DNA from: a virus
Taxonomy: Duplodnaviria; Heunggongvirae; Uroviricota; Caudoviricetes
Virus record (IMG/VR): IMGVR_UViG_3300042894_004034
Span: 64,001-98,590 of that record
DNA: 34,590 nt
Reading direction: 5' to 3' (one strand)
Positions 1 through 34,590 of the stretch are shown here, piece by piece. The stretch's first letter is position 1, and each line of letters opens with the position of its first letter. The notes under the pieces were generated by a model. The model had not been told where the DNA came from and did no database searches. It worked only from the letters and a program-made list of their open reading frames with translations. A program made the position numbers and the translations under genes.

Positions 1-16
1 TGATGTTCCAGACGGC

Positions 17-301
17 ATGGAAGGTGCAACCATGTACATAGACGTGGCGGACTGCTACTTGGTGTTAATCAAGCAGCCCCGGAGACTGAGCAAAAGCTCG
101 CTAATAAACATGGCCACAACTCTGGCTCATGAAATGGTGCATGTGCGTCAGTTGGCCAAGGGTCAGTTGAAATATCTGCCCCGTGAGGCCAAGCTCTGGA
201 TGGGACGCCGTTACACCAAAAAAACAAGCTATCTGGACCAGCCCTGGGAACAAGATGCCTTTGCACGCCAGGAAATGCTCATGCGGCGAGCCATTGAATA
301 A
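17..301 (+). CDS. HEXXH zincin-like metallopeptidase-domain protein (probably 5'-truncated by the window)
   Basis: LAHEMVHVRQ motif plus downstream PWEQDA; frame is open back to position 2. Confidence 0.6.
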   Translation: MEGATMYIDVADCYLVLIKQPRRLSKSSLINMATTLAHEMVHVRQLAKGQLKYLPREAKLWMGRRYTKKTSYLDQPWEQDAFARQEMLMRRAIE

Positions 302-304
302 TTT

Positions 305-352
305 GGTTGACCATTAATGCCCGAACTGCTATAATACACACATACACAGCAA
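305..352 (+). promoter_or_regulatory. Early sigma70-type promoter cassette, copy 1
   Basis: TTGACC 307-312, 17-nt spacer, TATAAT 330-335, followed by ACACACATACACAGCAA shared with other copies. Confidence 0.85.
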
Positions 353-364
353 ATAGGAGTCACA

Positions 365-628
365 ATGCTTACAGTCAATCAAACTATTCGTTCCTACGCA
401 GGCCGACCAGGCTGCATGTGCGGATGCAACGGCACCTACAACGAAGGCGAACGTGCCCGCAAGATGGCCATAACTACCTTGCTCAAGGACCCTGCTGTGA
501 GATTTGACACATGGGGCGACGGCACTGAAGGAGCAATATTTGTTGTCACTGCTACCCGCAATCGTGTACTTTATCTCACAGCAGACGGTGTGAAAACAGT
601 GCAGGCACTGGGCGTAAAGCACGAATAA
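365..628 (+). CDS. Early hypothetical protein (87 aa)
   Basis: AGGAG SD ahead of ATG 365, directly after promoter cassette. Confidence 0.75.
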   Translation: MLTVNQTIRSYAGRPGCMCGCNGTYNEGERARKMAITTLLKDPAVRFDTWGDGTEGAIFVVTATRNRVLYLTADGVKTVQALGVKHE

Positions 629-640
629 ACTGTGAACTTT

Positions 641-690
641 TCGGTTGACCAATATTCACCGAAATGCTATAATACACACATACACAGCAA
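641..690 (+). promoter_or_regulatory. Early promoter cassette, copy 2
   Basis: TTGACC 645-650, N17, TATAAT 668-673; identical over 50 bp to 983-1032. Confidence 0.9.
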
Positions 691-703
691 AAAGGAATAC
701 GAA

Positions 704-982
704 ATGAGTTACTACATTATTGCCAAGGCTACTGGACTTATTGTGTCAGATGGCCCAAATCGTACCCGTGCCTACAAGACGTTTGGATCGGCCTGTGCTA
801 CCCGAACTCGTGTTTGCCGCAAAGCAGGTTACACAGTTGATGAACTGGACGTGGTAAACACTCAGACCTACAAGCCACGCCAGGTCACTCGCAAGAACTT
901 GATGAGTGGTCAAGAGTTCCAAGAGGACGTGAACACACCTTACTTTTGCTCTCCTTCTTCAGAAACTTACTGGAGCATGTGA
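704..982 (+). CDS. Early hypothetical protein (92 aa)
   Basis: Start moved from 632 to ATG 704 because AAGGA SD and promoter lie within 632-703. Confidence 0.75.
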   Translation: MSYYIIAKATGLIVSDGPNRTRAYKTFGSACATRTRVCRKAGYTVDELDVVNTQTYKPRQVTRKNLMSGQEFQEDVNTPYFCSPSSETYWSM

Positions 983-1032
983 TCGGTTGACCAATATTCA
1001 CCGAAATGCTATAATACACACATACACAGCAA
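983..1032 (+). promoter_or_regulatory. Early promoter cassette, copy 3
   Basis: TTGACC 987-992, N17, TATAAT 1010-1015. Confidence 0.9.
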
Positions 1033-1045
1033 CAAGGAACCCAAA

Positions 1046-1453
1046 ATGGCATACTTCAATCAAGAACGCAAAGCACAACTAGCACCGGCTATCAAGGCCA
1101 TCCTGAAAAAGTACAAGGTCAAGGGTTCGCTTGCAGTACGCAATCATTCTAGTTTTGTGCTGAATATCAAGAGTGGTGCCATTGACTTCATTGGCAACTA
1201 CAACAGCACCGTGGCAGCACAGCCCGGCGGATTCCGCAACGGCAACCCTGCTGTGAAGTCCCTGGATGTGAATCCCTACTGGTACCAGGAACACTTTGAC
1301 GGTCGGGCACTGAGCTTCTTCAAAGAAATCTTTGCTGCAATGAACGTTGGAAATCATGACCGCAGCGACATCCAATCCGACTACTTTGATGTAGGCTGGT
1401 ATGTTGACGTGAATGTGGGTGCCTGGAACCAACCATATGAGTTGACAAAATAG
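1046..1453 (+). CDS. Early hypothetical protein (135 aa)
   Basis: AAGGA SD, ATG 1046, coding-like composition. Confidence 0.8.
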   Translation: MAYFNQERKAQLAPAIKAILKKYKVKGSLAVRNHSSFVLNIKSGAIDFIGNYNSTVAAQPGGFRNGNPAVKSLDVNPYWYQEHFDGRALSFFKEIFAAMNVGNHDRSDIQSDYFDVGWYVDVNVGAWNQPYELTK

Positions 1454-1498
1454 GTTGCCCAATATTCACCCAAATGCTATAATACACACATACAGCAA
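1453..1498 (+). promoter_or_regulatory. Early promoter cassette, copy 4
   Basis: TTGCCC 1455-1460, N17, TATAAT 1478-1483, ACACACATACAGCAA tail. Confidence 0.85.
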
Positions 1499-1514
1499 CA
1501 AACCGGAGCAAGAT

Positions 1515-1802
1515 ATGAAGACTATTCAAGACATCAACTCAGCTATCATCAGTGGCACCTGGACCAACACAGAACTCAGTTCAATGATTGACGCTGTGAA
1601 ATTTGCTCGTGCGCAACTGGGCCAGTCAACCAAGCGAAGTCTTGCAGTTGGCGACAACGTGAACTTTGACAGCACCAAGCTAGGAAAGAATGTGACCGGT
1701 GTGGTCATGAAGATTGCTATCAAGTATGTCACAGTACGTTCAGTCAGTGGCTTGTGGAAAGTGCCTGCCAACATGTTGACCAAGGTTGGGGAGTACGCAT
1801 AA
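1515..1802 (+). CDS. Early hypothetical protein (95 aa), possible C-terminal SH3/KOW-like barrel
   Basis: GGAG SD then ATG 1515 (not 1455); LAVGDNVNF...VTGVVMKIAIKYVTVR pattern. Confidence 0.75.
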   Translation: MKTIQDINSAIISGTWTNTELSSMIDAVKFARAQLGQSTKRSLAVGDNVNFDSTKLGKNVTGVVMKIAIKYVTVRSVSGLWKVPANMLTKVGEYA

Positions 1803-1803
1803 C

Positions 1804-1932
1804 ATGACCAAAATCATAATTGGATTTGTACTGGGCATTGTGGTCAGCACAATTGGCTTCAGTGGTCTGGCTCGTTTAGCAGATCAGGGTGTGAGCACCA
1901 TCAAACAAACTTCGCAGGAAATGGCAAAATGA
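1804..1932 (+). CDS. Small membrane protein (42 aa)
   Basis: Not in ORF track; MTKIIIGFVLGIVVSTIGFSGLARLADQGVSTIKQTSQEMAK; GGGGAG SD upstream, hydrophobic N-terminus. Confidence 0.65.
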   Translation: MTKIIIGFVLGIVVSTIGFSGLARLADQGVSTIKQTSQEMAK

Positions 1933-1985
1933 ACAAACAGTTTACCAATTCGGTAAACTCAACCCAATCTATTGCAACAAAAAGG

Positions 1986-2014
1986 TTGACACTGATCACT
2001 CTTTTTGTTACAAT
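1986..2014 (+). promoter_or_regulatory. sigma70-type promoter
   Basis: TTGACA 1986-1991, N17, TACAAT 2009-2014. Confidence 0.75.
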
Positions 2015-2065
2015 TAGGTCAGCTGTGCAGAACAGCATTTTTAAACTTTGAAAGGCAACTTTATA

Positions 2066-2401
2066 ATGGCAACAGAAAAAACTTTTACCGTAGCAGGCAC
2101 CGCAACCAATGCAGATGGCACCGTCAAGGTCCGTTTTGCAAATGACTTGGTAGCACGTATCAAGATTCTTAACAAGAACAACTGCACCAACATCAACTTG
2201 ATGGAATTGCCCAAGGCAATGACCAAGTTGGAAGCTCTGCAACACCTGCAGACTTTGGGTATCACCATCGGTGATGCTGGCTTTGCAGTAGCAAACAAAC
2301 TGGCCGAGAAATCCAAGGTGGCCAAGAAGGGCGAGATCAAGGTCAAGGCAACTCGTGTTGCTAGTGCCAAGGCTCCAGCCACAGCAGACATTCCTGCCTA
2401 A
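2066..2401 (+). CDS. Hypothetical protein with Lys/Ala-rich tail (111 aa)
   Basis: AAAGG SD then ATG 2066; own promoter and terminator. Confidence 0.8.
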   Translation: MATEKTFTVAGTATNADGTVKVRFANDLVARIKILNKNNCTNINLMELPKAMTKLEALQHLQTLGITIGDAGFAVANKLAEKSKVAKKGEIKVKATRVASAKAPATADIPA

Positions 2402-2424
2402 CAGCAGCAGATCCTGCAAGACAG

Positions 2425-2448
2425 AGGCTCCCTGGAGCCTTTTCTTTT
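2425..2448 (+). terminator. Rho-independent terminator
   Basis: AGGCTCC-CT-GGAGCCT hairpin followed by TTTCTTTT. Confidence 0.75.
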
Positions 2449-2451
2449 GGC

Positions 2452-2457
2452 TAAATA
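2452..2457 (+). promoter_or_regulatory. Putative late promoter (TAAATA)
   Basis: Intergenic TAAATA upstream of 2487 ORF; motif recurs before many genes. Confidence 0.45.
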
Positions 2458-2486
2458 TTTTGTGGATACTGTTCCACATCAACCTT

Positions 2487-2702
2487 GTGCAATACATTAT
2501 CCTATATCGCGGCGATGCGTCAGATGCCAAATTCAAATCTTGGATAAAAAACAATCCTGCCGCCCGAGCCCGTATTGTTGACAATCGATTGACCCTGCCT
2601 GACTATCAGGCTCTGGGCCTGTTTCAACTGAGTTGGGTGGAAGAATGGGATCTTACTGTTATATGGGATTCTTGGCAACGTCGTCATATTGTCATCCAAT
2701 AA
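2487..2702 (+). CDS. Hypothetical protein (71 aa)
   Basis: 3' part of the 2355..2702 ORF; GTG 2487 chosen because upstream sequence is terminator/promoter. Confidence 0.55.
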   Translation: MQYIILYRGDASDAKFKSWIKNNPAARARIVDNRLTLPDYQALGLFQLSWVEEWDLTVIWDSWQRRHIVIQ

Positions 2703-2704
2703 TA

Positions 2705-2733
2705 TTGACAAGTGACCGCGCATAGTGTATAAT
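2705..2733 (+). promoter_or_regulatory. Consensus sigma70 promoter
   Basis: TTGACA 2705-2710, N17, TATAAT 2728-2733; ATG at 2740 only 6 nt later. Confidence 0.85.
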
Positions 2734-2739
2734 TACACT

Positions 2740-2982
2740 ATGATACAGAACTTTGTAGCCCCGGGTCGAACACTCACACAGTACACTTGGCACGAGGCGC
2801 TGGTGGCAGCAGGTAGTTCAGAACATGATCCGATATTTCTTCAGGATCAGTGCATGGAAGACTGGCTATCAGGACAACAGTATCAGATCATAGAATTCGA
2901 CGCTGAGAGCTACAGTGCCAAACTGGAACAGGCTGTGGCTCAAGGCATGAATATAGTCATCATCAAGGAGAAATCAAAATGA
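2740..2982 (+). CDS. Hypothetical protein (80 aa), probably leaderless
   Basis: ATG 2740, no SD, coupled to next gene by ATGA overlap. Confidence 0.65.
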   Translation: MIQNFVAPGRTLTQYTWHEALVAAGSSEHDPIFLQDQCMEDWLSGQQYQIIEFDAESYSAKLEQAVAQGMNIVIIKEKSK

Positions 2983-3170
2983 CACAACACGAATCAATTG
3001 TAGCAGCCTACGACACATACATTGCAGAAAATGAAAAGTTCACAGCCAAGGGTGTGAAAGCAGCCGCGGCTCGTGCTAGAAAAGCTCTGCAAGAAATGAG
3101 CAAGGGCATCAAAGAACGCCGCAAAGAAATCACAGCGGAAAAAGAAGCCTTGGCTACTGTGGCAAAATGA
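2979..3170 (+). CDS. Histone H1-like protein Hc1 family
   Basis: EKFTAKGVKAAAARARKALQEMSKGIKERRKEI resembles the Hc1 KF..KGNKAAGTRARK.L..L pattern; AAGGAG SD. Confidence 0.75.
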   Translation: MTQHESIVAAYDTYIAENEKFTAKGVKAAAARARKALQEMSKGIKERRKEITAEKEALATVAK

Positions 3171-3340
3171 TTCATCGGGATCTTCAATTGCCCGTTAGGA
3201 TTTCTACTGAATGGCCCACAACACTAACACCGCTGCAACGAGATCAGCTGCTTCAAGAGAAACTGACTCGACTGGCGGTGTGGTATCAACACTCAAAAAG
3301 TCATGACAAAACCAAACATACTAGTCCGGCAAATAGTTGA
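3167..3340 (+). CDS. Possible small hypothetical protein (57 aa)
   Basis: ATGA-coupled to Hc1 gene; overlaps next gene by 38 bp. Confidence 0.45.
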   Translation: MIHRDLQLPVRISTEWPTTLTPLQRDQLLQEKLTRLAVWYQHSKSHDKTKHTSPANS

Positions 3341-3479
3341 AGATCCTGAAGATCCAGAACAGTTGATTCTGGATCTTGGACAAGAATTATGTGATCAAAT
3401 GGGCTGGGACGAGGGCGACACCTTGACCTGGACCGATCTCAAAGACGGCTCGTGGCAGCTGAAAAAAGCACCAGAATGA
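3303..3479 (+). CDS. AbrB/MazE/SpoVT-like small DNA-binding protein (58 aa)
   Basis: Not in ORF track; LILDLGQELCDQMGWDEGDTLTWTDLKDGSWQLKK fits the swapped-hairpin pattern; ATGA overlap with next gene. Confidence 0.65.
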   Translation: MTKPNILVRQIVEDPEDPEQLILDLGQELCDQMGWDEGDTLTWTDLKDGSWQLKKAPE

Positions 3480-3961
3480 AAAGCCGCACAGTATCCTATC
3501 CTATTGATCCTGACGCTTTGAAAAGCGTTTGGAACATCAATGGCAGCAATACCGTCACAAGTCATGGCAACACCGTGGGCATGCCTTTTGGTCCAATCAC
3601 AGCAATTGGCAGCAGCACCAGCGGTACCTATTTTGGCAACACCGGCCCTTATGGTGCGACTCCAACCTGGACAAATGGCACCACTGGTGTTGGCCAGGCC
3701 CCGGTCACTGTCAACGCCAGTGGCAAAATTGATCTCCAGGGCGAGTCAGCAGACATCACAATCAACGGCACAAGCCTCCTGGCCACTCTGGCAGCACTAC
3801 AAGAGCGCCTGAACTGGATGCAGCCCGCAACTGAACTTGAAGCAGAATGGGATCAATTGCGTGAGTTAGGCGACCGTTATCGTGAGTTAGAGCAACAATG
3901 CCGAGAAAAATCCCAGATGTGGGCAAAGCTCAAAACATTACCTAAGTTGAATCAACTATGA
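3476..3961 (+). CDS. Hypothetical protein, Gly/Thr-rich N-terminus and coiled-coil C-terminus (161 aa)
   Basis: ATG 3476 from ATGA overlap; LEAEWDQLRELGDRYRELEQQC heptads. Confidence 0.7.
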   Translation: MKSRTVSYPIDPDALKSVWNINGSNTVTSHGNTVGMPFGPITAIGSSTSGTYFGNTGPYGATPTWTNGTTGVGQAPVTVNASGKIDLQGESADITINGTSLLATLAALQERLNWMQPATELEAEWDQLRELGDRYRELEQQCREKSQMWAKLKTLPKLNQL

Positions 3962-4752
3962 AACCAAAAAAACGAATCAGTCATATTGTGAAGTGGATCA
4001 AACAATATGCCACCAAGTCCAAGATATCAACTCTGGTGGTTGGGGTGTCAGGCGGTATTGACAGTTCTGTTGTGAGCACACTATGCGCCATGACCGGACT
4101 CCCAACAATTGTGGTTAGCATGCCCATCTATCAGGTGTCAGCACAGAAACAGCTCAGTGAAGATCATGCGGCCTGGCTTACACACAACTACGCCACTGTG
4201 ACTCACATCAACCTGGATCTTACTCCGGTGTTTGCTGCCTTTGAACAAAAGGTTGGCCCTGTGTGCTCAACAGATCAAGAATCCAATTCCCAAGAACAAT
4301 TGGCCTTTGCCAACAGCCGTGCAAGACTGCGAATGATGAGCCTGTATCAGATTGCTCAGTGCAACGGTGGCATTGTGGTGGGCACTGGCAATCGAGTAGA
4401 AGACTTTGGTGTGGGGTTCTACACCAAGTACGGCGACGGTGGCGTGGACATCAGCCCCATTGGAGATTGCCTCAAAACTGATGTCTGGGACATGGGACGT
4501 GAAATGGGCCTGCTGCAAGAAATCATTGACGCTGCCCCCACTGACGGACTCTGGAATGATCGCAGAACTGACGAAGATCAGTTAGGCATGACCTACCCAG
4601 AACTGGAACTGGCCATGGCCCTGGACACCATGGTCTGGACAGAAAAACTCAGCAAAGACCAAACCCGTAATCTTCAACGCTATCGCAAAATCCGAGAGGC
4701 CAATCTGCACAAGATGTTGCCAATTCCGGTGTGCATGATTGACAACAATTGA
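3958..4752 (+). CDS. nadE: NH3-dependent NAD+ synthetase
   Basis: GVSGGIDS PP-loop, ANSRARLRM, GTGN..E...GFYTKYGDGGVDISPIGD, PTDGLW; no glutaminase domain. Confidence 0.93.
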   Translation: MKPKKRISHIVKWIKQYATKSKISTLVVGVSGGIDSSVVSTLCAMTGLPTIVVSMPIYQVSAQKQLSEDHAAWLTHNYATVTHINLDLTPVFAAFEQKVGPVCSTDQESNSQEQLAFANSRARLRMMSLYQIAQCNGGIVVGTGNRVEDFGVGFYTKYGDGGVDISPIGDCLKTDVWDMGREMGLLQEIIDAAPTDGLWNDRRTDEDQLGMTYPELELAMALDTMVWTEKLSKDQTRNLQRYRKIREANLHKMLPIPVCMIDNN

Positions 4753-4767
4753 ACTTGATGTTATAAT
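4739..4767 (+). promoter_or_regulatory. Consensus sigma70 promoter
   Basis: TTGACA 4739-4744, N17, TATAAT 4762-4767. Confidence 0.8.
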
Positions 4768-4862
4768 TGTTGATGGGGTTAACTCCCTAGTTAATGGCAA
4801 AACGCTACCATTTTGGCCCGGACTAGTCCGGATTTCAACCCAACTGAGTAAGTAAAACTACC

Positions 4863-5438
4863 ATGAAAACAAAAATCTATCAAAATCTAAAAATGGCCAA
4901 ATGGAGCTCTAGAGCTCTCAACGCCATCGGACTTGTGCTGGTGTTCGCGGCTGTGTTTGCAGCCTGCAATTCCAAGCTGAGTCAACTACGCCAAGACAAT
5001 CGCAACCTGCCCACCGGCTATGTAAGTGCTGCTGAAAACACCAAACAACTGGATTGTCTCACCAGAAACATCTACTGGGAAGCTGCCTCGGAACCCTTTG
5101 AGGGCAAGGTAGGTGTTGCTCAGGTCACACTGAACCGAGTAGAATCGGGCAAGTTTGCCCCCACCGTGTGTGGAGTGGTATATCAGAAGAACACATTCTA
5201 TCAAAAGGTAGTGTGTCAGTTCAGCTGGTACTGCGAAAGCAATCACAAGATTCGACCAGTGCATCCTGCACTCTGGAAAGAAAGTGAAGAAGTGGCCAAG
5301 AAGGTGCTGTTGGAAAAATTCCGATTGCCCAGTCTTGAAAACGCATTGTTCTATCATGCGGACTATGTGAGCCCAGGTTGGAAACTGCCCCGAATTGAAA
5401 AAATTGGTAACCATATTTTTTACGGAGACAAAGCATGA
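4863..5438 (+). CDS. Cell wall hydrolase, SleB/Hydrolase_2 family, with N-terminal TM/signal segment
   Basis: CLTRNIYWEAASEPFEGKVGVAQVTLNRV, VVYQ, CQFSW, ALFYHADYVSPGW, IGNHIFY; start may be 4893. Confidence 0.9.
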   Translation: MKTKIYQNLKMAKWSSRALNAIGLVLVFAAVFAACNSKLSQLRQDNRNLPTGYVSAAENTKQLDCLTRNIYWEAASEPFEGKVGVAQVTLNRVESGKFAPTVCGVVYQKNTFYQKVVCQFSWYCESNHKIRPVHPALWKESEEVAKKVLLEKFRLPSLENALFYHADYVSPGWKLPRIEKIGNHIFYGDKA

Positions 5439-5737
5439 AATTTGACATCAACATTGCACGTGATTTTGTGGCAAATTCCCTGGCTCGAATTTCAGCAGAT
5501 ACTCTGGGCTGGTTGGCAGCTATCCTGTTGCATGCTGCCACTGTGCCCACAATGCTGGCTCTGATCACAGGACTCAGCGATCGCCCACCCAGTCTGGATC
5601 TGGTGCTGTTTATGTGGAGTGCCTTGGTCTTGTTGTTTTTGCGGGCCATAGTACTCAAGGACAATCTAAACATTATCACAATTGGTCTGGGCTTTATTGT
5701 GCAGGCTGTGATGATGGCTCTTGTGTTGTTTAAATGA
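5435..5737 (+). CDS. 3-TM membrane protein, PQ-loop/SemiSWEET-like
   Basis: Three hydrophobic helices; LGWLAAILLHAATVPT has PT in place of PQ. Confidence 0.55.
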   Translation: MKFDINIARDFVANSLARISADTLGWLAAILLHAATVPTMLALITGLSDRPPSLDLVLFMWSALVLLFLRAIVLKDNLNIITIGLGFIVQAVMMALVLFK

Positions 5738-6459
5738 CTGTACCAAACTTTGTGGTGCTGGATAGCATACACGGTCGGTTTATCATAAATCGACACTGTA
5801 GTTTTCAAGCAGAAGCCTTGATCAAAACAGGTGCCACACACATCGAAGATGAACTGCGCAACATCTTTGCCATACTGGGCACAGTTCCACAGGGGGCTGT
5901 GATCATTGACGGTGGTGCCAATGCAGGTTTCTTTACAATTCCTGTGGCCAACAACATACGAGCAAAGAAACCACGAATCATTAGTTTTGAACCACAACGC
6001 GAGTTGTACCGTGCGCTGTCAGGTAGCCTGGCTCTGAATGACATTGACTTTTGTGAGTTGCACAACGCCGGGCTTGGTGAACACCCTGGCACAGCCCGGG
6101 TGCCTCCAATTGATTACGGTATGCCACAAGACTTTGGTTGTGTGCAGATTACAGAGACTGGCCCGGGCACAGCAATCGAAATAAAAACCATTGACGGCCT
6201 GGCCCTGGATCGATTGGATTTTATCAAACTAGATGTGGAAGGATATGAGTGTGCTGCCTTGGCAGGCGGCATTGAGACCATACAAAAATATCGTCCATAT
6301 ATCTGGGTGGAATTTTTTATCACAGGAGCGGACGCAATAAAACACACATTGGCCGCGGTGCCAGATTATGAGTTTTTAAAAATAGACTATCAAAATATGT
6401 TGTGCATTCCAAAAGAAATTCGATCTCAGATCAATATCATCAACGCGGATCAATTGTGA
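5734..6459 (+). CDS. FkbM-family SAM methyltransferase
   Basis: IIDGGANAG, FEPQ, IKLDVEGYE motifs. Confidence 0.88.
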   Translation: MTVPNFVVLDSIHGRFIINRHCSFQAEALIKTGATHIEDELRNIFAILGTVPQGAVIIDGGANAGFFTIPVANNIRAKKPRIISFEPQRELYRALSGSLALNDIDFCELHNAGLGEHPGTARVPPIDYGMPQDFGCVQITETGPGTAIEIKTIDGLALDRLDFIKLDVEGYECAALAGGIETIQKYRPYIWVEFFITGADAIKHTLAAVPDYEFLKIDYQNMLCIPKEIRSQINIINADQL

Positions 6460-6460
6460 C

Positions 6461-6489
6461 TTGACTATTAATTCACTCTGTGCTATAAT
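6461..6489 (+). promoter_or_regulatory. sigma70-type promoter
   Basis: TTGACT 6461-6466, N17, TATAAT 6484-6489. Confidence 0.8.
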
Positions 6490-6521
6490 AAGCACATGAT
6501 TGAGCCACAAAGGATATTTCA

Positions 6522-6920
6522 ATGACGTTTCATCTAGTTGGACCTGCTCTTAGTCTTAATGGTAAAAAGAAGGGCAAGTTCAAATACCGCAATGCCGAGG
6601 AAGCACGACTGGCTCGTGAGCTGGATTCCAGCTGGAAAGAACTGCTGAAACGTCAAGGCGTGGCTGCAGAAGAAAAGAAGCGTCGACGTGCCCTGGCAGC
6701 AGAGCCCTTGGTGTACAATCTAACCGGTGTGACAGATCGTGCAGGCACCGCGCACATTCCCAGCCGTGACACCGGACATTCAGGAGCAGTATCCAGCAAA
6801 CCTAATCCGCAATACACAGGCACAAAAATTCTTGGCATTGGTACCATGCACAAATCAAATGCAGTGCCGGTGTTCAGCGATCAAGAAGCACATGACATCG
6901 CAACCATGCGCCGTGGATAA
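6522..6920 (+). CDS. Basic hypothetical protein (132 aa)
   Basis: AAGGA SD; C-terminal GTKILGIGTMHKSNAVPVF segment recalled from other myovirus hypotheticals. Confidence 0.75.
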   Translation: MTFHLVGPALSLNGKKKGKFKYRNAEEARLARELDSSWKELLKRQGVAAEEKKRRRALAAEPLVYNLTGVTDRAGTAHIPSRDTGHSGAVSSKPNPQYTGTKILGIGTMHKSNAVPVFSDQEAHDIATMRRG

Positions 6921-6925
6921 GCAGC

Positions 6926-7090
6926 ATGACAGTCACTTTGCCCTACGATCCTTTTGATTGGAAGCCTTTGGCCTGGGCCAAGCAGCATTGTCCAAGTTAT
7001 ATCACCAACTTCTCATACAATACCGCAACAATTGATTACTGTTTTGGCAATGAAAAAGAAGCCTTGATGTTTTTACTCAAGTGGTCATGA
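6926..7090 (+). CDS. FxL[KR]W-terminal paralogue 1 (54 aa)
   Basis: Not in ORF track; ends YCFGNEKEALMFLLKWS. Confidence 0.7.
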   Translation: MTVTLPYDPFDWKPLAWAKQHCPSYITNFSYNTATIDYCFGNEKEALMFLLKWS

Positions 7091-7371
7091 TAAAGAAACG
7101 TGCTATGGCAGAATCTCGCTGGACCGAATTGGTAACCGATAAGAAACGGCTTGACACTGGTCAAGCAGTATTACAACCCAATTGGCCCTACTGGGTGCAA
7201 CCTCGGTACTACAACGTAACAGAAATGTACAACATCGAGTTATGGGTGCGAGCAACATTTGGTGACACTGTGTGGGCAGACCAAGACAAAGGGCGCTGGG
7301 TAGGCAGTGATAGAAAATACTGGTTCCGTGAAGAATCGGATAGAACCTTGTTCTTGTTGAAATGGGCATGA
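7087..7371 (+). CDS. FxL[KR]W-terminal paralogue 2 (94 aa)
   Basis: ATGA overlap; WVRATFG...RW...YWFREESDRTLFLLKWA. Confidence 0.75.
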   Translation: MIKKRAMAESRWTELVTDKKRLDTGQAVLQPNWPYWVQPRYYNVTEMYNIELWVRATFGDTVWADQDKGRWVGSDRKYWFREESDRTLFLLKWA

Positions 7372-7571
7372 ATTTTTTGTACCGGGCCACTACCACCAGT
7401 TCAATGGATCAGGTGGTGCCTTGGTGTGAACAACACCTGGGCAAGTTTGATCAGGCGTGGTACAGACTGGGTCGAGATCCAGCAGCGGACCTGATGTACC
7501 CACTGGGACCGGACATTTATTGGTTTGACAACAAAAAATACCACATGTGGTTTACACTGAGGTGGTCATGA
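7368..7571 (+). CDS. FxL[KR]W-terminal paralogue 3 (67 aa)
   Basis: ATGA overlap; WCEQHLG...YWFDNKKYHMWFTLRWS. Confidence 0.75.
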   Translation: MNFLYRATTTSSMDQVVPWCEQHLGKFDQAWYRLGRDPAADLMYPLGPDIYWFDNKKYHMWFTLRWS

Positions 7572-7801
7572 ACTCCAAACAACGACGACAAGATGCACGA
7601 AAGTGGAAATATCGAATCAGGTTAACTTACGATCAAGCAGATCGAAATGGATATATCAACATGTTTGACTGGTGCTGCAATACGTTTGGCAATAGCATAC
7701 ACACTGATCTCTGGCGTGAAGAACACCAGGCAGACGGTGGCACCGTTTGGCAGTTCACTGATAGCAAGACTGCTGCACTGTTTGCACTGAAATGGTCATG
7801 A
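7568..7801 (+). CDS. FxL[KR]W-terminal paralogue 4 (77 aa)
   Basis: ATGA overlap; WCCNTFG...WQFTDSKTAALFALKWS. Confidence 0.75.
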   Translation: MNSKQRRQDARKWKYRIRLTYDQADRNGYINMFDWCCNTFGNSIHTDLWREEHQADGGTVWQFTDSKTAALFALKWS

Positions 7802-8118
7802 ACCTGGAACAAACGCTATTAAAAAAAGCAGCTCAAGCCATGAGCGATGATATCGATAAACAAGTTTTGAAGAGTATGGGCATGATATTTGATTTTTATC
7901 TAGAGCACAGCACAGGTCGAGTGTATGGACAAGAGTATCTAACAGTGACTCCTGGGAACGCAGAAGGCAAGTGGTATGACATGGTGGTCTGGATGAACAA
8001 CACCTTTGGCCCTTCGCCTGACCTAAGGGAGGCCAATGCCCGTTGGTATGCGGACAGTGGCAAGTTCTGGTTTCGTGACGCTCGGGACCGGGACTGGTTT
8101 GTGTTGAAGTGGTCATGA
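7798..8118 (+). CDS. FxL[KR]W-terminal paralogue 5 (106 aa)
   Basis: ATGA overlap; WMNNTFGP...RW...FWFRDARDRDWFVLKWS. Confidence 0.75.
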   Translation: MNLEQTLLKKAAQAMSDDIDKQVLKSMGMIFDFYLEHSTGRVYGQEYLTVTPGNAEGKWYDMVVWMNNTFGPSPDLREANARWYADSGKFWFRDARDRDWFVLKWS

Positions 8119-8288
8119 CATGGTCCTTGCCCGCAAACTCTGTAGACATAAAACAGCTGATATGGATCATAGACACGTTTGGACCCGGTGGCGATCGTGA
8201 TCAAACTCGTTGGTATCACCGGGATGATGTTATCTACTTTCGCAAGGGCACTGACTATGCATGGTATCGATTGAGATGGGGATTATGA
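8115..8288 (+). CDS. FxL[KR]W-terminal paralogue 6 (57 aa)
   Basis: Not in ORF track; WIIDTFGP...RWY...IYFRKGTDYAWYRLRWGL. Confidence 0.7.
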   Translation: MTWSLPANSVDIKQLIWIIDTFGPGGDRDQTRWYHRDDVIYFRKGTDYAWYRLRWGL

Positions 8289-8301
8289 CAACACCGATTA
8301 A

Positions 8302-8307
8302 TAAATA
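8302..8307 (+). promoter_or_regulatory. Putative late promoter (TAAATA)
   Basis: TAAATA followed by AGGAG SD and ATG 8321. Confidence 0.5.
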
Positions 8308-8320
8308 TTTAGGAGAACAT

Positions 8321-8725
8321 ATGACAACACTAGATTGGGAAAAAGCAGAAGTGTTTCGCTTGCTGAAAAACGCACCCGGAACACAGTATCAAGAAGCAGA
8401 CGAAGCAGGACAAGCTGAAATACGAGCCTGGGTCCGGGGCCTGTTGATCACCAGCGAAATCACAGTGGATTTTGTCAAAGCTGACGGCACAGAACGCAGC
8501 ATGCGATGCACTCTGGACAGCAGCAGAATTCCACCGGCACCTGTGGGCGCAATCTTCAAATCCTCTGTCACCAACCCAGATGGCTTGACCGAAAGTCGAA
8601 AGCCGCGCAAACAACCTGACCCGCACAGTGTTCGAGTATTTGACACAGAAAAGAACGAATGGCGCAGTTTCCGTTTTGATCGCCTGCAAAAAATCACAGC
8701 TGAGTTGGATTTTGCTGCTAAGTAA
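8321..8725 (+). CDS. WYL_2/SH3-barrel-like protein
   Basis: [19 protein letters not shown]...[19 protein letters not shown]; start at 8321 after AGGAG. Confidence 0.75.
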
Positions 8726-8751
8726 TTGTCTATGAAAAACGAAAGATACTG

Positions 8752-8967
8752 TTGAAAGAAGACACCATAAACATGGAAGGGTATGTGGAGGAAGTGTTGC
8801 CCTCTGCCATGTTCCGTGTAAAAATAGACAACCTAAACACTGTGGTGCTGGCACACTTGTCGGGCCGCATGAGAAAAAACAACATCAAGGTCTTGCTGGG
8901 AGATCGGGTAGAAATGGAATTCACCCCTTATGATCTTGCCCGTGGCCGAATCACCAGAAGGAAATAA
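8752..8967 (+). CDS. infA: Translation initiation factor IF-1
   Basis: [26 protein letters not shown]...[36 protein letters not shown]; TTG start. Confidence 0.92.
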
Positions 8968-8970
8968 ATA
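8965..8970 (+). promoter_or_regulatory. Putative late promoter (TAAATA), 5 nt before ATG
   Basis: TAAATA-TCATT-ATG, no SD. Confidence 0.55.
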
Positions 8971-8975
8971 TCATT

Positions 8976-9524
8976 ATGGACATCAGAAATACAATTGATC
9001 TTGTTGAAGCCAGCACACGACCAGCCAAGCTGGAAACCACTCCTTTGCCCTATGGTGAAAAAGATCTGATGCCGGTACTGAGTGCAGACAGCATCAACTA
9101 TCACTACGGGCATCTAGCCAAGGGCTATGCCCGCCGCTACAATGCAGGAGAAGGCAATGCAGATTTTAATCGTGCTGGTAGTTTTCTACACAATAAGTTT
9201 TTCCCCCAACTTCGGGCTCCCAAGGGTGCCAACCGTCCACGTGGTGCAGTACTTGCCCTGATAGAAGAACACTTCAAAACCTATGAAGATTTTCGCGAAG
9301 AGTTCAAACAAACTGCCATGAAGATTCAGGGCTCGGGCTGGATTTATCTAAGTACTACAGGTGCTATCAAAACAATTGCTAATCATGCTGTGCGCACAGA
9401 CATCTGTGTGCTGGTAGACTGGTGGGAACACGTTTGGGCCACAGATTACCAGTGGGACAAAGAACGTTATCTTGACAATATCTGGAAGATCATTGACTGG
9501 GACGTTTGCAACGAAAGACTTTAA
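8976..9524 (+). CDS. sod: Fe/Mn superoxide dismutase (divergent)
   Basis: [37 protein letters not shown]; four metal ligands recognisable. Confidence 0.85.
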
Positions 9525-9844
9525 TGAATATCAAACCTGGTGCAGTGACCAAACTGCGAGAACTATTTGCTGAAGAAAACAAGCCTGGCATCATGCTGCG
9601 AGTGTTTGTGCAGGGCGGCGGATGCTCAGGGTTCAGCTATGGCTTTACGTTTGAAGAAACACAGGCCGAAGATGATTTTGACTTTGTGTACGAAGAAGTA
9701 AAAATTGTGGTAGATGCCATGAGCATGCAGTATCTCAATGGCGCGGACATTGACTATCGCGAAGATATCATGGGTGCCAGTTTTGTGATTGCTAACCCGC
9801 AAGCTGCCAGCACCTGCGGTTGCGGATCTAGTTTCTCAGTTTAA
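9524..9844 (+). CDS. erpA: A-type Fe-S carrier, ErpA/IscA (HesB family)
   Basis: [17 protein letters not shown] ... [14 protein letters not shown], three conserved Cys. Confidence 0.9.
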
Positions 9845-9916
9845 TACACTCAGTTAACTGGGGTTGATATGGGTGCAATGCCCATAGTTCATCATTTGAG
9901 CTTTCCAATTTAGGCC

Positions 9917-9922
9917 ATAAAT
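9917..9922 (+). promoter_or_regulatory. Putative late promoter (TAAATA)
   Basis: Upstream of structural gene block; GAGGA SD follows. Confidence 0.55.
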
Positions 9923-9942
9923 ACCTTAGAGGATGTGTATCT

Positions 9943-12027
9943 ATGACTCAATTAATAATAAACGTCGGTTCAAGCGCAAATGATGGTCAGGGCGACCCGA
10001 TTCGCACGGCATTTATAAAAACAAACGACAATTTTAACCAACTATTTGCCACTGGTGGTGTCTCAGGTATTGCCAACGGTTCTTCAAATGTTAATATTCC
10101 AGTAGCCAACGGCAATGTTGTAATCAGCTCGGGCAATGTGGCAAATGTGCTCAACATCACTCAAACTGGTGCCATAGTCACTGGACTGGCCACTATAACT
10201 GGTACTTTGCAGGGCGGCAACATTCGCACAGCAGGCACGATTTCGTCCACGGGTAATATAATCGGCGGCAACATAACCACCGCCGGAGCAGTGTCTGCGG
10301 TGGGCACAGTGCAAGGTGGCAACGTAACCACAACTGGGTCAGTAACTGGATCAAGCATTATAGGTGCAGTAATTTCGGCCACGGGCAATGTGGTTGCAAA
10401 CAATTTAAACGCTGTGGGCATGAGCCTGAGCGGTAATGTTTTAAGCACAATAAATTCTGTGGCTAATATCACAACCAGTGCGTATGTTGCTGCCAGTTTC
10501 TTTTCGGGCAATGGTTCGGGTCTGACTGGTATTGTTGCAACCGGCAATGTGGGCGCAGCAACACAACTGACCAATGGATCAACAGTGTTGAGCATTCCTG
10601 CAGCGGGTGGTAACATAATCGGTAATATTGGTGGGGTAACCAACCTATTTGAATTCTCGCAAGCAGGATTTGGTGCGGTAGGAAACATCACCGGTGGCAA
10701 TGTGCTCACAGGTGGCCTGATCAGTGCCACGTCAACAATTACAAGTTCGGCCAATATTACAGGTGGTAATGTATTCACCGGAGGCTTGATAAGTTCTGGT
10801 GGCAACATCACAGGTGGCAATTTAGTCACAGGTGGTTTGATCAGTTCAACTGGCACTGTAACCGGTTCAAGTTTGTTGGGATCAGTAGCATCACTAAGTG
10901 GCAACGTCATAGGTGGAAATGTTGTCACAGGTGGCCTGATAAGTGCAACTGGTACCGTAACCGGTTCAAGTCACTTGGGATTGGTTGTTAGTGCAAGCGG
11001 CAACGTTACTGGTGGAAATGTTGTCACAGGCGGCTTGATAAGTGCCACAGCGACAATTACTGGTGGCAACTTGATCACAAGCGGTACAGCAAGTATAACT
11101 GGTGACATCTTTGGTGGCAATATTTTACTCGGCGGCACAGTGTCGGCCACCGGTAATATACAGGGCAGTAATTTTATCACAAGCGGCTTGATTATTGCAA
11201 GCGGCAACATCTCAGGTGGTAATTTGCGCACAGAAGGATTGATATCAGCTACAGGCAACGTCACCGGTGGCAATGTAGTCACAGGTGGCCTGATCAGTGC
11301 TGTTGGCAATGTTACAGGTGGCTTGATAAGTGCTGTTGGCAATGTCACGGGTGGTAATGTCATAACTGGTGGCCTAGTAAATGCCACGTCAACTATCACT
11401 GGTGGCAATTTGGCTACTGGCGGTACTGCGTCAGCAACTGGCAACATCACAGGTGGTAATGTTGTCACAGGTGGCTTGATAAGTGCTGTTGGTAATGTTA
11501 CAGGTGGTAATATATTGACGCCCGGATTCCTCTATGTCAACTCAGATGGGTTTGCCACAGCTATTGTGAATGGTGCAGGCAATGCAGTGGGCAACATTGG
11601 TAATTCAACCAATTACTTTAACAGAGTGTTTGCCCAGGCAACCACAGCACTGTATGCTGACTTGGCCGAAGTCTACGAAGGTGATGCTGATTTTGCAACC
11701 GGCACCGTGGTCAGTTTTGGCGGCTCAAAAGAAGTTACTCAGAGCCAGGTTGTAAATGACGCTCGTGTGGCTGGTGTAATTTCTGACAAGCCCAGTTATC
11801 TAATGAACAATGGTCTCACCGCTGAACATCGCGCTGTGGTAGCACTAACAGGACGAGTGCCTACTCTAGTGGTTGGCACTGTGGCCAAAGGTGACATGAT
11901 GGTAAGTGCAGGTAACGGTCATGCACAGGCCTGTGCTGCACCTGCCATGGGCACTGTGATTGGCAAAGCCCTGCAAGACTTTAACGGTTCAAGTGGAATT
12001 ATAGAAATTGTTGTAGGAAGAATGTAA
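9943..12027 (+). CDS. Baseplate/tail-fibre-like protein: T4 gp9/gp10-like N-terminus, GNxTGGN repeats, C-terminal ADLAE chaperone/peptidase-like domain
   Basis: IINVGSSANDGQGDPIRTAFIKTNDNFNQL; many GN[IV]TGGN[IVL].TGGLISA repeats; YADLAEVY...GTVV...GRVP...KGD. Confidence 0.75.
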   Translation: MTQLIINVGSSANDGQGDPIRTAFIKTNDNFNQLFATGGVSGIANGSSNVNIPVANGNVVISSGNVANVLNITQTGAIVTGLATITGTLQGGNIRTAGTISSTGNIIGGNITTAGAVSAVGTVQGGNVTTTGSVTGSSIIGAVISATGNVVANNLNAVGMSLSGNVLSTINSVANITTSAYVAASFFSGNGSGLTGIVATGNVGAATQLTNGSTVLSIPAAGGNIIGNIGGVTNLFEFSQAGFGAVGNITGGNVLTGGLISATSTITSSANITGGNVFTGGLISSGGNITGGNLVTGGLISSTGTVTGSSLLGSVASLSGNVIGGNVVTGGLISATGTVTGSSHLGLVVSASGNVTGGNVVTGGLISATATITGGNLITSGTASITGDIFGGNILLGGTVSATGNIQGSNFITSGLIIASGNISGGNLRTEGLISATGNVTGGNVVTGGLISAVGNVTGGLISAVGNVTGGNVITGGLVNATSTITGGNLATGGTASATGNITGGNVVTGGLISAVGNVTGGNILTPGFLYVNSDGFATAIVNGAGNAVGNIGNSTNYFNRVFAQATTALYADLAEVYEGDADFATGTVVSFGGSKEVTQSQVVNDARVAGVISDKPSYLMNNGLTAEHRAVVALTGRVPTLVVGTVAKGDMMVSAGNGHAQACAAPAMGTVIGKALQDFNGSSGIIEIVVGRM

Positions 12028-12029
12028 AA

Positions 12030-14492
12030 ATGGCGCAACCAGTTTGGGTCACTCAGGCAGGAAACCTTGGCACAATACCTGAGGGTATATTTTACCAAAT
12101 CTCGTTACAGGCCTATGATCCTGTAGATCCCAACAATCCCGATCTGGTGTACTATGTCATGATTGCTGGGGAACTTCCTGCAGGCATCCAGTGTACCCGA
12201 ACCGGCTTGATCATAGGCATACCACAGGCCATTGCCAGTTTGCAAGGTGTGCCCACCGAAGTAGCAAGAAATGTAACCAGCAAATTTGCTGTGAGAGCAT
12301 ATACTGAACGAGTAGTCAACGGGGTAGTTTTGGTTGATCGAATAGCAGATCGCACATTTACTCTTACTGTTACTGGGCAAGACGCTCCAAAATTTGTCAC
12401 GCCAGCCGGCAACATAGGTACATTCTATGATGGTGCTCCAATTGCACCTATACAAATTCAGATCAGTAATACCGATCCTGGCGAGACCACTGTGATTTCT
12501 GTGGCCGCTGGCGAACTTCCACCGGGCCTAACAATTTCCGCTGCAGGGCTCATTTCGGGATACATTATACCATTGGTGCCAGTAACCAAGGAGGCTGGAT
12601 TCAGTAGAGACGGACAAGGATTTGATCAGTATCCATTTGACTTTGCCAGCAACAGTGTTAGCACCAACTATCAGTTTACTCTGGAAGTTACCGATGGCAA
12701 AGAAAGTGACATAAGAACCTACGAAATTTATGTGTACGGCAAGAGTTCAATGACTGCTGACACTACCTTTCTTACTACTGACAATACGTTTGTTACTGCT
12801 GACGTTAGTCCTAACCGGGTGCCATTCTTGATCAATGCAGTGCCCAGTGACCTTGGCACAGTTAGATCGGACAATTTCTGGGCTTACCAGTTTGTTGGGC
12901 AAGATTTTGATGGAGACGTAATAGAGTATGTGGATTATCGTGATGGCTCTCTGTATACTTTGCCTCCAGGAACCACACTGGATACTTTCTCAGGTTGGTT
13001 GTATGGATACCTGCCAGACATGGGCGCCACAGAACAAACCTATACTTTTGCTCTGATATTGAGAAAAACAAACAATCCTGATCTACGCAGTGATCCGTAT
13101 GTGTTTACTCTGACCGTTGTAGGACAAGTGGACACTGACGTTGTTTGGCTCACTGCTGCGGACCTGGGCACAATTGACAACGGTGCCACCAGCCTGCTAA
13201 AGGTAGAAGCTGTGAACACCGGTGGTAGAAGTCTGCAATACAAACTTAAACCCGGCAGTTATCCGTCTCCCAACATAGGGGTATTCAATCGTTTACCTCA
13301 GGGAACACAACTGCTGCCATCGGGAGACATTGCAGGGCGTGTGAGTTTCAATACATTTGCTCTGGATCTTGGAACCACCACGTTTGATAAAAATCTCAGA
13401 ACAAGATTGAGTGCGGACGAAACCACGTTTGACATGAGCTGTACATTTACTGTGAATGCTTTCAGCGTGGATGGTCTGGTATCAGTGTATAAAACTTTCA
13501 CAGTCATGGTGGTACGAGCCTACAACGAACCTTATGAAAATCTCTATATCAAGGCCATGCCACCATTTGCTGACCGAGCCTTGGTCAACCAGTTGATACA
13601 GAACACAGATATCTTTCCACCAGACTTGATATTTAGACCAGCAGATCCAAATTTTGGAATATCAACATCAGTAATTTACGATCACTGCTTTGGGTTGACC
13701 AGCAGTACCTATGAGCTGTACATGAGCAGTCTTTACAAAAATCACTACTGGAAGAATTTGGTGTTAGGCGAAATCAAAACAGCACAAGCCCTGGATGCAG
13801 CCGGCAACATAATCTACGAAGTGGTATACAGTGCAGTACAAGATAACCTTGTGAACAGTCAAGGAATCAGTGTGAGCAAACAAGTTACCTTGCCGTATCC
13901 AATCAGTCCCGGTGACTCTTCAGAAATTACCACAGTGTATCCCAACAGTTTGCCCAACATGCGAGACCAGGTGATTGATGTGGTTGGCCAAATTTCAAAC
14001 ATATTGCCATTGTGGATGTTGAGCAAACAAACCAATGGGCAAGTACTGGGGTTTACACCTGCCTGGGTAATAACCTATTGCAAGCCCGGAACTTCAGGAC
14101 AGATTGCCTACAACATACAATCAAAATACGGAACACAACTCAACCGAGTAGATTTTGAAGTTGACCGATACGAACTGGATCGACTGCTCAGTTATAGCTG
14201 GGATCCTGTTGCTGACAGTTCGACCGGTGCCTGGGTTCCTACCCCAGCCGAAACCACATTCGACGCCGATGGTAGCACAACAACCACTCCTGGATGGAAA
14301 AACAACAGTGGGCAATTGGTACAATGGATAAATGATAGTGCTGAAATAGTATCCTGGTCTAACAATTACAACGGAAAGACTACTACTTTTGATGCTACCA
14401 GTATGAGATTTGAAGCACCAGTTGACATGTATTCAGACACCGATGCATATGATAAATATCTTGTATTTCCCCGAAAGACCATTTTAGGATAA
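12030..14492 (+). CDS. Large virion structural protein with Ig-like (He_PIG-type) repeats, probably baseplate
   Basis: Repeated GELP[AP]G...G.I.G and WxT.AG.LGTI units; location in structural block. Confidence 0.65.
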   Translation: MAQPVWVTQAGNLGTIPEGIFYQISLQAYDPVDPNNPDLVYYVMIAGELPAGIQCTRTGLIIGIPQAIASLQGVPTEVARNVTSKFAVRAYTERVVNGVVLVDRIADRTFTLTVTGQDAPKFVTPAGNIGTFYDGAPIAPIQIQISNTDPGETTVISVAAGELPPGLTISAAGLISGYIIPLVPVTKEAGFSRDGQGFDQYPFDFASNSVSTNYQFTLEVTDGKESDIRTYEIYVYGKSSMTADTTFLTTDNTFVTADVSPNRVPFLINAVPSDLGTVRSDNFWAYQFVGQDFDGDVIEYVDYRDGSLYTLPPGTTLDTFSGWLYGYLPDMGATEQTYTFALILRKTNNPDLRSDPYVFTLTVVGQVDTDVVWLTAADLGTIDNGATSLLKVEAVNTGGRSLQYKLKPGSYPSPNIGVFNRLPQGTQLLPSGDIAGRVSFNTFALDLGTTTFDKNLRTRLSADETTFDMSCTFTVNAFSVDGLVSVYKTFTVMVVRAYNEPYENLYIKAMPPFADRALVNQLIQNTDIFPPDLIFRPADPNFGISTSVIYDHCFGLTSSTYELYMSSLYKNHYWKNLVLGEIKTAQALDAAGNIIYEVVYSAVQDNLVNSQGISVSKQVTLPYPISPGDSSEITTVYPNSLPNMRDQVIDVVGQISNILPLWMLSKQTNGQVLGFTPAWVITYCKPGTSGQIAYNIQSKYGTQLNRVDFEVDRYELDRLLSYSWDPVADSSTGAWVPTPAETTFDADGSTTTTPGWKNNSGQLVQWINDSAEIVSWSNNYNGKTTTFDATSMRFEAPVDMYSDTDAYDKYLVFPRKTILG
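14453..14458 (+). promoter_or_regulatory. Putative late promoter (TAAATA) inside the 3' end of the upstream gene
   Basis: GATAAATATC about 40 nt before ATG 14499. Confidence 0.35.
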
Positions 14493-14498
14493 CAATTA

Positions 14499-15716
14499 AT
14501 GTCTACAGTCCCATATATTTTTGCCGGCGACACTGGCAATATACCATTAAGTCAATTAGATGCTAACTTTGCCAACGTCAAAGCGTTTGCCAACACAGCA
14601 GGATATGTGACTGGGTCCAATCAGGCCAATATTACTTCAGTAGGAACATTGATATCAGTTAGTGCAAGTGGTAACATCACAGGCGGTAACATTGCTACCA
14701 GTGGGTCAATAAGTGCTACTGGAACAATTACCGGTGGCAATATTGTGAATAATGGCAACATTACTGCTGGCAATATCCTAACAGGTGGACTAATAAGTGC
14801 TGCTGGAACAATCACTGGTTCAAGTCATCTTGGATCAGTTGTTTCTGTAACCGGCAACATCACTGGTGGCAATATCTTAAATAATGGCCTAGTAAGTGCC
14901 ACGTCAACTATCACTGGTGGCAATATTCTAACAGGTGGGCTAATAAGTGCCACTGGAACAATCACCGGTGACACCATTGCAGTCACTGGAGCATCTACTG
15001 CTGCAAGTTATAGTGCAACTGGTAACGTAACTGGTTCAAGTCATCTTGGATCAGTTGTCTCTGTAACCGGCAACATTACTGGCAGCAATCTAGTGATCAA
15101 CAGCATCACCAGTGATGATTCTACTTTTGTCACCATTGAGGATGGCCTCAATGTTACTTCCGGTTTTATATCTGCTCCTGAAAGTATGTCATTGACAGCA
15201 GGTGTTAACACCTGGATCCTGGGCACAACTGGCAATTTAACTGCTCCTGGTGCTATTAGTGCCGTAGGCAACATCACTGCTGACAATATCCTAACAGGTG
15301 GGCTATCAAGTGTAACAGGCAACATCACTGCTGGCAATATCCTAACAGGTGGGCTATCAAGTGTAACAGGCAACATCACTGGCGGCAATATTATTACTAC
15401 CGGTGTAAGTAGCCGTTATATAGATGTCAACGTTCCGGCGTATGCAAACATCACAGCGACCAATACCTACAGTCTAAGTACAACTAACAGCATCAATATT
15501 TTAATAGCCAACAATGTTGGATACACAGCAACCTTAAATATGCCCACAGGCCCAAGAGATGGACAAATTTGTAATTTTGCCATAAGTGGAAACACAGTAA
15601 CTTTAGCAGTTGGAACTGGTACTGTATTACCAACATTTGCTGGTAGTACCGTGGTTGGCACAGGCTATAGATATGTTTACCGAGTTAGCAATACAAGTTG
15701 GTACAGAACAGGATAA
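14499..15716 (+). CDS. Gly/Asn/Thr-rich fibre-like virion protein
   Basis: IPLSQLDANF N-terminal motif, GNITGGN repeats, internal 51-bp tandem duplication. Confidence 0.7.
   Translation: MSTVPYIFAGDTGNIPLSQLDANFANVKAFANTAGYVTGSNQANITSVGTLISVSASGNITGGNIATSGSISATGTITGGNIVNNGNITAGNILTGGLISAAGTITGSSHLGSVVSVTGNITGGNILNNGLVSATSTITGGNILTGGLISATGTITGDTIAVTGASTAASYSATGNVTGSSHLGSVVSVTGNITGSNLVINSITSDDSTFVTIEDGLNVTSGFISAPESMSLTAGVNTWILGTTGNLTAPGAISAVGNITADNILTGGLSSVTGNITAGNILTGGLSSVTGNITGGNIITTGVSSRYIDVNVPAYANITATNTYSLSTTNSINILIANNVGYTATLNMPTGPRDGQICNFAISGNTVTLAVGTGTVLPTFAGSTVVGTGYRYVYRVSNTSWYRTG
15086..15154 (+). repeat. 69-bp dispersed repeat (NLVINSITSDDSTFVTIEDGLNV), copy 1 of 3
   Basis: Near-identical to 24997-25065 and 25105-25173. 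Confidence 0.85.
15267..15381 (+). repeat. 51-bp tandem repeat (about 2.25 copies)
   Basis: Units begin 15267, 15318, 15369 (GNITA[DG]NILTGGLSSVT). Confidence 0.85.
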
Positions 15717-15739
15717 TTATGGTACATTCAAAAGTACAA

Positions 15740-15745
15740 TAAATA
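15740..15745 (+). promoter_or_regulatory. Putative late promoter (TAAATA)
   Basis: Intergenic; CAGGA SD follows. Confidence 0.5.
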
Positions 15746-15768
15746 CATCTAATAACCCAGGATAGATT

Positions 15769-16698
15769 ATGACAAGTAGCATCAACCCAAACGACATCGA
15801 CGGCACCTACCCAGTTGCCGGGCAAGACAACGACAGCCAGGGCTTTCGTGACAATTTTACCAATACCAAAACCAATTTTCAGTATGCATCCGCTGAAATA
15901 ACTGATTTACAAAACAAATCGGTGCTCAAGGCTGCACTCACAGGTACCACTCTGGACAATGACATGGCTGGCAGTCCACTGACCAGTGCTGACATTGCCA
16001 ACTTCAGTGCCAACAGGGTTGCGCTAGGAACCACGTCCGGCACAGTCACAATCAACTATGCAACTGGTCACTATCAAACAGTGACCACTAGTGGTGCAAT
16101 CAGCCTGGCCTTTGCCAACTTTCCTGCTGCTGGTGCAGCCGGTCTGGTGCGTGTGCAGATCACTGTGTCTGATGTGTCTCACACTGTTACTCTTCCTGTT
16201 GCTGTCAGCGTGGGGACCACAGGTATTCAAGGTTACAGCAGCAATGTAATCACCTTCCAGGCAACTGGTACTTACGAATTTGAATTTGTCACCAACGATG
16301 GCGGCGCAAGCGTTACTATTTTTGATCTCAACAGACCATTACTGGGCAGCAATCAAGCACAAATCGGATATGCCACAGGTGCTGGCGGCGCAGTCACCCA
16401 GGCTACTGATAAATCAACTGGAGTTACTCTCAACACACTTTGCGGCCAAATCACCATGAATGCCGCTGCCTTGGCAGCTGCCGCAGAAGTTAGTTTTACA
16501 CTGACCAATAGTTTTATTACAGCTACCGATGTGTTGATTGTGAATGTGGCATCTGGCGCAACTGCGGCCACATACACTGCAACCATTGATGCTGTGGCTG
16601 CTGGATCTGCTAGAATCACCGTTGGCAACTATTCCGCAAGCAGTCAGAGTGAAGCTGTTGTGCTGAACTTTGTGGTAATCAACGCTGTAATAAGTTAA
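15769..16698 (+). CDS. Virion structural protein (309 aa)
   Basis: N-terminal YPVAGQDNDSQGFRDNFTNTK followed by beta-rich Ala/Thr/Val domains. Confidence 0.65.
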   Translation: MTSSINPNDIDGTYPVAGQDNDSQGFRDNFTNTKTNFQYASAEITDLQNKSVLKAALTGTTLDNDMAGSPLTSADIANFSANRVALGTTSGTVTINYATGHYQTVTTSGAISLAFANFPAAGAAGLVRVQITVSDVSHTVTLPVAVSVGTTGIQGYSSNVITFQATGTYEFEFVTNDGGASVTIFDLNRPLLGSNQAQIGYATGAGGAVTQATDKSTGVTLNTLCGQITMNAAALAAAAEVSFTLTNSFITATDVLIVNVASGATAATYTATIDAVAAGSARITVGNYSASSQSEAVVLNFVVINAVIS

Positions 16699-16707
16699 TC
16701 AAACTAG

Positions 16708-16736
16708 TTGACATCTATCGGCATTTGCTGTAAACT
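16708..16736 (+). promoter_or_regulatory. sigma70-type promoter flanked by two AACTAGTT palindromes
   Basis: TTGACA 16708-16713, N17, TAAACT 16731-16736. Confidence 0.65.
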
Positions 16737-16755
16737 AGTTTCAGCAAGGAGTCGA

Positions 16756-16995
16756 ATGGAACATCCCTTTATTAACAACCTAGATAGCTTGACCCCGGAA
16801 CAACTGGGGTCAAAGATATCCGAACTGCACAAAAAATTAGGCATTGCATATAGAACTGGCAATGGTTATCTGTGTGATCAATTGCGTATGGCTATCGAAA
16901 GCTACACAACCAAACACCAACAAAAAATAGCCGAACTCAACAAACCCCGAGATGGGGACGACGACGCTTTTAAATCCAAGATTGATATATCATGA
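16756..16995 (+). CDS. Hypothetical helical protein (79 aa)
   Basis: AAGGAG SD then ATG 16756. Confidence 0.75.
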   Translation: MEHPFINNLDSLTPEQLGSKISELHKKLGIAYRTGNGYLCDQLRMAIESYTTKHQQKIAELNKPRDGDDDAFKSKIDIS

Positions 16996-17600
16996 ACGTG
17001 CGACTTGAATACGACATGACCTGGCGTGCAGCCATATGGTTTGAAAATCGCCTGCAACTCAACGATTACACAGCCACCATATCCATGATTACCAATACCG
17101 CAGTGTCCGAAGATCACACAACTTGTATGGACAGAATCAATCATTTTGTCTATCATGAACTTGTTAACACAGTGTTTGTGCACCAGGAAGATCGAGAACA
17201 AATGCAATTGCTGGCAGCAGCAGGTATCAATTTTACTCCGCTACCCGAACAACCGATTGACCAGATAGTGGGTCTTGTGTTATACTGCAAGCTGAATGCT
17301 ATTGTGGAAGATCGAATGCATGTGACGGCCGTGGCCATACAAAGTGAGCTGGGTGATAACATTAGATATCTACACAGCGAACATGAAGGCGCAACCCTGA
17401 TGGATCAACCCGGCTGGTGGCAGGATTCAAATCCTGCCCATAACAATTTTAAACAAACTGGCAACAGTAAAAAACAAGTGGTCAAACTCAATCGAACCCC
17501 CAGCTGGCGAGAGCTAGACCTTGACTGGAGTGATGCACAACGACCCACAATCGAATCAAACACTGTGGTATTTGCCAAGTTTCCCCTTGATGAAAACTGA
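16992..17600 (+). CDS. Hypothetical protein, possible degenerate QueD/PTPS T-fold
   Basis: ATGA-coupled; secondary-structure pattern resembles QueD but catalytic His residues not seen. Confidence 0.55.
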   Translation: MNVRLEYDMTWRAAIWFENRLQLNDYTATISMITNTAVSEDHTTCMDRINHFVYHELVNTVFVHQEDREQMQLLAAAGINFTPLPEQPIDQIVGLVLYCKLNAIVEDRMHVTAVAIQSELGDNIRYLHSEHEGATLMDQPGWWQDSNPAHNNFKQTGNSKKQVVKLNRTPSWRELDLDWSDAQRPTIESNTVVFAKFPLDEN

Positions 17601-18111
17601 TCACCTGGGTCAAATTATCTATTCAGAAGATGATGGCGTGAACTTGCTCATGCAGGGTCAACCTGCGACAATCATAAACAATCTGCTGATGGATGCTGCG
17701 GTGGATTTGAGCAGTGTTGCTGCGATATTGGAACAGGTACCCAGTATCATTAGATATGATGAATTGACTGCACAAGCAACCACACAAGAACAATTTGACT
17801 CAGCAAACCAACTCAACTGGTTCATGCCCGAAGAATACAAGAATCTCGACATTGCAGAACATGTGTTGGGATTGTGTTCCAGTGATGCAGCACTACAACG
17901 AGTAGGCGAAGAACTCTTGCTTTATCAAGCACGTGGTCTGTTTGATCTGTTGCGTTATCTTAAATTTTTAGTGGACACCATGCACCAGAATCGTGTGATT
18001 TGGGGTGTGGGTCGAGGCAGCGCAGTTGCCAGTTATGTGTTGTATCTATTGAAAGTACACCGCATAGACAGCTTGCACTACAATTTAGATATCGCAGAAT
18101 TTCTGCGTTAA
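17590..18111 (+). CDS. dnaE: DNA polymerase III alpha (DnaE-like) fragment
   Basis: L.YLKFLVD...WGVGRGSAVASYVLYLLKVHRIDSLHYNLDIAEFLR matches the DnaE GxGRGS region; only 173 aa. Confidence 0.82.
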   Translation: MKTDHLGQIIYSEDDGVNLLMQGQPATIINNLLMDAAVDLSSVAAILEQVPSIIRYDELTAQATTQEQFDSANQLNWFMPEEYKNLDIAEHVLGLCSSDAALQRVGEELLLYQARGLFDLLRYLKFLVDTMHQNRVIWGVGRGSAVASYVLYLLKVHRIDSLHYNLDIAEFLR

Positions 18112-18114
18112 ATA
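18109..18114 (+). promoter_or_regulatory. Putative late promoter (TAAATA)
   Basis: Overlaps dnaE stop; AAGGAG SD follows. Confidence 0.45.
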
Positions 18115-18132
18115 TCAATTCAAGGAGAAACT

Positions 18133-18537
18133 ATGTCAAAGAAGATTTACAAAACTGCACAAGGAAAAATTGTGGACCTTGGTGCATTACAAGTACAAAA
18201 CGAAACTGTGCGAGCAGTTGGCAACATGAACGTGAATGCCCGCGGTGACAGGCTGGATGCTGACGGCAACATTATTGCTACTAGATCACAACAGGTAAAT
18301 CGTGCTCTTAATCGACAGACCAATACCGCAGCTGGCCCAATAGCTGCCAGTTCCAGGGCGCAAAGAGAAACTGAAACTGCTGTTGATCAATCCGCAGCAA
18401 AAGAAAAATTAGAACAGGCTCGCGCACAACGTCAAGCACGTCGAGAAGCAGGCGTTGCTCTGCCTGAAGCAACACCGCCAGCAGCAGGATTGGCAGCAGC
18501 CATGGCGAGAGCAGCACAACAAAAGGACCAAGAATAA
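18133..18537 (+). CDS. Hypothetical protein, Ala/Gln-rich tail (134 aa)
   Basis: AAGGAG SD; TAATG coupling to groES. Confidence 0.8.
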   Translation: MSKKIYKTAQGKIVDLGALQVQNETVRAVGNMNVNARGDRLDADGNIIATRSQQVNRALNRQTNTAAGPIAASSRAQRETETAVDQSAAKEKLEQARAQRQARREAGVALPEATPPAAGLAAAMARAAQQKDQE

Positions 18538-18938
18538 TGATCAAAGCAGCATACGCAGCACACCGAATTGACCGAGAACAACTGGTTCCGCTGGGGGAGT
18601 CAGTTATTGTGAGTGACATGAACTTTGAAGAACGTCTCAGCACAGGCGGTATCATTATCATGACCGACAATGGCAAAAGCACAGGTATCAGACCACGCTG
18701 GGGTCGAGTGTATGCAGTGGGTCCAGATCAGCAGGATATTCGAGTCGGCGACTGGATCTGTGTGGAACACGGGCGTTGGACTCGTGGTCTGGACATTGAA
18801 GACGAAACAGGAAAAATTACTCTGCGTCGAGTTGATCCCAAAGACGTCATGATGACTGCGGATGAGAAACCCGACGATCTTACATTCTCAGGTGCCATTC
18901 ACATAGAAGCCAAACCCAGCTGGATGCAACACAATTGA
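18537..18938 (+). CDS. groES: GroES/Cpn10-like co-chaperonin
   Basis: LVPLGESVIV...STGGIII...GRVYAVGP...IRVGDWI. Confidence 0.8.
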   Translation: MIKAAYAAHRIDREQLVPLGESVIVSDMNFEERLSTGGIIIMTDNGKSTGIRPRWGRVYAVGPDQQDIRVGDWICVEHGRWTRGLDIEDETGKITLRRVDPKDVMMTADEKPDDLTFSGAIHIEAKPSWMQHN

Positions 18939-19414
18939 TCTTCAATCACATCAAACAACTCAAGGCAGATGGCAAACGAATTGGCATCACCTTCTCAACA
19001 TTTGACATGGGACCACATGCCGGCCATATTGCCATGCTGAGTGAAGCCAAGAACCACTGTGACTATCTCATATGCGGCTTGCAAACTGATCCCACAATAG
19101 ATAGACCAGACACAAAAAATGCTCCTATTCAAAGCATAGTAGAGCGTCAGATTCAATTGGCAGCGTGTCGCTATGTGGATGAAGTTGTGGTGTATCAAAC
19201 TGAACAAGACCTTGTGGATCTGTTGTTGATCTTGCCTGTGGATGTGCGTATTCTGGGTGTGGAATATTGTGACAAAGATTTTACTGGTCGCGAAGCAGGC
19301 GCCCTGCGAGGAATCGAACTGGTATTCAACGGACGCGATCACAGCTTCTCCAGTTCAAGCCTACGACGACGTGTGGTTGCTGCCGAAAGTCATAAAGTAC
19401 TGTCACAGAAATAG
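18935..19414 (+). CDS. Cytidylyltransferase, TagD/RfaE-like
   Basis: FSTFD..HAGH, LICGLQTD, LAACRYVDEVV, HSFSSSSLRRR. Confidence 0.87.
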   Translation: MIFNHIKQLKADGKRIGITFSTFDMGPHAGHIAMLSEAKNHCDYLICGLQTDPTIDRPDTKNAPIQSIVERQIQLAACRYVDEVVVYQTEQDLVDLLLILPVDVRILGVEYCDKDFTGREAGALRGIELVFNGRDHSFSSSSLRRRVVAAESHKVLSQK

Positions 19415-19436
19415 AACAGTTTGGCAAGTTGGCCTG

Positions 19437-19465
19437 TTGACAATTCCTCAGTGTTGCATTATAAT
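19437..19465 (+). promoter_or_regulatory. Consensus sigma70 promoter
   Basis: TTGACA 19437-19442, N17, TATAAT 19460-19465. Confidence 0.85.
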
Positions 19466-19489
19466 ACGCTATATCAACGGAGAATACAG

Positions 19490-19657
19490 ATGGAAATACA
19501 ACCCAAAGACCCCAGCCGCGGTCACTTTTATGTAAGCCTGGCCAAGAGCGCACTACGAGTAGTTGCCGGCATTGCTTTTATCCAAGGAGCAATCATGCTC
19601 GGCGGTGCATTTATTATTGCAGCCGAGGTGCTTGGGGTAGTAGAGGAACTGGTGTGA
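19490..19657 (+). CDS. Small membrane protein (55 aa)
   Basis: GGAG SD then ATG 19490; hydrophobic C-terminal half. Confidence 0.7.
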   Translation: MEIQPKDPSRGHFYVSLAKSALRVVAGIAFIQGAIMLGGAFIIAAEVLGVVEELV

Positions 19658-19827
19658 GCAAAGGTTCAAGACCACGACCATACAGTGTGGCCCAGCAAGA
19701 ATACGATAACAGATGGGATGCCATCTTTGGTAGAGATCTAGAAAATACACAACCCGTCCCTGAACCACAACAGAAAGCACAAGATGAAACAACTTTGGGT
19801 AGAACAGTACCGCCCCAGCACAATTGA
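19654..19827 (+). CDS. Small hypothetical protein (57 aa)
   Basis: Not in ORF track; GTGA overlap, GAGGA SD; MSKGSRPRPYSVAQQEYDNRWDAIFG. Confidence 0.55.
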   Translation: MSKGSRPRPYSVAQQEYDNRWDAIFGRDLENTQPVPEPQQKAQDETTLGRTVPPQHN

Positions 19828-20707
19828 TGGCTATGTATTCGTTGACGATGCTCAACGAGAACAAGTAGAAACCTGGATTCGTGAAGGATCAATTCCGCAT
19901 TTGTTACTGAGTGGCTCAGCCGGCACAGGCAAAACAACTCTGGCCAAACTCTTGATCAACGAGCTAGGCATTGACGAATATGATGTGTTGTACGCAAACG
20001 GATCCAAAGAAGCTAGAAAGGTCGAATGGGTGGACAAACTGATCAGCTTTTGTCAGACCATGCCATTTGGCAAATTCAAGATAGTGCTAATTGACGAAGC
20101 TGACTACATGAATCCCAATAGTGTACAGCCTGCTCTGCGCAACTTGATGGAAGACTATTCGGGCAGTGTGCGATTTATTCTTACCTGTAATTTTCCCAAC
20201 AAGATCATTGCGCCCTTGCACAGTCGTTGCCAGGGATTCCACATTGTCAAGACTGATCATACAGAATTCACAGCCAGGGTGGCCACTGTGTTGGTCACAG
20301 AAAACGTGACCTTTGATCTAGACGTACTGGACAGCTATGTCAAGGCCACATATCCGGATCTGCGCAAGTGTTTGAATCTGGTGCAGTTGAACTCGCAATC
20401 AGGTGCTCTGAATCCTCCCGGTGCTAGTGACCGCAGCGCACGAGACTGGAAGTTGGACTGTGTGGACATGTTCAAACGTGGCAAAACACGTGAGGCAAGA
20501 ACTCTGCTGTGCCAGAGTTCGGGACCAGAAGAAGCAGAAGAAATATTCCGCTGGATGTACGACAATCTTGATCTCTGGGGGTCAACTCCTGAACGTCAAG
20601 ATCAAGCCATTGTGATCATCCGCAACGGCCTGGTCAGTCACAATGCTGTGGCCGACGTTGAAATCAATCTGAGTGCTACACTAATTGAACTTAGTCAGAT
20701 TAGTTGA
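19784..20707 (+). CDS. Sliding-clamp loader AAA+ subunit (T4 gp44/RFC-small-like)
   Basis: LWVEQYRP, GSAGTGKTT, DEAD, RFILTCN, LHSRC, YPDLRK. Confidence 0.92.
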   Translation: MKQLWVEQYRPSTIDGYVFVDDAQREQVETWIREGSIPHLLLSGSAGTGKTTLAKLLINELGIDEYDVLYANGSKEARKVEWVDKLISFCQTMPFGKFKIVLIDEADYMNPNSVQPALRNLMEDYSGSVRFILTCNFPNKIIAPLHSRCQGFHIVKTDHTEFTARVATVLVTENVTFDLDVLDSYVKATYPDLRKCLNLVQLNSQSGALNPPGASDRSARDWKLDCVDMFKRGKTREARTLLCQSSGPEEAEEIFRWMYDNLDLWGSTPERQDQAIVIIRNGLVSHNAVADVEINLSATLIELSQIS

Positions 20708-20713
20708 TCTTAA

Positions 20714-21844
20714 ATGAATTTTAACACTCTAGAACCTGCTATAGATCCCAACAACAGAATAACATTCCTGTTGGACTGGGAACTAACTTTAAAATGCAAT
20801 TTAGATTGCACATATTGTCCTACCGGTATTCACGGCGGCCACGATAACTCAACCACGCATCCGCCATTGGCTGAGTGTTTGAAGTCACTGAGATTTATGT
20901 TCGAATATGTGGATTTGTACATGAATACAAAATCCAAAGGAATTAAATATGTGATCTTAAACGTGTATGGAGGTGAAAGTTTGCATCATCCAGAAATTGT
21001 CAAAATATTGAGTCAGGTTAAAGAAGAACATCAGAAATATTCTGCTCGTTGGCATTTAACAGTAACTACCACTACCAATGCTATTATTAGCAAAAAACGC
21101 CTGGTACAAATTATTCCGTTCATTGATGAATTTACTGTAAGTTATCATACAGAAAGTACTAAAAAACAAAAACAACAATTTTGTGACAACCTGCTGACCA
21201 TTAGAGACTCGGGCTGCCGACAAAAATGCATAGTGCTCATGCACCAAGAAGCGGATCTTTTTTCTGATGCGCAGAACATGCTAAGTTGGTTGGATCAAAA
21301 CAATATTAAAAGTTTGCCTAGACAGCTTGACGGAGATAGTGGAACAGTCGACAACAAAAGAATATATAATCAGCAACAAGTGCAATGGTTTGATAAGTTG
21401 TATAAATCGTCTACTTTTGGTGAATATTCTCCCTTTGAAAATACCGATAAGGGAGTGCATTTAACTGATGTTGGCAGAGCATGTTGTGGTGGACGACAAA
21501 CTTGTACTGATCAAAATTACAAGCAACGACATTTTTATGTTGAAAATAAATTTCCAGACTGGTATTGTAGTGTAAATCATTTCTTTCTTTATGTAAAACA
21601 AGTCAATGGAGAAGTTTATGTAAACAAAGATTGCAAGATGAATTTTAAAGGTGAAGTGGGTCCTATTGGCAATCTCAATGACACTGACAATATATTATCT
21701 ACTTTGCGCGGTCAACTTGACACTGATTCTTTACCAATTATACAATGTAAAAAATACCAGTGCTTGTGCGGGTTGTGTGCGCCAAAAGCAAACACACTAG
21801 AAAAATATAATGAAATTATGAAAAAATATCAATTGACATCATGA
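20714..21844 (+). CDS. Radical SAM protein with Cys-rich C-terminus
   Basis: CNLDCTYC, GGESLHHP, TTTN; C-terminal CCGG, WYC, CLCGLC; visibly AT-rich. Confidence 0.85.
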   Translation: MNFNTLEPAIDPNNRITFLLDWELTLKCNLDCTYCPTGIHGGHDNSTTHPPLAECLKSLRFMFEYVDLYMNTKSKGIKYVILNVYGGESLHHPEIVKILSQVKEEHQKYSARWHLTVTTTTNAIISKKRLVQIIPFIDEFTVSYHTESTKKQKQQFCDNLLTIRDSGCRQKCIVLMHQEADLFSDAQNMLSWLDQNNIKSLPRQLDGDSGTVDNKRIYNQQQVQWFDKLYKSSTFGEYSPFENTDKGVHLTDVGRACCGGRQTCTDQNYKQRHFYVENKFPDWYCSVNHFFLYVKQVNGEVYVNKDCKMNFKGEVGPIGNLNDTDNILSTLRGQLDTDSLPIIQCKKYQCLCGLCAPKANTLEKYNEIMKKYQLTS

Positions 21845-22149
21845 GATATCTCACACTTACCTACTACACCAAGGCCGATGGCAAAATTGACGAAGCAATG
21901 GCTGTGAGCAAAAACATCAGAGCAAGAGATTTGCAAACTGCCAGCGTGATCCTGGACTTTAAAAAACTCCAGGTGGTCAAGTGCAGCATGAACGGCGTGC
22001 AGGTTCCCAGGGACTGGGACAGAATTGTGACCTACTATCATCAACACTATGCTTCAACCATTGAACGACTGTTCAATGAAAACGGCTACGAAATTGTCAA
22101 ACCAGAAACTACAGTGTCACAAGATGCGGATACAAGCACTGCACATTGA
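21841..22149 (+). CDS. Hypothetical protein (102 aa)
   Basis: ATGA-coupled; codon style like the core genes. Confidence 0.75.
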   Translation: MRYLTLTYYTKADGKIDEAMAVSKNIRARDLQTASVILDFKKLQVVKCSMNGVQVPRDWDRIVTYYHQHYASTIERLFNENGYEIVKPETTVSQDADTSTAH

Positions 22150-23026
22150 ACCCACAAACATCTGCACATTGAAATGTGCAGGTTGTGCTAGAACCAGATT
22201 TATACAGCAATGGCCGCAGCACTGGCGCAATCATAGTCTGGACGTAGAGGTGTTGATGCAGTTTTTGGATATTGATTTGACCAATATGCCTGTGACATTT
22301 TGCGGCAACTACGGCGACCCAATCTATCATCCTGATTTTATAAGCATGATACAACAGTTCAAACAGCGTGGCGCAGCAGTCACAATAATCACTAATGGTA
22401 GCCATAAAAAATCCGAGTGGTGGCAAGAATTAACATCGTGTCTAGACAAAAATGACTCAGTTACATTTTCAGTTGATGGCATACCAGAAAATTTCACTCA
22501 GTATAGAACAAATGCAGACTGGACGTCGATACAATCAGCAATGACAATTTGTGCTCGGGCACAGTGTGTAACCACCTGGAAATTTATACCATTTGCATTT
22601 AATCAGACCTGTATTGATCAAGCTCACGCTCTGAGTCAATCACTAGGCATAGATCACTTTGAGATTTCGCCAAGTGATAGATTTGACGAACAAACTGAAC
22701 ATCTAATACCCACAACTGATTTACTGGGCTCAAGATACAATGATCAACAGGACTGGAAAAATCACAATAGATCAGGCAGAGTTGATGCCAGGTGCGCCCC
22801 CGGAGATCATCACTTCGTCACAGCCGACGGCTACTATAGTCCTTGTTGTTATGTTGCTGATCACCGATTCTATTATAAAACAGAATTTGGCAAAAACAAA
22901 AAAGCATACAATATCAATACCACCAGCTTGACCAGCATACTAGAGCAACCAGCTGTGGTTGATTTTTATCAAACGCTGGATTCTATTCCAGCATGTCAAT
23001 ATAACTGTCCTAAAGGAACCCAATGA
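22124..23026 (+). CDS. Radical SAM protein with twitch/SPASM-like C-terminus
   Basis: HIEPTNICTLKCAGC, CGNYGDP, ITNGS, FSVDG; C...PCCY...CQYNC; start moved to ATG 22124. Confidence 0.85.
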   Translation: MRIQALHIEPTNICTLKCAGCARTRFIQQWPQHWRNHSLDVEVLMQFLDIDLTNMPVTFCGNYGDPIYHPDFISMIQQFKQRGAAVTIITNGSHKKSEWWQELTSCLDKNDSVTFSVDGIPENFTQYRTNADWTSIQSAMTICARAQCVTTWKFIPFAFNQTCIDQAHALSQSLGIDHFEISPSDRFDEQTEHLIPTTDLLGSRYNDQQDWKNHNRSGRVDARCAPGDHHFVTADGYYSPCCYVADHRFYYKTEFGKNKKAYNINTTSLTSILEQPAVVDFYQTLDSIPACQYNCPKGTQ

Positions 23027-23634
23027 AGAATCGACTGATACTAACTGACGCTGATGGCGTCTTACTTGACTGGGAATGGGCATTCTCAGTCTGGATGCAG
23101 GAGCGCGGATACACACTCACAGCAGACAACAAGAAAAGTTATTTCCTACATCATCACTATCGTGAACTGGAAGAAAAAGACGCCAAAAAGGTTGTAAAGA
23201 CCTTCAACGAATCGGCTGCTGTGGGCTTCTTGCCTGCTCTACGTGATGCCACCTACTATGTCAAACGCCTGTATGAAGAACATGGCTATCAGTTTCGAGT
23301 GATCACCAGTCTGAGCCTGGATCGAAATGCTGCCAAGCTGAGAGAAATGAATCTGCACAAACTGTTTGGCAATGCAATTGAAAGTGTGATTTGCCTGGAC
23401 ACCGGCGCAGACAAAGACTCTGCACTAGAGTTCTATCGTGACAGTGGCATGTGGTGGTGTGAGGACAAGCCCGAAAATGCCGATGTTGGCCATGCCATGG
23501 GCCTGAAAAGCATACTGGTAGAACACGGGCACAACATGCATCATGTGTGCCCGTATCCGGTTGTTAAAAATTGGCGAGAAATTTATTCTATAATTGCTCC
23601 TAGCGAGAATACAGTTTCAACACGTCACCAATAA
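23023..23634 (+). CDS. HAD-superfamily phosphatase, 5'(3')-deoxyribonucleotidase-like
   Basis: LTDADGVLLDW, ITS, EDKPENA motifs. Confidence 0.8.
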   Translation: MKNRLILTDADGVLLDWEWAFSVWMQERGYTLTADNKKSYFLHHHYRELEEKDAKKVVKTFNESAAVGFLPALRDATYYVKRLYEEHGYQFRVITSLSLDRNAAKLREMNLHKLFGNAIESVICLDTGADKDSALEFYRDSGMWWCEDKPENADVGHAMGLKSILVEHGHNMHHVCPYPVVKNWREIYSIIAPSENTVSTRHQ

Positions 23635-24343
23635 TTTTATGGCGCTGCACGTCTCTAGCTTCTAGAGCACATACTTCCATGCCTGCTACTGGATGAGCAC
23701 GTAATCGATTACACAGGTCCATCAAGCCATTGTCGCCGTTGCTACGGTCTGCCTGCTCGACATCTCCTGTTATAACGATTTTGCTGTTTTGTCCGATACG
23801 AGTCATTAACATCTTGGCCTGGGCAGGAGTTGCGTTTTGCATTTCGTCTGCTATTATCCAACTGTTTTTAAAAGTACGGCCGCGCATGAATGCCAGAGGC
23901 GCTATCTCCACTACTTGGTCTTCGATCATGGTTACAATGTCCTGAGGGCGATAAAATTCTCGCATGACATCCAGTAACGGACGGGTCCATGGTTCCATCT
24001 TGGCAACAAGATTGCCCGGCAAGAAACCATGTTGTTCTCCTTCGACTCCCACTGCAGGGCGAGTCATCACAATACGTTCACATTCTCCTTGTTTGAGTGC
24101 TCTAACAGCGGCCACCATGGCCAGGTATGTTTTACCTGTGCCAGCTGGTCCCACTGTGACCACAATATGCGTGGCAGGATCTTGCAGAGCCATCACCAGG
24201 GTTTCTTGATTTCGTGTTCGAGGGATCAAGTCTATGCGGCGTTGTCTCTGTTTGGATTCTGAATTAAACGGAATTGTGTTTTCTACCATTTGTGCTGCTA
24301 CTCTTTTTTGTGTTTGGGCTTTGGCCCCTCTTTGTCTACTCAA
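23600..24343 (-). CDS. phoH: PhoH-family ATPase
   Basis: GPAGTGKT, MTRPAV, GFLPG.L..KM.PW, APLAFMRGRTF, DEMQN, GD..QAD; TTG start with AGGAG SD. Confidence 0.95.
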   Translation of the reverse strand: MSRQRGAKAQTQKRVAAQMVENTIPFNSESKQRQRRIDLIPRTRNQETLVMALQDPATHIVVTVGPAGTGKTYLAMVAAVRALKQGECERIVMTRPAVGVEGEQHGFLPGNLVAKMEPWTRPLLDVMREFYRPQDIVTMIEDQVVEIAPLAFMRGRTFKNSWIIADEMQNATPAQAKMLMTRIGQNSKIVITGDVEQADRSNGDNGLMDLCNRLRAHPVAGMEVCALEARDVQRHKIIGDVLKLYSR

Positions 24344-24383
24344 GTGCGGTTCTCCTGTATTGTGCTGGTTGCGTCCAGCCTAA

Positions 24384-24389
24384 TATTTA
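24384..24389 (-). promoter_or_regulatory. Putative late promoter (TAAATA) for phoH
   Basis: TATTTA on + strand about 40 nt upstream of phoH start. Confidence 0.45.
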
Positions 24390-24495
24390 GGTGTTTGCAA
24401 CTGAAGATCTATGCACCGAGATTTCAGAGAATACTGGACTAAGTATTAGGCTGTGGCGTTGACAACAAAACCACGCAGTTCTATATCTTACTGAA

Positions 24496-24501
24496 TAAAT
24501 A
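24496..24501 (+). promoter_or_regulatory. Putative late promoter (TAAATA)
   Basis: Intergenic, upstream of 24542. Confidence 0.45.
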
Positions 24502-24541
24502 ACTGGTTAGATAAAATCTACTTATTTTAAAGGCCAACACA

Positions 24542-25651
24542 ATGTCGTCATCTCTTGTAACCAATAGCGATTATTTGATAAATTTAAATTCTGGAGCAAA
24601 TACGCTGTCGATTACAGGCAATGTAGCAATCACTGGCAATTTGAGCGTGAGCGGCAACGCCACACTCAGCGGCAACATTCTGGGCGACAGAATTCAAAAT
24701 GGCACAACCAGCATAGACATACAGACCATAAATGGCAATGCCAATGTCACTGTTGGCGGTGTATCCAACGTGGCAGTGTTTGCCACAACCGGTGCATATG
24801 TCACAGGTGTTGTTAGTGCAACTGGCAACATCAGCGGCAATTACTTTGTGGGCAACGGATCACAGCTGACTGGGATTGTATCAAGCTACGGCAACGCCAA
24901 TGTTGTGGCCAACTTGGCTGCACTGGGATCAAATCCTGTGAGTACCACTGGCAACATCACTGCTGGCAACATCATTGCTGGCAACCTGGATGCAATCAAT
25001 CTAGTGATCAACAGCATCTCCAGTGATGATTCAACTTTTGTCACCATAGAAGACGGACTCAACGTTGTGGGAGCGGTTGCTGTCTTGGGCAATATTACTG
25101 GTAGCAATCTAGTGATCAACAACATCTCCAGTGATGATTCAACTTTTGTCACTGTTGAGGATGGCCTCAATGTAGTGGGAGATATTGATCTTTCGGGCAA
25201 TATCACCGGTGGCAACATCAGTGTCGCAGGCAACGCCACAGTCACTGGCAACTTAAACGTAACAGGCACCTCGGGCAATGTGGTCACTAAATCTTACGGC
25301 GCTTGGACAGTGCCCACAGGCAACAGCACACAGAGTTTCACAGTGGATGGCAACAACACCTATCAGATGTGGGTAGAAGGCAACATACCCAATGGTATCA
25401 TTGCGTGGAATGCTCTAGCAACTGTAACCAATATCAATGTGCCAGTGATAGGTCAACAGTTTGCCTGGAACTACGAAGGTGGCGGAAATCTTATTTTGTT
25501 TACCAGCATACCTGCTCAGATCATTGGCACAGCCGGTGCTATAAGCAATGCTGCTCCTGTGGTGGCCAATACCAATGTATTCTCTTTTGGCATCAACAAC
25601 GCATCCGGCAACACTGTCACTGTGGAATACGGTTGGGTCAAAATAAGTTAA
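24542..25651 (+). CDS. Gly/Asn-rich fibre-like virion protein with distinct C-terminal beta domain
   Basis: GNITAGN repeats; two copies of the SDDSTFVT module shared with 14499 gene. Confidence 0.7.
   Translation: MSSSLVTNSDYLINLNSGANTLSITGNVAITGNLSVSGNATLSGNILGDRIQNGTTSIDIQTINGNANVTVGGVSNVAVFATTGAYVTGVVSATGNISGNYFVGNGSQLTGIVSSYGNANVVANLAALGSNPVSTTGNITAGNIIAGNLDAINLVINSISSDDSTFVTIEDGLNVVGAVAVLGNITGSNLVINNISSDDSTFVTVEDGLNVVGDIDLSGNITGGNISVAGNATVTGNLNVTGTSGNVVTKSYGAWTVPTGNSTQSFTVDGNNTYQMWVEGNIPNGIIAWNALATVTNINVPVIGQQFAWNYEGGGNLILFTSIPAQIIGTAGAISNAAPVVANTNVFSFGINNASGNTVTVEYGWVKIS
24997..25173 (+). repeat. 69-bp dispersed repeat, copies 2 and 3
   Basis: 24997-25065 and 25105-25173. Confidence 0.85.
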
Positions 25652-25718
25652 CACTGTGGCCACAAGATTTAGCCATTAATACCGGAATTCAAAGCCTACA
25701 GGTTCTATTCACTTGCCA

Positions 25719-25724
25719 TAAATA
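25719..25724 (+). promoter_or_regulatory. Putative late promoter (TAAATA), 5 nt before ATG
   Basis: TAAATA-TCTGC-ATG, no SD. Confidence 0.55.
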
Positions 25725-25729
25725 TCTGC

Positions 25730-26314
25730 ATGGACGAAAATATCTTTAAAGATCACACAGACTACTGGAATGTTGCGGACAATATTCGCGACATTTACCT
25801 GAGTGAGGGCAGTTTGTTGACCCTGCTGGACTTTGAACGTGTGCTGGACGAAATGGATGTGTATGCATTTCGCAACTGGGATCGCGGTGAACTGGTGCAA
25901 GGTCCCGATATTGGCAAATACAAGGTGACCTGCATCTTTATGTGGCCCGAAAATCTCATGCCCGACCCACGTGGCGGACGCAGACTTTTGCCATTTGACT
26001 GTGATGTAAACTTCAAAAAAGTCAACATGAAGATTCCTATCAAGGTCACAGAACCCAGCGACTACCTGGGCGGCACACACATTGCTCGATTAATAACCAA
26101 AAAGGTCTGGCTGGTGGAGATTGTGATACCCAAAAACTTGATTTCTGACATACGCACCGGATCCATTGATCTAGAAGATGAAGAAATTGATCTGCAGGAT
26201 CTGGATGATGCTTATGCACAAGACCTGGACCAAGATCAATACAAAGATGATGAGAAAGCAAATGCAGCACAACAACAACTTCAGCAACCCACAGCAGTCC
26301 CCCCAGCAGCTTAA
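25730..26314 (+). CDS. Hypothetical protein with acidic tail (194 aa)
   Basis: Long ORF with core-like codon usage. Confidence 0.8.
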   Translation: MDENIFKDHTDYWNVADNIRDIYLSEGSLLTLLDFERVLDEMDVYAFRNWDRGELVQGPDIGKYKVTCIFMWPENLMPDPRGGRRLLPFDCDVNFKKVNMKIPIKVTEPSDYLGGTHIARLITKKVWLVEIVIPKNLISDIRTGSIDLEDEEIDLQDLDDAYAQDLDQDQYKDDEKANAAQQQLQQPTAVPPAA

Positions 26315-26837
26315 CGAAGGGTTAGGCTACAAAGACCTAGAGGGCATAATGAAGCCCACGATTCATATTGACGAATTCAGTAGCAAAATGGGCGAAGATT
26401 CTGATGTAATTGTGGTGAGCTTTTTTGTGCGTGATCGCCAAGCTGCCAAGGATCTAACCAGCTGGTTTGAAAAGGGCTATGATTTTGTGCTGGATGCAGA
26501 CACCAGCCCCGGTGAAATCAAACCCAATCGTTATCTAGTGTATCTTGAAATGCGCAGACGCAATGCTGCACCCAAACAAATTGAAGAAATCCTAGGCGAC
26601 CTAGGCACACTCACAGAGTATGAGCCCGAAGACTGGGTCATGGTGTACAAAAAGCAGCGCCATGAGTGGAGTCCAGAAACATTTGCCGAACTGGTGCCAC
26701 TAACTCCCAACGAGTATCGTGAACGCACAGAAGGTGACCTAAACGAAATGCGTGTGGCAGCAGGAATTACCACAAAAAACATCTATCAACGTGATGCGGG
26801 CATGCGGGCCATACAAGCCGCTGCTGGTATCCTTTAA
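26262..26837 (+). CDS. Hypothetical protein (about 191 aa; start uncertain)
   Basis: ATG 26262 preferred over 26178; LNEG near N-terminus. Confidence 0.7.
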   Translation: MQHNNNFSNPQQSPQQLNEGLGYKDLEGIMKPTIHIDEFSSKMGEDSDVIVVSFFVRDRQAAKDLTSWFEKGYDFVLDADTSPGEIKPNRYLVYLEMRRRNAAPKQIEEILGDLGTLTEYEPEDWVMVYKKQRHEWSPETFAELVPLTPNEYRERTEGDLNEMRVAAGITTKNIYQRDAGMRAIQAAAGIL

Positions 26838-26840
26838 ATA
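26835..26840 (+). promoter_or_regulatory. Putative late promoter (TAAATA), 6 nt before ATG
   Basis: TAAATA-GTATCA-ATG, no SD. Confidence 0.5.
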
Positions 26841-26846
26841 GTATCA

Positions 26847-27482
26847 ATGACTGTAACCGGGTTCGGATGCTCGTTTATACACGGAGCAGAACACGCAGAT
26901 TCTCACCCAAAGAAACACAGCCGTACAACGTGGCCTGCGGTGATAGCACAGAGATTAGGACACGACTATAATTGTTTAGCCCGCAGCGGTTGCGGGAACT
27001 TGTCCATACTCAACAATATACTCGACGAACTAGCAAAAGATCAAACTGATCTTTACATTGTCAATTGGACCTGGACCATGCGCTGGGATTATATTTTTGC
27101 AGGCAACGATCAATGGCACAGTTTGAATCCCAACCATGACCATCCACGGGCTCAATACTACTATCAAAATATTCACGCAGACTACGCAGATAAATTACAC
27201 AATCTAATCTGGATCAATACTGCTGTTCAGGCATTAACTGCTGCGGGCAAAAAATTTTGCATGACCTACATGGATGATCTGTTGTTTGAGGACCGATGGC
27301 ATGCTAGCCCAGGTATGCTGGTACTGCAACAACAGATACAACCACATTTACAGCAATTCGATAAATTAAATTTTGTGGATTGGAGCAAACAAAATAATTT
27401 TGCAATTGGGCCAGGCGGGCACCCATTAGAGGCAGCACACGAAAAGGCCGCCTTGTATCTGTTAGGTCACTGTTTGGTATAG
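26847..27482 (+). CDS. SGNH/GDSL-hydrolase-like protein
   Basis: GFGCSFIHG (block I-like), NCLARSGCGN (block II-like), C-terminal GGHPLEAAH. Confidence 0.6.
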   Translation: MTVTGFGCSFIHGAEHADSHPKKHSRTTWPAVIAQRLGHDYNCLARSGCGNLSILNNILDELAKDQTDLYIVNWTWTMRWDYIFAGNDQWHSLNPNHDHPRAQYYYQNIHADYADKLHNLIWINTAVQALTAAGKKFCMTYMDDLLFEDRWHASPGMLVLQQQIQPHLQQFDKLNFVDWSKQNNFAIGPGGHPLEAAHEKAALYLLGHCLV

Positions 27483-28201
27483 ACAAAGTACAGTCTATCA
27501 TTGGCATCCTTTTTGAAGGTGTCCAGATGCAGATTGTACTTTTCTGCAAATTCATTTACCACTTCAAACGTCCACGGAAAGATTTCCACATAAGGTCCTG
27601 TCTTGTGTGTTATACCCGGATTAGCTCGTAAAAAGAATTTACCCTGAGTCTTTAGCAGGCTCACACAATGCGCAAAACGTGATTCAATGTCCGCACGTGA
27701 ATTGAAGTTTATTGCACCCAGAGCAATGATCACGTCGTGGCTAGCAGGCTTGACCCGGTAGTCTAGAATATCCACTTCATAATCTGCGCAGTTATTGTAG
27801 GGATCTATCCCCACAAGATTCTGTATGCGCCCTTTGAAAGGATGATATCCGCAGCCCACATCCAGCACACTCACAGGATTCAAGCGGTTAACTTCATCTG
27901 CCAGTTCCCATCCTGTGTGTTCATAGTCGCCTGTGCGTGGCTTCCAGATTTCAGCAAAAAATCTGTGTGTGTAGCGTTCACTGAGATCATCACAAATCTC
28001 CTGTAGTGTTCCGCAGTATTCACAGGGCAGGCTCAGCTCAGCTTCCACAGCGTCTCGAAACTTGCGATAACGTGCGGGCGTCCAGGGCAAGGCGTCTATC
28101 ACAGTGTCAGCACCAATGCTGGCTCGGATCTGATCATGCTTGCCCAGAGGAAAAGCCAGGTTTAGATTTTTTACAAGAAGGGAGAAAATTTTGGTATTCA
28201 T
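27467..28201 (-). CDS. Class I SAM methyltransferase with N-terminal carrier-protein-like extension
   Basis: VLDVGCG motif I, HDVIIALGAINF; about 80-aa helical N-terminal domain. Confidence 0.8.
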   Translation of the reverse strand: MNTKIFSLLVKNLNLAFPLGKHDQIRASIGADTVIDALPWTPARYRKFRDAVEAELSLPCEYCGTLQEICDDLSERYTHRFFAEIWKPRTGDYEHTGWELADEVNRLNPVSVLDVGCGYHPFKGRIQNLVGIDPYNNCADYEVDILDYRVKPASHDVIIALGAINFNSRADIESRFAHCVSLLKTQGKFFLRANPGITHKTGPYVEIFPWTFEVVNEFAEKYNLHLDTFKKDANDRLYFVYTKQ

Positions 28202-28212
28202 AGAAATTTTTA

Positions 28213-28271
28213 TAAATAAAGTAGAATTTTACAACAGAATTAAATATTTTGTTGTGTTGATACTTTATTTA
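28213..28271. repeat. Imperfect inverted repeat holding opposed TAAATA motifs
   Basis: TAAATAAAGTA 28213-28223 / TACTTTATTTA 28261-28271; inner ACAACA 28231-28236 / TGTTGT 28250-28255. Confidence 0.7.
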
Positions 28272-28283
28272 AGGAGACTACAA

Positions 28284-29261
28284 GTGATCAAAAAATTATT
28301 ATTAGCCCTGCTACTGGCACCTGCAATAGCCATGGCCTGGGAGCCAACTAAGCCTGTTACTGTGATTGTGGGCAACACCCCAGGTGCAGGCAACGAAATT
28401 GCCTTTCGCAAACTAGCAGCAATTGTGCAGAAAACCAATCCCACAGTGGTATTTGTGGTGCAGAATATTCCCGGAGCAGACAGCGTGATTGCCAACAACA
28501 AGGTGCTGGAAGCTGTGCCCGACGGCTACACCATCAACCTGCCCAGCCACATGAGCAGCTATGTTACCAATGACATCTGGGAAAAATCCATAAAGAAATA
28601 CAAGTACGACAGCTTTGTGGATGTGCTGACCATGGGCAAATCACCACTGGTCTTGGTGGCCAGTGTGCGCAGTGACATCAACACACCTGAACAATTTGTG
28701 CGATTGATTCGTACCACCACAGCACCCATCAGCGTGGCTGTGGGCGGCGGTGCTCATAGAACTGCATTTGAATACTTGATGGACCGGGGCCGGGGCAATC
28801 GAGATCTAGTTCGGCCAATCAAGTTCAATGGGCCCACGCCTGCTGTGACCAGCGTGGCCAGCTACGACGGCACACAAGGTACTGAATTTGGTATCTTGCC
28901 TATTGCAGTGGCCAAGGCTCTGATTGACGCAGGCAAGGTAAAACCCATTGGATTCACAGGCACAAGACGCATGCCACAGTTTCCTGCTGTGCCGTTGTTG
29001 AATACTGTGGCACCTGGCATCAATGTGTATGCGGCCTGGAGTATTCAATTGCCTCCAGGAGCAGACTCTGCTGTGGTGAACTGGTATCAGCGTGAGTTCA
29101 GTGCTGCTGTGCGTTCTGCAGAGTACAAAGAATGGGCTGACGGTCAGGTGGTATTTTATGAAGAATCTGAGTTGACTCCTGCAGGATTGCGCAAACAAAT
29201 GGACGAATTACGTGCCGCCTTTATTCCGGTGCTGAGTCGAATTGATTTAAGTAAAGAATGA
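28284..29261 (+). CDS. Bug/TctC-family tripartite tricarboxylate transporter solute-binding protein with signal peptide
   Basis: AAGGAG SD, GTG 28284; signal ...APAIAMA-W; PVTVIVGNTPGAG, VVQNIPGA, PDGYT, FPAVPL, W.....P.G. Confidence 0.88.
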   Translation: MIKKLLLALLLAPAIAMAWEPTKPVTVIVGNTPGAGNEIAFRKLAAIVQKTNPTVVFVVQNIPGADSVIANNKVLEAVPDGYTINLPSHMSSYVTNDIWEKSIKKYKYDSFVDVLTMGKSPLVLVASVRSDINTPEQFVRLIRTTTAPISVAVGGGAHRTAFEYLMDRGRGNRDLVRPIKFNGPTPAVTSVASYDGTQGTEFGILPIAVAKALIDAGKVKPIGFTGTRRMPQFPAVPLLNTVAPGINVYAAWSIQLPPGADSAVVNWYQREFSAAVRSAEYKEWADGQVVFYEESELTPAGLRKQMDELRAAFIPVLSRIDLSKE

Positions 29262-29313
29262 AATATATCAGATCCCGGAACCAAAATGCAGCAGATATAA
29301 AGGTAACAGTAAT

Positions 29314-29838
29314 ATGACAAACCAGGACAGCACTGAGATAAAATTAAATGGTTTTGAATATTCAGGATCAAATCTAATTGATGAAGTAAACGCATTGTGT
29401 CCTTCTTTGGTAATTGATGTGGGGTGCGGGTCTAATTTTTTTAAAGGAAAAATAAAAAATTTAATTGGATTTGACAAACACCCCCATGATGACCTGGACT
29501 ATTGCTGCGATATAAATGACATGACCGTGGCAGATAATTCCGTAGATGCAGTGCTGGCACTGGGATCATTGCAATACCGGGACAGAGCTGCAACCTACAA
29601 AGAATTGGCCACAGTGGTAAAATGGGTTAAATCAGGCGGATACATTGTGATGCGAGTTCAACCACTAGTGTCTGAATCCGAATCGGTCAAGAGTGGGTGG
29701 CCCTACCGCTGGAGCAAACCCTGGATCGACGAAATGTCCGAAGAATTTGGATTGGACATTGTGAAAGGTCCAGTATCTGACAGAAACAAAAACATAACTG
29801 GTCTTGTCAGAACAGTGTGGTGGTGGAAAAAGCAGTAA
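29314..29838 (+). CDS. Class I SAM methyltransferase, paralogue of 27467..28201
   Basis: VIDVGCG, SVDAVLALGSLQY; AT-rich 5' half. Confidence 0.8.
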   Translation: MTNQDSTEIKLNGFEYSGSNLIDEVNALCPSLVIDVGCGSNFFKGKIKNLIGFDKHPHDDLDYCCDINDMTVADNSVDAVLALGSLQYRDRAATYKELATVVKWVKSGGYIVMRVQPLVSESESVKSGWPYRWSKPWIDEMSEEFGLDIVKGPVSDRNKNITGLVRTVWWWKKQ

Positions 29839-29859
29839 TCGAACAAAGGTAAAATCAAC

Positions 29860-30480
29860 ATGAAAACACTACTAATACTAACAGGCCCGCAAGGCGCAGG
29901 CAACCACTTATGGAGCAAGATATTTGCTCTACATCCGCAGGTACTGGGATGGCGTGCGCTTCTGGACACACACTGGATTGGTCACGATCAAGAGCCATTT
30001 GCACAGGCCTGGGCAGATCCTTCTAGACTGAATGAAATGAGCTGGCGACAAGCAGACTGGTTTGTGACATCAATGAGTGTGCCTTACATGAATAATGGCA
30101 CAGCCACAGTACCCGACTTCAAGGGCTTTGTGCGTGGTGTGCAGAACCTGGGTCACAGAGTGATTTTTGGCGTACTAGGTCGCGATCAAAACATTGTGCG
30201 TATGCAGCAGACTCGAGTGCGCGGTGCAGTGACCCTGGACCAGTCACTCAAAGAATTTGACAATCTAGCAGCACCTGTGTTCTTGAGCTATGAACTACTG
30301 CATCTTTATGGGCACAAGTATCTGGAATCCATTGGGCGACAATTAAATTTCCCCATTGCAACTACGGATCCCAGAATCACAGCCATACTAGCAGATGATA
30401 CCAATGCCAAATACTTTGGCGCTGTTGGTGCTCAACCAACAGATCAACTTGCACAACATGCTTCAAGGAAACACACATAA
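29860..30480 (+). CDS. P-loop protein, sulfotransferase-like
   Basis: LILTGPQGAGNHLWSKIFALHP resembles the 5'-PSB loop; RDQN and LSYE at positions of the RDP and xxYE motifs. Confidence 0.55.
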   Translation: MKTLLILTGPQGAGNHLWSKIFALHPQVLGWRALLDTHWIGHDQEPFAQAWADPSRLNEMSWRQADWFVTSMSVPYMNNGTATVPDFKGFVRGVQNLGHRVIFGVLGRDQNIVRMQQTRVRGAVTLDQSLKEFDNLAAPVFLSYELLHLYGHKYLESIGRQLNFPIATTDPRITAILADDTNAKYFGAVGAQPTDQLAQHASRKHT

Positions 30481-31334
30481 TGCCACAACGAATTCTCATA
30501 ATGGGCCTGCCCGGAGCAGGTAAAACATTCTTGGCCACAGCCTTGAAAAAGTTCCTGGAAACCAACAGCACTATTCGACACATGCCTGTCAGCAGAATGA
30601 TCAATCAGGAAATGGCTCCGTCTGCATATTCATGCACAGTGGACTGGTTCAATGCTGACGATGTTCGCAAAAGATTCAATGACTGGGACTTCAGCCGTGA
30701 AGGACGCATACGCCAGAGCATAAGAATGGCTGATTTTGCACTCAGCTGCACCAGTGACTATGTGATCTGTGATTTTGTGGCACCCTTGGTTGAGATGCGC
30801 AACAACTTCAAAGCAGACTGGACAATTTGGGTAGACACCATTGACGCTGGCCGATTTGAAGATACCAACCGGGCCTTTGTTGAACCTGAAGTATATGATT
30901 TCCGTGTGACAGAACAAGACGCAGACAAATGGGCTGAATTTATTGGAAACCATATTCTTGAAAATCGTCGCAGACCTGTGTTTGACTGGAAGCGGGAAAC
31001 TGTGCAGATGATGGGACGCTGGCAACCTTGGCATGCAGGGCATAGAGCCTTGTTTGAAAGACTCATAGCCCGCACAGGGCAAGTGGTTATTCAAGTGCGC
31101 GATGTACAGGGCTGGCAAGGATCAAATCCTTTTGCAATTGATCAGGTTCGAGCAGCCATCAAGCGAGATCTAGATCCGCTATACCAGGGACAGTATGAAA
31201 TACAAATTGTGCCCAACATTGTGCATATTGGCTGGGGTCGCGGTGTGGGCTACACACATGCAGAAGAAACCTTTGATGAATCCGTCACCAGCATATCAGG
31301 CACAGCCATTAGAAAAAGCATGGGTCTGACCTAA
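30480..31334 (+). CDS. Adenylyl-sulfate (APS) kinase-like domain fused to HxGH nucleotidyltransferase
   Basis: MGLPGAGKT, NADDVR, DFSREGR, DFVAP (CysC-like); C-terminal MGRWQPWHAGH, SISGTAIRK. Confidence 0.82.
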   Translation: MPQRILIMGLPGAGKTFLATALKKFLETNSTIRHMPVSRMINQEMAPSAYSCTVDWFNADDVRKRFNDWDFSREGRIRQSIRMADFALSCTSDYVICDFVAPLVEMRNNFKADWTIWVDTIDAGRFEDTNRAFVEPEVYDFRVTEQDADKWAEFIGNHILENRRRPVFDWKRETVQMMGRWQPWHAGHRALFERLIARTGQVVIQVRDVQGWQGSNPFAIDQVRAAIKRDLDPLYQGQYEIQIVPNIVHIGWGRGVGYTHAEETFDESVTSISGTAIRKSMGLT

Positions 31335-31358
31335 ACACACAACACGGTTCCGGACGGA

Positions 31359-31364
31359 TAAATA
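31359..31364 (+). promoter_or_regulatory. Putative late promoter (TAAATA), 6 nt before ATG
   Basis: TAAATA-TCATAT-ATG, no SD. Confidence 0.55.
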
Positions 31365-31370
31365 TCATAT

Positions 31371-31811
31371 ATGTTTATCTTGCAATATCTCCCGGACAGC
31401 GTAATCTTGTGGTTCTGCAATGGCCTGCTGATAGCGGGCATTGTGTTGACCGTTGTGGCCTTTTTCATCAAAACACTGCCCTTGGTCAATCAGTATCGAA
31501 TACCTGCACAAGTCCTGGGTATCGCACTGCTGGTTCTGGGTGTGTATTTCCGTGGTGGACTTGCTGTGGAACAGACCTGGCGTGAGCGAGTGGCCAAACT
31601 TGAAGCACAGATTGTGGTGGCCCAAGCTGCCTCCAAGGACGCCAATGTCAAAATAGAAACCAGAGTCATAAAGAAAACTGAATATATCACACGTCGTGGT
31701 CAAGACATTGTGCAGTTTGTGGATCGCGAAGTTGTCAAATACGACAACACCTGTGTGATACCTGCACCATTTGTTCAGGCACACAATCGTGCAGCGGAGC
31801 CAGTCAAATGA
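31371..31811 (+). CDS. Membrane-anchored coiled-coil protein, Rz/i-spanin-like
   Basis: Two N-terminal TM segments, predicted coiled coil, C-terminal Cys (TCVIP). Confidence 0.55.
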   Translation: MFILQYLPDSVILWFCNGLLIAGIVLTVVAFFIKTLPLVNQYRIPAQVLGIALLVLGVYFRGGLAVEQTWRERVAKLEAQIVVAQAASKDANVKIETRVIKKTEYITRRGQDIVQFVDREVVKYDNTCVIPAPFVQAHNRAAEPVK

Positions 31812-32251
31812 GAGCCACAGAATTTGTCACTGAAAAGTGGAGCCCAAAATACAAAAAGAGCATCAATTGTGCTCACCCAAAAGGCTTCTCACAAAAGGCC
31901 CATTGTGCAGGCAAACGCAAACACAACGAATCTGTTGATGACACTGTGATGGAAATGGTGTGCGAAGACTGTGGCATGTGTGAGGCACATGCTGACTCAG
32001 ACGTGAATGAAAATCTTCGAGACTGGTTCAAGGACAAATGGGTACGCTTTGGACCAGACGGCAAAATACGCGGTGACTGTGCTCGAGGTTCCAAATCAGA
32101 AGGCAAGCCCAAGTGTTTGCCACGAGCCAAGGCCAATGCACTGGGCAAGAAAGGTCGTGCATCAGCAGCGGCCAGAAAACGACGACAAGATCCTGACGCC
32201 AATCGTTCAGGAGCAGCAATAAATGTCAGCACAAAAGGAAAGAAAAAATGA
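31808..32251 (+). CDS. Basic Cys-containing modular protein, putative internal head protein
   Basis: MRATEFVTE tag; two cationic Cys-pair modules separated by an acidic CEDCGMC linker. Confidence 0.7.
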   Translation: MRATEFVTEKWSPKYKKSINCAHPKGFSQKAHCAGKRKHNESVDDTVMEMVCEDCGMCEAHADSDVNENLRDWFKDKWVRFGPDGKIRGDCARGSKSEGKPKCLPRAKANALGKKGRASAAARKRRQDPDANRSGAAINVSTKGKKK

Positions 32252-34224
32252 ACATAAATGATATCATTACAGAATCACAACAAAAATGTCCGCACTGTGG
32301 TGGACCCTTGATGGAATATTCAGATCTAATAGAAAAGAAAGATGCCTGCTACTACAAGGTCAAGGCTTCAGCAAAAGTATGGCCCAGTGCCTATGCGTCT
32401 GGTCGTTTGGTACAGTGTCGCAAAAAAGGTGCCAGCAACTATGGCAACAAGTCAGAAAGCATGGCGGAAGGCTCCAAAGACTCTGCACCCAAGATGGGAT
32501 CAAAAGAAAAGAAACTAGCCCAGGGTGCTCTCAAAGGTGCTAGAGATATGTCTGCCGTACTTGGGTTGGTCCGAGGCAAAGACGGTGTGGCCAAACCACC
32601 AGAGACTAAAAAGCAAAGCGTGGCGGAAGGTGAAGAAGAAGATGCTAAGTTCACTCCTCGACTACAAATCAGAAGTCGAATAGGGACTGCGTTAAACCAA
32701 TATTTAGATCCTGAAAAAGTGGCAGGTGCCTATACTGACATTCAATACTATAAGCACGACGGCAAAGTTTATGTTGAAGTATTATTCCACTATACCGATG
32801 GACAAAAGATCGGTCCCAGACAAAGAAAGCAATTTTTAGTCAATAAAGATTTTACACTAACTCCTATCAAGAAGCAAGGCATGGCGGAAGGCTCAAAACA
32901 CAATCAGCAAGATTTAGACGATGTTGCTGATTGGATGAATACTACTCCTGATAAATTGTCAGTTGAAGTCAAGCAAGAATCTATTGAAAAGTTCATCAAA
33001 CAGATTCGTGAAATGTATGGGACATATGATGAATTTCCCGAAGATGAAGACCGCACTAATCGTATTTTGAAGTTGTTAAAGCGTGGAGCAAAGCCATTGC
33101 CCATCTATGTAGAAGCAGGTGATCCACATTTGTTTGTTATGGAAGGCCGTCATAGAATGGTGGCGTTTTGGTTAGCTGAGATGAAAACTATTCCAGTCGC
33201 CTATGTAAGCATCAATAGTCAGCAAGGTGTAGCGGAAGACAAAGGTATGACACAATACAACGCATTCAAGCGTGAGTGGCGTGCCAAACACGGTAGTGAT
33301 GCCAAAGTACCTGGCTACGACAGCAAAGAATACAACGCATATTGGTGGCGTCAAGGCGATAAACAGCAAGACAATAAAAAGCAAGGTGTGGCAGAAGGCT
33401 CGGAAGAATTCAACACGGTAAAAACTTCGCCTTACAAAGCAACGCAACTGCTTGGTGGCAAATATCCAGTAGCATTTGCAATTGAAGTGTTGTGTCCAGA
33501 TCAATCTGTTGTTAGCATGATCCAAAACAAAATTGGCAGAGCATATCAGGTAGAAAGAGATAATTCTATAGAAGGAAATGGAATAGGTATTGAGATTGTA
33601 TCTCGGCGTTTTGAAGGTGGTCAAACTGCTCAAGCCGCATATGATCAACTACTTGACTTTATTGAACAAAATGGCGGCCAGTTCAACAGTTCAACACAAG
33701 TTACAATTTATAAACAAAAGCCAGGCATGGCAGAACAGCAACTGGATGAAAAATGCTGGGACGGCTATCAGCAACAGGGCATGAAAAACAAAAGTGGCCG
33801 CCAGGTGCCCAACTGTGTGCCTGTCACAGAAGAACTCACAACAGATCAGCAGTTTGACATGATCGAAGACATGGTAGAACAACTGGCCGAATCACATGGT
33901 GTGGATTCAGATGTGATCTGGGAAGACTTTGAGTCAGTGGATGATCACGAACTGTACGAAACAGCAGCCTGGCGCAGAAAAGAAGGCAAGAGCGCCCGGG
34001 GCGGGCTCAACGCCAAGGGTGTGGCCAGTTATCGCAGAGAGAATCCCGGATCAAAACTGCAAACAGCAGTCACAACCAAGCCGTCAAAACTCAAGCCTGG
34101 CTCCAAAGCAGCCAAACGCCGCAAATCATTCTGTGCCAGAATGGGCGGCGTAAAAGGCCCAATGAAAAAGCCCAATGGTAAACCTACCCGCAAGGCTCTG
34201 GCCCTGCGTAAATGGAACTGCTAA
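32248..34224 (+). CDS. Modular polyprotein (658 aa) with six [GS][VM]AE linkers; ParB/Srx-like and amidoligase-like modules; putative virion cargo
   Basis: MNINDIITE tag; repeated linkers; EGRHR motif; FAIE/RDNSI/GIEIVS/NSST motifs. Confidence 0.75.
   Translation: MNINDIITESQQKCPHCGGPLMEYSDLIEKKDACYYKVKASAKVWPSAYASGRLVQCRKKGASNYGNKSESMAEGSKDSAPKMGSKEKKLAQGALKGARDMSAVLGLVRGKDGVAKPPETKKQSVAEGEEEDAKFTPRLQIRSRIGTALNQYLDPEKVAGAYTDIQYYKHDGKVYVEVLFHYTDGQKIGPRQRKQFLVNKDFTLTPIKKQGMAEGSKHNQQDLDDVADWMNTTPDKLSVEVKQESIEKFIKQIREMYGTYDEFPEDEDRTNRILKLLKRGAKPLPIYVEAGDPHLFVMEGRHRMVAFWLAEMKTIPVAYVSINSQQGVAEDKGMTQYNAFKREWRAKHGSDAKVPGYDSKEYNAYWWRQGDKQQDNKKQGVAEGSEEFNTVKTSPYKATQLLGGKYPVAFAIEVLCPDQSVVSMIQNKIGRAYQVERDNSIEGNGIGIEIVSRRFEGGQTAQAAYDQLLDFIEQNGGQFNSSTQVTIYKQKPGMAEQQLDEKCWDGYQQQGMKNKSGRQVPNCVPVTEELTTDQQFDMIEDMVEQLAESHGVDSDVIWEDFESVDDHELYETAAWRRKEGKSARGGLNAKGVASYRRENPGSKLQTAVTTKPSKLKPGSKAAKRRKSFCARMGGVKGPMKKPNGKPTRKALALRKWNC
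32452..33738 (+). repeat. Six in-frame direct repeats, consensus AAGCAAGGYRTGGCGGAAGGCTC
   Basis: Core V/M codon at 32461, 32620, 32881, 33229, 33388, 33727. Confidence 0.85.
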
Positions 34225-34590
34225 ATGAGAGCAAGTGAATTTGTTTCAGAAGTCAAGGGTCACGATTTTATGGCAGGACACTGTCATGTGATGGCCATGG
34301 CATTGAAGCAGTTGCACCCTGATTGGCAAATACGTGCCCATGTAGGCTATGACGATGATGCTGCTGATGACACTGAGTATCGTGTGGATCATGTGTACAC
34401 AGTGGCGCCAGATGGCACGGCATATGACTGCCGTGGTAGATTCGACAATGAACAACAGTTGGTGGGACCAGACACAACAGGTGGTGTTGACACACAGTAT
34501 GTGAACTTTGGGCCCGAAGAGATCAAGCAGGCGATGCTGCGTGGTGAATTGAAACGGTTCACTAAACAAGACTTGGCCAATGCCATGCAG
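34225..34590 (+). CDS. Putative papain/transglutaminase-fold protein (3'-truncated by window)
   Basis: Not in ORF track; MRASEFVSE tag; GHC20HVMAMAL, DH56VY, YD68CRG. Confidence 0.65.
   Translation, partial: MRASEFVSEVKGHDFMAGHCHVMAMALKQLHPDWQIRAHVGYDDDAADDTEYRVDHVYTVAPDGTAYDCRGRFDNEQQLVGPDTTGGVDTQYVNFGPEEIKQAMLRGELKRFTKQDLANAMQ

What the first reader, a model, noticed from the sequence alone, without database searches (positions are those of the whole stretch)
32248..34224. Cassette-array polyprotein: unrelated modules joined by an in-frame DNA repeat that encodes a putative protease site
Seen: six linkers SMAEG, SVAEG, GMAEG, GVAED, GVAEG, GMAEQ, conserved at the DNA level (consensus AAGCAAGGYRTGGCGGAAGGCTC; cores at 32461, 32620, 32881, 33229, 33388, 33727). 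They delimit five unrelated modules of 53, 87, 116, 53 and 113 codons. The larger modules look AT-richer than the flanking N- and C-terminal parts of the ORF. Known: Glu-specific prohead proteases process internal head proteins. Inference: a dual-use repeat serving both as a recombination site for inserting or deleting domains in frame and as a cleavage site that releases each domain in the capsid. This would be an integron-like array operating inside one ORF, delivering a variable payload of effectors with the DNA. This is the best candidate for an undescribed system in the window.
Basis: partly seen in the sequence, partly recalled or inferred. Interest (0 to 1): 0.87.

Follow-up and report, generated by a model that had tools for sequence, protein, structure and literature searches.

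The report
Shuffled cargo polyprotein of jumbo phage
One 658-residue gene of an uncultured giant T4-related phage strings small unrelated protein modules together with a repeated 18-base joint; related phages gain, lose and swap modules at that joint, and it looks like a cutting site of the head protease, so the gene probably supplies a changeable set of small proteins packed with the DNA, though no cutting or packaging has been measured.

Summary
ORF 32248-34224 (658 aa, C-terminal DUF6321) has six in-frame [SG][MV]AE[GDQ] joints bounding modules of 53, 87, 116, 53 and 113 codons; about 0.007 are expected by chance.

Shown:
- The joint is an 18-nt DNA element (CAA GGT RTG GCG GAA GGC), conserved at silent sites. 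GCG, the rarest Ala codon (7%), fills 64% of joints.
- It occurs 10 times in the 262-kb contig (0.45 expected), always in frame, in four ORFs.
- Homologues carry different modules. Nearly identical pairs differ by one joint-to-joint cassette, and nucleotide divergence jumps at the joint in two of three pairs.
- The large modules are AT-rich.

Inferred (about 0.6): the protein enters the prohead through a T4-like leader (MNINDIITE; T4 has MKTYQEFIAE) and a T4-type protease cuts it after Glu.
- Free-standing homologues of module 3 carry such a leader, ending in Glu at the distance where the polyprotein has its joint.
- A complete relative (DNA polymerase 84% identical) encodes a Peptidase_S77 protease. 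This contig lacks its head genes.

No integrase was found, so it is not integron-like in mechanism. This scan's earlier notes describe the same architecture in other genomes; I found no paper on it.

The parts
32248..34224 (+). Polyprotein ORF, 658 aa (P0001), member of the DUF6321 family
   Evidence: a 99%-identical partial copy comes from another sample (P0002)
32248..32274 (+). Nine-residue leader MNINDIITE, resembling the T4 capsid targeting sequence and ending hydrophobic-x-Glu
   Evidence: the T4 CTS MKTYQEFIAE is given in PMC8442874
32275..32469 (+). Conserved basic N module: a Cys-x2-Cys ribbon plus the DACYYKV...WPSAYASG...CRKKG motif
   Evidence: in 46 homologues it is followed by 32 different modules
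32455..32472 (+). Joint 1 (E-S-M-A-E|G)
32470..32628 (+). Module 1: 53 aa, basic (pI 10), predicted disordered
32614..32631 (+). Joint 2 (Q-S-V-A-E|G)
   Evidence: deletion endpoint in P0006
32629..32889 (+). Module 2: 87 aa, a helix plus a beta-sheet fold, GC3 32%
32875..32892 (+). Joint 3 (Q-G-M-A-E|G), an exact match to the 23-nt consensus
32890..33237 (+). Module 3: 116 aa with a ParB_N-like fold (EGRHR motif); it also exists as free-standing ~118-aa phage genes that carry a CTS-like leader
33223..33240 (+). Joint 4 (Q-G-V-A-E|D; GTA codon at P3)
   Evidence: alignments with P0003, P0006, P0007 and P0009 restart at q325-328
33238..33396 (+). Module 4: 53 aa, basic, confidently modelled as a helical hairpin
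33382..33399 (+). Joint 5 (Q-G-V-A-E|G)
   Evidence: breakpoint in P0008 and P0013
33397..33735 (+). Module 5: 113 aa, acidic alpha/beta module, GC3 27%; no free-standing homologue found
33721..33738 (+). Joint 6 (P-G-M-A-E|Q)
   Evidence: the commonest breakpoint (q493-494) in homologues
33736..33837 (+). CW-x-GY...VPNCV basic Cys module. It is itself mobile: it follows the N module directly in many homologues, and follows a CTS-like leader in the upstream gene of relative G003
33985..34215 (+). DUF6321 (PF19846) basic C-terminal module, preceded by an acidic helix and L-Y-E|T
   Evidence: (E 4e-21, 75.9 bits against a cut-off of 28.5)
31808..32251 (+). Upstream overlapping gene, 147 aa: leader MRATEFVTE plus two basic Cys modules. 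The same modules are fused to this family's modules in cyanomyophages
34225..34590 (+). Start of the next gene (769 aa in the full contig): leader MRASEFVSE, two further joints and a basic C-terminal module

Best explanation
P0001 is a cassette-built cargo polyprotein of a T4-related jumbo phage. Shown: it consists of a short leader, a conserved basic N module, five unrelated cargo modules and two conserved basic C-terminal modules. These are joined by copies of one 18-nt in-frame DNA element that encodes Q-G-[V/M]-A-E-[G/D]. Related phages carry different modules between the same end modules. Gains, losses and swaps of single modules have their endpoints inside the joint. So the joint acts as a short-homology crossover point that keeps every exchange in frame. 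Inferred: the leader works like the T4 capsid targeting sequence and takes the protein into the prohead. There the T4-type (Peptidase_S77, gp21-like) prohead protease cuts after the Glu of the leader and of each joint. That would release about eight products of 5-18 kDa, mostly basic, one of them ParB_N-like. These would stay in the head with the DNA and probably enter the host with it. The peptide requirement (hydrophobic-x-Glu) and the DNA identity of the joint would therefore serve two different purposes.
For: Architecture and shuffling (shown):
- Six joints sit in one frame.
- BLAST alignment ends of 120 homologues cluster at the joints. Some homologues carry the N module internally or the modules in another order.
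- 340 segments fall into 107 families, 67 of them singletons. The N module has 32 different right neighbours and the C module 40 different left neighbours.
- Pairs with 95-100% identical flanks differ by exactly one joint-to-joint unit: P0083/P0104 49 aa, P0025/P0032 180 aa, P0059/P0065 62 aa.
- At DNA level the inserts are flanked by direct copies of the joint. Divergence jumps at the joint from 0.6% to 5.8% (P0083/P0104) and from 0.7% to 8.7% (P0059/P0065).

DNA-level constraint (shown):
- GCG is 64% of Ala codons at P2, against 7% in the background.
- The P3 codon is GTG or ATG in 66 of 89 joints, and never an Ile codon.
- Third-position information is 0.7-1.8 bits inside the joint and about 0.1 bit outside.

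Cleavage and packaging (inferred):
- T4 gp21 cuts after Glu in I/LxE motifs (PMC12991175).
- The T4 CTS is MKTYQEFIAE and is removed by that cut (PMC8442874; PMC9026906).
- Five to eight genes of this contig, depending on the pattern used, begin with a leader of the type M-R-x-x-E-F-[LVI]-x-E. Both neighbours of P0001 are among them.
- 44% of 77 free-standing homologues of module 3 begin with such a leader, against 1.6% of all ORFs of the contig.
- The leader's Glu lies a median of 10 residues before the D[VA]xxW motif. The Glu of joint 3 in P0001 lies exactly 10 residues before it.
- In relative G003 the CW-x-GY module directly follows a leader (MRYKEILE) in a separate gene.
- All six joints lie in coil with pLDDT below 50, between folded modules.
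- G003 is complete at 364 kb and its DNA polymerase is 84% identical. It encodes a Peptidase_S77 protease beside a gp23-like capsid protein, a scaffold and a portal. Their N-termini carry LxE sites.
- All four linked records at least 80% complete by CheckV's estimate in which head genes could be found have the protease.
- In cyanomyophages the same basic modules form one gene between gp15 and gp16/gp17, joined by other acidic linkers that also end hydrophobic-x-Glu.
Against: - No proteomic, expression or biochemical datum exists for any member. I found no paper on DUF6321, and no cultured phage carries the joint-type protein.
- The contig itself shows no prohead protease, capsid or portal gene. 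I attribute this to incompleteness (CheckV estimate 75%), but that is an assumption.
- P3 of the joint is Val or Met, whereas T4 prefers Ile or Leu. The absence of Ile codons shows that the DNA motif, not only the peptide, dictates the sequence.
- The gene lies among tailoring and lysis-like genes, not in a head module.
- The DNA-level conservation alone could explain why the peptide is conserved, without any cleavage.
- The synonymous-site statistics treat joints as independent and are not corrected for shared descent.
Confidence: 0.6

Rival explanations
1. The protein is an uncleaved multidomain 'polyvalent' protein. The joint is only a recombination joint or flexible spacer, and its peptide is a by-product of the conserved DNA. 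The protein acts, or is packaged, as one chain.
For: Silent sites of the joint are constrained, and P3 is restricted to RTG codons rather than to hydrophobic residues in general. Recombination at the joint is directly visible. Some polyvalent proteins, such as the phage N4 virion RNA polymerase, are packaged unprocessed (PMC5512222).
Against: This reading does not explain why free-standing versions of the same module replace the joint with a T4-CTS-like leader ending in Glu in the same register. It also does not explain why marine relatives join the same modules with different linkers that still end hydrophobic-x-Glu. First and second codon positions of Ala-Glu-Gly are invariant, while only the first base of P3 varies.
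Confidence: 0.2
2. The joints are cut, but by another protease. Candidates are the zincin-like (HEMTH) domain of the neighbouring 1345-aa polyvalent-type protein, one of the phage's own Clp or Lon proteases, or a host enzyme. The cut might happen in the cytoplasm or after injection rather than in the prohead.
For: The contig encodes a 1345-aa protein with an HExxH motif. Metallopeptidase domains have been proposed to process polyvalent proteins (PMC5512222).
Against: Glu at P1 with a hydrophobic P3 is the signature of the gp21 family. The leaders mimic the T4 CTS. Clp and Lon degrade processively rather than cutting at defined sites (established knowledge). The HExxH observation is by eye only and was not tested.
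Confidence: 0.1
3. The ATG or GTG at P3 of each joint is an internal translation start, so the modules are also made as separate proteins without proteolysis.
For: 66 of 89 joints have ATG or GTG at P3, preceded by a purine-rich AAGCAAGG.
Against: The AAGG ends 1 nt before the RTG, whereas Shine-Dalgarno-like motifs in this genome peak 6-8 nt upstream of starts. One of the six joints here has GTA. None of 127 joint-like DNA motifs in the loci and the genome lies at the start of an ORF.
Confidence: 0.04

Closest known systems
Phage T4 internal proteins IPI, IPII, IPIII (and Alt) with the capsid targeting sequence, processed by prohead protease gp21
   Same: A short N-terminal leader ends hydrophobic-x-Glu (T4: MKTYQEFIAE; here MNINDIITE, MRATEFVTE and MRASEFVSE). 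The products are small and mostly basic. The cargo is non-conserved and rapidly changing. A gp21-family (Peptidase_S77) protease is present in the lineage.
   Different: T4 internal proteins are single proteins cut once. Here up to eight modules are strung in one ORF and joined by a repeated 18-nt element that is conserved at silent sites and serves as the crossover point for module exchange. Packaging and cleavage are not demonstrated here.
Polyvalent proteins of phages and conjugative elements (Iyer et al. 2017, PMC5512222)
   Same: Several unrelated domains, including ParB-like ones, are combined in one phage polypeptide. They are predicted to travel with the DNA and to be proteolytically released. 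Architectures are highly mosaic.
   Different: Classic polyvalent proteins are large, built from enzymatic effector domains, and predicted to be processed by their own metallopeptidase. They are not described as having a uniform linker. Here the modules are 50-120 aa, the ends are conserved basic Cys modules, and every junction is the same DNA and peptide element, which matches the head protease's site.
Demarcation motifs of polymorphic toxins (VENN in CdiA; PxxxxDPxGL in Rhs). This comparison is from my own knowledge and was not checked here.
   Same: A short conserved peptide encoded by conserved DNA separates a constant part from a variable, exchangeable part. In Rhs the motif is also a proteolytic cleavage site. 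This is the same dual logic of recombination joint plus cut site.
   Different: Those systems have one junction per protein and swap only the C-terminal toxin. They are bacterial secretion systems, and their cleavage is autocatalytic. Here several junctions occur per protein, the cassettes are internal, the carrier is a phage, and the cleavage would be carried out in trans by the head protease.
Conserved recombination motifs in T-even tail-fibre genes (His boxes in gp37, glycine-rich motifs in gp38). This comparison is from my own knowledge and was not checked here.
   Same: Short conserved in-frame motifs inside a T4-type phage ORF act as mini-homologies at which segments are swapped between phages.
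   Different: Those motifs exchange homologous variable segments of a single structural protein. They do not exchange unrelated domains and have no proposed protease function.
Integron gene cassettes
   Same: An array of exchangeable units is bounded by a repeated site.
   Different: Integrons need an integrase and attC hairpins, and their cassettes are whole genes. No tyrosine recombinase is present in the contig. The cassettes here are in-frame protein segments, and the junctions look like short-homology crossovers.

Membership tests
DUF6321 (PF19846) family | Match to the Pfam model above the gathering score | tested here: met
   Residues 580-656, E 4e-21, 75.9 bits against a cut-off of 28.5; confirmed on the genome
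T4-type CTS / internal-protein system | N-terminal leader of about 10 residues ending hydrophobic-x-Glu | tested here: met
   P0001 begins MNINDIITE. Both neighbours and several other genes of the contig begin M-R-x-x-E-F-[LVI]-x-E (5 by the strict pattern, 8 by the looser scan). This is sequence resemblance only.
T4-type CTS / internal-protein system | gp21-family (Peptidase_S77) prohead protease encoded by the same phage | tested here: inconclusive
   Absent from this 75%-complete contig, which also lacks capsid and portal genes. Present in the complete relative G003 (DNA polymerase 84% identical) and in G002, G004 and G020.
T4-type CTS / internal-protein system | [quoted passage not shown] | not testable with these tools
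   No proteomic data exist and no member is cultured.
Polyvalent proteins (Iyer et al. 2017) | Two or more unrelated domains in one phage-encoded polypeptide, with mosaic architectures across relatives | tested here: met
   Seven segments from different families; 107 segment families in 120 homologues
Polyvalent proteins (Iyer et al. 2017) | Hallmark effector domains (ParB-like, metallopeptidase, methylase and others) | tested here: inconclusive
   Module 3 resembles ParB_N only by predicted structure (TM 0.55-0.66). There is no Pfam match and no PDB sequence match. No peptidase domain lies in this ORF.
Integron | Tyrosine-recombinase integrase and cassettes that are separate genes with attC sites | tested here: not met
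   No PF00589 match in the contig, while the same search matched all 14 control genomes. All 127 joint-like motifs are internal to ORFs.
ParB_N (PF02195), module 3 only | Match to the Pfam model | tested here: not met
   No Pfam hit at E <= 0.1; only fold-level resemblance in the Atlas search

The most novel reading that the evidence does not exclude
The 18-nt joint is a maintained dual-use element. Its DNA identity is kept, by selection or by constant gene conversion, because it lets co-infecting T4-type jumbo phages exchange single protein cassettes in frame. Its peptide is the head-protease site that frees each cassette inside the capsid. Together with the CTS-like leader this would be a dedicated system for building and rapidly re-assorting a payload of small proteins injected with the DNA. 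It would be a phage counterpart of polymorphic-toxin tip swapping, with many slots per protein.
Probability: 0.45. Interest if true: 0.85.

Novelty: new variant of a known kind. Interest (0 to 1): 0.72.

Why it matters
T4's internal proteins show that phages can load proteins into the head and inject them, some as anti-restriction weapons. Those are single proteins in one model phage.

This family has more than 6,500 detectable members in public metagenomes. It suggests a general and evolvable version of that system: one leader, one protease site and one short DNA joint let many unrelated small proteins be loaded from a single gene and exchanged between phages without breaking the reading frame.

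If cleavage and injection are confirmed, three things follow:
- It would point to a large, unexplored pool of first-minute host-takeover or anti-defence proteins.
- It would give a clear natural example of selection acting on the same 18 bases at both the DNA and the peptide level.
- It would give phage engineers a ready-made multi-cargo packaging design.

The predictions can be tested directly by virion proteomics and by a simple protease assay.

Tried and rejected
- Own contig, head genes: searches for Peptidase_S77, Gp23 and Portal_T4, and a search with the relative's protease sequence, found nothing. The head module is missing, so this is uninformative rather than negative.
- Megablast of 14.6 kb of the window against cultured phages found no match.
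- Sequence searches of modules 2, 3 and 5 against PDB chains gave nothing below E 0.3.
- No free-standing homologue of module 5 was found. The Atlas gave only weak alpha/beta fold resemblances for it.
- Literature: 'DUF6321' gave 0 papers. None of the papers holding 'capsid targeting sequence' since 2021 has a title or abstract about a cassette polyprotein; I did not read their full texts.
- My first single-linkage clustering of segments collapsed into one cluster, because some junctions lack the motif. I replaced it with bidirectional-coverage clustering.
- Internal translation starts were rejected as the main reading: the Shine-Dalgarno spacing is wrong, one joint has GTA, and no joint lies at an ORF start.
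- An integron mechanism was rejected: no integrase was found.
- Only 2 exact copies of the joint pattern occur in the complete relative G003, so the density of joints differs between close relatives.
- A T4 late promoter TATAAATA is not present upstream of the operon (1 copy in the window, at 28211). Only an ATAAATA lies just before 31371.
Full report
**1. The observation**

The ORF at 32248-34224 on the plus strand is intact and encodes 658 residues. The six motifs SMAEG, SVAEG, GMAEG, GVAED, GVAEG and GMAEQ lie in frame at the stated positions. A six-frame scan finds [MV]AE[GDQ] nowhere else in the window except once in a non-coding minus-strand frame. From residue frequencies I expect about 0.007 copies in one ORF of this length (my arithmetic).

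They fall into different sequence families. The three large modules have GC 39-40% and GC3 27-35%. The C-terminal part has 52% and 54%, and the window averages 46%. So the AT-richness claim is also correct.

**2. What the gene and the genome are**

Pfam recognises only DUF6321 at residues 580-656. PHROGs gives families of unknown function with very different lengths.

The window lies in a 261.7-kb viral contig that CheckV estimates at about 75% complete. The contig carries T4-type core genes:
- a gp44-like clamp loader, and a DNA polymerase;
- gp55-like late sigma factor, a gp46-like nuclease, gp6-like baseplate wedge and gp5-like hub.

It has no capsid, portal or head-protease gene. The head module is therefore not on the contig.

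The closest cultured relatives by DNA polymerase are Sinorhizobium phage Phosso (49%), Agrobacterium phage Atu_ph07 (46%) and the Rak2-like phages (about 42%). A complete 364-kb metagenomic relative with terminal repeats (G003) has a polymerase 84% identical.

**3. The joint is a family-wide element and a DNA element**

More than 6,500 database proteins match P0001. They are 361-916 residues long and mostly share only the ends. Nearly all of the best 120 carry Q-G-[VM]-A-E-[GD] motifs at varying positions.

In the contig the core TGGC[GA]GAAGG occurs 10 times on the coding strand against 0.45 expected. It is always in the same frame, in four ORFs: P0001, the next gene (769 aa), a 540-aa nucleotidyltransferase/ParB-like protein and a 1167-aa protein.

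Across 87 non-redundant joints from the contig and 80 related loci, the consensus is CAA GGT RTG GCG GAA GGC.
- Third codon positions carry 0.7-1.6 bits inside the joint and about 0.1 bit in the flanking codons.
- GCG is the rarest Ala codon of the genome (7%) but fills 64% of P2 positions.
- P3 is GTG or ATG in 66 of 89 joints and never an Ile codon.
- Four-fold sites in orthologous conserved peptide motifs of the same proteins mostly carry less information (0.04-0.65 bit, with two sites in one motif near 1 bit).

So the DNA, not only the peptide, is conserved. These counts are not corrected for shared descent of the joints.

**4. Modules are exchanged at the joints**

BLAST alignments of P0001 with 120 homologues end or restart at residues 72-78, 125-127, 325-328, 378-381 and 493-494, which are the joints.
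- P0006 equals P0001 minus everything between joints 2 and 4.
- P0007 has a different module in that place.
- The CW-x-GY module after joint 6 lies directly after the N module in many homologues.
- A few proteins carry the N module internally or the C module in the middle.

With bidirectional-coverage clustering, 340 segments form 107 families, 67 of them singletons. The N module has 32 different right neighbours and the C module 40 different left neighbours.

Recent events are visible in three pairs:

| Pair | Flank identity (protein) | Difference |
|---|---|---|
| P0083 / P0104 | 98-100% | 49 residues |
| P0025 / P0032 | 95-97% | 180 residues |
| P0059 / P0065 | 96-99% | 62 residues |

Each difference is exactly one joint-to-joint unit. 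At DNA level each insert is flanked by direct copies of the joint, and the short allele has a hybrid joint. In two pairs nucleotide divergence jumps at the joint: from 0.6% to 5.8% in P0083/P0104 and from 0.7% to 8.7% in P0059/P0065. That is the signature of a crossover at that spot. The shared homology is only 8-18 nt.

No tyrosine recombinase is present in the contig, although the same search matched all 14 control genomes. None of 127 joint-like motifs lies at an ORF start. The mechanism is therefore short-homology recombination inside an ORF, not integron-type site-specific recombination.

**5. Why I think the joint is also a protease site (inference)**

T4 gp21 cuts after Glu in I/LxE motifs (PMC12991175). 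Its relatives in phiKZ and SPN3US cut at S/A-x-E and A-x-E (PMC9026906 and PMC5694885). The T4 internal proteins are addressed to the prohead by the leader MKTYQEFIAE, which is removed by that cut (PMC8442874; PMC9026906).

Leaders in this contig:
- P0001 begins MNINDIITE, and its two neighbours begin MRATEFVTE and MRASEFVSE.
- Five to eight genes, depending on the pattern used, begin with the same kind of leader.

The most telling result comes from module 3. It exists as 77 free-standing genes of about 115-125 residues, up to 88% identical.
- 44% of them begin with such a leader (MRIRELTES, MKSHEFIIE, MRVVEIITE and the like), against 1.6% of all ORFs of the contig.
- The leader's Glu lies a median of 10 residues before the conserved D[VA]xxW motif. 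That is exactly the distance of the Glu of joint 3 in P0001.

So the joint and the leader are interchangeable in front of the same domain. A second case: in G003 the CW-x-GY module follows the leader MRYKEILE in a separate gene, whereas here it follows joint 6.

Further support:
- G003 encodes a Peptidase_S77 protease next to a gp23-like capsid protein, a scaffold and a portal. Their N-termini carry LxE sites: YLRE in the protease, and LLE, ILE and LKE in the capsid propeptide region.
- The related viral contigs are fragments of roughly 350-kb phages. The four records at least 80% complete by CheckV's estimate in which head genes could be found all have the protease.
- The AlphaFold model (pTM 0.28) shows folded beads, with all six joints in coil of pLDDT below 50.
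- In marine cyanomyophages the same basic Cys modules are fused in another order in a gene between gp15 and gp16/gp17. Their linkers differ but again end hydrophobic-x-Glu (VVE, VNE, LME).

Across lineages, then, the Glu-ending peptide is what stays, while the DNA of the joint is lineage-specific.

**6. What the products would be**

Cuts at the leader and the six joints would give a 1-kDa leader and seven products of 5-18 kDa. Five of the seven have pI 8.9-10. Further hydrophobic-x-Glu sites inside the last segment could separate the CW-x-GY module from DUF6321.
- Module 3 has a ParB_N-like predicted fold (TM 0.55-0.66 to ParB_N clusters, 0.92 to a cluster of 118-residue viral proteins). Pfam does not recognise it.
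- Module 5 is an acidic alpha/beta module without relatives.

Basic small proteins recall the T4 internal proteins. ParB-like modules recall the polyvalent proteins of Iyer et al. (PMC5512222). What the products do is not known.

**7. Rivals**

- An uncleaved multidomain protein whose joint is only a recombination site. This is the main alternative (about 0.2). It explains the silent-site conservation but not the leader/joint equivalence.
- Cleavage by another protease, for example the HExxH-containing 1345-residue neighbour (about 0.1).
- Internal starts at the RTG codon (about 0.04). This is unlikely because the AAGG lies 1 nt from the codon, whereas Shine-Dalgarno motifs in this genome peak at 6-8 nt.

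**8. Novelty**

The components are known: the T4 leader and protease, polyvalent proteins, and short conserved motifs as recombination points in T-even tail-fibre genes and polymorphic toxins. The last two comparisons come from my own knowledge.

The combination is what I did not find in the searched literature: many unrelated cassettes in one ORF, one silent-site-conserved joint that is both the crossover point and a candidate head-protease site, and a capsid-type leader.

Earlier AI notes of this scan describe the same architecture in other genomes; a word search returned 33 notes from at least 30 genomes. They agree with this reading but are not independent evidence. I class it as a new variant of a known kind. 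The shuffling is shown. The packaging and cutting are inferred.

Noticed in passing
34225-34590 (continues beyond the window; 769 aa in the contig): The next gene has the leader MRASEFVSE, two joints, a stretch that looks by eye like GNAT motif A (YRGRGLARALYG), and a basic C-terminal module. In relative G003 that same C-terminal module ends a different, 998-aa protein.
   Followed up: partly
31808-32251: A 147-aa protein with the leader MRATEFVTE and two basic Cys modules (KYKKSINC..PKGFSQ and KWV..PKC). The same modules are fused to the DUF6321-family modules in P-SSM2 gene 123 and occur in front of free-standing module-3 homologues.
   Followed up: partly
own contig, reverse-complement coordinates 124582-128619 (outside the window): A 1345-aa protein starts MNINELNSF, has an HEMTH (HExxH) zincin-like motif and a C-terminal ParB-like DGRHRMH motif. 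It looks like a classic polyvalent protein. This was seen by eye only.
   Followed up: no
own contig, reverse-complement coordinates 121958-123580 and 132423-135926: Two more joint-bearing ORFs. One is a 540-aa HxGH nucleotidyltransferase joined by D-M-A-E|G to a ParB-like module. The other is a 1167-aa protein with four joints.
   Followed up: partly
own contig, reverse-complement coordinates 118000-120297: A 765-aa protein is a full-length match to PHROG 4871, 'ATP-dependent protease' (E 5e-232). It comes in addition to the Clp genes noted earlier for this genome.
   Followed up: no
31355-31373: An ATAAATA, resembling the T4 late-promoter core, lies about 5 nt before the ATG of the spanin-like gene at 31371. 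That gene heads the tightly overlapping gene run 31371-31808-32248-34225.
   Followed up: no
L002 (Synechococcus phage ACG-2014f) and L003 (Prochlorococcus phage P-SSM2): In cyanomyophages the homologous gene sits in the structural cluster between gp15 and the terminase genes. It varies from 272 to 615 aa through inserted low-complexity basic stretches.
   Followed up: partly
L097 12155-15631 (relative G003, minus strand): The 1158-aa protein next to the portal gene of G003 also contains a V-M-A-E-G-G motif and several [LM]-A-E sites. It may be another processed head or tail protein.
   Followed up: no
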